A stretch of DNA of 10,087 bases, taken from a virus (Duplodnaviria > Heunggongvirae > Uroviricota > Caudoviricetes). How positions within the stretch are numbered: the first letter of the stretch is position 1; each line of letters starts with the position of its first letter. Under the pieces are notes generated by a model. The model did not search any database, was not told where the DNA came from, and saw only the letters and a list, made by a program, of their open reading frames with translations. Made by a program: the position numbers and the translations under genes. Where the stretch lies: positions 1 to 10,087 of the IMG/VR virus record IMGVR_UViG_2619619129_000007, one strand, 5' to 3'. Shown here piece by piece: positions 1 through 10,087 of this stretch.

Positions 1-674
1 ATTTCGCCCAGGGGATCACCATAATAAAATGCTGAGGCCTGGCCTTTGCGTAGTGCACGCATCACCTCAATACCTTTGATGGTGGCGTAAGCCGTCTTCA
101 TGGATTTAAATCCCAGCGTGGCGCCGATTATCCGTTTCAGTTTGCCATGATCGCATTCAATCACGTTGTTCCGGTACTTAATCTGTCGGTGTTCAACGTC
201 AGACGGGCACCGGCCTTCGCGTTTGAGCAGAGCAAGCGCGCGACCATAGGCGGGCGCTTTATCCGTGTTGATGAATCGCGGGATCTGCCACTTCTTCACG
301 TTGTTGAGGATTTTACCCAGAAACCGGTATGCAGCTTTGCTGTTACGACGGGAGGAGAGATAAAAATCGACAGTGCGGCCCCGGCTGTCGACGGCCCGGT
401 ACAGATACGCCCAGCGGCCATTGACCTTCACGTAGGTTTCATCCATGTGCCACGGGCAAAGATCGGAAGGGTTACGCCAGTACCAGCGCAGCCGTTTTTC
501 CATTTCAGGCGCATAACGCTGAACCCAGCGGTAAATCGTGGAGTGATCGACATTCACTCCGCGTTCAGCCAGCATCTCCTGCAGCTCACGGTAACTGATG
601 CCGTATTTGCAGTACCAGCGTACGGCCCACAGAATGATGTCACGCTGAAAATGCCGGCCTTTGAATGGGTTCAT
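1..674 (-). CDS. tnpA: IS26 DDE transposase (Tnp26), 3' end truncated by the window edge
   Basis: Minus-strand ATG at 674-672 translates MNPFKGRHFQRDIILWAVRWYCKYGISYRELQEMLAERGVNVDHSTIYRWVQRYAPEMEKRL... and runs out of the window at ...FYYGDPLGE, with 224 full codons visible. The + strand track ORF 147..860 is its antisense shadow. Confidence 0.9.
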   Translation of the reverse strand, partial: MNPFKGRHFQRDIILWAVRWYCKYGISYRELQEMLAERGVNVDHSTIYRWVQRYAPEMEKRLRWYWRNPSDLCPWHMDETYVKVNGRWAYLYRAVDSRGRTVDFYLSSRRNSKAAYRFLGKILNNVKKWQIPRFINTDKAPAYGRALALLKREGRCPSDVEHRQIKYRNNVIECDHGKLKRIIGATLGFKSMKTAYATIKGIEVMRALRKGQASAFYYGDPLGE

Positions 675-723
675 GTGCAGCTCCATCAGCAAAAGGGGAT
701 GATAAGTTTATCACCACCGACTA

Positions 724-737
724 TTTGCAACAGTGCC
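724..737. repeat. IS26 14-bp terminal inverted repeat (left end, IRL)
   Basis: TTTGCAACAGTGCC on the + strand is the reverse complement of the IS26 terminal repeat GGCACTGTTGCAAA; it sits 63 bp upstream of the transposase ATG, as in IS26. Confidence 0.85.
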
Positions 738-815
738 ATAGATTCTTACGTAGCGTTTCTGGCGTGCATTTTCGGGTGGTTTGTTACTGTTTTTAACGGG
801 GATACGTCAGAAACG

Positions 816-834
816 CGCTCAGGCCGTCTGAGCG
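816..834 (-). terminator. Possible weak terminator hairpin downstream of the 357-aa minus-strand gene
   Basis: CGCTCAG-GCCGT-CTGAGCG gives a 7-bp perfect stem with a 5-nt loop. On the minus strand it is followed by GCGUUUCUGACG, an interrupted U tract, so termination is uncertain. Confidence 0.3.
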
Positions 835-937
835 GTACGCGTAATGAGGCGTTATGGTAAATAGCCTATGCTAATGTCCGCTAAGAGCGAGGAGCAGACG
901 TTGAAGGCTAAAAGAAGGCTACTGAATTTGTGGCGAT

Positions 938-2011
938 TCAGTCTTCATCCGCACAATGTGGGCAGCCCGTATACCTCATTGTCTCGCCCATTGCTTCACA
1001 GGGAGTCCCACAAATTTCACAAGTATCATAGCCTGTATGGATCTCAAGACATCGTGTGCACAGGAAGTTCTCGCCAAACACACAGACCGTTTCATGGCCC
1101 TCACAGTGAGCGCAATTTGCTAGGCCATCGGGATACATCATTTCGTCCACATGACGAAAATTCTCCTCATCAAGCAAGTTATACCTTGAGAGTTCTGCGT
1201 TACAGGTGCGGCAGATGAAGGTATCGTCATCTTCTTCTTCCACCGGCAGAACCTGGTCTGTATCACACTCAGGACAGGTAAACTTTACATGGCGCTCTGA
1301 GTGAAAACAGACGCGACAAGTTTGCTCATAAACGGTAGGACCGTTCTTCCCGACGGCAAGAATTTCCATGATGGCTGCTGGCTTGTGGCAAATGGTGCAG
1401 GGATGAAATTCAGCGCCCTCAGTCGCAAGTTGTTCCAGCTCGGGCTGGATATGTTTCAGACGGGCTTCGGCATAAAACTCGTTGCCTCGCAGGAGTTGTG
1501 TTTCACCTAATGCCAGTGCCCAGTTGTGTGGTGAAGCAAAATGCTGTTGCCAGTCTTCACGCATTAGTCGGTTCAGTGCAAACCATGCCCGAGCCTGTTC
1601 AGCCAGAATGGTCTCCACCTCAGAATCACTAAAAGCTGTATGAAAGAAATGAACTACACGGTTTCGGTGATTGCGAATGGTATTAAACACAGCTTCGGTT
1701 TCTTTAGGCAGGGGCTTTTCAAGGATATCCCTCAACCGGGTACAGACATCATCAAAGGACACCGACTGAAAATCACCGGCAAGGTAGCTTTTACGCGATA
1801 CTTTTTTACCGCTGCAGACCAGCGTCCAGTGTTCGCTGGCAAGGGGTACCTTGAGCAAAATTTCTACAGCTATCCAGAAACTAACTACCGAGTGTTTGTA
1901 CTGTTTGGCCTCGAACTCTTCACGTGCCTTATCCAGAAAATCCATGCCATTCTTAATGAGAGCCGCCACATCAGCTGCGAGAGGGGCAGGTAATTTTGTT
2001 CGTGTATGCAT
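938..2011 (-). CDS. Hypothetical protein (357 aa): N-terminal alpha-helical HEPN-like domain (candidate RNase motif R-N-R-V-V-H) plus four tandem C-terminal Cys4 zinc ribbons; candidate defence/abortive-infection effector
   Basis: Long uninterrupted minus-strand ORF. Preferred start is the ATG at 2011 (MHTRTKL...), preceded by GGAG with 6-nt spacing; the track's GTG at 2029 is 6 codons upstream. Residues 116-121 are RNRVVH, fitting the Rx4-6H HEPN motif. The C-terminal 150 aa carry eight CxxC pairs (CTIC, CRVC, CPEC, CRTC, CAHC, CTRC, CEIC, CPHC). No named family recognised. Confidence 0.8.
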   Translation of the reverse strand: MHTRTKLPAPLAADVAALIKNGMDFLDKAREEFEAKQYKHSVVSFWIAVEILLKVPLASEHWTLVCSGKKVSRKSYLAGDFQSVSFDDVCTRLRDILEKPLPKETEAVFNTIRNHRNRVVHFFHTAFSDSEVETILAEQARAWFALNRLMREDWQQHFASPHNWALALGETQLLRGNEFYAEARLKHIQPELEQLATEGAEFHPCTICHKPAAIMEILAVGKNGPTVYEQTCRVCFHSERHVKFTCPECDTDQVLPVEEEDDDTFICRTCNAELSRYNLLDEENFRHVDEMMYPDGLANCAHCEGHETVCVFGENFLCTRCLEIHTGYDTCEICGTPCEAMGETMRYTGCPHCADED

Positions 2012-2481
2012 CCTGATCTCCGTTATCACGGGGGGCCGGCAGCTGCTGCAGAGATTAGTGGGTATAGAGGATAAATCTTAGTTGCTGGCTGGCCACCACA
2101 TCGAGGGCAAAGACTTTGGTGTTGACCTCATTGCACTCAAACTTCTCATGCACCATCAGCCATTGCAGGATCTTCGGATGAACAAGGCCATACAACAGGT
2201 GCATTACAAGACTGATCCTACCCAATGTGAGCAAGACCCTAGCGAGGTTATAGTTTCAATAAATTCCGAGCTGAGTCCGCCACAGCACAGTGATTTCGCC
2301 ACCGATTGTAATCTCACTCGATAAAATTAAACACAGTTATTCGCATCATTTCCCGGCTGGCAATGCGTTCACCGTGGATGCCATATTAGATAGCTCCCTT
2401 GGAAACCCTTAACGTCCGCTCCTGGCACAAAGCGGACAGTGATCACCGTTCTTACGACTACTTTCTGACTTCCTTCGTGAC

Positions 2482-2540
2482 TTGCCCTAAGCATGTTGTA
2501 GTGCGATACTTGTAATGACATTTGTAATTACAAGAGGTGT
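2482..2540 (+). promoter_or_regulatory. relBE promoter with relO operator repeats and relB ribosome-binding site
   Basis: TTGCCC (2482-2487), 17-bp spacer, GATACT (2505-2510). This overlaps the tandem operator repeats TTGTAATGACAT and TTGTAATTACAA (2509-2534), followed by AGAGGTG and the relB ATG at 2546. RelB/RelE autoregulation at such repeats is established knowledge. Confidence 0.6.
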
Positions 2541-2545
2541 AAGAC

Positions 2546-2785
2546 ATGGGTAGCATTAACCTGCGTATTGACGATGAACTTAAAGCGCGTTCTTACGCCG
2601 CGCTTGAAAAAATGGGCGTAACTCCTTCTGAAGCGCTTCGTCTCATGCTCGAGTATATCGCTGACAATGAACGCTTGCCGTTCAAACAGACACTCCTGAG
2701 TGATGAAGATGCTGAACTTGTGGAGATAGTGAAAGAACGGCTTCGTAAGCCTAAGCCAGTACGTGTGACGCTGGATGAACTCTGA
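2546..2785 (+). CDS. relB: RelB antitoxin (type II TA, ribbon-helix-helix)
   Basis: 79-aa translation MGSINLRIDDELKARSYAALEKMGVTPSEALRLMLEYIADNERLPFKQTLLSDEDAELVEIVKERLRKPKPVRVTLDEL is near-identical to E. coli K-12 RelB as I recall it. Its stop overlaps the relE start (TGATG). Confidence 0.93.
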   Translation: MGSINLRIDDELKARSYAALEKMGVTPSEALRLMLEYIADNERLPFKQTLLSDEDAELVEIVKERLRKPKPVRVTLDEL

Positions 2786-3072
2786 TGGCGTATTTTCTGG
2801 ATTTTGACGAGCGGGCACTAAAGGAATGGCGAAAGCTGGGCTCGACGGTACGTGAACAGTTGAAAAAGAAGCTGGTTGAAGTACTTGAGTCACCCCGGAT
2901 TGAAGCAAACAAGCTCCGTGGTATGCCTGATTGTTACAAGATTAAGCTCCGGTCTTCAGGCTATCGCCTTGTATACCAGGTTATAGACGAGAAAGTTGTC
3001 GTTTTCGTGATTTCTGTTGGGAAAAGAGAACGCTCGGAAGTATATAGCGAGGCGGTCAAACGCATTCTCTGA
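2785..3072 (+). CDS. relE: RelE toxin (ribosome-dependent mRNA interferase)
   Basis: 95-aa translation MAYFLDFDERALKEWRKLGSTVREQLKKKLVEVLESPRIEANKLRGMPDCYKIKLRSSGYRLVYQVIDEKVVVFVISVGKRERSEVYSEAVKRIL matches E. coli RelE in length and sequence from memory; translationally coupled to relB. Confidence 0.93.
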   Translation: MAYFLDFDERALKEWRKLGSTVREQLKKKLVEVLESPRIEANKLRGMPDCYKIKLRSSGYRLVYQVIDEKVVVFVISVGKRERSEVYSEAVKRIL

Positions 3073-3143
3073 ACCAAAGCATGACATCTCTGTTTCGCAC
3101 CGAAGGTGACACTTCTGCTTTGCGTTGACAGGAGAAGCAGGCT

Positions 3144-3299
3144 ATGAAGCAGCAAAAGGCGATGTTAATCGCCCTGATCGTCATCTGTTTAACCGTCATA
3201 GTGACGGCACTGGTAACGAGGAAAGACCTCTACGAGGTACGAATCCGAACCGGCCAGACGGAGGTCGCTGTCTTCACAGCTTACGAACCTGAGGAGTAA
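3144..3299 (+). CDS. hokD: Hok-family type I membrane toxin (HokD/RelF-like, 51 aa), third gene of the relBEF operon; carries Tyr at the usually conserved Cys position
   Basis: Not in the ORF track (under 60 aa). ATG at 3144 preceded by GGAGAAG; translation MKQQKAMLIALIVICLTVIVTALVTRKDLYEVRIRTGQTEVAVFTAYEPEE. Hok/Gef proteins normally read RKDLCEV here; this copy has TAC (Tyr). Confidence 0.85.
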   Translation: MKQQKAMLIALIVICLTVIVTALVTRKDLYEVRIRTGQTEVAVFTAYEPEE

Positions 3300-3306
3300 G
3301 AGACCA

Positions 3307-3328
3307 GGCGAGGGAGAAATCCCTCGCC
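3307..3328 (+). other. Stable GNRA-tetraloop hairpin in the hokD 3' untranslated region (possible fold-back/stability element)
   Basis: GGCGAGGGA-GAAA-TCCCTCGCC: 9-bp perfect stem closed by a GAAA loop, 8 nt after the hokD stop, with no U tract following. Confidence 0.5.
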
Positions 3329-3367
3329 ACCTCTGATGAGTCAGGCATCCTCAACGCACCCGCACTT

Positions 3368-3394
3368 AACCCGCTTCGGCGGGTTTTGTTTTTT
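3368..3394 (+). terminator. Rho-independent terminator ending the relB-relE-hokD operon
   Basis: CCCGC-TTCG-GCGGG stem-loop (3370-3383) followed by TTTTGTTTTTT. Confidence 0.65.
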
Positions 3395-3466
3395 CCTGGC
3401 ATTCTGGTTTACAATTCGCACGCCAGCCTGAACAACTGGCACCTGCTGCGCCAGCAGAGACAACCG

Positions 3467-3745
3467 ATGGCGCACGATACCAAATTACACAATTCTGATG
3501 ATTCTGCCGTCTTTGCCAGCAGGCACGGGCGGCGTTCCCGCACTTTCAAATCTGACTGGTTCCAGCATCCCCCATGCACTGAAGAACAGGCCGAGTGGCT
3601 AATTCAGTGCTACCGCAGACACGGATACGAGATTAAGAAAGCCCTCAGCCTCGATTATCGTCACTGGATAATCTCCGTCAGGCTTCCTTACTCCGAGCGC
3701 CCACCGCGTCCGTCCCGCACATACCAGCAACGGATCTGGAGGTAA
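3467..3745 (+). CDS. Hypothetical small protein, Rem-like by position (between hokD and ydfU as in K-12 Qin)
   Basis: ORF MAHDTKLHNSDDSAVFASRHGRRSRTFKSDWFQHPPCTEEQAEWLIQCYRRHGYEIKKALSLDYRHWIISVRLPYSERPPRPSRTYQQRIWR. The first in-frame ATG is at 3467; the track's 3386 start is a TTG inside the terminator U tract. The stop lies within GGAGGTAACGTG, which supplies the RBS and GTG start of the next gene. Identity to rem is positional only. Confidence 0.5.
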   Translation: MAHDTKLHNSDDSAVFASRHGRRSRTFKSDWFQHPPCTEEQAEWLIQCYRRHGYEIKKALSLDYRHWIISVRLPYSERPPRPSRTYQQRIWR

Positions 3746-3746
3746 C

Positions 3747-4796
3747 GTGCGGATATTACTTCGACCTGTTCTGGTACCGGAACTCGGGCTTGTGGTCCTT
3801 AGGCCGGGCTGTGAATCCATGCAAGTATTTCATAACCCTCGAGTGCTGGTGGAGCCTGAACCGAAAAGCATGCGTAATCTGCCGTCCGGGGTCGTTCCTG
3901 CCGTTCGCCAGCCGCTAGTGGAAGACAAAACATTGCTGCCGTTTTTCAGTAACGCACGGGTGATTCGTGCTGCTGGTGGTGCTGGTGCATTGTCTGACTG
4001 GCTGTTGCGCCATATTAAATCCTGCCAGTGGCCACACGGCGATTATCATCACAGCGAAACCGTCATTCACCGTTATGGTACCGGCGCAATGGTGTTGTGC
4101 TGGCACTGCGACAACCAGTTGCGTGACCAGACATCCGAATCACTCGAGCAACTTGCTCATCAAAACCTGTCAGCATGGATGATTGACGTCATCGGTCACG
4201 CAATAAGCGGTACGCAGGAGCGTGAATTATCTCTGGCTGAATTATCCTGGTGGGCGGTCCGCAATCAGGTGGCGGACGCGCTACCGGAAGCGGTATTACG
4301 TCGTTCGCTGGGGTTGCGTGCGGAAAAAATCCGCTCAATGTACCGTGAAAGCGACATCGTGCCGGGAGAGCAGACCGCCACCAGCATACTGAAACAGCGC
4401 ACAAAAAATCTTGCGCCGCTGCCTCACGCCCACCAGCAACAGAACCCACCACAGGAAAAGACGGTGGTCAGCATTGCCGTTGATCCTGAGTCTCCGGAAT
4501 CTTTCATGAAACGACCTAAACGTCGCCGCTGGGTTAACGAGAAATACACACGCTGGGTGAAGACACAGCCGTGTGCGTGTTGTGGTAAGCCAGCCGACGA
4601 TCCCCATCACCTGATTGGTCATGGTCAGGGCGGAATGGGGACAAAATCTCACGATATTTTCACGCTACCGCTGTGTCGGGAGCATCACAACGAGCTTCAT
4701 GCGGATCCGCTGGCGTTCGAAGAAAAGCATGGTTCTCAGGTTGATTTAATTTTTCGTTTTCTTGATCACGCCTTTGCAACTGGCGTGCTTGGGTAA
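3747..4796 (+). CDS. ydfU: DUF968-family protein (YdfU-like), with a C-terminal HNH-like Cys/His motif
   Basis: 349-aa ORF from a GTG at 3747 with GGAGG 5 nt upstream. The C-terminus carries CACCGKPADDPHHLIGHGQGG...CREHHNELH. Length and position match my recollection of K-12 Qin ydfU. Confidence 0.72.
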   Translation: MRILLRPVLVPELGLVVLRPGCESMQVFHNPRVLVEPEPKSMRNLPSGVVPAVRQPLVEDKTLLPFFSNARVIRAAGGAGALSDWLLRHIKSCQWPHGDYHHSETVIHRYGTGAMVLCWHCDNQLRDQTSESLEQLAHQNLSAWMIDVIGHAISGTQERELSLAELSWWAVRNQVADALPEAVLRRSLGLRAEKIRSMYRESDIVPGEQTATSILKQRTKNLAPLPHAHQQQNPPQEKTVVSIAVDPESPESFMKRPKRRRWVNEKYTRWVKTQPCACCGKPADDPHHLIGHGQGGMGTKSHDIFTLPLCREHHNELHADPLAFEEKHGSQVDLIFRFLDHAFATGVLG

Positions 4797-4808
4797 AAGA
4801 GGTGACTG

Positions 4809-5165
4809 ATGCTCATAGATTTGGTTTTACCTTACCCACCGACGGTGAACACTTACTGGCGACGCCGTGGCAGCACATATTTTATCTCGGAGGAGGGAAA
4901 GCGTTATCGCCGGGCTGTGGCGCTTATTGTTCGCCAGCAGCGGCTGAAATTAAGCCTGTCCGGAAGGCTGGCGATAAAGGTGATTGCAGAGCCACCGGAT
5001 AAGCGTCGTCGCGACCTGGACAATATCCTGAAAGCACCGCTGGATGCGCTGACGCATGCGGGAGTGTTAATGGACGATGAGCAGTTTGATGAAATCAATA
5101 TCGTTCGTGGTCAGCCAGTATCTGGTGGACGTCTGGGGGTGAAGATTTACCCCATAATGCATTAA
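4809..5165 (+). CDS. rusA: RusA-family Holliday junction resolvase
   Basis: 118-aa translation contains PPDKRRRDLDNILKAPLDALTHAGVLMDDEQ, matching the RusA acidic catalytic region and size; RBS AGAGGTG upstream; sits just upstream of Q as in lambdoid phages. Confidence 0.85.
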   Translation: MLIDLVLPYPPTVNTYWRRRGSTYFISEEGKRYRRAVALIVRQQRLKLSLSGRLAIKVIAEPPDKRRRDLDNILKAPLDALTHAGVLMDDEQFDEINIVRGQPVSGGRLGVKIYPIMH

Positions 5166-5179
5166 GAGCAGGTCAAAAA

Positions 5180-6001
5180 ATGAAACTGGAAGATTTACCG
5201 AAATACTACTCCCCAAAATCCCCTGGCCTGACCGATGCATCGGCCTCAACGTCAAAAGATGCGCTGAGTATCACTGATGTGATGGCCGCGCAGGGCATGA
5301 CACAGAATCGGGCTGAGATGGGTTTTTCTGCGTTCCTGGGGAAAATGGGCATCAGTATGAATGACAGGGCGCGGGCAACAGAATTACTGGCAGATTATGC
5401 ACTCAGTCGGTGCGATCGTGTGGCGGCGTTGAGAAAACTTCCGGCAGAAATAAAACCGGTAGTGATGCGCATTATGGCTTCGTACGCTTTTGAGGATTAT
5501 GCCCGTAGCGCAGCGAGTAAAAAGCAGTGCCCTTGTTGCTATGGGGAAAAATTTATTGAAAGCGTAGTTTTTACAAACAAGGTCCAGTATCCGGATGGTA
5601 AGCCGCCGGTATGGGCAAAGTGTACGAAAGGTGTGTATTCGTCTTACTGGGAAGAATGGAAAAAAGTCAGGGAGGTGGTAAAAGTTGCCTGTCCGGAGTG
5701 TGGCGGAAAGGGTGAGGTTTCCACCGCCTGTAAGGATTGCCGTGGGCGTGGTGTCGCCATTCATCGTGAAGAGTCGGTAAAACGTGGTATGCCTGTTATC
5801 AGAGACTGCCAGCGTTGTGGTGGTCGTGGCTATGAAAGACTACCATCAACGGAGGCATTTAATGCTATATGCGAGGTGACAAACCAGATAACACGCGCGT
5901 CATGGGAAAAAACAGTTAAGAAATTCTATGATGCGCTGGTGACCCGGTTTGATGTTGAAGAAGCATGGGCTGAGCGGCAGTTAAAAAAGGTAACTAGGTA
6001 A
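5180..6001 (+). CDS. Late-gene antitermination protein Q-like (273 aa) with DnaJ-like CxxCxGxG zinc-finger repeats
   Basis: Located between rusA and a pR'/tR'-like promoter-terminator pair. Contains CPCCYGEKF, CPECGGKGEV, CKDCRGRGV and CQRCGGRGYE. Assignment rests on position and these motifs, not on an alignment. Confidence 0.7.
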   Translation: MKLEDLPKYYSPKSPGLTDASASTSKDALSITDVMAAQGMTQNRAEMGFSAFLGKMGISMNDRARATELLADYALSRCDRVAALRKLPAEIKPVVMRIMASYAFEDYARSAASKKQCPCCYGEKFIESVVFTNKVQYPDGKPPVWAKCTKGVYSSYWEEWKKVREVVKVACPECGGKGEVSTACKDCRGRGVAIHREESVKRGMPVIRDCQRCGGRGYERLPSTEAFNAICEVTNQITRASWEKTVKKFYDALVTRFDVEEAWAERQLKKVTR

Positions 6002-6006
6002 CAAGG

Positions 6007-6034
6007 TTGATTTTTCCGGAATCTGTGGTAAATT
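6007..6034 (+). promoter_or_regulatory. Candidate late promoter pR' (extended -10) immediately downstream of Q
   Basis: TTGATT (6007-6012), 16-bp spacer, TGgTAAATT (6026-6034), placed as pR' is in lambdoid phages. Confidence 0.5.
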
Positions 6035-6082
6035 CGTCATAATAATGGGCTTTTTATGCCTGACGTTAGAAGAGTTTCTACA

Positions 6083-6107
6083 ACCCGCCGCCGAGCGGGT
6101 TTTTTAT
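6083..6107 (+). terminator. tR'-like intrinsic terminator (expected Q antitermination target)
   Basis: CCCGC-CGCCGA-GCGGG hairpin followed by TTTTTTATT, about 60 nt downstream of the candidate pR'. Confidence 0.6.
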
Positions 6108-6144
6108 TGCGGAATTAATTACGGACCGTTATTATTCTGCTCCC

Positions 6145-6220
6145 GGCCCTTTAGCTCAGTGGTGAGAGCGAGCGACTCATAATCGCCAGGTCGCTGGTTC
6201 AAATCCAGCAAGGGCCACCA
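6145..6220 (+). tRNA. ileZ: tRNA with CAU anticodon, ileX/ileZ-like (tRNA-Ile2, lysidine-type; tRNA-Met not excluded), CCA encoded
   Basis: Manual cloverleaf: acceptor GGCCCTT/AAGGGCC, D-arm GCTC...GAGC, anticodon loop CTCATAA (CAT at 6178-6180), T-arm GCTGG-TTCAAAT-CCAGC, discriminator A plus CCA. Resembles E. coli ileX from memory. Confidence 0.85.
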
Positions 6221-6320
6221 TCACAAACCGCCATTAGCTTATCAGGAAGAGCAGACGACACGATAACAGGGTTGTTGGTGCGGGGGCGGGTCCCCGATGG
6301 CGGTCCATTATCGGTATTCA

Positions 6321-6394
6321 GCGTTGTTAGCTCAGCCGGACAGAGCAATTGCCTTCTAAGCAATCGGTCACTGGTTCGAATCCAGTACAGCGCG
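6321..6394 (+). tRNA. argO: tRNA-Arg (anticodon UCU), argO-like, CCA not encoded
   Basis: Manual cloverleaf: acceptor GCGTTGT/ACAGCGC (one G-U pair), anticodon stem ATTGC/GCAAT, loop CTTCTAA (TCT at 6355-6357), T-arm ACTGG-TTCGAAT-CCAGT, discriminator G. Confidence 0.85.
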
Positions 6395-6534
6395 CTATAT
6401 TCATTCTTCCAGATTCCTTCCGGCAGAGCCTTATACTGAAATATACCTGGCTCAGGATATTGTTGAAAATATTTTATGTTTGTCAAAAATAAAAGTTCTG
6501 TTAAGTATTGATTGAGTGTTTGTTATACGGTCTA

Positions 6535-6861
6535 ATGGTTTTTTCAGCATTAAATATTTATCATTCATATGGTGTGGGTAGAGTGAATATTGATGAGGCG
6601 TCGGGGTGTTTCATCCTTAGGCAGCGTATTGATATAGTCAATGCAGGACGAGCAAAGGCCTTCAGCCGTTTGACAGTTTTGTTCTGTACTCCTGATCGTC
6701 TTTCGGGAAGAGACGTTATTATTCTGAATAGTGATGCTATACAGAGGGTTTGCGATGAGTTCATGGTTGCTAATTCAGAATTATTTGCTCTTGTTCAGGA
6801 GTACAACAGAATAGCCAGGACCTGTGGTATGGATGAACTTCGGATTACTCATCTGGGGTAG
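6535..6861 (+). CDS. Hypothetical cargo protein (about 108 aa), unrecognised
   Basis: ORF in moderately AT-rich DNA after tRNA-Arg. First in-frame ATG at 6535 (track start 6508 is a TTG); in-frame GTGs at 6574 and 6583 are alternatives. Candidate promoter TTGTCA-N16-TAAGTA at about 6478-6505. No family recognised; coding status unproven. Confidence 0.4.
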   Translation: MVFSALNIYHSYGVGRVNIDEASGCFILRQRIDIVNAGRAKAFSRLTVLFCTPDRLSGRDVIILNSDAIQRVCDEFMVANSELFALVQEYNRIARTCGMDELRITHLG

Positions 6862-7253
6862 ATACATATCTGGATTATCACTTGTTACGGTAAAAAGTGA
6901 TTGCTTACTGTTTTTGTGAGTGGCATTGCAGCAGCCGGATAATGTCAGTGCTGGCTGACGGTGTGCTGGTGGCGGGTGTGGTGGTTGTTGCTTTCCCGTT
7001 GCTGAAAAAGAAAACGCCAGACTGTTAGCCGGGTATCAGTTAGCGGGAGAAATTTTTAAATACTTCACAATTCAGGCGGTTGACTGTTGTCTGGTTTGCG
7101 GGGAGTTTGTTAAAAGAAACTGGCATGGTGAATCCCCCTGTGCGGAGGGGCAATCAGCGAGTAGGTATATGGGATAATCGCGGATTCAGGTGCTGGTACT
7201 GAATTCACCGGGAGGCACCCGGCACCATGCAATGGCACATAGCGCCACTCTCC

Positions 7254-7290
7254 AGCCCCTCTCCGGAGGGGCTGTTTATATTGATTTTGT
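7254..7290 (+). terminator. Strong intrinsic terminator closing the plus-strand cargo unit
   Basis: AGCCCCTC-TCCG-GAGGGGCT: 8-bp perfect stem, followed on the + strand by GTTTATATTGATTTTGT. No U tract on the minus side. Confidence 0.6.
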
Positions 7291-7308
7291 CAGATGTGAG
7301 TAAACTCC

Positions 7309-7644
7309 TTATGGACTTTGTTGTTTTAGTCCATAAGGACATATTTGCAGAGTGCAACGGTTATTAAAGCATTCATTCAATACGTTATCTGTATTTGTAG
7401 GACATTCCTGGCTGTTTTTGATTAAATTCCAGAATGTTTTATTGAATGGTACTACGTTGTAAATGGTTACAGGTAGCACTTTGTTATTGAGCATGATACC
7501 TGTGTGAGTCAGTGTAAATATACTTTCAGGAGGTAAGAAAGCATCCGATTGATACCAGATTATTAATTTTATTTTACTCCATATGACTGAAAAAGATATT
7601 CCGCATGATGGCTGGATAACTGTATCAATCACAATCCACTTCAT
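7309..7644 (-). CDS. Hypothetical Cys-containing protein (111 aa) in strongly AT-rich DNA, transcribed against the late operon
   Basis: Minus-strand ORF with a good RBS (AAGGAAGCTAA then ATG at 7644). Translation [43 protein letters not shown]...[31 protein letters not shown]. No family recognised. Confidence 0.5.
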
Positions 7645-7904
7645 TTAGCTTCCTTGTTTATGCCTTGCTGGTGATGTTCTGAAAAGTATAAATGATATTT
7701 TTGAATATAAACCATAGAGCAGAATTATTTTTCTGATGTTGTTTATTGTTTATTTAAATGCAGGGTGGTTTATATCTCGTCTTGTAGTTTATCCATGCAT
7801 ATCTGCTTGATGATCAGGTTTCTATTTAAGGTATGGTTTTGTGTTTTTTCTGTGTTACATGTCTGGTATTTTAAAGAATTATTTTTCAGATGGTGGAAAG
7901 AACC

Positions 7905-8093
7905 ATGGCATTTAAACACTATGATGTTGTCAGGGCGGCGCCGCCGTCAGATCTTGCGGAAAAGCTGACACATAAACTGAAAGAGGGCTGGCAGCCGTTT
8001 GGTAGTCCGGTGGCCATAACCCCTTATACCCTGATGCAGGCGATTGCAGCAGAAGGTGATGTGGTGGTCAGTGGTGCAACTGAGCCCGAGTGA
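7905..8093 (+). CDS. Small DUF1737-like phage protein commonly found just upstream of holin genes
   Basis: Translation MAFKHYDVVRAAPPSDLAEKLTHKLKEGWQPFGSPVAITPYTLMQAIAAEGDVVVSGATEPE. Start chosen at the ATG at 7905 (GGAAAG upstream) rather than the track's 7890. Family name recalled from memory. Confidence 0.65.
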   Translation: MAFKHYDVVRAAPPSDLAEKLTHKLKEGWQPFGSPVAITPYTLMQAIAAEGDVVVSGATEPE

Positions 8094-8335
8094 TACTACG
8101 TCATCGTACTGGCCCGGCATTCCAGGCCATAAAAGACAGTCTGGCAGTGGGACTAAATGTACTGACGCTGACGGATATTACCAAAAATGCAACGTATGGC
8201 GTTGAGATAGAAAGTCTGGTGCTGGAGATAAATGCACCGGCATCATCATAAAAAGTGAGCCAGTCAAATGGAAGGTATCGTTAAACTCACCGGTAGTGTC
8301 AGTGGATCGTCTGAGACGCTTGCATGAGTTATCAG

Positions 8336-8368
8336 AGCCATCAGTAGTTAACTGGTGGCTTTTTTATT
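8336..8368 (+). terminator. Intrinsic terminator-like hairpin about 35 bp upstream of the holin start
   Basis: AGCCATCAG-TAGTTAA-CTGGTGGCT: 9-bp stem with one G-U pair, followed by TTTTTTATT. Confidence 0.5.
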
Positions 8369-8400
8369 GTTGTCAGCTTCCGGATAACGGGAGACGGGGT

Positions 8401-8616
8401 ATGGACCAGATGGAAAAAATCACAACAGGTGTGTCATACACCACGTCAGCGGTGGGAACGGGCTACTGGTTCCTGCAGTTGCTGGACAGGGTTTCCCCGT
8501 CTCAGTGGGCGGCAATAGGCGTGCTGGGGAGTCTGCTGTTTGGGCTGCTGACATATCTGACTAACCTGTATTTCAAAATCAGAGAGGACCGTCGTAAGGC
8601 GGCACGGGGAGAGTAA
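8401..8616 (+). CDS. Class II holin of the phage 21 S21 pinholin family (71 aa), with dual-start motif M-D-Q-M
   Basis: Translation [71 protein letters not shown] closely resembles S21 as recalled (...[14 protein letters not shown]...[21 protein letters not shown]). The track ORF from 8296 is an in-frame upstream extension. Confidence 0.88.
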
Positions 8617-8620
8617 TTCA

Positions 8621-8971
8621 ATGACTCAAAACTATGAACTGATTGTGAAAGGGATCCGCAATTTTGAGAATAAAGTTACGGTAACTTTAGCGTTACGGGA
8701 CAAAAAACGCTTTGACGGTGAAATTTTTGACCTGGACATCTCGCTGGACCGTGTTGAAGGTGCCGCGCTGGAGTTTTATGAGGCAGCAGCCAGAATGAGC
8801 ATCAGACAGGTCTTCCTGGATGTTGCTGCCGGGTTATGTGAAGGGGATGAGCAGTCGCCGGAAAAGCGCCCCGTAATTTTAGAGGCGCAGAATGTATGGA
8901 TAACCTACAAAGGAAAGCTACCGGGAAGAATTACTGGTTCTCTGAAGACTCCTCCGGAATCACAACCTTAA
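8621..8971 (+). CDS. Hypothetical protein between holin and endolysin, YdfR-like (possibly DUF1327)
   Basis: 116-aa ORF starting 5 nt after the holin stop: MTQNYELIVKGIRNFENKVTVTLALRDKKRFDGEIFDLDISLDRVEGAALEFYEAAARMSIRQVFLDVAAG... A gene occupies this slot in K-12 Qin (ydfR); family number is from uncertain memory. Confidence 0.6.
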   Translation: MTQNYELIVKGIRNFENKVTVTLALRDKKRFDGEIFDLDISLDRVEGAALEFYEAAARMSIRQVFLDVAAGLCEGDEQSPEKRPVILEAQNVWITYKGKLPGRITGSLKTPPESQP

Positions 8972-9034
8972 GTCACTGACCGGAACAGATAAACCTGTCC
9001 GTGGGCAGAAACCGATAAATCCTGATAAATATCC

Positions 9035-9568
9035 ATGAACGCAAAAATCAGATACGGCCTGTCGGCTGCCGTTCTGGCACTGATTGCCGTCGGTGCGCCC
9101 GCGCCTGATATTCTCGACCAGTTTCTGGATGAAAAAGAAGGTAACCACACAACGGCATACCGCGATGGGTCCGGCATCTGGACCATCTGTCGGGGTGCCA
9201 CGATGGTGGATGGAAAACCCGTTTTTCCCGGTATGAAACTGTCGAAGGAAAAATGCGACCAGGTCAACGCCATTGAGCGTGATAAGGCGCTGGCATGGGT
9301 GGAGCGCAATATTAAAGTACTACTGACCGAACCACAAAAAGCGGGTATAGCGTCATTCTGTCCCTATAACATTGGCCCCGGTAAGTGTTTCCCGTCGACG
9401 TTTTATAAGCGGCTGAATGCCGGTGATCGTAAGGGCGCATGCGAGGCGATTCGCTGGTGGATAAAAGATGGTGGGCGCGATTGCCGCATACGTTCAAATA
9501 ACTGCTATGGACAGGTTATTCGTCGTGACCAGGAAAGCGCATTAGCCTGTTGGGGGATAGAGCAGTGA
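9035..9568 (+). CDS. SAR endolysin (phage lysozyme with N-terminal signal-anchor-release domain), R21/RrrQ-like, 177 aa
   Basis: N-terminal Gly/Ala-rich weakly hydrophobic segment [16 protein letters not shown] followed by a lysozyme-like E...D...T region ([22 protein letters not shown]). Pairs naturally with the pinholin. No obvious SD upstream. Confidence 0.85.
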
Positions 9569-10026
9569 GCAGAGTCGCCGCGATTATTTATGCTTTGGTT
9601 ATCTGCATCATCGTCTGCCTGTCGTGGGCGGTCAATCATTACCGTGATAACGCCATCGCCTACAAAGAACAGCGTGATAAAAAAGTCAGTGAGCTGAAGC
9701 AGTCGATCGCCACCATCGCTGACATGCAGCAGCGTCAGCGTGATGTTGCTGCACTCGATGCAAAGTACTCGAGAGAATTAGCCAATGCGAAAGCTGAAAA
9801 TGAAACTCTGCGCGCTGATGTTGCCGCTGGTCGTCGTCGGTTGCACATCAAAGCAGTCTGTCAGTCAGTGCGTGAAGCCACCACCGCCTCCGGCGTGGAT
9901 AATGCAACCAGCCCCCGACTGGCAGACACCGCTGAACGGGATTATTTCACCCTCAGAGAGAGGCTGATCACTATGCAAAAACAACTGGAAGGAACCCAGA
10001 AGTATATTAATGAGCAGTGCAGATAG
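9562..10026 (+). CDS. Rz inner-membrane spanin (i-spanin), lambda Rz-like
   Basis: From GTG at 9562: [30 protein letters not shown]...[62 protein letters not shown], near-identical to lambda Rz as I recall it; overlaps the endolysin stop. Confidence 0.9.
9785..9967 (+). CDS. Rz1 outer-membrane lipoprotein spanin (o-spanin), embedded in Rz in the +1 frame
   Basis: [60 protein letters not shown]: signal peptide with lipobox (VVGC), proline-rich mature part, fully nested in Rz as in lambda. Confidence 0.85.
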
Positions 10027-10087
10027 AGCTGCCCATATCGATGGGCAACTCATGCAATTATTGTGAGCAATACACACGCGCTTCCAG

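What the first reader, a model, noticed from the sequence alone, without database searches (positions are those of the whole stretch)
1..745. IS26 inserted about 200 bp downstream of the orphan gene, with only one junction visible
IS26 commonly mobilises resistance genes and forms deletions and cointegrates. Its IRL abuts prophage DNA at 737/738, and the element runs off the window. The insertion may have removed or truncated whatever originally followed the 357-aa gene, and may link this prophage to a resistance-associated region. The 8 bp next to the IR (ATAGATTC, 738-745) would be the target-site duplication if this was a simple insertion.
Basis: partly seen in the sequence, partly recalled or inferred. 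Interest (0 to 1): 0.45.

Follow-up and report, generated by a model that had tools for sequence, protein, structure and literature searches.

The report
IS26 edge of a travelling plasmid segment
The IS26 copy is real, but it most likely did not jump into this prophage: it bounds a 2.4-kb segment already found in well over a hundred resistance plasmids, and that segment appears to have been spliced onto an E. coli prophage through their shared relBE genes, which is an ordinary kind of event.

Summary
Window 1-737 is IS26, 100% identical, with 83 bp off-window. The terminal repeat lies at 724-737 and is followed by ATAGATTC, 200 bp past the stop of the 357-aa gene.

The same IS26|ATAGATTC junction occurs in 132 PLSDB plasmids and 38 complete E. 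coli records. None of eight copies read has ATAGATTC at the other IS26 end, and the reciprocal junction was found nowhere. Thirteen IS26-free relatives read ...CAGTCATAGG|ATAGATTCTTACG..., with an ISNCY-family transposase gene ending 41 bp to the left. That gene is what is missing here.

The window matches the plasmid segment exactly over 1-3103. It matches an IS26-free E. coli prophage (L019) exactly over 2750-10087. It carries 2749G, seen only in one plasmid lineage, and 3104A, the prophage allele. This fits homologous recombination within 2750-3103 (relB 3' end and relE). It rests on two informative SNPs and an unseen left flank.

Rivals are a progenitor prophage and an assembly chimera.

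The flanking DNA is a cer-like Xer site plus a hairpin-bounded cassette. The "orphan" gene is HEC-08, a published HEPN anti-phage gene. Interest is low for the IS26 itself.

The parts
1..737 (-). IS26, partial: 737 of 820 bp. The IRR end and the last 10 codons of tnp26 are off-window.
   Evidence: No mismatch to complete IS26 copies in L001, L003, L005 and others. Translation of 3-674 (-) gives 224 codons without a stop, matching DDE_Tnp_IS240 at E 2e-48.
724..737 (-). IS26 left terminal inverted repeat (GGCACTGTTGCAAA on the - strand).
   Evidence: Exact match. It is the only IS26 repeat in the window.
738..745 (.). ATAGATTC, the 8 bp flanking IRL. It would be the target-site duplication of the original insertion.
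   Evidence: It is single-copy and uninterrupted (...CAGTCATAGG|ATAGATTCTTACG...) in 13 IS26-free species-representative genomes. It is never repeated at the other IS26 end in 8 copies of this junction.
753..866 (+). cer-type Xer multimer-resolution site: accessory region plus a 29-bp core GGTACGCGTAA-TGAGGCG-TTATGGTAAAT at 834-862.
   Evidence: Aligns along its length with the equivalent site of small ColE1-like plasmids and a rop-adjacent fragment. The core pattern occurs once in the window; 0 matches were found in 200 shuffles.
876..899 (+). Left boundary stem-loop of the cargo slot: GTCCGCT-N10-AGCAGAC, with one stem mismatch.
   Evidence: The point at which all relatives diverge into different cargo. 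Identity with L008 and L013 starts inside it. The fold is no better than shuffles.
938..2011 (-). The 357-aa gene: HEC-08, with a HEPN (DUF3644) N-terminal domain and C-terminal zinc ribbons. It is an anti-phage defence gene.
   Evidence: PADLOC HEC-08 at E 4.9e-145 over 6-355, and DUF3644 at E 2.5e-62. No Pfam hit. Defence activity of HEC-08 and the role of its HEPN histidine are reported in bioRxiv 10.1101/2024.01.29.577857.
2055..2204 (-). 49-aa gene that always accompanies HEC-08 in the cassette.
   Evidence: Annotated in all records and co-located with HEC-08 in L008 and L013. No family hit.
2414..2437 (+). Right boundary stem-loop of the cargo slot: GTCCGCT-CCTGGCACAA-AGCGGAC, with a perfect 7-bp stem.
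   Evidence: Identity with L008 and L013 ends here, and backbone homology with K-12 and L019 starts here. Fold -7.6 kcal/mol, z -2.74.
2546..3072 (+). relB (2546-2785, Lys68 variant caused by 2749G) and relE (2785-3072) toxin-antitoxin genes.
   Evidence: NCBIfam RelB at E 1e-38 and RelE at E 1e-14. 2749G is found only in plasmid lineage A and in this window.
2750..3103 (.). Inferred crossover interval between the IS26-borne plasmid-type segment and the resident prophage.
   Evidence: The window has no mismatch to plasmid pSC138 over 1-3103 and none to prophage L019 over 2750-10087. The flanking informative sites are 2749 (G, plasmid lineage A) and 3104 (A, prophage; plasmids have G).
3131..10087 (+). 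Lambdoid (Qin/L019-like) prophage: hokD (3144-3299), DUF968, rusA, Q antiterminator, two tRNA genes as annotated in the matching stretch of L004, iraM-like gene, holin, lysozyme, Rz. The bor/iss gene that follows in L004 and L019 starts at about 10058.
   Evidence: Homology to every plasmid copy stops at 3130. Identity is 98.5-99% to many E. coli chromosomal prophages from 3130 onward, and 100% to L019. hokD matches Pfam HOK_GEF at E 2e-23.

Best explanation
Window 1-737 is an ordinary IS26. Its junction with ATAGATTC is old and inherited; it did not arise by insertion into this prophage. At some earlier time IS26 landed 41 bp downstream of an ISNCY-family transposase gene, just before a cer-like Xer site. 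The DNA on the transposase side was then lost or separated, as happens in IS26 cointegrate formation and adjacent deletion. That left IS26 as the fixed left boundary of a 2.4-kb passenger: the cer-like site, the HEC-08 defence cassette, a ydfV fragment and relBE. This passenger now travels inside IS26-rich resistance regions of plasmids in many genera, and in some chromosomes. In the genome sampled here, a molecule carrying that segment (plasmid lineage A, marked by relB 2749G) underwent RecA-type homologous recombination with the nearly identical relBE genes of a resident L019-like lambdoid prophage. The crossover lay between 2750 and 3103. This fused the IS26-bounded segment in perfect register to hokD and the prophage late genes.

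Shown: the identity of IS26, the shared junction, the absence of a duplicated 8-mer in other copies, the uninterrupted target in IS26-free relatives, and the two-parent identity pattern.

Inferred: the recombination event itself and its direction. Also inferred is that plasmid or resistance DNA, and possibly a reciprocal hybrid relBE copy, lies to the left of the window.
For: IS26 identity is established.

The same junction is 100% identical over window 1-2942 or 1-3130 in E. coli, Salmonella, Citrobacter, Klebsiella, Edwardsiella, Enterobacter and Raoultella plasmids. A 301-nt probe spanning the junction is covered at 80% or more in 132 PLSDB records.

Eight copies of the junction have five different left flanks, and none is ATAGATTC.

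Thirteen IS26-free genomes show the intact target, with an ISNCY transposase gene to the left (NF033594, 462 bits).

Against pSC138 the window's only mismatch within 1-3130 is at 3104. Against L019 the only mismatches after 2410 are at 2419, 2476 and 2749, followed by 7,338 bp with none.

Plasmid lineage B (pTB402, L040) has 2749T and 3104G, and the same sequence after 3130. So 2749G is derived within plasmid lineage A, and 3104G is common to all plasmid copies. All prophages read (K-12, PhiR42_1, L019) have 2749T and 3104A.

None of 1,170 complete E. coli genomes with relE-hokD is identical to window 2700-3250; the best is 99.8%.

No record in the E. coli complete genomes, PLSDB or the phage collection holds the whole arrangement.

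The HEC-08 gene is absent from IMG/VR viral contigs, so there is no independent sign that this cassette lives in prophages.

IS26 behaviour (cointegrates only, an 8-bp duplication split between copies, adjacent deletions) follows PMC4196232, PMC4471558 and PMC7986276.
Against: The recombinant reading rests on only two informative SNPs, 2749 and 3104. One back-mutation plus one forward mutation would allow the opposite direction, with the window as progenitor.

The source genome was not found, so the DNA left of IS26 and the predicted reciprocal relBE copy are unseen.

The relBE of the plasmid segment is itself closer to the E. coli prophage type (2-3 differences) than to the IS26-free copies in the Kluyvera contig, the Enterobacter plasmid and the Superficieibacter contig (8 differences). 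The segment may therefore have come from an E. coli prophage at some earlier stage.

A mis-join of plasmid and chromosome across the 720-bp shared relBE repeat by an assembler would give the same pattern.
Confidence: 0.62

Rival explanations
1. Progenitor context. The window is the original prophage in which IS26 first landed, and the plasmid-borne IS26-HEC-08-relBE segment was captured from it. The plasmids later acquired 3104G and the truncation at 3130.
For: It would directly explain where the plasmid segment came from. relBE-hokD continuity across 3130 is the natural arrangement in K-12, PhiR42_1 and L019. The plasmid relBE is of the E. coli prophage type. The window is the only sequence seen in which the segment runs on into prophage DNA.
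Against: 2749G is derived. Plasmid lineage B, all prophages read, and the IS26-free copies in L026, L027 and L035 have T. A progenitor with 2749G would require lineage B to have reverted. The 738-890 flank and the cassette are 98.7-99.9% identical to non-E. coli sequences but only 89% identical to E. coli prophages. HEC-08 is absent from IMG/VR. No E. coli genome of 1,170 has this allele combination.
Confidence: 0.15
2. Assembly chimera. The strain holds a lineage A plasmid and a separate L019-like prophage, and the assembler joined them across the 99.6%-identical 720-bp relBE repeat.
For: The break in parentage falls exactly inside the only stretch shared by the two parents. No other public record shows the arrangement.
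Against: The window carries 737 bp of multi-copy IS26 in continuity with unique DNA, which suggests a long-read or finished assembly. Such assemblies rarely mis-join across 720 bp. Chromosomal copies of this segment do exist (L007, L009-L012, L038). This could not be tested with the tools available.
Confidence: 0.1
3. Fresh simple IS26 insertion into this prophage, with an ATAGATTC duplication at the unseen end and nothing lost.
For: The unseen end cannot be inspected. ATAGATTC is the intact target sequence in IS26-free relatives.
Against: IS26 shows little target preference (established knowledge of the family; PMC7986276 was listed but not read). An independent hit at the same base, next to DNA identical for 2.4 kb to 132 plasmids, is therefore not credible. 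The flank is of the plasmid lineage, not the resident prophage lineage (89%). No copy shows the duplication and no reciprocal junction exists in any collection searched.
Confidence: 0.03

Closest known systems
IS26 (IS6/IS26 family insertion sequence)
   Same: 737 of 737 visible bases are identical. The 14-bp terminal repeat, the Tnp26 reading frame and the DDE_Tnp_IS240 domain are all present.
   Different: Nothing differs in the visible part. The lineage-marking C-to-T change (Tnp26 WP_001067852), seen in the plasmid copies that carry HEC-08, lies one base before the window start and cannot be read.
The IS26-orf357-orf49-ydfV'-relBE segment of pSC138 (NC_006856) and of qnrS1/blaCTX-M-15 regions such as pCFSAN061763
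   Same: Identical junction and identical sequence over window 1-3103 (pSC138) or 1-2942 (pCFSAN061763).
   Different: In every plasmid the segment stops at 3130, where it is followed by sequence next to an ISSen3-type IS21-family element, or at 2942, where it is followed by the qnrS1 region. Here it runs on into hokD and 7 kb of prophage, and it has 3104A instead of G.
Qin-type lambdoid prophages of E. coli (K-12 Qin, phage PhiR42_1, the prophage in GCA_900448095.1 = L019)
   Same: Same layout: ISNCY element, cer-like site, cargo slot, relB, relE, hokD, DUF968, rusA, Q, lysis genes. L019 is identical over 2750-10087.
   Different: These prophages have no IS26. They carry other cargo (flxA-ydfV or a YegR-like gene), and their cer-like flank is only 89% identical to the window's.
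IS26-mediated adjacent deletion and cointegrate formation (Harmer, Moran & Hall 2014, PMC4196232; He et al. 2015, PMC4471558)
   Same: A lone IS26 without a flanking 8-bp duplication. A series of junctions of the same IS26 variant lies progressively deeper in the neighbouring DNA, at window positions 738, 903 and 925.
   Different: The join to the prophage at 2750-3103 is not an IS26 reaction. It lies 2 kb from the IS, inside a homologous gene pair.
IS1202-family elements that target Xer sites, and Acinetobacter dif modules (PMC10132070; bioRxiv 10.1101/2022.12.17.520857)
   Same: An ISNCY-type transposase gene sits directly beside a Xer recombination site and next to exchangeable cargo.
   Different: The IS end is about 85 bp from the XerC arm rather than 5 bp. 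It abuts the accessory region of a cer-type site. Only one Xer core is present, so the cargo is not a dif module. Membership of the IS1202 family proper was not tested.

Membership tests
IS26 (IS6/IS26 family) | 14-bp perfect terminal inverted repeats GGCACTGTTGCAAA | tested here: met
   An exact copy lies at 724-737. The second repeat is off-window.
IS26 (IS6/IS26 family) | A single DDE transposase, Tnp26, of 234 aa | tested here: met
   Codons 1-224 are open and identical at DNA level to complete copies. DDE_Tnp_IS240 matches at E 2e-48. The last 10 codons are off-window.
IS26 (IS6/IS26 family) | Element length of 820 bp | not testable with these tools
   Only 737 bp lie in the window. The source genome was not found.
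Simple IS26 insertion | The same 8-bp direct repeat (ATAGATTC) on both sides of the element | tested here: inconclusive
   This copy's other end is unseen. In 8 other copies of the same junction the other flank is GATGTCGC (4 copies), TCCCAGAG, TTCAATCC, CTGAAGAA or GTCAGAAG. The reciprocal junction is absent from PLSDB, E. coli complete genomes, JGI metagenomes and IMG/VR.
Simple IS26 insertion | Flanking sequence is uninterrupted in IS26-free relatives | tested here: met
   Thirteen species-representative genomes read ...CAGTCATAGG|ATAGATTCTTACG... with one copy of the 8-mer. This defines the original target. It does not show that the event happened in this prophage.
Homologous-recombination hybrid (plasmid segment x resident prophage) | Each side is identical to a different parent, with the switch inside a shared homologous stretch | tested here: met
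   Window 1-3103 has no mismatch to pSC138. Window 2750-10087 has no mismatch to L019. The informative sites are 2749 and 3104.
Homologous-recombination hybrid (plasmid segment x resident prophage) | A reciprocal product (second hybrid relBE copy) or donor DNA to the left | not testable with these tools
   The left flank lies outside the window, and the source was not located.
HEC-08 anti-phage defence protein (for the 357-aa gene) | Full-length match to the HEC-08 model, with an N-terminal DUF3644/HEPN domain carrying an Rx4-6H motif and C-terminal zinc ribbons | tested here: met
   PADLOC HEC-08 at E 4.9e-145 over residues 6-355, and DUF3644 at E 2.5e-62. An RNRVVH motif and multiple CxxC pairs are present in the translation. 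The family is described in bioRxiv 10.1101/2024.01.29.577857. Defence by this particular allele was not tested.
cer-type Xer site | XerC arm, 6-8 bp spacer and XerD arm (TTATGGTAAAT), preceded by an accessory region homologous to those of ColE1-type plasmids | tested here: met
   The core lies at 834-862, with 0 matches in 200 shuffles. A 115-bp stretch aligns to small-plasmid sites. Recombination activity was not tested.

The most novel reading that the evidence does not exclude
The DNA that IS26 abuts may be a loaded slot of a cassette-exchange system that, as far as I know, has not been described. A cargo position lies beside a cer-like Xer site and an ISNCY element, and is bounded by two 24-nt stem-loops (GTCCGCT-N10-AGCGGAC). 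In different genomes this position holds different genes: HEC-08, flxA-ydfV, a YegR-like gene, a 269-aa gene, or a cytochrome b561 gene with a CDF transporter gene. The HEC-08 cassette also sits in two unrelated chromosomal or ICE-like contexts, and there its identity to the window starts and ends inside the stem-loops. One of those contexts has a compensatory stem change. If the stem-loops are recombination sites, this system moves defence genes between prophages, plasmids and chromosomes, and IS26 has captured one loaded slot and now spreads it together with resistance genes.
Probability: 0.15. Interest if true: 0.6.

Novelty: already known. Interest (0 to 1): 0.2.

Why it matters
For the IS26 itself the significance is small. 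It is a textbook IS26 boundary, and the exact junction is already present in more than a hundred public plasmids.

Two points have modest practical value. First, the window is the only sequence found in which this travelling segment is fused to a chromosomal-type prophage. That suggests an IS26-rich, probably resistance-bearing, region has been anchored next to prophage late genes through a shared toxin-antitoxin locus. This route to integration needs no transposition.

Second, a published anti-phage gene (HEC-08) and a relBE addiction module ride as passengers of IS26 alongside qnrS1/blaCTX-M-15 and similar regions. Antibiotic selection may therefore also spread phage defence.

The hairpin-bounded cargo slot is the only element here that could lead to something new.

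Tried and rejected
1. Finding the source genome to read left of IS26. No record holds the whole window in E. coli complete genomes, PLSDB or the phage collection. Exact-protein look-ups of HEC-08 and of the DUF968 protein did not return it. A recombinant-specific gapped pattern (2749G ... 3104A-hokD) found nothing in JGI metagenomes or IMG/VR.

2. Looking for the reciprocal junction (ISNCY end + ATAGATTC + IS26). None was found in PLSDB, E. coli genomes, metagenomes or IMG/VR. The top BLAST hits there were a spurious 32-nt extension beside an unrelated IS26.

3. Looking for the HEC-08 cassette in viral contigs as a sign of a native prophage home. None was found.

4. The idea that the cargo is a dif-type module flanked by two Xer sites. 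Rejected, because the window has only one Xer core.

5. The idea that 738-890 is the end of the ISNCY element. Rejected for 753-866, which aligns with cer sites of 3-kb plasmids that have no room for an IS. Terminal repeats of the ISNCY element were not resolved.

6. The idea that the plasmid boundary at 3130 came from an IS21-family insertion into a relE-hokD spacer. No hokD sequence was found beyond the IS in the plasmid loci fetched, so this remains unresolved.

7. The left stem-loop of the slot does not fold better than shuffled sequence. The hairpin idea rests on comparison between genomes, not on folding energy.

Full report
**1. The observation**

Window 1-737 is IS26. It has no mismatch to complete 820-bp copies in several fetched records. 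The 14-bp terminal repeat lies at 724-737. tnp26 is on the minus strand, starting at 674; 224 of its 234 codons are in the window and they are open. The repeat at 724-737 is therefore IRL, and 83 bp at the IRR end lie outside the window. The flank at 738-745 is ATAGATTC. The 357-aa gene (938-2011, minus strand) stops 200 bp away.

**2. The junction is inherited, not local**

Window 1-2400 is 100% identical to 28 listed E. coli records, and 38 records cover at least 80% of it. Window 1-3130 is identical, apart from one base, to plasmids of Salmonella (including pSC138), Citrobacter, Klebsiella, Edwardsiella, Enterobacter and Raoultella. A 301-nt probe spanning the junction is covered at 80% or more in 132 PLSDB plasmids.

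In these records the segment lies in IS-rich regions. Examples are pCFSAN061763, where it sits beside ISKpn19-qnrS1 and ISEcp1-blaCTX-M-15, and a chromosomal island beside mph(A). It also occurs inserted at different chromosomal sites in assemblies whose neighbouring genes suggest Salmonella, and in E. coli.

In eight copies of the junction the other IS26 flank takes five different values, none of them ATAGATTC.

Related records show the same IS26 variant at window positions 903 and 925, and an IS1 at 1027. This is the pattern expected from serial adjacent deletions by one IS26 copy (PMC4471558, PMC4196232).

**3. What the target looked like before IS26**

An exact scan of one genome per species with window 739-776 gave 13 hits. 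They were in Citrobacter, Kluyvera, Enterobacter, Pseudocitrobacter, Huaxiibacter, Superficieibacter, a Pantoea candidate, a Buttiauxella assembly and an Escherichia sp. All 13 lack IS26 at this position and read ...CAGTCATAGG|ATAGATTCTTACG... with the 8-mer present once.

The gene to the left is a 446-aa ISNCY-family transposase (NF033594, 462 bits against a cutoff of 250). It ends 41 bp before the insertion point. Phage PhiR42_1 has the whole element. In K-12 Qin, ydfX and ydfW lie at the same position, and the K-12 stretch aligns with the 3' end of the element, so I read them as its remnants.

What IS26 removed is therefore this transposase gene and everything beyond it. A query built as the reciprocal junction (ISNCY end + ATAGATTC + IS26 end) found no full-length match in PLSDB or the E. 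coli genomes. An exact 28-nt version found nothing in JGI metagenomes or IMG/VR.

**4. What the flanking DNA is**

- 753-866 is a cer-type Xer site. It aligns along its length with sites of small ColE1-like plasmids. Its 29-bp core at 834-862 is unique in the window and was found in none of 200 shuffles.
- About 876-2437 is a cargo cassette holding the 357-aa and 49-aa genes.
- The 357-aa protein matches the PADLOC HEC-08 model over its full length (E 4.9e-145). It has a DUF3644/HEPN N-terminal domain and C-terminal CxxC ribbons. HEC-08 is reported as an active single-gene anti-phage defence that depends on its HEPN histidine (bioRxiv 10.1101/2024.01.29.577857). The gene is therefore not an orphan.
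- relB and relE follow at 2546-3072, then hokD at 3144-3299.

**5. The window has two parents**

No plasmid copy continues past 3130. Many E. coli chromosomal prophages match the window only from 3130 onward, at 98.5-99%.

An exact look-up of the window's DUF968 protein found L019 (GCA_900448095.1), an IS26-free prophage. It has the window's gene order from relB to bor. Base by base, the window differs from L019 after 2410 only at 2419, 2476 and 2749, and then not at all for 7,338 bp. It differs from pSC138 within 1-3130 only at 3104.

A second plasmid lineage (pTB402 and a poultry E. coli plasmid) has 2749T and 3104G, and the same sequence after 3130. K-12, PhiR42_1 and L019 all have 2749T and 3104A. 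The Kluyvera contig (L026), the Enterobacter plasmid (L027) and the Superficieibacter contig (L035) have 2749T and 3104T.

So 2749G (RelB Asn68Lys) is a derived mark of plasmid lineage A. 3104G is common to all plasmid copies, and 3104A is the prophage state. The window combines 2749G with 3104A.

None of 1,170 complete E. coli genomes that carry relE-hokD matches window 2700-3250 perfectly. The flank at 738-890 is 100% identical to the plasmid copies and 98.7% to the non-E. coli IS26-free copies. It is only 89% identical to K-12, PhiR42_1 and L019.

**6. Interpretation**

The most economical account has three steps.
- An IS26-bounded segment of plasmid lineage A entered a cell that had an L019-like prophage.
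- It recombined with that prophage's relBE genes between 2750 and 3103.
- This placed IS26 and its passenger in register with hokD and the late genes.

This needs no mutation. The opposite direction, with the window as progenitor of the plasmid segment, needs 3104A>G plus a reversion at 2749 in lineage B. It also needs an E. coli prophage that already had a non-E. coli-type flank and cassette, and there is no independent evidence for one. HEC-08 is absent from IMG/VR.

I rate the recombinant reading at about 0.6. I rate the progenitor reading at 0.15, an assembly chimera across the 720-bp shared relBE at 0.1, and a fresh simple insertion at 0.03. The weak points are that only two SNPs are informative and that the left flank could not be read.

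The join itself is not an IS26 reaction. IS26's role was earlier: it created the fixed boundary and carries the segment between replicons.

**7. Comparison with what is known**

IS26, lone IS26 copies without a duplication, serial adjacent deletions, and integration of plasmid DNA by homologous recombination are all well described. The exact junction already exists in public records. I therefore class the finding as already known, and of low interest in itself.

**8. Side observations**

The cargo position is bounded by two 24-nt stem-loops, at 876-899 and 2414-2437. The right one folds significantly better than shuffles (z -2.74) and the left one does not.

Different genomes hold different cargo between the same two stem-loops. 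In the Enterobacter plasmid L027 and its close relatives, an IS110-family transposase gene follows a break in the left loop, so I infer that an IS110-family IS has inserted there.

The HEC-08 cassette also occurs at 99.7-99.9% identity in two unrelated, IS26-free contexts (L008 and L013). There, identity starts and ends inside the stem-loops. L008 shows a compensatory stem change, GTCTGCT...AGCAGAC.

A 269-aa-gene cassette that follows the same IS26 junction in L005 starts exactly at the left stem-loop. It occurs inverted in the cargo slot of prophage L024.

Position 3130 is a shared boundary in three unrelated settings: the plasmids, the Kluyvera contig L026, and prophages that lack relBE.

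Together these hint at a cassette-exchange mechanism. I did not establish one.

Noticed in passing
window 938-2011 (- strand): The '357-aa orphan gene' matches the PADLOC HEC-08 model over its full length (E 4.9e-145). It has a DUF3644/HEPN N-terminal domain with an RNRVVH motif, and C-terminal CxxC ribbons. HEC-08 is a published, experimentally active anti-phage gene (bioRxiv 10.1101/2024.01.29.577857). Here it travels with IS26-associated resistance regions.
   Followed up: yes
window 753-866 (core 834-862): A cer-type Xer multimer-resolution site, homologous over about 115 bp to sites of 3-6 kb ColE1-like plasmids. It lies directly right of the IS26 junction, and it lies in the same place in K-12 Qin, between ydfW and flxA. 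No feature is annotated under the match in any record listed, including K-12.
   Followed up: partly
L027 736-2076; L002 4513-6154; K-12 ydfX/ydfW (L006 3497-3959): The gene that precedes the IS26 insertion point in IS26-free relatives is an ISNCY-family transposase (NF033594). K-12's ydfX and ydfW lie at the same position, and the K-12 stretch aligns with the 3' end of the element, so they appear to be its remnants. The element always sits beside the cer-like site. This recalls IS1202-family targeting of Xer sites (PMC10132070), but at about 85 bp rather than 5 bp from the XerC arm.
   Followed up: partly
window 876-899 and 2414-2437; L008, L013, L005, L024, L026, L027: The cargo slot is bounded by two 24-nt stem-loops, GTCCGCT-N10-AGCGGAC. 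Different genomes hold different cargo between them. The HEC-08 cassette also sits in two unrelated IS26-free contexts, with identity starting and ending inside the stem-loops and one compensatory stem change. A 269-aa-gene cassette starts at the same stem-loop and occurs inverted in another prophage. This may be a hairpin-based cassette-exchange system.
   Followed up: partly
window 3130/3131: Three unrelated contexts share a boundary at exactly this base. Plasmid copies of the segment end here and continue as CCCTCTGATTTAGAC..., next to an IS21-family element. The Kluyvera contig L026 ends here. E. coli prophages without relBE begin their homology here, at the hokD ribosome-binding site. The cause is unexplained.
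   Followed up: partly
L001 12000, i.e. one base before window position 1: All copies of IS26 adjacent to the HEC-08 segment (junctions at 738, 903 and 925) carry a C-to-T change that gives Tnp26 variant WP_001067852. By my reading of the codon this is Met-to-Ile near the C-terminus. The L005 copy with different cargo has the canonical base. The marker lies just outside the window.
   Followed up: partly
L038, L039, L040 (window equivalents 903, 925, 1027): Related records have IS26 abutting the segment at 903 or 925, or IS1 at 1027. The IS1 case truncates HEC-08, which is annotated there as 'HsdR'. This looks like progressive erosion of the 200-bp spacer and of the gene by adjacent deletions.
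   Followed up: partly
window 2747-2749: relB codon 68 is AAG (Lys) here and in plasmid lineage A. It is AAT (Asn) in K-12 and in every other copy read. This is a single derived change that serves as the lineage marker. Its effect on antitoxin function is unknown.
   Followed up: no
L027 2271-3800, and the same stretch in L029, L031, L033, L035, L036: An IS110-family (DEDD) transposase gene follows directly after a break in the loop of the left stem-loop (GTCCGCTAAGAGCGAG|ATATAG...). This fits the known preference of that family for specific structured sites.
   Followed up: no

Follow-up and report, generated by a model that had tools for sequence, protein, structure and literature searches.

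Between a copy of IS26 and the relBE-hokD cluster of a Qin-like prophage lies a reading frame whose product is labelled 'hypothetical protein' in RefSeq (WP_000557466.1) and 'HsdR' in some other sources. The question is what this protein does and how its gene came to stand there. The stretch of DNA analyzed, referred to as the window, comprises 10,087 nucleotides of a viral record (IMGVR_UViG_2619619129_000007). In an earlier note, which was made from the letters of the window, the gene was proposed to be an orphan with a HEPN-like N-terminus and four zinc ribbons, and a candidate for an undescribed single-gene defence effector. The features of the locus are collected in Table 1.

Table 1. Features of the window between the IS26 end and the hokD-type gene, in order of position.
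Feature	Position	Strand	Basis
IS26, partial, running off the left end of the window	1..737	-	transposase annotated in identical DNA
Qin-like backbone	739..875 (homology 739-898)		89% identity to the ydfW-flxA intergenic region of K-12 MG1655 Qin
Cassette boundary, B-type 24-bp palindrome GTCCGCT-AAGAGCGAGG-AGCAGAC	876..899
HEC-08 family gene	938..2011	-	intact 357-aa ORF from ATG, stop codon included
Eight CxxC pairs in the C-terminal part, probably forming four Cys4 zinc ribbons	953..1399	-	residues 205-353
N-terminal HEPN domain (DUF3644 / EC042_2821 family)	1538..1975	-	residues 13-158
Rx4-6H catalytic motif R116-N-R-V-V-H121	1649..1666	-	residues 116-121; aligns with ECOR52 HRNRVVH
49-aa ORF WP_000550473.1, decayed C-terminal remnant of a tyrosine recombinase	2055..2204	-	tblastn, comparison with L020
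IS3-family-like fragment	2300..2379		82-86% identity to sequence inside IS3/ISEc16 transposase genes
ydfV remnant, truncated	2411..2521	-	RefSeq annotation of identical DNA; alignment to K-12
Cassette boundary, A-type 24-bp palindrome GTCCGCT-CCTGGCACAA-AGCGGAC	2414..2437
relB-relE toxin-antitoxin pair	2546..3072	+	relB 2546-2785, Pfam RelB, E 1.8e-32; relE 2785-3072, ParE_toxin, E 2.2e-13
hokD-type Hok toxin gene	3144..3299	+	Pfam HOK_GEF, E 2e-23

The minus-strand reading frame was found intact, as the earlier note had described it. GGAG is located 6 nt upstream of its ATG, and an alternative in-frame GTG start at 2029 would give a protein of 363 aa. Searches of Pfam-A and NCBIfam with the 357-aa protein returned no significant match, and none was obtained to DUF3644 in the current Pfam-A. 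The sub-threshold matches in these searches (HEPN, E 0.032; HEPN_Swt1, E 0.038; zinc ribbons; ECs_2282_CxxC, E 1e-4) are unusable alone. The assignment as a HEPN protein is based on the PADLOC models, the structure prediction and the Rx4-6H motif. The PADLOC DUF3644 model matched with an E-value of 2.5e-62, and the predicted structure starts with an all-alpha, four-helix up-and-down HEPN core, in agreement with the helical N-terminus that had been read from the sequence. RNRVVH is an Rx4-6H motif with a polar residue (N) after the arginine, as is typical of the HEPN superfamily. Across 46 homologues with 40-67% identity to the window protein, H115, R116, N117, R118, V120 and H121 as well as all 16 CxxC cysteines were invariant. 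Because of this invariance, the pattern of motif and cysteines is not attributed to chance. R116-x4-H121 is predicted to form the active site of an RNase.

The first cysteines of the CxxC pairs are residues 205, 232, 246, 267, 300, 318, 331 and 350, whereas only 2 cysteines occur within the N-terminal 204 residues. Their number, eight, was given correctly in the earlier note, but the even spacing claimed for them holds only roughly, as 13 to 33 residues separate neighbouring pairs. The C-terminal half of the predicted structure consists of beta-hairpins and, judged from sequence and model, the eight pairs probably form the four Cys4 zinc ribbons that had been proposed. A profile search of PDB sequences gave zinc-finger matches at chance level only, and no structural relative of the array was found.

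The protein could be assigned to a named family. Its match to the HEC-08 model PDLC04162 of PADLOC-DB v2 (E 4.9e-145, 481 bits) covers residues 6-355 and profile positions 7-351 of 358, and PHROG 37794 was matched with an E-value of 2e-132. Alignment with the HEC-08 protein of E. coli ECOR52 (WP_150698383.1) resulted in 49% identity over 350 aa (E 4e-123). Both proteins are of the same length class (357 and 366 aa), and in both a zinc-ribbon-like C-terminus comes after a DUF3644 HEPN domain, with an identical HRNRVVH sequence and all eight CxxC pairs aligned. Both are encoded by a single gene that has a decayed recombinase remnant upstream and lies in a cassette bracketed by A- and B-type palindromes. 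On this sequence evidence, it is concluded that the window gene is a member of HEC-08, an already described family, and not an undescribed system. A confident match to a characterized non-defence family had been named in the earlier note as grounds for giving up the proposal; the match to a characterized family was obtained, and HEC-08 is a defence family.

HEC-08 of ECOR52 is a single-gene phage defence and belongs to seven systems that reduced plaquing; mutation of H128 in its Rx4-6H motif abolished defence (Payne et al., bioRxiv 10.1101/2024.01.29.577857). This H128 aligns with H121 of the window protein. HEC-08 stands for Hma-embedded candidate 8, and such systems were expected by the authors to occur outside hma loci too. 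Hma (helicase-methylase-ATPase) genes were not found in the window, and embedding is not required for membership of HEC-08. Distant homologues are located between HmaA and HmaB in 4 loci, and others adjoin integrases, a NERD/helicase giant protein, a DRT-type reverse transcriptase or a dynamin-like protein. In contrast to the name-giving context, the window gene occupies a slot in a Qin-like prophage and, via IS26, resistance plasmids. The family comprises 1585 representatives at 50% identity (E≤1e-3), 419 of them with E≤1e-30, and its members are mostly 340-370 aa long. In a tblastn search of 50,697 phage records no match to the gene was found, although PHROG 37794 exists; homologues are present on 11 IMG/VR contigs.

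The family assignment, the HEPN fold, the Rx4-6H motif and the cysteine conservation were obtained in this analysis, and single-gene defence and its dependence on the motif histidine are taken from the literature on the 49%-identical homologue. Combining the two, it is likely that the locus carries a single-gene HEC-08 anti-phage protein on a small cassette in a Qin-like prophage, and that the protein works by a HEPN RNase together with zinc ribbons. The window allele is, however, divergent, and defence is known from the ECOR52 protein alone; by analogy with this homologue, the anti-phage activity of the window protein would depend on the motif histidine.

In the mechanism considered most likely, the protein would be made constitutively, and the cell would tolerate it. 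Once a phage infects, a trigger that stems from the phage and is a protein or a nucleic acid would be recognised by the zinc-ribbon half, and the HEPN domain, probably as a dimer, would bring two Rx4-6H motifs together, resulting in cleavage of RNA. This cleavage would stop phage production, and the infected cell would probably pay for it with its growth. In this scheme, we infer the RNase activity and its RNA target, the sensing by the zinc ribbons, the dimerization and the abortive outcome. Knowledge of the HEPN superfamily points to a metal-independent endoribonuclease (Anantharaman et al. 2013, PMC3710099), and no report of RNase activity was found for any HEC-08 protein in the literature examined. 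Solved HEPN structures (SO_3166, 5yep; the HEPN-MNT toxins 7ae2 and 8xdj; AbiV, 9bj5; Csm6, 6tug) are about 10% identical in sequence to the window protein. In contrast to the HEPN toxins and abortive-infection proteins among them, the window system has neither an MNT antitoxin partner nor a CARF sensor, and its candidate sensor is the zinc-ribbon array. Genes for MNT antitoxins were found neither in the window nor among the 25 commonest Pfam families around the homologues.

HEPN proteins with a related N-terminus have a different phenotype. Ishtar1 and Ishtar2 likewise act as single proteins, begin with a HEPN domain of the DUF4145 or DUF3644 type, occur in the vicinity of defence genes as well as on mobile elements, and have a C-terminal domain to which no function is assigned; the phenotype demonstrated for them is loss of the plasmid RP4, not phage defence (bioRxiv 10.64898/2026.07.06.735840). 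The window protein might likewise act mainly against plasmids or other mobile elements, and its spread on conjugative resistance plasmids would then reflect inter-plasmid competition. Of the 43 places at which complete E. coli genomes carry the exact window gene, 39 are on plasmids, and the gene is also present on plasmids of Salmonella, Shigella, Edwardsiella and Citrobacter. This location is, however, explained by hitch-hiking with IS26 beside qnrS1, CTX-M-15 and TEM-1, which the IS26-borne allele adjoins. Moreover, the C-terminus of the Ishtar proteins, compared by description, is a beta-sheet of 5-7 strands with three helices and not a zinc-ribbon array, and the tested HEC-08 homologue is active against phages. 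A mainly anti-plasmid function is thus considered unlikely, though it is the strongest of the competing explanations. Anti-plasmid and anti-phage roles of HEC-08 are mutually compatible.

When the gene is read as an anti-phage gene by analogy with ECOR52, the labels 'hypothetical' (RefSeq) and 'HsdR' conceal its probable function, and many resistance plasmids may bring a defence against phages with them, a point of relevance to phage therapy.

Upstream of the gene, the 49-aa ORF was analyzed by tblastn, and stretches 64-77% identical to it were found immediately upstream of HEC-08 homologues. In locus L020, an intact 254-aa recombinase (Phage_integrase, E 8.6e-17) has the matching stretch as its C-terminus. 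The box II motif reads LMVH..CN.VNT in the ORF compared to LLGH..ST.VYT, the catalytic Tyr being replaced by Asn. As a tyrosine-recombinase tail that lacks the catalytic Tyr, the ORF was ruled out as an antitoxin or partner. In the earlier note it had been suggested that a partner gene could have been lost, as IS26 was placed about 200 bp downstream. This distance was confirmed: 200 bp separate the stop codon from the end of the terminal inverted repeat of IS26 at 737, and window 1-737 is matched by further IS26 copies in locus L008. However, the prophage backbone restarts about 40 bp past the stop codon, at or before 898, the boundary site 876-899 is intact, and IS26 lies 139 bp beyond this boundary in Qin-like DNA. 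Because both backbone and cassette boundary are intact, removal of a partner by IS26 is not supported and was rejected. Judged by sequence, the decayed part of the locus is the tyrosine recombinase upstream and not a partner downstream.

The state of this upstream region bears on whether the gene is expressed at all. A scan of positions 700-2600 revealed no promoter of the sigma-70 consensus type, and the two terminator-like sites that it placed within the HEC-08 ORF are at chance level. Since a consensus promoter is lacking and the upstream recombinase is truncated, native expression of HEC-08 is only putative. The upstream recombinase gene, truncated here, may normally drive HEC-08 transcription. 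The missing promoter, the truncation and the IS3 fragment upstream would all suit an inert passenger, that is, intact but silent DNA moved by IS26 and cassette exchange. The ORF is intact in every copy found, but all copies are at least 99% identical, so that recent spread and not selection could explain this. On the other hand, every catalytic and structural residue is retained, and the recombinase is equally truncated in the ECOR52-type locus L012, which encodes a HEC-08 protein with 99.7% identity to the tested one. Defence by the ECOR52 gene was seen with a clone that contained its native upstream region plus an inducible promoter (Payne et al., bioRxiv 10.1101/2024.01.29.577857). The passenger explanation is considered unlikely and is given slightly less credit than the anti-plasmid one.

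A toxin-like addiction or stabilization module of the prophage or plasmid, in which the protein would be a HEPN toxin with its antidote lost or encoded elsewhere and no role in immunity, is improbable. No MNT or other conserved small partner gene was found with the family, whose sole recurrent upstream neighbour is the tyrosine recombinase, and the apparent 49-aa partner is a remnant of this recombinase. Toxicity was reported for HEC-03 and HEC-04 only, not for HEC-08, and more than 1000 contigs retain the gene on its own. By analogy, the window allele may be a single-gene system without an obligatory partner.

That the gene represents an undescribed orphan defence architecture outside any named family is regarded as refuted. 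The lack of significant Pfam-A and NCBIfam matches and the label in RefSeq would fit this, but the PADLOC HEC-08 and PHROG 37794 matches are full-length, and the family is described and tested. What the earlier note had proposed as undescribed single-gene defence is a single-gene defence family (Payne et al. 2024), but one for which PADLOC has the name HEC-08. Its view that the architecture was not a recognized one had to be abandoned as well, as the DUF3644 / EC042_2821 HEPN family was catalogued as 'fused to ZnR' in 2013 (Anantharaman et al. 2013, PMC3710099). The EC042_2821 prototype shares the N-terminal HEPN domain with its conserved Rx4-6H motif, but has a C-terminal REase domain where the window protein has zinc ribbons. 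As a discovery claim the gene carries little weight: PADLOC would label it HEC-08, and the family has experimental support.

HsdR proteins combine an SF2 helicase motor with a PD-(D/E)xK nuclease in about 1000 aa and have hsdM and hsdS partners. Identity with this restriction subunit of type I restriction-modification systems, suggested by the names 'HsdR' or 'hsdR' that NCBI and UniRef give to cluster members and homologues and by a weak match to the N-terminal region of PRK11448 (E 0.011), is practically excluded, since the match reaches 13.8 bits where the cut-off is 729, the protein is 357 aa long and the model 1123 positions, no helicase or nuclease domain was found in it and no hsdM or hsdS gene is nearby. 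The name probably stems from the shared N-terminal HEPN-like region only.

The HEC-08 cassette is complete, with a length of 1.56 kb (window 876-2437), and is bounded by the two 24-bp palindromes; two palindrome matches were observed in the window compared to 0.02 expected by chance. It stands in place of flxA and part of ydfV, which K-12 Qin carries in the slot next to relB, where the earlier note had located the gene. Likewise as described there, relBE is transcribed divergently from the HEC-08 ORF; relB, relE and hokD were confirmed with Pfam. Homology to K-12 Qin fades just past the B-type site and picks up again at 2418, within ydfV and inside the A-type site. Cassette copies in L004 and L009 start at the B-type site and end exactly at 2437. 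The identity of these copies exceeds 99.6% as far as the inner arm of either site, and they diverge in the outer arm or the last spacer bases. When K-12 flxA is compared with the HEC-08 of the window, the breakpoints of the swap also fall within the same two palindromic sites. Elsewhere, neighbouring cassettes are joined as A-N18-B.

The same type of bracket was recognized in the P2 Z-region. In the P2-EC58 record AJ512683, the B-type site begins the annotated 'right inverted repeat' and the A-type site ends the annotated 'left inverted repeat'. In these cassettes, GTCCGCT-N10-AGCGGAC palindromes with TGGCAC-type and GAGCGAGG-type spacers bracket a foreign gene, and the bracket type is identical in the P2-like prophage hotspot in L039. 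In contrast to P2, the window has its bracket in a lambdoid (Qin-like) prophage, with HEC-08 inside it, and the annotated P2 repeats are longer (91-113 bp). Going by the record AJ512683 and a title, the P2 inverted repeats were probably described by Nilsson et al. in Mol Biol Evol in 2004.

It is tentatively suggested that the unit 876-2437 could be a mobile defence cassette, swapped between unrelated elements by recombination at the palindromes with a putative recombinase. The elements that take part in this exchange may be the P2 Z-region hotspot, Qin-like lambdoid prophages, flu/CP4-type islands and other chromosomal sites. If true, this would explain by a concrete mechanism how defence genes are rapidly swapped between mobile elements, a point left unexplained by a 2026 study, and resistance plasmids would have received one of these cassettes through IS26. 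What deserves further attention at this locus is the cassette bracket.

Among the 16 loci scanned, the palindromes were found only in cassettes of the window type (window, L004 and L009), of the ECOR52 type (L012 and L028) and with flxA of K-12 Qin (L011). They were ruled out as a general feature of HEC-08, being absent from 11 IMG/VR loci, and also as integron attC sites, being without RYYYAAC/GTTRRRY cores and of a different architecture. In the ECOR52-type cassette, the orientation of the gene relative to the B...A bracket is opposite to that of the window gene.

The window protein, WP_000557466.1, was matched full-length, over residues 6-355, by the HEC-08 model of the defence-specific PADLOC library (PDLC04162, E 4.9e-145), and over residues 13-158 by the PADLOC DUF3644 model (E 2.5e-62). 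PHROG 37794, of unknown function, was also matched (E 2e-132); Pfam-A gave HEPN and zinc-ribbon matches below threshold only, and NCBIfam gave no significant match. HEC-08 stands for 'Hma-embedded candidate 8' in Payne et al. (bioRxiv 10.1101/2024.01.29.577857), who describe several zinc-finger-like domains behind an N-terminal DUF3644 HEPN domain; DUF3644 had been put into the HEPN superfamily as the EC042_2821 family (Anantharaman et al., 2013). HEC-08 was among seven candidates that lowered coliphage plaquing in E. coli, and its defence was abolished when the Rx4-6H histidine (H128) was mutated; the tested protein was E. coli ECOR52 WP_150698383.1, with its sequence in Table S2 (Payne et al., 10.1101/2024.01.29.577857). 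The window protein is 49% identical to it over 350 aa (E 4e-123), with HRNRVVH in exact register and every CxxC pair aligned. The earlier note had thus read the sequence correctly, and the kind of function it proposed, a HEPN defence effector, agrees with the homologue of Payne et al., which defends as a single gene. However, the system it considered undescribed is already catalogued with experimental support, and the window gene is a member of this known family.

The open reading frame is real, with a GGAG 6 nt upstream of its ATG; translation from an alternative GTG in frame at 2029 would make the protein six residues longer. RNRVVH, the HEPN motif pointed out previously, occupies residues 116-121, and the eight CxxC pairs start at residues 205, 232, 246, 267, 300, 318, 331 and 350, so that the description 'evenly spaced' holds only approximately (gaps of 13-33 residues). 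Across 46 aligned homologues, which share 40-67% identity with the window protein, H115, R116, N117, R118, V120 and H121 were invariant, as were 16 of the 16 CxxC cysteines. With all cysteines of the eight pairs invariant, their pattern is no chance arrangement. An AlphaFold2 model built with this 46-sequence alignment was graded confident (pLDDT 87.7, pTM 0.78). [quoted passage not shown] In the predicted fold R116 would lie beside H121, and the cysteines may be paired into four Cys4 sites.

The best-supported reading is that the window gene encodes a HEPN RNase defence effector, of which the zinc-ribbon half would serve as sensor or substrate-binding module. HEC-08 membership, HEPN fold, motif and conservation were observed for the window protein itself; single-gene defence and dependence on the motif histidine are taken from the literature on a homologue, by analogy with which they would apply here. 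The HEPN domain would cleave RNA, with a presumed RNase activity and RNA target, and the protein may dimerise, respond to a trigger and lead to an abortive outcome. Next to the published defence activity, an anti-plasmid role like that of the Ishtar HEPN proteins is less well supported, as is an addiction-type toxin; a silent passenger likewise has less support than the defence effector.

An exhaustive profile search yielded 1585 representatives at E<=1e-3, counted on cluster representatives at the 50% identity level. E<=1e-30 was reached by 419 of them, which share an architecture, since most are 340-370 aa long. Four loci of distant bacteria have the homologue placed between HmaA and HmaB (PADLOC E = 0), reproducing the embedding behind the name HEC-08. 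Homologues in Enterobacterales were found in islands and prophages, adjoining integrases, a dynamin-like protein or a DRT-type reverse transcriptase; a further neighbour is a 1650-aa protein with weak NERD and kinase matches and clear AAA_11/AAA_12 helicase matches. Eleven IMG/VR viral contigs also carry homologues. Many family members (homologues P0003, P0013 and others, and the cluster of the window protein) are named 'hsdR' or 'HsdR' by NCBI and UniRef. This name is wrong on domain content, the HEC-08 proteins being without helicase and nuclease domains, and the label probably spread from the shared N-terminal HEPN-like region.

The position of IS26 about 200 bp downstream and the divergent relBE-hokD cluster were confirmed, with relB, relE and hokD next to HEC-08 on the opposite strand. 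No sign was found of a partner gene lost to IS26, as the earlier note had considered: on the 3' side, no more than about 40 bp separates the stop codon from prophage backbone, and IS26 lies 139 bp further out. At window 739-898 the sequence shares 89% identity with the intergenic region between ydfW and flxA in K-12 Qin, and Qin homology restarts at 2418, inside ydfV; therefore the HEC-08 segment takes the place of flxA and of the 3' portion of ydfV.

The 49-aa ORF upstream was rejected as a partner protein, as it is what decay has left of a tyrosine recombinase C-terminus. In other genomes, HEC-08 homologues are directly preceded by stretches with 64-77% identity to this ORF. One locus, in Citrobacter freundii, has an intact tyrosine recombinase of 254 aa (Phage_integrase E 8.6e-17), with the matching stretch as its C-terminus; this gene stops 20 bp short of the HEC-08 start, and in other Enterobacterales the intact recombinase also ends about 20 bp upstream of the homologue. 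In the window remnant the box II motif has decayed to LMVH..CN..VNT, and Asn stands in place of the catalytic Tyr. L012, an ECOR52-type locus whose HEC-08 is 99.7% identical to the tested protein, shows this truncation and Tyr-to-Asn change as well; the Tyr-to-Asn change was also seen in L028, another ECOR52-type locus.

Features of the window and of loci that carry the palindrome bracket
Feature	Locus	Position	Strand	Remarks
HEC-08 ORF	window	938-2011, stop codon included	-	intact, 357 aa, ATG start
49-aa ORF WP_000550473.1	window	2055-2204	-	annotated 'hypothetical protein', just upstream of HEC-08
B-type palindrome	window	876-899		spacer AAGAGCGAGG
A-type palindrome	window	2414-2437		spacer CCTGGCACAA
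IS26 terminal repeat	window	ends at 737		200 bp beyond HEC-08 stop codon
Prophage late genes	window	remainder		DUF968 protein, RusA, Q antiterminator, two tRNAs, holin, lysozyme (Pfam or ARAGORN)
tRNA-Met (CAT)	window	6145-6220	+	downstream of Q antiterminator gene
tRNA-Arg (TCT)	window	6321-6395	+	downstream of Q antiterminator gene
Rz-like ORF	window	overlaps lysozyme end		putative, by ORF call
B...A bracket	K-12 Qin			around flxA and part of ydfV
B...A bracket	ECOR52-type HEC-08 cassette
B...A bracket	L028			around ECOR52-type HEC-08 cassette and neighbouring cassette
B...A bracket	E. coli island			cassette 1: dynamin-like gene, integrase remnant, HEC-08; next: hypothetical gene and reverse transcriptase
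B...A bracket	P2-like prophage hotspot			between tail-fibre assembly and tail-sheath genes
Palindrome sites	L011 (K-12 Qin)	4138, 5129
Palindrome sites	L012	15-80, 1071, 4283
Palindrome sites	L028	3732, 7105-7170, 9352-9417
Palindrome sites	L038	2848, 9011-9076, 13822
Palindrome sites	L039 (P2-like prophage hotspot)	9001-9066, 10747
Palindrome sites	L040	92-115, 1743-1766

The only parts that deserve further attention are the bracket of the cassette and the IS26 hitch-hiking of a defence gene on resistance plasmids. The HEC-08 segment lies between two 24-bp palindromes that follow the pattern GTCCGCT-N10-AGCGGAC, the spacer being of the GAGCGAGG type in one and of the TGGCAC type in the other; 2 matches were observed in the window versus 0.02 expected by chance. 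Outside the window, five more occurrences of the B...A bracket were found. Where cassettes adjoin, they are linked as A-N18-B, a composite that 1274 of the 5426 complete E. coli genomes contain. The window cassette has two more copies, over 99.6% identical to it (L004 9575-11139 and L009 9575-11132, corresponding to window 873/880-2437), which lie in unrelated chromosomal contexts, one between aldo-keto reductase and LysR genes and the other beside ArdC-like, DUF2513 and conjugation genes. Both end at the palindromes, with inner arms as in the window and differing outer arms or last spacer bases, a pattern that would be expected from exchange within the palindrome sites. The repeats are not new for P2: in GenBank AJ512683 (phage P2-EC58 Z-region), exactly these two palindromes lie inside features labelled 'left inverted repeat' and 'right inverted repeat'. 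This entry is presumably from Nilsson et al. A 2026 study of P2/P4 defence swapping leaves the exchange mechanism between element types open and makes no mention of such sites. The palindromes were absent from the 11 IMG/VR viral HEC-08 loci scanned and from the remaining loci of the scan, and thus characterise certain E. coli cassettes rather than the HEC-08 protein family. Inside the window cassette, the 80-bp stretch 2300-2379 is 82-86% identical to sequence within IS3-family (ISEc16/IS3) transposase genes and is a mobile-element scar.

The exact window gene is present in 42 of 5426 complete E. coli genomes, at 43 places of which 39 are on plasmids, and identity is at least 99% for all copies. 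Nearly every context read contains one identical fragment (window 1-2942), consisting of IS26, HEC-08, the recombinase remnant, truncated ydfV, relB and truncated relE. It was found in L001, L002, L003 and L005-L007, and many plasmids and a few chromosomes carry it within resistance regions, with qnrS1/ISKpn19, CTX-M-15, TEM-1 or sul2/strAB as neighbours. Exceptions are L008, with full relE, and the cassette-only L004 and L009. The identical protein occurs on plasmids of Salmonella, Shigella, Citrobacter and Edwardsiella, and is recorded on at least 1000 contigs, as 'hypothetical protein' or 'HsdR'. In those copies on plasmids, relE breaks off at window position 2942; because the window retains a full relE, hokD and the late region of the prophage, it looks like the prophage setting in which IS26 picked up the fragment. 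The whole window was absent from complete E. coli RefSeq genomes, where the best matches cover only 3130-10087 or 1-2942, so that these genomes do not include the source of the window. In L008 (CP193499.1) the match runs to 3130 and stops; an IS21-type pair (rve-domain ORF and IstB_IS21) lies a few hundred bp beyond this end.

The remainder of the window belongs to a Qin-like lambdoid prophage and forms its late region; tRNA genes downstream of the Q antiterminator are typical of such prophages. At 7094-7283 (+), flanked by the tRNAs and the lysis genes, Rfam gave a full-length match to the STnc100 sRNA (132 bits, E 1e-29). The third-longest ORF in the window, of 237 aa at 147-860 (+), is antisense to the IS26 transposase gene and almost certainly spurious.

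Follow-up and report, generated by a model that had tools for sequence, protein, structure and literature searches.

A rare natural Cys30Tyr allele of the toxin HokD, probably attenuating, in a Qin-like lambdoid prophage

The window analysed here, that is, the whole stretch of 10,087 nucleotides of the IMG/VR record IMGVR_UViG_2619619129_000007, is the part of a Qin-like lambdoid prophage given over to late regulation and lysis, and it contains a relB-relE-hokD operon in which hokD comes third (Table 1). The gene and its operon had been named as such in a first-pass annotation made from the DNA letters, and both assignments were supported by the Pfam matches and by the annotation of the matching genomes. 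The relB and relE genes overlap in an ATGA at 2785, in agreement with a relBE type II toxin-antitoxin operon. The arrangement follows that of the Qin prophage of Escherichia coli K-12, where HokD is also called RelF and the operon relBEF: the gene order relB-relE-hokD, the Shine-Dalgarno sequence, the 3' stem-loop, the terminator, the downstream DUF968, RusA/Q and lysis genes and the Tyr47 TAC-GAA editing site are all shared, and the two HokD proteins have 50 of their 51 residues in common. The window differs from K-12 in having Tyr30 (TAC) for Cys (TGC), the substitution N68K in RelB, and a 363-aa Cys-rich ORF upstream of relB, where K-12 has ydfV/flxA; this ORF had no Pfam match. Codon 68 of relB (2747-2749) reads AAG for AAT, a change seen neither in K-12 and strain 97-3250 nor in four other carriers of the hokD allele described below. 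The same T>G change at 2749 completes a perfect 13-nt palindrome, GGCTTCGTAAGCC (2739-2751), which was called on the minus strand in the terminator scan.

Table 1 Features of the hokD region and of related Hok loci (positions refer to the window unless another locus is named)
Feature	Position	Strand	Basis or remark
363-aa ORF with CxxC pairs, zinc-ribbon-like	938-2029	-	443 bits to phrog_37794 (function unknown)
relB antitoxin gene, 79 aa; differs from K-12 by N68K (2749 T>G) and synonymously at 2617	2546-2785	+	Pfam RelB PF04221, 111.5 bits; alignment
relE gene (mRNA-interferase toxin), 95 aa, no difference from K-12	2785-3072	+	Pfam ParE_toxin PF05016, 51 bits; relE annotation in matching genomes
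Shine-Dalgarno-like AGGAG, 8 nt upstream of hokD ATG	3131-3135	+	Sequence reading
hokD (relF) toxin ORF, 51 aa plus stop, ATG start, intact, C30Y allele	3144-3299	+	Translation; hokD annotation in all matching E. coli genomes
Predicted local RNA hairpin ACCUC-UAC-GAGGU, -5.2 kcal/mol, only U-A-C unpaired; in both alleles	3226-3238	+	ViennaRNA
New TadA-like 7-mer CUACGAG with UACG core (TACG, 3231-3234), 6/7 of YUACGAA, G not A at +4	3230-3236	+	Sequence; consensus from PMC12255301
Codon 30, TAC (Tyr); variant base A3232	3231-3233	+	Alignment; G at 3232 in K-12, 97-3250 and A37
Third TACG context, GUACGAA (Val32 GTA, then CGA), also in K-12; editing of A3239 synonymous	3237-3243	+	Sequence, fold
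Known HokD editing site, Tyr47 TAC (3282-3284) in full consensus UUACGAA, open loop	3281-3287	+	Sequence, fold
GC-rich 3' stem-loop GGCGAGGGA-GAAA-UCCCUCGCC, 3' of the stop codon	3307-3328	+	Fold; part of hok mRNA 3' region, conserved in all aligned hok loci
Intrinsic-terminator-like hairpin AACCCGCTTCGGCGGGTT (3368-3385), then T-run	3368-3395	+	Terminator scan
DUF968 gene, RusA, Q antiterminator, holin, endolysin and Rz genes	Downstream of hokD		Prophage gene content
tRNA-Met(CAT)	6145-6220		Downstream of the Q antiterminator gene
tRNA-Arg(TCT)	6321-6395		Downstream of the Q antiterminator gene
sRNA STnc100 (132 bits)	7094-7283		Downstream of the Q antiterminator gene
Tyr/Tyr Hok gene, locus L021 (Ca. 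Pantoea gossypiicola)	3516-3568	-	
Tyr/Tyr Hok gene, locus L022 (Dryocola sp. BD626)	1990-2042	-	
Tyr/Tyr Hok gene, locus L010	1501-1656		

Similarity to complete mok/hok loci (L004 and L007, with 70-aa in-frame Mok forms) starts at 3130, which is 14 nt before the ATG, and relE lies upstream of that point (BLAST, alignment). No Rfam family was found in positions 2300-3500 of the window. The upstream mok and the antisense Sok gene that make up a canonical hok/mok/sok locus are missing, and hokD of K-12 is truncated in the same way. HokB, in contrast, has the regulators mokB/sokB, for which the window hokD has no counterpart.

The hokD ORF is intact, translates as MKQQKAMLIALIVICLTVIVTALVTRKDLYEVRIRTGQTEVAVFTAYEPEE and contains RKDLYEV with TAC, as had been read at first. 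Its match to Pfam HOK_GEF (PF01848) covers profile positions 1-42 of 42 and scores 82.2 bits, where the cut-off is 22 bits. The translation consists of a basic N-terminus (MKQQK), a hydrophobic helix (AMLIALIVICLTVIVTALV) with the conserved Cys-x-Thr (C15, T17) and a polar tail beginning TRKDL; C16 and T18 belong to the 7 conserved positions of the family (preprint 10.1101/2025.08.07.668861). Profile score and architecture place the predicted protein in the Hok/Gef type I membrane toxin family. The NCBIfam models were uninformative, as both the Tyr and the Cys allele fell under the cut-offs of two Hok models.

When the window was aligned with K-12 MG1655 and with strain 97-3250, whose genome is the closest complete one, a sole difference appeared within hokD, A for G at 3232. 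Codon 30 is TGC (Cys) in both genomes, which means that the single G-to-A change invoked in the first-pass annotation does account for the Tyr codon, and that the Cys it had given for the reference protein is right; a reference HokD carrying Tyr at this place was looked for and was not found in either genome. The peptide encoded by the DNA therefore has Tyr at both position 30 and position 47; Cys15 in the transmembrane segment is the only Cys left, and no periplasmic Cys is present. In the E. coli Hok paralogs and in most hokB orthologs, one or both residues of the periplasmic pair (at about 30 and about 47) are hard-coded as Cys, the other being Cys or an editable Tyr (PMC5630033). This is a typical but non-absolute feature, with exceptions in Pantoea and Dryocola, and the window HokD, with Tyr at both places, lacks it. 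HokD is a well-known toxin, and this uncharacterised allele of it is already in databases, where the NCBI/RefSeq names of the Tyr30 protein include 'MULTISPECIES: type I toxin-antitoxin system toxin HokD [Escherichia]'.

The Tyr30 allele is rare. When 5,426 complete RefSeq E. coli genomes were searched with an 86-bp probe centred on the variant, about 9,600 hokD-like copies were found in 4,659 genomes, with no full-length exact match to the Tyr allele; the best full-length matches were at 98.8% identity, which corresponds to one mismatch. The exact 26-mer of the Tyr allele had no match in IMG/VR, compared with at least 120 for the Cys 26-mer. In a collection of 15 billion proteins, the exact 51-aa Tyr30 protein was found on about 76 contigs (from NCBI, ENA and Logan assemblies) and Cys30 HokD on at least 1000. 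The absence from the complete E. coli genomes would suit a sequencing or assembly error in the Tyr codon. This explanation has next to no likelihood, however, and is refuted by the identical protein on these roughly 76 contigs, by six independent assemblies from which the allele was read back, and by its occurrence on two flanking haplotypes.

The hok coding sequence is otherwise identical on the two haplotypes. One of them, a relBE-hokD haplotype with 2617C and 3232A, is common to four relBE-bearing Tyr30 carriers, and the window has three further differences from it, RelB N68K among them. A 4.97-Mb contig of GCA_900448095.1, itself a Tyr30 carrier, matches positions 2410-8299 of the window at 99.95%. 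The other haplotype is represented by L004 (4850-5260) and L007 (2350-2760), where the allele stands in another prophage context without relBE and hok is still extended upstream by an in-frame Mok-type sequence. Strain A37 has the Cys allele nearest to these two loci, which differs from them only at 3232 over the 252 bp that they share with the window. Because of the two haplotypes and of the single difference from A37, the comparison suggests that the allele either arose by recurrent mutation, with at least two origins, or moved in a short conversion tract. Its persistence on two haplotypes is compatible with neutrality as much as with a tolerated attenuation.

Other minor HokD alleles at the pair and in the motif were present in the protein collection, including C30F, C30S, Y47F, E48K and E48A (P0003, P0017, P0121, P0126 and P0140). 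E48K, which changes TACG to TACA, was on about 80 contigs, and C30W was also seen, rarely, among the retrieved HokC/D/E-type proteins. The possibility that minor alleles cluster at positions 30, 47 and 48 (C30Y/F/S, Y47F, E48K/A) was considered and was not reproduced in an independent sample of IMG/VR copies, all 118 of which have TAC-GAA at codons 47-48; the apparent clustering is probably an effect of sampling or clonality.

Position 30 is a known Cys/Tyr dimorphic site linked to RNA editing, and together with its partner at 46/47 it is the relevant frame for reading C30Y. Residues 30 and 47 of HokD, the periplasmic pair, correspond to 29 and 46 of HokB; HokB has an edited Tyr29 with Cys46, and HokC, HokD and HokE have Cys29-30 with an edited Tyr46-47 (PMC5630033). 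Bar-Yaacov et al. (2017, PMC5630033) showed that the tRNA-Arg2 adenosine deaminase TadA converts the TAC of hokB, within TACG, to a Cys codon, and the hokB orthologs show the pair states Tyr/Cys, Cys/Tyr or Cys/Cys (PMC5630033). Editing at position 46/47 of hokD reaches about 6% in K-12 (PMC5630033, PMC12214031). The first-pass annotation had described the Cys as conserved in Hok/Gef toxins, which is right for the reference HokD and for 92% of 1,264 unique Hok peptides, but not as an invariant rule: Tyr is found in 4.8% of these peptides (preprint 10.1101/2025.08.07.668861), and K-12 HokB (...TRQTLYELRF...) has TLYEL with TAC at the homologous codon. The partner position is C in 34% and Y in 62% of the peptides, and GAA is conserved after the Tyr (preprint 10.1101/2025.08.07.668861). 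A Tyr30/Tyr47 state does not seem to be mentioned in the Hok-editing papers or in the Hok-diversity preprint.

Among 209 HokC/D/E-type proteins retrieved, Cys15/Cys30/Tyr47 was present in 146, and Tyr30/Tyr47 was confined to the HokD-Tyr cluster and one distant lineage. The latter is HokB-like, and Tyr/Tyr was found in 4 of its 28 clusters, including a Pantoea RefSeq protein. A pattern scan over one genome per bacterial species gave 13 Hok genes with Tyr30, 11 of them Tyr/Cys and 2 Tyr/Tyr (Ca. Pantoea gossypiicola and Dryocola sp.); the TAC lies within the full YTACGAA 7-mer in 13 of 13, and the two Tyr/Tyr genes have UUACGAA at both sites. These two proteins of the HokB-like lineage resemble the window HokD in having Tyr at the two periplasmic positions, each time from a TAC codon with G after it. 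They differ from it in the full consensus at both sites and in being apparently fixed at the species level, whereas the allele of the window is rare within its species and departs from the consensus at +4, and they are no more than about 45-50% identical to HokD in sequence. Judged by their sequences, the Tyr/Tyr toxins of L021, L022 and L010, all with TAC inside UUACGAA for both Tyr residues and with Tyr/Tyr apparently as the state of the species, are candidates for double mRNA editing. It was also considered whether the edited Hok of Pantoea stewartii (Tyr30Cys, WP_082999268.1) is a Tyr/Tyr protein, but this was not established, as the ATCC 8199 copy is Tyr/Cys and the accession is not in P0216. 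At the Tyr47 site, codons 47-48 are TAC-GAA in all 118 Cys30 copies of the IMG/VR sample (L024 onward), and the -2 base of the motif is always a pyrimidine while codon 46 is variable (GCT, GCC, GTC, GTT, GAC). The full YUACGAA at Tyr47 looks conserved at the nucleotide level.

The new Tyr codon may itself be a target of TadA. The TadA motif has been described as YUACGAA in a stem-loop, with 68.8% of the known bacterial editing events having the exact motif and 26.2% one mismatch (PMC12255301). At codon 30 the UACG core with the target A in second place is present, and the seven-base YUACGAA (-2 to +4) is not. As in HokB of E. coli (hokB/sokB), where Tyr29 to Cys is the model case of A-to-I mRNA recoding by TadA, the Tyr codon is TAC with a G after it, the protein reads LYE, and the UACG core has C at -2. 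A HokB-like switch was weighed, in which TadA would edit A3232 in a useful fraction of the transcripts and restore Cys30, so that toxicity would depend on editing at codon 30, edits at both 30 and 47 being needed for Cys/Cys. It draws on the newly created core, on an unpaired target A, and on a match of six out of seven bases to the tRNA-Arg2 loop sequence. In Lysobacter, A-to-G events have been recorded in CTACGAG contexts (PMC12255301), the Tyr30 site of the Pantoea stewartii Hok is recorded as Tyr30Cys, and Tyr/Tyr Hok proteins with both consensus motifs exist in Ca. Pantoea gossypiicola and Dryocola.

We nevertheless regard such a switch as improbable. Any G>A change at TGC-GAG gives TACG, so that the core at codon 30 follows automatically from the next codon being GAG, and the motif does not speak for selection. 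Here G stands at +4, compared with A in 13 of 13 fixed Tyr30 sites. In hokB, single mutations at each of the other motif positions abolish editing or nearly so (PMC12255301), and within the accessible part of the supplementary table of that study, YTACGAG contexts number 6 compared with 213 for YTACGAA, without correction for tRNA entries or background. The predicted structure also seems unfavourable. In ViennaRNA folds at 17, 37, 51, 101 and 323 nt, which included the window sizes used by the authors of that study, A3232 is unpaired in a 3-nt loop, but the -2, +2, +3 and +4 bases are paired (P(unpaired) 0.00-0.06), which puts four of the seven motif bases inside a stable predicted hairpin stem. 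The CUACGAA of hokB, identical to the tRNA-Arg2 loop, lies in an open loop of about 10 nt; the folds gave open 9-10-nt loops for hokB Tyr29 and hokD Tyr47, and the loop of the tRNA-Arg2 arm measures 7 nt. Even the consensus site at hokD Tyr47 is edited at about 6% only. With G at +4, a 3-nt loop with a largely paired motif and this low level at the consensus site, rescue of Cys30 by editing is unlikely, and the motif and the modelled fold make substantial editing at A3232 decidedly unlikely.

The partner residue would add a second requirement, as HokB has a hard-coded Cys46 and the window allele has Tyr47 instead. On a stronger form of the editing idea, the HokD allele is doubly editable and the fully toxic Cys30-Cys47 form would come only from twice-edited transcripts, which would constitute a two-input TadA gate; we give this little credence. 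If it were true, double editing would recur among Hok toxins as a state that has not been described so far, shared with the Tyr/Tyr proteins of Ca. Pantoea gossypiicola and Dryocola sp. An effect of the G>A change on translation initiation at the RNA level was considered as well and found unsupported, since the accessibility of the Shine-Dalgarno sequence and the AUG is equal for G and A. The 323-nt folds with G and A at 3232 differ by a shift of 1.5 kcal/mol and by local re-pairing (ViennaRNA).

The explanation that we favour, and hold to be somewhat probable by analogy with HokB, is that C30Y is a rare natural missense allele of HokD that attenuates the toxin. In HokB, the non-editable Tyr29 (TAT) form is mildly toxic compared with the strongly toxic Cys29 form (Didi et al. 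2025, PMC12214031). The toxicity of Cys29 HokB requires Cys14, Cys46 and DsbA, and an intramolecular Cys29-Cys46 disulfide is supported by data (PMC12214031). If HokD works in the same manner, Cys at both pair positions would allow a disulfide made by DsbA within the molecule and, with it, strong toxicity. Normal HokD has Cys30 hard-coded, and TadA turns the Tyr47 TAC in UUACGAA into Cys in a few percent of the transcripts. The Tyr30/Tyr47 peptide, without a periplasmic thiol, could form neither the 30-47 disulfide, unless it were edited twice, nor intermolecular bonds through Cys30. It would then be expected to behave like unedited HokB, being inserted into the membrane and harmful if over-produced but clearly less toxic, and the UACG core in its poor context would restore Cys30 weakly or not at all. 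The attenuation, which the first-pass annotation had raised as a possibility, is expected because the sole periplasmic thiol is lost, by analogy with HokB, and it would agree in direction with the published Tyr29/Cys29 results (PMC12214031). We infer both the reduced toxicity and the low editing of the allele, the former by extrapolation from HokB, a protein about 40% identical to HokD. A weaker allele of a toxin without its antitoxin would plausibly be tolerated or mildly favoured.

Some facts point the other way. Hok of R1 with C31A remains toxic on overexpression (preprint 10.1101/2025.08.07.668861), and Cys at position 30/31 is therefore not strictly required for killing. HokD itself is reported to be toxic on overexpression (preprint 10.1101/2025.08.07.668861) although only about 6% of its transcripts encode Cys47, so the 30-47 disulfide may not be its main determinant. 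In work by Wilmaerts et al. from 2021, substitutions of the periplasmic Cys/Tyr residues reportedly abolished killing for Hok, HokA and HokE, with HokD not listed. A near-neutral polymorphism was also weighed, in which the transmembrane helix and the C-terminal domain of HokD would suffice for killing with any residue at position 30. On this view hokD is what is left of a hok locus, orphaned and weakly expressed, and C30Y would be a product of drift that changes neither toxicity nor fitness measurably. We consider this to be a serious possibility, though an unlikely one. The missing mok and sok agree with it, and hokD is called an inactivated hok locus in the literature (PMC5630033, PMC12214031); the Tyr30 allele is rare, and many other rare HokD missense alleles exist, C30F and C30S among them. 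The neutral polymorphism is opposed by the constraint on position 30, where the residues other than Cys are nearly all Tyr in an editable TAC-G, and by the strong change of HokB toxicity with the Tyr/Cys state at the homologous site (PMC12214031). The uniform TAC-GAA at Tyr47 in the prophage copies likewise argues for selection on the Cys30/Tyr47 pair in hokD-like genes.

C30Y hokD is a modest curiosity and no new kind of system. If the change is neutral, it is an ordinary rare polymorphism. The relF/hokD gene is in use as a kill-switch gene, and an attenuated natural allele of it would be worth knowing for that use. As a Tyr30/Tyr47 protein, this HokD is a natural experiment on the role of the Cys/Tyr pair in Hok toxins and on what TadA requires of an mRNA: it bears on whether a periplasmic Cys is needed for killing, on whether a near-consensus UACG in a tight hairpin can be edited, and on whether a Hok toxin may be gated by two edits.

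Follow-up and report, generated by a model that had tools for sequence, protein, structure and literature searches.

The window analyzed here is a 10,087-nucleotide stretch of a tailed-phage record (IMG/VR IMGVR_UViG_2619619129_000007, positions 1 to 10,087), in which the antiterminator gene Q (plus strand; Pfam Antiterm, 2.2e-54) lies directly upstream of a pR'-like promoter and tR' terminator (6002..6108, plus strand) that specify a short leader transcript and form the left frame of a cargo slot. The tR' hairpin at 6082-6101 is followed by a T run according to the terminator scan, and a weak Trp_leader match of Rfam over the same hairpin was rejected as spurious. Two plus-strand tRNA genes come next, one with the anticodon CAT at 6145-6220 (tRNA-Ile in PGAP) and a tRNA-Arg (TCT) at 6321-6395, both of which are found by ARAGORN, by the Rfam tRNA model (72.5 and 68 bits) and in the PGAP annotation of an identical genome. 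From the end of tRNA-Arg at 6395 to the start of the DUF1737 gene at 7890 there are 1,494 bp, in agreement with the gap of about 1.5 kb between the tRNA and lysis genes given in the first-pass annotation. The cargo (6400-7290) comprises a 92-codon gene (orf92), a small hydrophobic ORF of the DUF3927/TciB type and a gene for a small RNA of the STnc100 family, all on the plus strand. An iraM-type anti-adapter gene (7309..7644, minus strand; NCBIfam NF007393, 4.7e-48, 162 bits against a cutoff of 121, and PGAP) is convergent with the sRNA gene as a neighbor outside the cargo, and it is absent from at least 12 of 83 related loci, in which the holin gene directly follows STnc100. ETEC chromosomes that are 100% identical over the region are annotated with Q, tRNA-Ile, tRNA-Arg, DUF3927, iraM, DUF1737 and holin; ETEC 602354 (NZ_CP025847) is one strain that carries this very prophage.

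A moron, in the sense that Juhala and colleagues reportedly gave the term in 2000, is additional DNA lying between genes that neighbor each other in related phages, equipped with its own promoter and terminator. The window slot, downstream of Q, pR'-tR' and the tRNAs, holds such extra DNA, as the first-pass annotation had proposed for the gap between the Q-tRNA region and lysis, since the same frame from Q to holin carries different cargo in K-12 Qin, PP2 of E2348/69, JLK-2012, mEp460 and the divergent locus L006; of the remaining features, a terminator is present, as is a conserved promoter block for the sRNA. The K-12 Qin frame (relBE-hok-ydfU-Q ... essQ-ydfR-rrrQ) matches that of the window, and its cargo is ynfS/cspF/cspB/ynfU. 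In Stx2 phages, stx2AB occupies the slot and is followed by the same sRNA family (PMC4104026, PMC12711010), and tRNAs also stand in the Q-side frame. The position between Q/pR'-tR' and holin is common to all three, whereas the window cargo consists of other genes and includes neither a toxin gene nor a cold-shock gene.

The first of these genes corresponds to an ORF of about 108 codons (6535-6861) that had been left unassigned. The reading frame is indeed open in the window from TTG 6508 or ATG 6535 to the stop at 6861, but the conserved core starts at GTG 6583, the in-frame extension to either upstream start being open in the window lineage and not conserved elsewhere. From this GTG, orf92 (6583-6861) encodes 92 residues that a profile search assigns to phrog_2873, a family of unknown function (E 5.1e-58, 194.9 bits; residues 1-92 on profile positions 17-108 of 108). 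Its coding status, doubted at first pass, was clarified by two divergent copies, L005 and L006 (67-72% identical in DNA), against which the frame is free of stops and indels, dN/dS is 0.26-0.27 and substitutions fall mostly at third codon positions; all 83 close copies are intact, with 2/1/7 variable sites at the three codon positions. By these comparisons, orf92 is a coding gene under purifying selection. Relatives at 32-40% identity measure 91-95 aa, one of them in another genus, and the family is tiny (19 representatives among 1.84 billion clustered proteins), while about 24% of complete E. coli genomes carry orf92. The L005 copy is annotated by PGAP from the equivalent GTG (WP_001017777.1) and has a terminator of its own without the sRNA; PGAP calls no orf92 in the identical genome or, among the matches listed, in near-identical copies.

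An AlphaFold2 model of the product (pLDDT 84) contains helices at residues 3-35 and 50-81, and the protein is predicted to be a soluble, mildly acidic two-helix hairpin. Searches of Pfam, NCBIfam and PADLOC gave no match to orf92, a sequence profile search of the PDB gave 0 hits at E <= 1, and Foldseek comparison of the model with the PDB and BFVD returned only generic helical hairpins at E >= 0.3; a literature search on the protein accessions, phrog_2873 or TciB found nothing relevant. As for genomic contexts, a scan of viral contigs recovered near-identical copies only, and a scan of genomes yielded a single informative locus, a distant Citrobacter braakii prophage in which the orf92 homologue (orf95) adjoins an intact tciA(TerB)-tciB pair.

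The doubt about coding had been raised by an antisense ORF (6561..6764), which is open in the window as described but is not conserved, and which was rejected as a gene owing to stops in that frame in two of the three copies compared (the window and L006). Only the sense frame is stop-free in all of these copies; the dN/dS of the antisense frame is about as low, since the two frames share their third codon positions. This low value, taken together with the omission of orf92 by PGAP and a truncated, occasionally interrupted DUF3927 ORF, could suggest that only the sRNA is functional and that recombination left both the 6508/6583-6861 ORF and the DUF3927 ORF behind as non-coding debris; such an account is very improbable against a 92-codon frame that stays indel-free at about 70% DNA identity and alone remains free of stops, relatives of matching length in the 32-40% range, and a confident structural model. 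Applied to the DUF3927 ORF alone, the debris reading is plausible.

That second ORF, noticed at first pass as a hydrophobic frame of 28 codons, ends at 7028 and has this length from ATG 6942, or 43 codons from GTG 6897 as in PGAP (6897-7028, plus strand). It matches Pfam PF13064 (95.6 bits against a gathering cut-off of 25, E 1.7e-27) and the 'TciB-like' phrog_1470 (7.8e-13), and its peptide is short and hydrophobic (GRAVY about 1.0). Full-length TciB has about 50-54 aa and two hydrophobic segments, with the TerB-domain gene tciA beside it. In the window, alignment with the TciB of JLK-2012 and with the Citrobacter homologue indicates that ~21 codons at the 5' end, and with them the first hydrophobic segment, are missing or replaced, and tciA, the partner gene in the JLK-2012 pair, is lacking. 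The C-terminal 29 residues of JLK-2012 TciB (SSRIMSVLADGVLVAGVVVVAFPLLKKK) are nearly identical to those of the window ORF, the nucleotide homology to JLK-2012 begins at window position 6929, and in both cases the gene stands directly 5' of STnc100. Because the Citrobacter orf92 homologue adjoins an intact tciA-tciB pair, the window version looks like a deletion derivative, namely a 5'-truncated tciB gene for a single-transmembrane peptide. Given the N-terminal loss and a stop at codon 8 of the 43-aa model in 2 of 81 close copies, it may be a non-functional remnant. To our knowledge, no member of the TciB/DUF3927 family has a tested function, and the name derives from annotation only.

Both ORFs had been placed behind a candidate sigma70 promoter (TTGTCA-N16-TAAGTA, about 6478-6505), a proposal that comparison does not sustain. 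The motif sits at 6480-6507, its second hexamer is without T at position 6 and fails the scan criteria, and promoter-like sites are at chance level in the region (6 found against 4.9 +/- 2.4 in shuffles); moreover, homology with L006 begins at about 6506, which leaves the -35 element outside, and this element is absent from divergent copies. Two alternatives for orf92 were rejected, namely TTGATT-N17-TCTAAT (6508-6536) and, some 25 nt ahead of the GTG, the conserved motif TTAT(A)ATCAT, as neither combines good hexamers with conservation. In sum, neither the scan statistics nor the divergent copies support a promoter belonging to orf92 or the DUF3927 ORF.

The hairpin-rich stretch toward the end of the cargo is real in the sense that 7121-7284 folds better than shuffled sequence (MFE -69.2 kcal/mol, z = -2.49), but, rather than the tail of a new unit, it is a full-length covariance-model match to STnc100 (RF02076), the family known in E. 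coli O157:H7 as EcOnc27 or sRNA103. The match spans 7094-7283 on the plus strand (132.4 bits against a gathering score of 47, E 1.1e-29, model positions 1-206 of 206), and the RNA itself would occupy about 7123-7283. Its consensus fold comprises five helices with a total of 34 pairs, in which 98.5% of cells are paired and 8 pairs show compensatory changes on both sides; none of 500 shuffles reached this, and slid controls gave 37-54% paired. In the window copy, a 5' domain closed by GCAUGGUG/CACCAUGC contains stem-loops at 7135-7150, 7182-7206 and 7208-7222 and is followed by a variable single-stranded linker (7230-7252), the putative seed, and then by the terminator (7253-7283). The latter, described at first pass as an 8-bp-stem terminator at 7254-7290, is confirmed as a strong plus-strand hairpin (7253-7274; stem of 9 pairs, 7 of them G-C, loop of 4) with a T-rich tail, and its helix 5 is conserved with 2 compensatory pairs. 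The five-helix architecture, the upstream block and the plus-strand terminator are those of known STnc100 copies, from which the window copy differs in its copy-specific linker and in a U-tail interrupted by A residues (GUUUAUAUUGAUUUUG, as against UUUUUU in most copies), an interruption that could weaken termination and Hfq binding.

Upstream of the RNA, the block at 7051..7122 (plus strand) has invariant columns across 10 copies from different contexts. A sigma-70 promoter can be inferred within it from the sequence, with the -35 element TTGTCT at 7087-7092, an 18-nt spacer, the extended -10 element TGtTAAAAG at 7108-7116 and a start at about G7123. The candidate -10 hexamer TAAAAG is without the consensus final T, and the site escapes a generic promoter scan; another conserved stretch, rich in A/T, lies at 7051-7076. 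The 5' end of PasD2 as estimated by RNA-seq (NC_011601 741157, PMC8550237 table S6) aligns exactly with window G7123, the TTGACT of PasD2 aligns with the window TTGTCT, and RpoD ChIP-exo signal has been reported at STnc100 promoters in Salmonella LT2 (PMC10794520).

Several relatives of this RNA have been characterized. EcOnc27, which was crosslinked to Hfq, occupies the moron site immediately 3' of stx2B, where it is convergent with AsxR (PMC4104026; PMC12711010); as in the window, it closes the cargo on its 3' side within the Q-to-lysis slot of a lambdoid prophage. The two loci differ in that the window copy follows the DUF3927 ORF instead of stx2B, and in that its convergent partner is the protein gene iraM instead of the AsxR/AgvB anti-sRNA; an anti-sRNA partner was accordingly rejected, and neither AsxR (RF02703) nor AgvB (RF02702) gave an Rfam match in the window at E <= 1. 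In EDL933, all 11 STnc100 copies have RNA-seq reads, and STnc100_4 was confirmed by Northern blot (PMC5331693). Northern blots detected PasD1 and PasD2 of EPEC E2348/69 (Pearl Mizrahi et al. 2021), both of which depend on Hfq for stability (PMC8550237), and a relationship between PasD and STnc100 is described in a preprint (Zhu, Shabalina and Storz 2026, bioRxiv 10.64898/2026.05.13.724894). With the window RNA they have in common the 5' end (GCAUGGUGAAUCC...), the first stem-loop, the GGGAGGC motif, the promoter geometry and a design in which a structured 5' body is followed by a seed-bearing linker and a terminator; their neighborhood is similar as well, with Q upstream, a DUF3927 gene directly 5' and lysis genes 3'. 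In contrast, the 3' half of PasD2, including its UGUGAG seed and terminator, is unrelated to the window copy, and PasD2 gives no STnc100 match at the gathering score. Homology with PasD2 is confined to the promoter and 5' domain, and the window RNA, though related to PasD, does not have the PasD sequence with its seed just 5' of the terminator.

The STnc100 gene is widespread and also stands in company other than that of the window. It is present in 3,409 of 5,426 complete E. coli genomes (63%), with up to 13 copies per genome and ~10,800 copies in the whole collection. Copies lacking the window ORFs follow stx2B or tolA or form tandem arrays (this comparison and PMC12370729), one array having four copies, and other copies follow tciB. 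Among the matches listed, RefSeq records under STnc100 copies either no feature or a spurious antisense "hypothetical protein". Where phages match the window, the similarity sets in at 7049-7065 and breaks off at 7230 or 7279. What looked like a second breakpoint of homology, at 6505, proved to be an IS1 insertion and is thus uninformative on the unit boundary.

These observations bear on the proposal of the first-pass annotation that the cargo is one autonomous moron, in which a lysogen transcript would run from 6480-6507 through both ORFs to the terminator at 7253-7283 with the hairpin stretch as its 3' UTR. In its favor, the elements are co-oriented, about 78 of 83 close loci keep the order of upstream region, orf92, gap, DUF3927 and STnc100, the upstream region is AT-rich (31% GC), and many sRNAs are cut from 3' UTRs, so that read-through transcripts could feed the STnc100 pool. 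Yet the co-linear loci are all copies 97-99% identical, so that their shared order reflects one lineage; the 6480-6507 promoter is weak and not conserved; the terminator belongs to an independent STnc100 gene that has its own promoter block (7087-7116) and is found elsewhere without these ORFs; the PasD2 5' end maps to the internal start; and the L005 copy of orf92 ends at its own terminator with no sRNA. A single unit is for these reasons unlikely. The window interval 6400-7290 is, with good confidence, a mosaic whose modules move separately and which fills the late-region moron slot of a Qin-type lambdoid prophage of E. coli. The cargo-slot part of the earlier reading is right, its single-unit part is not supported, and all three elements are database-known and widely shared.

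The DUF3927 gene directly precedes an sRNA in the window, in JLK-2012, in mEp460 and in E2348/69 (there PasD2), which, with the short hydrophobic nature of the peptide, might point to a pair resembling type I toxin-antitoxin systems, the STnc100/PasD RNA repressing the mRNA of a membrane toxin. The RNA is, however, co-oriented with and downstream of the DUF3927 gene rather than antisense to it, STnc100 also follows stx2B and tolA and forms tandem arrays without the peptide gene (PMC12370729), and the best duplex with DUF3927 start regions (-20.8 kcal/mol) is no better than the median best of shuffled RNA (-22.3 kcal/mol). On the last ground the pairing was rejected, and it is the most improbable of the readings weighed here. 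Duplexes of the two variable segments of the sRNA with 17 translation-start regions in the window were likewise no better than those of shuffled RNA.

The analysis establishes the family memberships, the coding status of orf92, the RNA fold, the conservation of the promoter block and the modularity, and the modular reading can be set out as a proposed mechanism. Module A (~6506-7028) would comprise orf92 and the 5'-truncated tciB/DUF3927 gene, and module B (~7051-7283) the STnc100-family gene, in which the promoter at 7087-7116 would start transcription at about G7123. The product would be an RNA of ~160 nt whose closed 5' domain of several helices is followed by the variable single-stranded linker and the intrinsic terminator. 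Judging from its homologues EcOnc27 and PasD, it is probably made in the uninduced lysogen, binds Hfq and pairs with host or prophage mRNAs through the linker. The terminator at 7253-7283 would end the sRNA and also stop unmodified polymerase arriving from upstream, while polymerase that has been modified by Q and comes from pR' would pass it and continue into the lysis genes. As neither orf92 nor the DUF3927 ORF has a convincing promoter, both are presumably transcribed mainly in the Q-dependent late transcript, like stx2AB, and the orf92 product may act by binding another protein.

The result is mostly a correction, in that the structured stretch is one of the commonest prophage sRNAs of E. 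coli and not a new 3' UTR. The order of DUF3927 gene and sRNA and the mosaic breakpoints fit published ideas on sRNA-bearing moron sites (Tree et al. 2014; Zhu et al. 2026), which the window data barely extend. A small annotation gain is a 92-aa gene under purifying selection that PGAP missed both in the identical genome and in those near-identical copies that were listed. A broader reading, offered tentatively and judged rather unlikely, is that STnc100-type elements punctuate a cassette system located between Q and the lysis genes and that, separately, orf92 is a real unannotated accessory factor. Cargoes that end with an STnc100-type copy include stx2AB, tolA, tciAB and orf92-DUF3927, with arrays of up to four copies, and homology breakpoints fall at the STnc100 edges (~7049-7065 and 7279) and internally at 7230, between the structured body and the linker. 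If the punctuation reading is true, the element would both insulate cargo transcription and end it, would encode an Hfq sRNA whose seed can be swapped, and would offer homology for cargo exchange between prophages; if the accessory-factor reading is true, about a quarter of E. coli genomes would have such a factor in orf92, with an ancestral link to tciA-tciB.

Spanning the regulatory-to-lysis part of a Qin-type lambdoid E. coli prophage, the window is 100% identical over 6396-7900 to the chromosomes of several ETEC strains. It matches the backbone of the K-12 cryptic prophage Qin through relB-relE-hok, DUF968/ydfU, rusA and Q, followed by holin, ydfR, lysozyme and Rz. The Q gene (5180-6001; Pfam Antiterm, 2.2e-54) is followed by a short pR'-tR'-like leader at 6002-6108, whose strong terminator lies at 6082-6101 and whose position resembles that of the lambda 6S and StxS leader RNAs; a sub-threshold Rfam match to Trp_leader over this leader was rejected as spurious, and no other Rfam match is reported there. 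Two tRNA genes (6145-6220 and 6321-6395) come after the leader. The first, with anticodon CAT, is tRNA-Met according to ARAGORN but tRNA-Ile according to PGAP on the identical gene, and is presumably a lysidine-modified ileZ-type tRNA. From the positions of Q, the leader, the tRNA genes (tRNA-Arg ending at 6395), the DUF1737 gene (start 7890) and the holin gene (start 8401), the gap between the Q-tRNA region and the lysis genes is real, and its recognition as a cargo slot by the first-pass annotation was correct; the equivalent slot holds ynfS/cspF/cspB/ynfU in K-12 Qin and stx2AB in Stx2 phages (PMC4104026). Elsewhere in the prophage, the stretch 2546-3389 holds a relB-relE-hok module, as in K-12 Qin, and a sub-threshold isrK-like Rfam match just 3' of hok (3308-3389; 27.8 bits, gathering score 50). 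A 363-aa protein encoded at 938-2029 on the minus strand has matches to DUF3644 and to the PADLOC candidate defence family HEC-08 (E 4.7e-145). In the otherwise identical prophage of strain 602354, the iteA/iteS anti-phage pair lies upstream of the rem-like and ydfU genes.

The hairpin-rich stretch at the end of the proposed cargo unit, including a strong plus-strand terminator-like hairpin at 7253-7274 with a T-rich tail, is present, but its identity is that of the small RNA STnc100 (Rfam RF02076), which matches at full length over 7094-7283 (132.4 bits, gathering score 47; E 1.1e-29). Ten copies from various contexts were aligned, including those of the window, mEp460, JLK-2012 and vB_EcoS-640R1 and five from E. 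coli 07-4299. In this alignment the conserved RNA body begins with GCAUGGUGAAUCCCCC, and the motifs TTG.CTG and TTGTTAAAA of the upstream block are invariant. The block is read as a putative promoter with a -35 element at 7087-7092, an 18-nt gap and an extended -10 element at 7108-7116, from which transcription would start at about G7123. PasD2, a related sRNA of EPEC E2348/69, has an RNA-seq-derived 5' end (NC_011601 741157; PMC8550237 table S6) that aligns exactly with G7123, and window TTGTCT aligns with PasD2 TTGACT. Further upstream, the block at 7051-7076 (GAAATTTTTAAATACTTCACAATTCAGG) is nearly invariant across the ten copies; its role could be that of an UP element, of a regulator site or of a second promoter. 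The consensus fold comprises five helices, namely a closing helix (GCAUGGUG/CACCAUGC), three internal stem-loops and the terminator, with 98.5% of cells paired and eight pairs showing compensatory changes; none of 500 shuffles attained these values, and slid controls reached 37-54% paired. The sequence varies between the first and third helices, and in a linker of about 23 nt (7230-7252) before the terminator. Since the PasD seed UGUGAG is located in the equivalent linker, the seed of the window copy is likewise inferred to lie at 7230-7252.

In O157 Sakai the STnc100 copy immediately 3' of stx2B is EcOnc27, which was discovered via Hfq crosslinking, is convergent with the anti-sRNA AsxR, and shares with AsxR what the authors term a moron insertion site 3' of pR' (PMC4104026; PMC12711010). 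All eleven copies in EDL933 have RNA-seq reads without induction, one being confirmed by Northern blot (PMC5331693), and RpoD ChIP-exo signal marks the STnc100 promoters of Salmonella LT2 (PMC10794520). PasD1 and PasD2 have been seen on Northern blots and depend on Hfq for stability (PMC8550237), their relationship to STnc100 being described in a 2026 preprint (bioRxiv 10.64898/2026.05.13.724894). The literature on the family holds no demonstrated function for STnc100 itself. The element at 7051-7283 has 10,788 matches spread over 3,409 of 5,426 E. coli genomes, a single genome having as many as 13. Among the matches listed, the annotation beneath it is only 'hypothetical protein' or no feature, and no ncRNA feature is found either there or in the identical genome, where PGAP places a minus-strand 'hypothetical protein, incomplete' pseudogene at 7113-7238, over the sRNA. 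PasD2 in E2348/69 is likewise overlain by a minus-strand 'hypothetical protein' pseudogene call. Across the RefSeq records examined, the sRNA is systematically absent or mis-annotated.

The unassigned ORF of about 108 codons ending at 6861 is a real gene, open from TTG 6508 or ATG 6535, but its conserved part is shorter, with 92 codons from GTG 6583 (orf92; phrog_2873, E 5e-58). PGAP places no feature between tRNA-Arg and the downstream DUF3927 ORF in the identical genome, nor in near-identical copies among the matches listed. The segment 6396-6896 is found in 1,315 of 5,426 complete E. coli genomes, 128 of which have copies only 60-80% identical; two of these divergent copies, L005 and L006 (the latter from E. 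coli 07-4299), were examined in detail. Both keep the 92-codon frame without a single indel, from the GTG equivalent to 6583 to the stop equivalent to 6861, and PGAP annotates the L005 copy from that same GTG as WP_001017777.1. In all three pairwise comparisons (67-72% DNA identity), differences occur about twice as often at third codon positions, and dN/dS is 0.26-0.27 against approximately 1 in other frames; the lone antisense frame with a similarly low value shares its third positions with the sense frame and is interrupted by stop codons in two of the three sequences compared. The antisense ORF (6561..6764) is open in the window but is not conserved. Among viral contigs, the close copies are all intact (83/83), with 7 of 10 variable sites at third positions. 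An exhaustive HMMER search of 1.84 billion representatives returned only 19 relatives; among these, full-length sequences at 32-44% identity have 91-95 aa. Conservation of the reading frame extends over close, divergent and distant relatives. L005 lacks the 25-codon upstream extension, and in L006 it falls out of frame; ATG 6535 is kept in the close lineage of the window copy, so a start there is still conceivable for this copy. The predicted protein is soluble and mildly acidic, and is modelled by AlphaFold2 as a two-helix hairpin (pLDDT 84); neither sequence searches (Pfam, NCBIfam, PADLOC, PDB) nor fold searches gave a functional lead. As judged from sequence comparison, orf92 is a selectively maintained gene without annotation.

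The short hydrophobic ORF ending at 7028 is also present and, taken as 6897-7028, matches Pfam DUF3927 (1.7e-27) and phrog_1470 'TciB-like'. Aligned with TciB of JLK-2012 and a Citrobacter homologue, its C-terminal hydrophobic segment is almost unchanged, and its first 21 or so residues, including the first hydrophobic segment, are replaced; DNA homology to JLK-2012 begins at 6929, within the gene. In Citrobacter braakii ATCC 51113 (4001-5063 of the locus), a 95-aa orf92 relative is succeeded by an intact tciA (TerB domain), a full-length tciB (DUF3927) and then lysis genes, all downstream of two tRNA genes and with no STnc100 match in the locus. Because the orf92 relative and intact tciA-tciB adjoin there, we infer that the window arrangement probably arose by deletion within an orf92-tciA-tciB cluster. 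In 2 of 81 close copies the 43-aa DUF3927 model is interrupted by a stop at codon 8; translation may really begin at ATG 6942 and yield a 28-aa peptide, or the ORF may have become a remnant.

On the evidence, the interval is better read as several units than as one. A single promoter-to-terminator moron is unsupported, as STnc100 and orf92 each occur without the other: STnc100 is found after tolA, as four tandem copies (L006) and after stx2B (PMC12370729), each time lacking the two ORFs, and orf92 is found without STnc100 in L005, with its own terminator. The promoter proposed for such a unit lies at 6480-6507 rather than 6478-6505, and is not reported by the promoter scan because the final T is missing from its -10 element, TAAGTA; the 2-kb region shows no excess of promoter-like sites (6, against 4.9 +/- 2.4 in shuffled sequence). 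Matching segments in phages begin at window 7049-7065 and end at 7230 or 7279, where 7049-7065 and 7279 are the edges of the sRNA gene and 7230 is the junction of body and linker. Related loci continue 3' of STnc100 with either iraM-DUF1737 or the holin directly. About 78 of 83 viral loci are co-linear with the window from tRNA-Arg to the end of STnc100; they represent one lineage, since the copies are 97-99% identical. A DUF3927 gene stands immediately 5' of the sRNA in JLK-2012, mEp460, E2348/69 (where the sRNA is PasD2) and the window, and this pairing is older than the window lineage. As a type I toxin-antitoxin system the two are unsupported, since their complementarity is no better than that of shuffled RNA.

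In L006 (632-4118) the slot holds, in order, a tolA-like moron, STnc100, an AraC-type HTH gene, an orf92 homologue, four tandem STnc100 copies with differing internal segments and a SASA esterase gene. An IS1 is inserted just upstream of orf92 in viral locus L026 (about 3911, equivalent to 6505), and one other viral locus has a tandem duplication of the tRNA-orf92-DUF3927 block. Downstream of the sRNA, a 12-bp hairpin at 7306-7340 overlaps the iraM stop codon; given its CA-rich loop on the iraM strand (UAAAACAACAAA), followed by only UUUA, iraM transcripts may run antisense into STnc100.

By analogy with its homologues, STnc100 would be transcribed in the lysogen by sigma-70 polymerase, constitutively or under regulation, from about 7123, would terminate at 7253-7283, and would bind Hfq and pair in trans with mRNAs through its linker. 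No convincing promoter was found for orf92 and the DUF3927 ORF; because of this, and since both are co-oriented with the late operon downstream of pR'-tR', they would be transcribed mainly late and Q-dependently, like stx2AB, which is the step held with least confidence. Weak lysogenic expression of both is possible. When Q is absent, the STnc100 terminator would also halt polymerase coming from upstream.

Overall, the cargo slot, the ORF and the terminator of the first-pass annotation stand; its single promoter-to-terminator moron is unsupported. Each of the three components falls in a family already represented in Rfam, Pfam or PHROGs. Beyond existing annotation, two small points are added: orf92 is maintained by selection yet goes unannotated, and the sRNA is missing or mis-annotated in the RefSeq records examined.

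Follow-up and report, generated by a model that had tools for sequence, protein, structure and literature searches.

The run of hairpins facing the convergent iraM in the window (the whole 10,087-nt stretch of viral DNA analysed here) is, with high confidence, a real small regulatory RNA gene: a prophage-borne copy of the EcOnc05 allele, belonging to the STnc100 family. The RNA is most likely an Hfq-binding, trans-acting sRNA of ~215 nt that combines a conserved pseudoknotted 5' domain with a variable linker and a terminator (Table 1). Judged by its sequence, the element is an sRNA allele known before, now seen among other neighbours; it is already catalogued, both in a curated family and as a published sRNA, and this copy adds nothing unexpected. 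The additions made here are modest and consist of a supported pseudoknot, two classes of 5' end and a mosaic exchange of promoter, core and tail between family members. These structural points could guide mutational work on the STnc100 family, the function of which is still undefined.

Table 1. Features of the STnc100 locus, numbered from the first nucleotide of the window.
Feature	Position	Strand	Remarks
RusA and Q antiterminator	5180-6001		Q: Pfam Antiterm, 2e-54
tR'-like terminator	6082-6101		
tRNA(CAU), tRNA-Arg(UCU), then an unannotated ORF	between the tR'-like terminator and the DUF3927 gene		
DUF3927 gene	6897-7028		38 nt upstream of CACAATTCAG
TTAAAT, -10-like hexamer	7056-7061	+	candidate promoter of the long (~215 nt) form; no convincing -35
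5' leader, long isoform	7066-7122	+	conserved CACAATTCAG block at 7066-7075
Internal promoter-like pair	TTGTCT 7087-7092, 18 nt, TGt-TAAAAG ending 7116	+	read from the sequence
A/U-rich UUUGUUAAAAGAAAC	7105-7119	+	three A-R-N triplets
Closing helix, 5' strand GCAUGGUG	7123-7130	+	pairs with 7223-7230; Rfam consensus and MFE fold
P1 hairpin CCCCU-GUGCGG-AGGGG	7135-7150	+	near-invariant family-wide, including loop GCGG
Pseudoknot 5' strand AUCAGCG (junction after P1)	7153-7159	+	partner: P3 loop UGCUGGU, 7191-7197
Variable P2 region	7160-7181	+	length and sequence vary by copy; 3' end is the invariant GC 7180-7181 before P3
P3 hairpin GGAUUCAG-loop-CUGAAUUC	7182-7206	+	loop is the pseudoknot 3' strand, 7191-7197
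P4 hairpin CCGGG-AGGCA-CCCGG	7208-7222	+	sequence invariant
Closing helix, 3' strand CACCAUGC	7223-7230	+	pairs with 7123-7130
Hypervariable single-stranded linker AAUGGCACAUAGCGCCACUCUC	7231-7252	+	candidate seed; differs completely between family members
Intrinsic terminator	7253-7289	+	9-bp G+C-rich stem-loop 7253-7274, then interrupted U tract
iraM	7309-7644		convergent, on the strand opposite to the sRNA
DUF1737, then holin, lysozyme	beyond iraM		

Family membership and prophage setting

A covariance-model search, the check proposed by an earlier prediction made from the sequence alone (the original prediction), was positive. In the Rfam scan, positions 7094-7283 of the plus strand matched RF02076 (STnc100) at 132.4 bits (E 1.1e-29), for which the curated gathering threshold is 47 bits, and the match was untruncated, spanning model positions 1-206 of 206. 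The consensus helices of the family are in place and the location in an Enterobacterales prophage agrees with membership. A core-only covariance model of our own build scored a single copy in the window (102 bits).

Comparison with published sRNAs identified the allele. The window is 100% identical over ~7066-7273 to the EcOnc05 locus in prophage Sp4 of E. coli O157:H7 Sakai, with an identity that starts at about 7054-7066 (CACAATTCAG) and stops where the terminator stem is complete, at 7273; to either side the two sequences are unrelated. Window 7152-7186, read as its reverse complement, reproduces exactly the northern probe that Tree et al. 2014 (PMC4104026) list for EcOnc05 in their supplement. 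In the same work EcOnc05 of O157:H7 Sakai crosslinks to Hfq and is seen on northern blots as a ~222-nt band, and its Hfq-CRAC peak corresponds to about window 7155-7263 (PMC4104026). Additionally, the 'STnc_100' qPCR primers published in outer-membrane-vesicle work match window 7124-7143 and 7198-7217 exactly. What had been put forward as a candidate structured small RNA is therefore a full-length STnc100 member with the same sequence as the Hfq-bound EcOnc05. For annotation this means that the stretch should carry an ncRNA label (STnc100/EcOnc05), where RefSeq now places an antisense pseudo-CDS.

The prophage is lambdoid, and the element occupies its late region, with the Q antiterminator on one side and the lysis genes on the other. 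The element has a terminator at its 3' end, and iraM lies on the opposite strand, so that no same-strand gene comes next downstream, which argues against a cis-acting leader or riboswitch. Copies of STnc100 in EHEC usually face a convergent anti-sRNA (AsxR, AgvB or EcOnc08), which is lacking in the window, where iraM takes its place. Searches for AsxR and AgvB (RF02703/RF02702) gave no match at the gathering threshold anywhere in the window, and relaxing the cut-off to E up to 1 for 6900-7450 still gave none; the positive control for this search was recovered in Sakai Sp5.

Both the locus and the family are widespread. The 501-bp stretch 6900-7400 was matched in 2,860 of 5,426 complete E. coli genomes, at a median of 2 places per genome and up to 12, and members of the STnc100 family were found in Klebsiella, Salmonella, Enterobacter, Pantoea, Rahnella and others. 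Two Pantoea loci were examined, where copies directly follow a DUF1133 gene (L177) and precede an Rz1-like lysis gene (L163). Several further loci have tRNA genes adjoining the copies. In other genera, up to six copies stand in tandem beside Q-like or lysis genes. Eleven STnc100 copies are reported for EDL933, with STnc100_4 positive by northern blot (PMC5331693). The EDL933 coordinates given in that publication did not map onto the EDL933 assembly examined. One EDL933 copy combines a near-identical core with a PasD-type promoter and tail, a mosaic exchange. Relatives adjoin stx2, where sequence variants are reported to be statistically linked to HUS risk (PMC12711010). The wide spread in E. 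coli together with these stx2-adjoining relatives makes the family relevant to the rewiring of host regulation by prophages, a relevance that was already known.

Structure and covariation of the core domain

The core (7123-7230) is a conserved multi-helix domain comprising a closing helix, P1, a variable P2 region, P3 and P4. All four stem-loops of the original prediction are present in the sequence, coincide with Rfam consensus helices and are reproduced by the MFE fold. The first, given as CCCCT/AGGGG at 7135-7150, is seen as CCCCU/AGGGG (7135-7139/7146-7150) and corresponds to P1; ATTCAG/CTGAAT at 7184-7204 forms the inner 6 bp of GGAUUCAG/CUGAAUUC (7182-7189/7199-7206) in P3; and CCGGG/CCCGG at 7208-7222 is P4, with strands at 7208-7212/7218-7222. 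The fourth, described as an 8-bp terminator hairpin with a U tract, exists as a hairpin but has 9 pairs (7253-7274), and its U tract is interrupted (UUUAUAUUGAUUUUG). The closing helix (8 bp) and the pseudoknot were absent from that description; the closing helix unites the hairpins into one multi-helix domain. In 59 IMG/VR cluster representatives, among the matches listed, core length ranged from 102 to 138 nt.

The folding energy of the plus strand gave an MFE z-score of -1.9, with 5 to 8 of 200 shuffles equally stable, and the opposite strand folded 'better' (z = -3.2). Thermodynamic stability was set aside as not decisive, owing to this weak z (~-1.9) and the lower value of the opposite strand. 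Folding energy alone being weak evidence, the covariance-model match (E about 1e-29) and the covariation decide that the structure is more than chance.

Covariation was analysed in two samples. Viral copies were gathered from IMG/VR by the P1 pattern (at least 120 loci and at least 121 unique 270-mers, in about 59 clusters) and genome copies from species-representative genomes by the P4 pattern; the core-only covariance model matched at least 139 in the viral set and 89, from Enterobacterales, in the genome set. In alignments that were both fitted to the structure by the covariance model, which is a caveat to the values that follow, 92.0% of cells were paired in 100 distinct viral copies among the matches listed (18 of 26 pairs changed on both sides; 0/500 shuffles as high), and 90.1% in the 89 genome matches (21 of 26 pairs; 0/500 shuffles as high). 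When partners were slid, paired cells reached at most 50% in the viral set, among the matches listed, and at most 47% in the genome set. An unfitted MAFFT alignment pointed in the same direction more weakly and held P3 and the pseudoknot out of register (53-64% of cells paired), and for this reason it was replaced by the covariance-model alignment and a register-free pseudoknot test.

The individual helices differed in how much they vary. P3 showed both-side changes in 8/8 pairs in both sets, with 88.6-90.6% of cells paired, and the closing helix in 6/8 and 7/8 pairs in the two sets. Both of these helices covary, and the compensatory changes that the original prediction had proposed to look for are present, so the absence of covariation that it named as counter-evidence is not what was found. 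P4 was paired in 99.8% of cells with essentially no variation and was invariant also in the set not selected by P4, and P1 was likewise conserved in the P4-selected copies, with a few compensated variants. P1 and P4 say little either way because they are almost invariant. An sRNA built simply of seed and terminator would not account for so extreme a sequence invariance in these two hairpins.

Covariation gives good support to a pseudoknot in which the junction 3' of P1 pairs with the P3 loop. The pseudoknot was evaluated separately from the helix covariation test by a register-free permutation in 24 diverse representatives, in which complementarity to the own partner averaged 7.54 contiguous pairs compared to 4.75 +/- 0.26 for permuted partners, and 0/20,000 permutations were as high. 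The pairing is kept through other sequences in other copies, including CUGGUG/CACCGG, CCAGUC/GACUGG, CUAGGC/GUCUAG and UGCGGC/GCCGCA as well as AAUGACUG/UGGUCAUU and ACUGGAUA/UAUCCAGU, and PasD1 carries the variant AAUGAUC/GAUCAUU. In the window, a small P2 helix of the MFE fold competes with the pseudoknot. The structure line printed with the Rfam RF02076 match lacks this pseudoknot, and the preprint of Zhu, Shabalina & Storz 2026 gives an RNAalifold consensus only. No mention of the pseudoknot or of the modular build was found in the accessible portions of papers that name STnc100.

The pattern of variation also bears on whether the stretch encodes a small protein, for instance through the antisense ORF, a partial 'hypothetical protein' in RefSeq (PGAP pseudo-CDS, about 7113-7238, minus strand). 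Small ORFs of 40-50 aa do overlap the stretch; in agreement with the original prediction that no ORF of 60 codons or more crosses it, they measure only 40, 42, 50 and 46 aa. Their coding potential was rejected, as none of the four has a Pfam or NCBIfam family match. Furthermore, the P2 indels of relatives come in many lengths that do not fit a conserved reading frame, and variation tracks base pairing rather than codons, leaving a protein-coding role with hardly any probability at all.

Among 30 diverse copies ~40 positions were invariant, many of them in loops and junctions (GAAUC, the P1 loop GCGG, the GC before P3 and the P4 loop AGGCA), and the same ~40 positions stay highly conserved in Enterobacterales genome copies, while the tails are hypervariable. 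This can be interpreted as the pseudoknotted core being functional in itself, in the manner of a sponge, decoy or aptamer that binds a specific protein or small ligand, with Hfq-dependent tail pairing as a secondary activity. The compact pseudoknot fold, the recombination of cores with different promoters and tails, and the widely varying ribosome footprints reported for EDL933 copies (ribosomal coverage 0.04 to 3.2; PMC5331693) are consistent with such a role. We nonetheless regard it as doubtful that this is the primary function, as no protein gene is conserved next to the copies across the contexts examined and the interaction data for PasD map to the tail. No Rfam family but STnc100 matches 6900-7450 at E up to 1, and the element thus has no similarity to a known riboswitch or ribozyme.

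Transcript ends and candidate promoters

Two classes of 5' end were distinguished in the family, one in which a promoter adjoins the closing helix and one with the CACAATTCAG leader. In the former, a sigma-70-like promoter (e.g. TTGACA-18-TAAATT) with its -10 ending 7-10 nt before UGGUG was present in 31 of 52 distinct upstream regions. For PasD1, RNA-seq is reported to place the 5' end exactly at the first G of that helix, 7 nt downstream of TTGACT-18-TAAAAA; the reported sizes of PasD1 (173 nt) and EcOnc06 (~177 nt) fit such a start. Northern blots of alleles that carry the CACAATTCAG leader are reported to show ~222 nt for EcOnc05 and 235/247 nt for EcOnc27, and in EcOnc27 the Hfq-CRAC peak begins 41 nt before the closing helix.

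The ~222-nt size of the Sakai allele places its 5' end near 7058-7069. As the window has the CACAATTCAG leader, its RNA is predicted to extend from about 7058-7069 to about 7280, or roughly 215 nt. The transcript of 100-200 nt ending near 7290 that was originally expected was thus slightly short, the identical Sakai allele measuring ~222 nt. A start at the closing helix, to which the fixed -10-like signal and PasD1 had pointed, was considered for the window allele and discarded, because the sizes of CACAATTCAG-leader RNAs (222, 235/247 nt) argue for one ~55 nt further upstream. A shorter form of ~160 nt could possibly arise from the internal promoter-like signal in the leader.

A -10-like hexamer is found upstream of CACAATTCAG in most contexts, and in the window TTAAAT, lying barely within the 5' border of the conserved module, is the putative promoter. 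Neither candidate promoter is a good sigma-70 match, there being no -35 for TTAAAT and no final T in TAAAAG. The nearby TTGACT, which had been noted as lacking a convincing -10, indeed has none at 17-18 nt, but it occupies 7080-7085 and its earlier coordinates were off by one. Within the leader, the A-R-N-rich UUUGUUAAAAGAAAC may serve as an Hfq binding site. RNAalifold gave no consensus helix in 17 leaders, and sequence blocks are conserved there. A leader hairpin seen by eye in several alleles (CAGGC 7073-7077/GUCUG 7089-7093) was dropped, since RNAalifold returned no consensus pair for it in the 17 leaders. The MFE fold also pairs the leader with the linker (GGGGAGU 7100-7106/ACUCUCC 7246-7252), a long-range helix that was likewise rejected for lack of covariation (5.17 observed vs 5.36 permuted).

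The absence of a good sigma-70 promoter before 7066 would also fit an RNA that is processed from the structured 3' UTR of an upstream cargo transcript (DUF3927 and co-transcribed genes), with RNase cleavage near CACAAUUCAG and a 3' end at the terminator; a 3' UTR of the upstream cargo was the alternative named in the original prediction. Such an origin agrees with the position of the DUF3927 gene, which lies 38 nt upstream of CACAATTCAG in the window and 34-41 nt upstream of the sRNA in E2348/69 (PasD1, PasD2) and at one EDL933 copy, and with the EcOnc27 Hfq-CRAC peak that begins within the stx2B-proximal leader. We consider it unlikely, as the module follows unrelated elements in different loci, namely DUF3927, a tRNA terminator (Sakai Sp4), stx2B or another STnc100 copy with its own terminator, and the tRNA terminator hairpin in Sakai Sp4 would stop upstream transcription. 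Other subfamilies, moreover, have a near-consensus TTGACA-18-TAAATT fixed 7 nt before the closing helix, and the PasD1 5' end matches such a promoter. The presence of the module behind unrelated upstream genes favours a self-contained unit, the 5' end of which could still arise by processing.

Proposed action and comparison with known systems

The terminator hairpin, CAGCCCCUC-UCCG-GAGGGGCUG, contains 9 pairs, 7 of them G-C, and its stem is common to 43 of 121 unique relatives among the matches listed. Only three U follow before the first interruption, a tract less than optimal for terminating transcription and for binding Hfq alike. In PasD1 and PasD2, the seed UGUGAG reported from RIL-seq sits in the segment equivalent to the linker. 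The EcOnc05 Hfq-CRAC peak (about 7155-7263) spans the linker. When the linker, P2 or the leader was tested for pairing with the starts of nearby genes (iraM, DUF3927, Q, holin and others), no z fell below -1.3 and no pairing was significant.

By comparison with relatives, the linker at 7231-7252 is the candidate seed in the window allele, through which the sRNA would act in trans by Hfq-dependent base pairing. The pseudoknotted 5' domain would then provide a conserved scaffold that stabilises the RNA or binds a partner. In the lysogen, the terminator may also stop transcription arriving from the upstream cargo genes and so insulate the late operon, and on induction Q-modified polymerase would read through it. 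Such read-through by Q-modified polymerase is the established mechanism of lambda Q.

Insulation could also be the main role of the element, which would then act mainly as a terminator in the late-operon leader that keeps the lysis genes silent without Q, with the RNA as a by-product. In the loci examined, copies do lie between the late regulator and the lysis genes, sometimes 3 to 6 in tandem and many with their own terminator, and the terminator stem of the window is strong. A terminator, however, needs no covarying, pseudoknotted domain of 108 nt, and terminators have been swapped between copies while the core was kept. The identical Sakai RNA also accumulates and binds Hfq, and PasD has many RIL-seq partners. 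We therefore judge a mainly insulating role to be very unlikely, and a trans-acting sRNA remains the preferred reading.

The invariance of P1, P4 and the loops, together with mosaic exchange and tandem arrays of up to six copies, leaves room for a second, core-specific function. As a tentative proposal that is more apt to fail than to hold, STnc100 RNAs might constitute a modular 'platform', in which a near-invariant pseudoknotted domain with its own sequence-specific protein or ligand partner is combined with interchangeable promoters and hypervariable tails, sometimes in 3 to 6 tandem copies. If this were true, the STnc100 family would be more than a set of ordinary Hfq-dependent seed-and-terminator sRNAs.

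Among known sRNAs, EcOnc05 of Sakai Sp4 is the closest to the window element, being of the same Rfam family, identical from CACAATTCAG through the terminator stem and likewise situated in a late region downstream of phage tRNAs (ileZ/arg). It differs in its neighbours, as EcOnc05 follows the argO tRNA terminator and faces the convergent sRNA EcOnc08, whereas the window copy lies between the DUF3927 gene and iraM. The U tract differs as well (UGUUUAUAUUG in the window, UUUCUUAUGG in Sakai) because the flanks differ.

EcOnc27/sRNA103, located 3' of stx2B in the Stx2 phage Sp5/933W, shares RF02076 membership (207.7 bits), the CACAATTCAG leader, the core architecture and the kind of terminator, and it binds Hfq. 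In contrast to the window element, it has another P2 region, pseudoknot (CUGGUG/UACCAG) and linker, and its targets are presumably different for that reason. AsxR, the anti-sRNA convergent with EcOnc27, is missing from the window. EcOnc27 has a 247-nt band that is entered as destabilised in a table column that, according to the text of that paper, denotes loss of Hfq. Overexpression of sRNA103/EcOnc27 is reported to raise fimZ and espA transcripts, the sole phenotype data found for the family; apart from these, the published evidence on function is thin and amounts to an in-silico stxB match.

PasD1 and PasD2 of EPEC E2348/69 resemble the window element in the closing helix, P3, the pseudoknot and the upstream DUF3927 gene, and they carry a seed between core and terminator. 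Their stability is reported to be Hfq-dependent and RIL-seq targets have been described (Pearl Mizrahi et al. 2021, PMC8550237). Unlike the window element, they have degenerate P1 and P4 and no Rfam STnc100 match at threshold; with the core-only covariance model, PasD1 scored 31.6 bits vs 102 bits for the window, as a distant relative. The PasD promoter (TTGACT-18-TAAAAA), the 173-nt transcript from the closing helix, the tail and the terminator all differ from those of the window, and the linker and terminator of the window are unrelated to the PasD1 seed UGUGAG and its terminator GGCUGCGCAUGGCGCGGCC. Because the tail differs and PasD scores below the Rfam threshold, the element is not PasD.

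Finally, the element recalls the moron units of lambdoid phages (Juhala et al. 2000, as cited in PMC4104026), which are likewise self-contained cassettes with their own terminator between PR'/Q and the lysis genes. The cargo of a moron unit is a protein gene, whereas the cargo in the window is a non-coding RNA.

Mosaic and tandem STnc100 copies

The STnc100 allele at L245, a copy in E. coli EDL933, was found to combine a core nearly identical to the window core with a promoter (TTGATT-18-TAAAAA) and terminator (GGCTGCGCATGGCGCGGCC) of the type seen in PasD1 and PasD2, the distant STnc100 relatives of EPEC E2348/69, and therefore promoter, core and tail are swapped as modules. The pairing of a DUF3927 gene with the sRNA recurred in the window, at both PasD1 and PasD2 and at one EDL933 copy.

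Copies of STnc100 type were also identified in tandem, with 3 to 6 per array and many possessing their own terminator. These arrays were situated between a Q-like gene (DUF1133) and the lysis genes, and a 400-kb Pantoea plasmid was among their carriers. Some E. coli loci had a strong, a weak PasD-like and a strong copy in a row (e.g. L010 at 3150, 3374 and 3618), and in several other genera STnc100 copies were adjoined by tRNA genes (L006, L010, L011, L130, L163).

Outside Enterobacterales, full STnc100 cores were located on tiny contigs of Prolixibacteraceae JC049 (L148; 388-nt scaffold) and Halomonas elongata (L197; 377-nt contig, coverage 0.73), which most likely reflect contamination of those assemblies. 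The remaining non-Enterobacterales pattern matches (Streptomyces and others) gave no match to the core-only covariance model.

Coordinates of features in the window and at related loci
Feature	Position	Strand	Remarks
Strong terminator-like hairpin AACCCGCCGCCGAGCGGGTT, then TTTTATT	window 6082-6101	+	80 nt 3' of Q gene, 5' of tRNAs
tRNA(CAU), phage-borne	window 6145-6220	+	Met per ARAGORN; Ile per PGAP (like ileZ)
tRNA-Arg(UCU), phage-borne	window 6321-6395	+	
117-aa ORF, TTG start	window 6508-6861	+	unannotated in identical RefSeq locus
DUF3927 gene (43-55 aa across loci)	window 6897-7028; L122 162-320; L245 667-834		directly 5' of sRNA
Partial 'hypothetical protein' pseudo-CDS	window 7113-7238	-	RefSeq/PGAP, identical E. 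coli locus; antisense to sRNA
Perfect 12-bp inverted repeat TCCTTATGGACT ... AGTCCATAAGGA	window 7306-7339		10-nt loop; overlaps iraM stop codon (7309-7311)
'Hypothetical protein' CDS	L122 401-799	-	annotation of E2348/69; antisense to PasD1
Mosaic STnc100 allele	L245 868-1060		EDL933, NZ_CP008957 about 1642567-1642760
STnc100-type tandem array	L163 3116-4485	-	
STnc100-type tandem array	L177 950-1988	-	Pantoea sp. App145 plasmid pAPP145_2
STnc100-type tandem arrays	L054, L006, L174, L176		

Annotations over the sRNA and the repeat beside it

The protein calls antisense to the sRNA in the window locus and to PasD1 are probably spurious, and window ORFs over the sRNA showed no Pfam or NCBIfam matches. 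The inverted repeat at the end of the convergent iraM gene may act as its terminator or 3' stabiliser; a T run following it on the minus strand was absent.

Late-region context and Stx phages

The hairpin downstream of the late antiterminator gene Q had no Rfam match and lies at the position of tR', the point at which lambdoid phages end their short PR' transcript (6S RNA, StxS). The 117-aa ORF, which includes a terminator-like hairpin at 6697-6715, had no Pfam or NCBIfam matches. Stx phages likewise carry the tRNA(CAU) and tRNA-Arg(UCU) pair, and in these phages stx fills the cargo slot that is held in the window by the 117-aa ORF.

Follow-up and report, generated by a model that had tools for sequence, protein, structure and literature searches.

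What is encoded by an AT-rich open reading frame (ORF) of 111 codons that lies just upstream of a prophage lysis cassette and is read against the late genes? The ORF is found in a 10,087-nt stretch of caudoviral DNA, the whole of which is referred to below as the window, and an earlier note, made from the letters of the sequence, recognised no homolog for it and described it as typical of horizontally acquired lysogenic-conversion or defence genes. The database and structure-prediction searches that the note had proposed were carried out here, and they place the product in the IraM/IraL family, with a fold closest to 8twd_A. There is little doubt that this is the gene iraL, which is carried by prophages and is a paralogue of iraM of Escherichia coli K-12, and that it encodes an RssB anti-adaptor; it is a real gene that has already been characterised and already been annotated, and is not new. 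The features of the locus are collected in Table 1.

Table 1. Features of the iraL locus in the window, and residues of the predicted product that correspond to RssB contacts of IraM
Feature	Position	Strand	Basis or remark
Q-type antiterminator	5180-6001	+	
Two tRNAs, one with CAT anticodon, the other tRNA-Arg (UCU)	6145-6220, 6321-6395	+	CAT tRNA is Met according to ARAGORN, tRNA-Ile (ileZ-like) according to RefSeq
STnc100 sRNA	7094-7283	+	Rfam RF02076, 132 bits (gathering score 47)
GC-rich hairpin, 35 nt beyond the stop codon of iraL	7253..7274	.	Terminator scan, RNA fold; T-run on the + strand only
iraL coding sequence, 111 aa, IraM/IraL-family RssB anti-adaptor	7309..7644	-	ORF, identity, family profile, fold
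Cys4 tail, residues 79-111 (C81, C92, C97, C102)	7309-7410	-	
5' UTR, 33 nt; transcription start 7677	7645..7677	-	Homology to published CFT073 5'-RACE
Shine-Dalgarno AAGGAAG, then 4-nt spacer CTAA, then ATG	7649..7655 (7655-7649)	-	Sequence
-10 hexamer TATACT, 7 nt upstream of the mapped start	7685..7690	-	Sequence
-35-like hexamer TTTATA (TTGACA-like), 15-nt spacer	7706..7711	-	Alignments
DUF1737 ORF, stand-alone, 67 aa	7890-8093	+	Equivalent gene flagged as truncated by PGAP
Phage-21-type holin, DUF1327/YdfR, lysozyme, Rz/Rz1	Downstream of the DUF1737 ORF	+	
Contact cluster I (N-terminal domain, alpha4-beta5-alpha5 face)	I4, I6, W22, K26, I42		All identical to IraM
Contact cluster II (C-terminal domain)	C14, F18, W30; residues 13 and 75		First three identical; T13S and L75I changed
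Contact cluster III (linker and helix 8)	I61, Y62; residues 63 and 64		First two identical; H63N and I64V changed
Contact residue P66	P66		Identical to IraM

The ORF list of the window gives a minus-strand ORF of 111 aa that starts with ATG at 7309-7644, and the strong ribosome-binding site (RBS) reported for it is present. The GC content of the ORF is 0.339 (GC3 0.321) against 0.491 for the whole window, and against 0.47-0.54 for the neighbouring phage genes, which confirms its AT richness relative to the flanks; the 245-nt intergenic stretch upstream of iraL (7645-7889) has a GC content of 0.298. The orientation against the late operon was also correctly described, all of the neighbouring genes being on the plus strand. 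When the region 7201-7900 was shuffled by mononucleotides, an ATG-ORF of at least 111 codons arose in only 5 of 2,000 shuffles. Pairwise dN/dS among seven family genes (the window ORF, CFT073 iraL, K-12 iraM, and the homologues P0002, P0005, P0008 of E. albertii and P0017) was 0.09-0.36 where dS was measurable, and for the tail codons alone it was 0.14-0.36. Because of the shuffles and these ratios, the ORF is considered to be a constrained coding sequence and not a chance occurrence. The number of cysteines in the protein is five (C14, C81, C92, C97 and C102), not six as had been counted. A spurious ORF was considered as a separate reading, and it is ruled out by the shuffles, dN/dS and conservation.

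The identity of the gene follows from comparison with the uropathogenic locus in which it was named. The translated locus of CFT073 is identical to the window ORF at 111 of 111 residues (WP_000871291.1), and in CFT073 this protein is encoded in a prophage integrated beside potC/potD, with the gene order of the window. The name iraL was given by Hryckowian et al. (2014) to ycgW of CFT073, a gene of the "potB genomic island" (PMC4045071) whose locus tag is c1429 according to a later paper; since the window protein is identical to this IraL, the window ORF is iraL. At the DNA level the two ORFs match at 334 of 336 positions, both differences being synonymous, and 98 of the 100 positions upstream of the mapped transcription start are identical, one of the two differences falling in the putative -35 hexamer; the published criteria for the iraL allele group are nucleotide identities of at least 95% with CFT073 iraL and of at least 96% in the promoter region (PMC4045071). 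Over 701 bases the nucleotide identity is 99%. The identity between IraL and K-12 IraM was reported as 58.9% (PMC4045071), and an ungapped alignment of K-12 IraM with the window protein gave 66 identical residues of 107 (62%).

The family profiles agree with this assignment. Residues 1-110 of the product align with positions 1-113 of the 114 positions of the NCBIfam IraM model NF007393 (162 bits against a cutoff of 121), and the PDB sequence match is 8twd_A, "Anti-adapter protein IraM" (E = 9.1e-32). With these matches and the complete identity to CFT073 IraL, the statement that the ORF has no homolog is refuted, and it cannot be kept as an orphan, being an experimentally characterised RssB anti-adaptor gene (PMC4045071). 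A live Pfam-A scan found no meaningful family for the ORF, for K-12 IraM or for distant relatives, unlike the precomputed annotation, which lists PF11183 (PmrD) for all homologues; given these conflicting Pfam results, the family assignment is based on the NCBIfam, PDB and fold evidence.

The function of IraL has been studied in several strains. CFT073 without iraL contains less RpoS in log phase, with a half-life of about 2.5 min in place of about 5 min; deletion in Shigella sonnei also lowers log-phase RpoS, and in K-12 the log-phase level is raised by a plasmid that carries iraL under its native promoter (PMC4045071). [quoted passage not shown] The iraL mRNA increases by 1.6 log2 on a shift from 23 to 37 C (according to the paper that gives c1429), and IraL is reported to be raised in a fur mutant. 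Binding to RssB and stabilisation of RpoS were thus demonstrated with the CFT073 protein, which is identical to that of the window, and the same activities are predicted from the sequence for the window gene.

On this basis, the window gene would act as follows. It would be transcribed against the direction of the prophage late operon by a sigma-70 promoter of its own, and with such a promoter iraL could be expressed in a lysogen without induction of the prophage. The small cytoplasmic product would bind the response-regulator-like adaptor RssB, probably docking on the alpha4-beta5-alpha5 face of its receiver domain as IraM does in 8TWD, and RssB so bound would be unable to hand RpoS, the stress sigma factor, over to the ClpXP protease. 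RpoS would persist longer, and the general stress regulon would be raised even in growing cells. IraL is prophage cargo that rewires the proteolysis of host RpoS, an example of how temperate phages tune the general stress response of the host. Both this principle and this very protein have already been published; the value for annotation is that an apparent orphan, an AT-rich antisense ORF before a lysis cassette, is settled as iraL.

The promoter that the earlier note had supposed is supported by published mapping. The 5' end of the CFT073 iraL mRNA, determined by 5'-RACE, is ACATCACCAGCAAGGCATAAACAAGGAAACCA, and the promoter was assigned to sigma-70 (PMC4045071). The counterpart of ACATCACCAGCAAGGCATAAACAAGGAAACCA begins at 7677 in the window, with two substitutions near its 3' end, and a TATACT hexamer lies 7 nt before it, so that a promoter of the sigma-70 type belonging to the gene itself is supported. 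TATACT is identical in CFT073 and P0002, and either TATGAT or TATACT is aligned with it in more distant phage-borne paralogues. The window and CFT073 share the prophage slot, the neighbours, the mRNA 5' end and the -10 hexamer as well as the protein. The 258 nt upstream of the ATG contain ten single-base differences, including a C-to-T change in the -35-like hexamer, a G-to-A change at -2 and two bases in the RBS spacer; the RBS region reads GGAAACCAA in CFT073 and GGAAGCTAA in the window, both substitutions lying in the spacer.

The change in the -35-like hexamer concerns base 7707, which is T in the window (TTTATA) and C in CFT073 (TTTACA). We infer that the hexamer is the "predicted -35" of the iraL paper, and base 7707 is plausibly the site of the published mutation of JJ1886 iraL2, a point mutation in the -35 that was recorded in that strain "and other strains", its effect on expression being unknown (PMC4045071). 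In complete genomes the T allele was found in 284 and the C allele in 1,075, by the use of two 55-nt probes centred on 7707, in which a mismatch at that base removes every 28-nt seed; all of the T-allele places are 100% identical over the 55-nt probe. Strain names, taken by themselves, suggest that many of the genomes matching this allele exactly are ETEC isolates. This common natural variant of the promoter is one small lead that remains.

Of the readings other than an active iraL, the one that survives best is that the window allele is transcriptionally weakened or even silent, the C-to-T change at 7707 having damaged the -35-like hexamer, and that it contributes little to the stability of RpoS in its host. 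We consider this unlikely. The TTACA core that the window lacks is kept in CFT073, P0002, P0005 (the copy of a Stx phage) and P0017 in an alignment of the upstream regions, and the last three have a synonymous divergence from the window gene of 0.14-1.8; the 15-nt spacer is already suboptimal, and a -35 mutation is on record for JJ1886 iraL2. Against long-term silence stands the fact that the T allele is so common and is accompanied by an intact ORF with only synonymous changes relative to CFT073. The -10 hexamer, the region of the transcription start and the RBS are also intact, and the correspondence of 7707 to the -35 position of the paper is our own deduction. The window allele of iraL is probably still expressed despite the substitution.

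The other signals around the gene were also surveyed. A search for a PhoP box of the kind to be expected before iraM gave one GGTTTA half-site, and the second half-site was not found. The terminator scan gave no clear intrinsic terminator after iraL on the minus strand. Since the T-run of the hairpin at 7253-7274 is on the plus strand only, the hairpin is taken as the terminator of STnc100, and for iraL it is at best a weak stop. STnc100 and iraL are convergent, with 25 nt between the end of the sRNA and the iraL stop codon, and the hairpin of the sRNA is the only one downstream of iraL. According to a preprint of 2026, STnc100 is related to the PasD prophage sRNAs. PGAP annotates a "partial hypothetical protein" pseudogene opposite STnc100, equivalent to 7113-7238 of the window, and this pseudogene is probably spurious.

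The structure predicted for the protein consists of a core (residues 1-78) with a beta-barrel, a hairpin and a helix, followed by a Cys4 tail (residues 79-111). In both of two AlphaFold models there are strands at residues 2-11, 16-22, 26-33, 42-45, 49-52 and 55-66 and a helix at 69-77, a succession that agrees with the one published for IraM, and the pLDDT over residues 1-78 is about 75-96 (as block means over 1-80). Foldseek against the PDB gave 8twd_A as the best match to the model (TM 0.91, rmsd 1.2 A, 65% identity), and the window protein is therefore modelled with the IraM fold, namely an antiparallel beta-barrel, a flanking beta-hairpin and a C-terminal alpha-helix. The IraM structure paper lists 15 IraM residues as contacts with RssB, in clusters I to III plus Pro66 (PMC10844676); 11 of the 15 are identical in the window protein and four are conservatively substituted (Table 1). 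The substitutions are confined to the clusters that touch the C-terminal domain and the linker, a pattern that would fit the interaction of IraL with the N-terminal domain only.

The next Foldseek matches were the PmrD structures 4hn7, 2jso and 2rqx (TM 0.70-0.75, identity 13-21%), and PmrD is described as the only structural relative of IraM in the paper that describes the IraM fold (PMC10844676). PmrD (4HN7) has the same unusual small beta-barrel (TM 0.75, rmsd 2.0 A, 14% identity), and both PmrD and IraM/IraL are small proteins that bind the receiver domain of a response regulator; PmrD differs in having 85 aa and no Cys4 tail at its C-terminus, and in its partner, which is PmrA and not RssB. 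One could therefore suppose that the window protein is a PmrD-like connector whose target is not RssB but another response regulator, and that it shields PmrA-P, for instance, from dephosphorylation, as the precomputed PF11183 label would suggest, and the IraM paper notes not only the same resemblance but also that IraM and PmrD both raise the net phosphorylation of their partners (PMC10844676). Such a role is very improbable: the identity to PmrD is far below the 65% to IraM obtained in the same Foldseek search, the identical CFT073 protein binds RssB and stabilises RpoS (PMC4045071), and the RssB-contact residues are conserved.

The cysteines in the tail of the RssB anti-adaptor appear to have been left unstudied. 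The IraM construct that was crystallised is without the tail, which was called less conserved and flexible (PMC10844676), and the IraM structure paper mentions neither zinc nor cysteine; a second paper that was checked does not discuss them for IraM either. In family alignments the tail follows the motif C-P-x(9-10)-C-x(4-5)-C-x4-C-P-[YFW]-G. A profile search of 1.84 billion representative proteins gave 93 relatives at E <= 0.001, and the members named in ten clusters come from Salmonella, Citrobacter, Enterobacter, Klebsiella, Intestinirhabdus and Dryocola and all bear the name "IraM". In an alignment of 44 sequences with 20-98% identity, whose named members also include Escherichia beside these six genera, the only invariant columns are C81, C97 and C102, with conservation of 90% or more at C92 and P103; in another alignment of 29 sequences, which reaches down to 20% identity, the tail cysteines dominate the invariant columns. 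By these alignments, conservation across the IraM/IraL family as a whole is highest at the four cysteines of the tail.

We tentatively propose, with somewhat more doubt than confidence, that the tail is a conserved four-cysteine metal-binding module, which would most likely be a structural zinc site and might be redox-sensitive. The pLDDT of the tail was only 48-65 in AlphaFold with a deeper alignment. If the proposal is true, the stability or activity of the anti-adaptor could depend on zinc or on thiol oxidation, which would be an unrecognised input into the control of RpoS, and the reported instability and insolubility of full-length IraM might find an explanation. The tail, apparently overlooked, is the second small lead that remains.

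The position of iraL in the prophage is a recurrent one. It lies antisense between the Q antiterminator and tRNAs on one side and the holin-endolysin cassette on the other, and the context is that of CFT073: Q, tRNAs, DUF3927, STnc100, antisense iraL, DUF1737, holin, YdfR and lysozyme. All four loci of diverged paralogues that were fetched (4/4) have the gene antisense between the Q region and a DUF1737/nanS-p gene followed by a holin. The IraM/IraL family thus occupies a conserved moron slot in the late regions of lambdoid phages. The prophage of CFT073 has three tRNAs plus IS200 where the window has two tRNAs, and the prophage of the window is a different mosaic from that of CFT073, with a left arm that contains IS26, a HEC-08 gene and relBE. 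At related loci the iraM-like ORF is followed by a gene for a DUF1737-SASA-DUF6645 protein of 616-668 aa, of the nanS-p esterase type. The prophage of the window seems to have lost most of such a nanS-p-type gene.

A close parallel is found in Stx2-converting phages. Phages 1717 and 2851 and the Stx2c phages (P0005) carry an IraM-like protein that is 72-76% identical to IraL and also has 111 aa, and its gene, like iraL in the window, is antisense and upstream of a DUF1737/nanS-p gene and a holin; at the aligned upstream positions it has a TATGAT -10 and the TTACA core of the -35. The difference is that the Stx2-phage copy is directly downstream of stxA-stxB, whereas iraL in the window is downstream of DUF3927/STnc100. 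A tblastn search of a phage collection gave homologues in 46 records, of which 32 are Stx2-converting phages by organism name, and in most of the phage records sampled no feature is annotated under the match. At the loci L004 (3206-3541) and L005 (3173-3508), the IraM/IraL homologue is antisense right after stxA-stxB, and one assembly has two Stx-linked IraM/IraL copies.

The paralogue of K-12 offers a different comparison. IraM (b1160; 8TWD, PMC10844676) belongs to the same NF007393 family and shares the predicted fold and the four C-terminal cysteines, and its gene has a similarly low GC content of 0.34. However, iraM is located just outside the e14 attachment site, beside ycgX, and not in an intact late region, and its upstream region is unrelated to that of iraL by alignment. 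The two also differ in regulation, iraM being induced by PhoPQ on Mg2+ starvation and iraL acting in log phase.

That iraL is horizontally carried, as an AT-rich antisense moron of a lambdoid prophage, agrees with one half of the earlier proposal of a lysogenic-conversion or defence gene; the defence half is not sustained. A role in anti-phage defence or superinfection exclusion is the least credible of the readings considered, for while accessory slots of prophages often hold defence genes and a HEC-08 candidate does occur in the window, it lies elsewhere (938-2029), the scan of the iraL ORF against PADLOC-DB 2.0 gave 0 families at E <= 0.01, its role as RssB anti-adaptor is already known and suffices as a function, and the source-named members of the clusters read, which span several enterobacterial genera, are all called IraM. 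The search for a phage lysis or structural protein, a match to which had been named as contrary evidence, gave no holin, endolysin, spanin or virion-protein match for the iraL ORF: lysis is encoded by other ORFs, which lie downstream on the plus strand, and the sole PHROG match is phrog_4407, of unknown function.

The candidate for defence in the window is a minus-strand ORF of 363 aa at 938-2029, whose product is HEPN-like/DUF3644 in its N-terminal part and contains several CxxC motifs of the zinc-ribbon type. The ORF has a match (E = 4.7e-145) to HEC-08, a candidate defence family of PADLOC, and adjoins relB-relE-hokD in the early region of the prophage, and it is likelier than the iraL ORF to be defence cargo. 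The minus-strand gene from position 1 to about 800, cut by the start of the window, we take to encode the IS26 transposase; IS26 explains the 20,840 plasmid matches in the search with the whole window.

The iraL region is widespread in E. coli, as distinct from the window as a whole. The segment 7000-7900 was recovered by megablast with at least 80% coverage in 1,428 of 5,426 complete E. coli genomes, and the ORF alone in 1,446 (about 27%), where it occupies 1,605 places and a single genome has at most three copies. The RefSeq label of the ORF is "anti-adapter protein IraM" in all of the 25 best-matching records listed, and in a spread sample of 30 ORF matches the IraM annotation is found in all, one match covering only 53% of the ORF; roughly, RefSeq already annotates the ORF as an IraM-family anti-adaptor in about 1,440 complete E. 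coli genomes. In the search with the whole window, no complete E. coli genome had it in one piece, the best match covering 69% (bases 3130-10087), and known prophages are collinear with this part only. Within it, a second AT-rich patch (GC 0.41) contains a plus-strand ORF of 117 aa at 6508-6861, for whose equivalent no gene is annotated in the RefSeq records of ATCC 43886 or CFT073, and which matches phrog_2873 (E = 3.5e-70).
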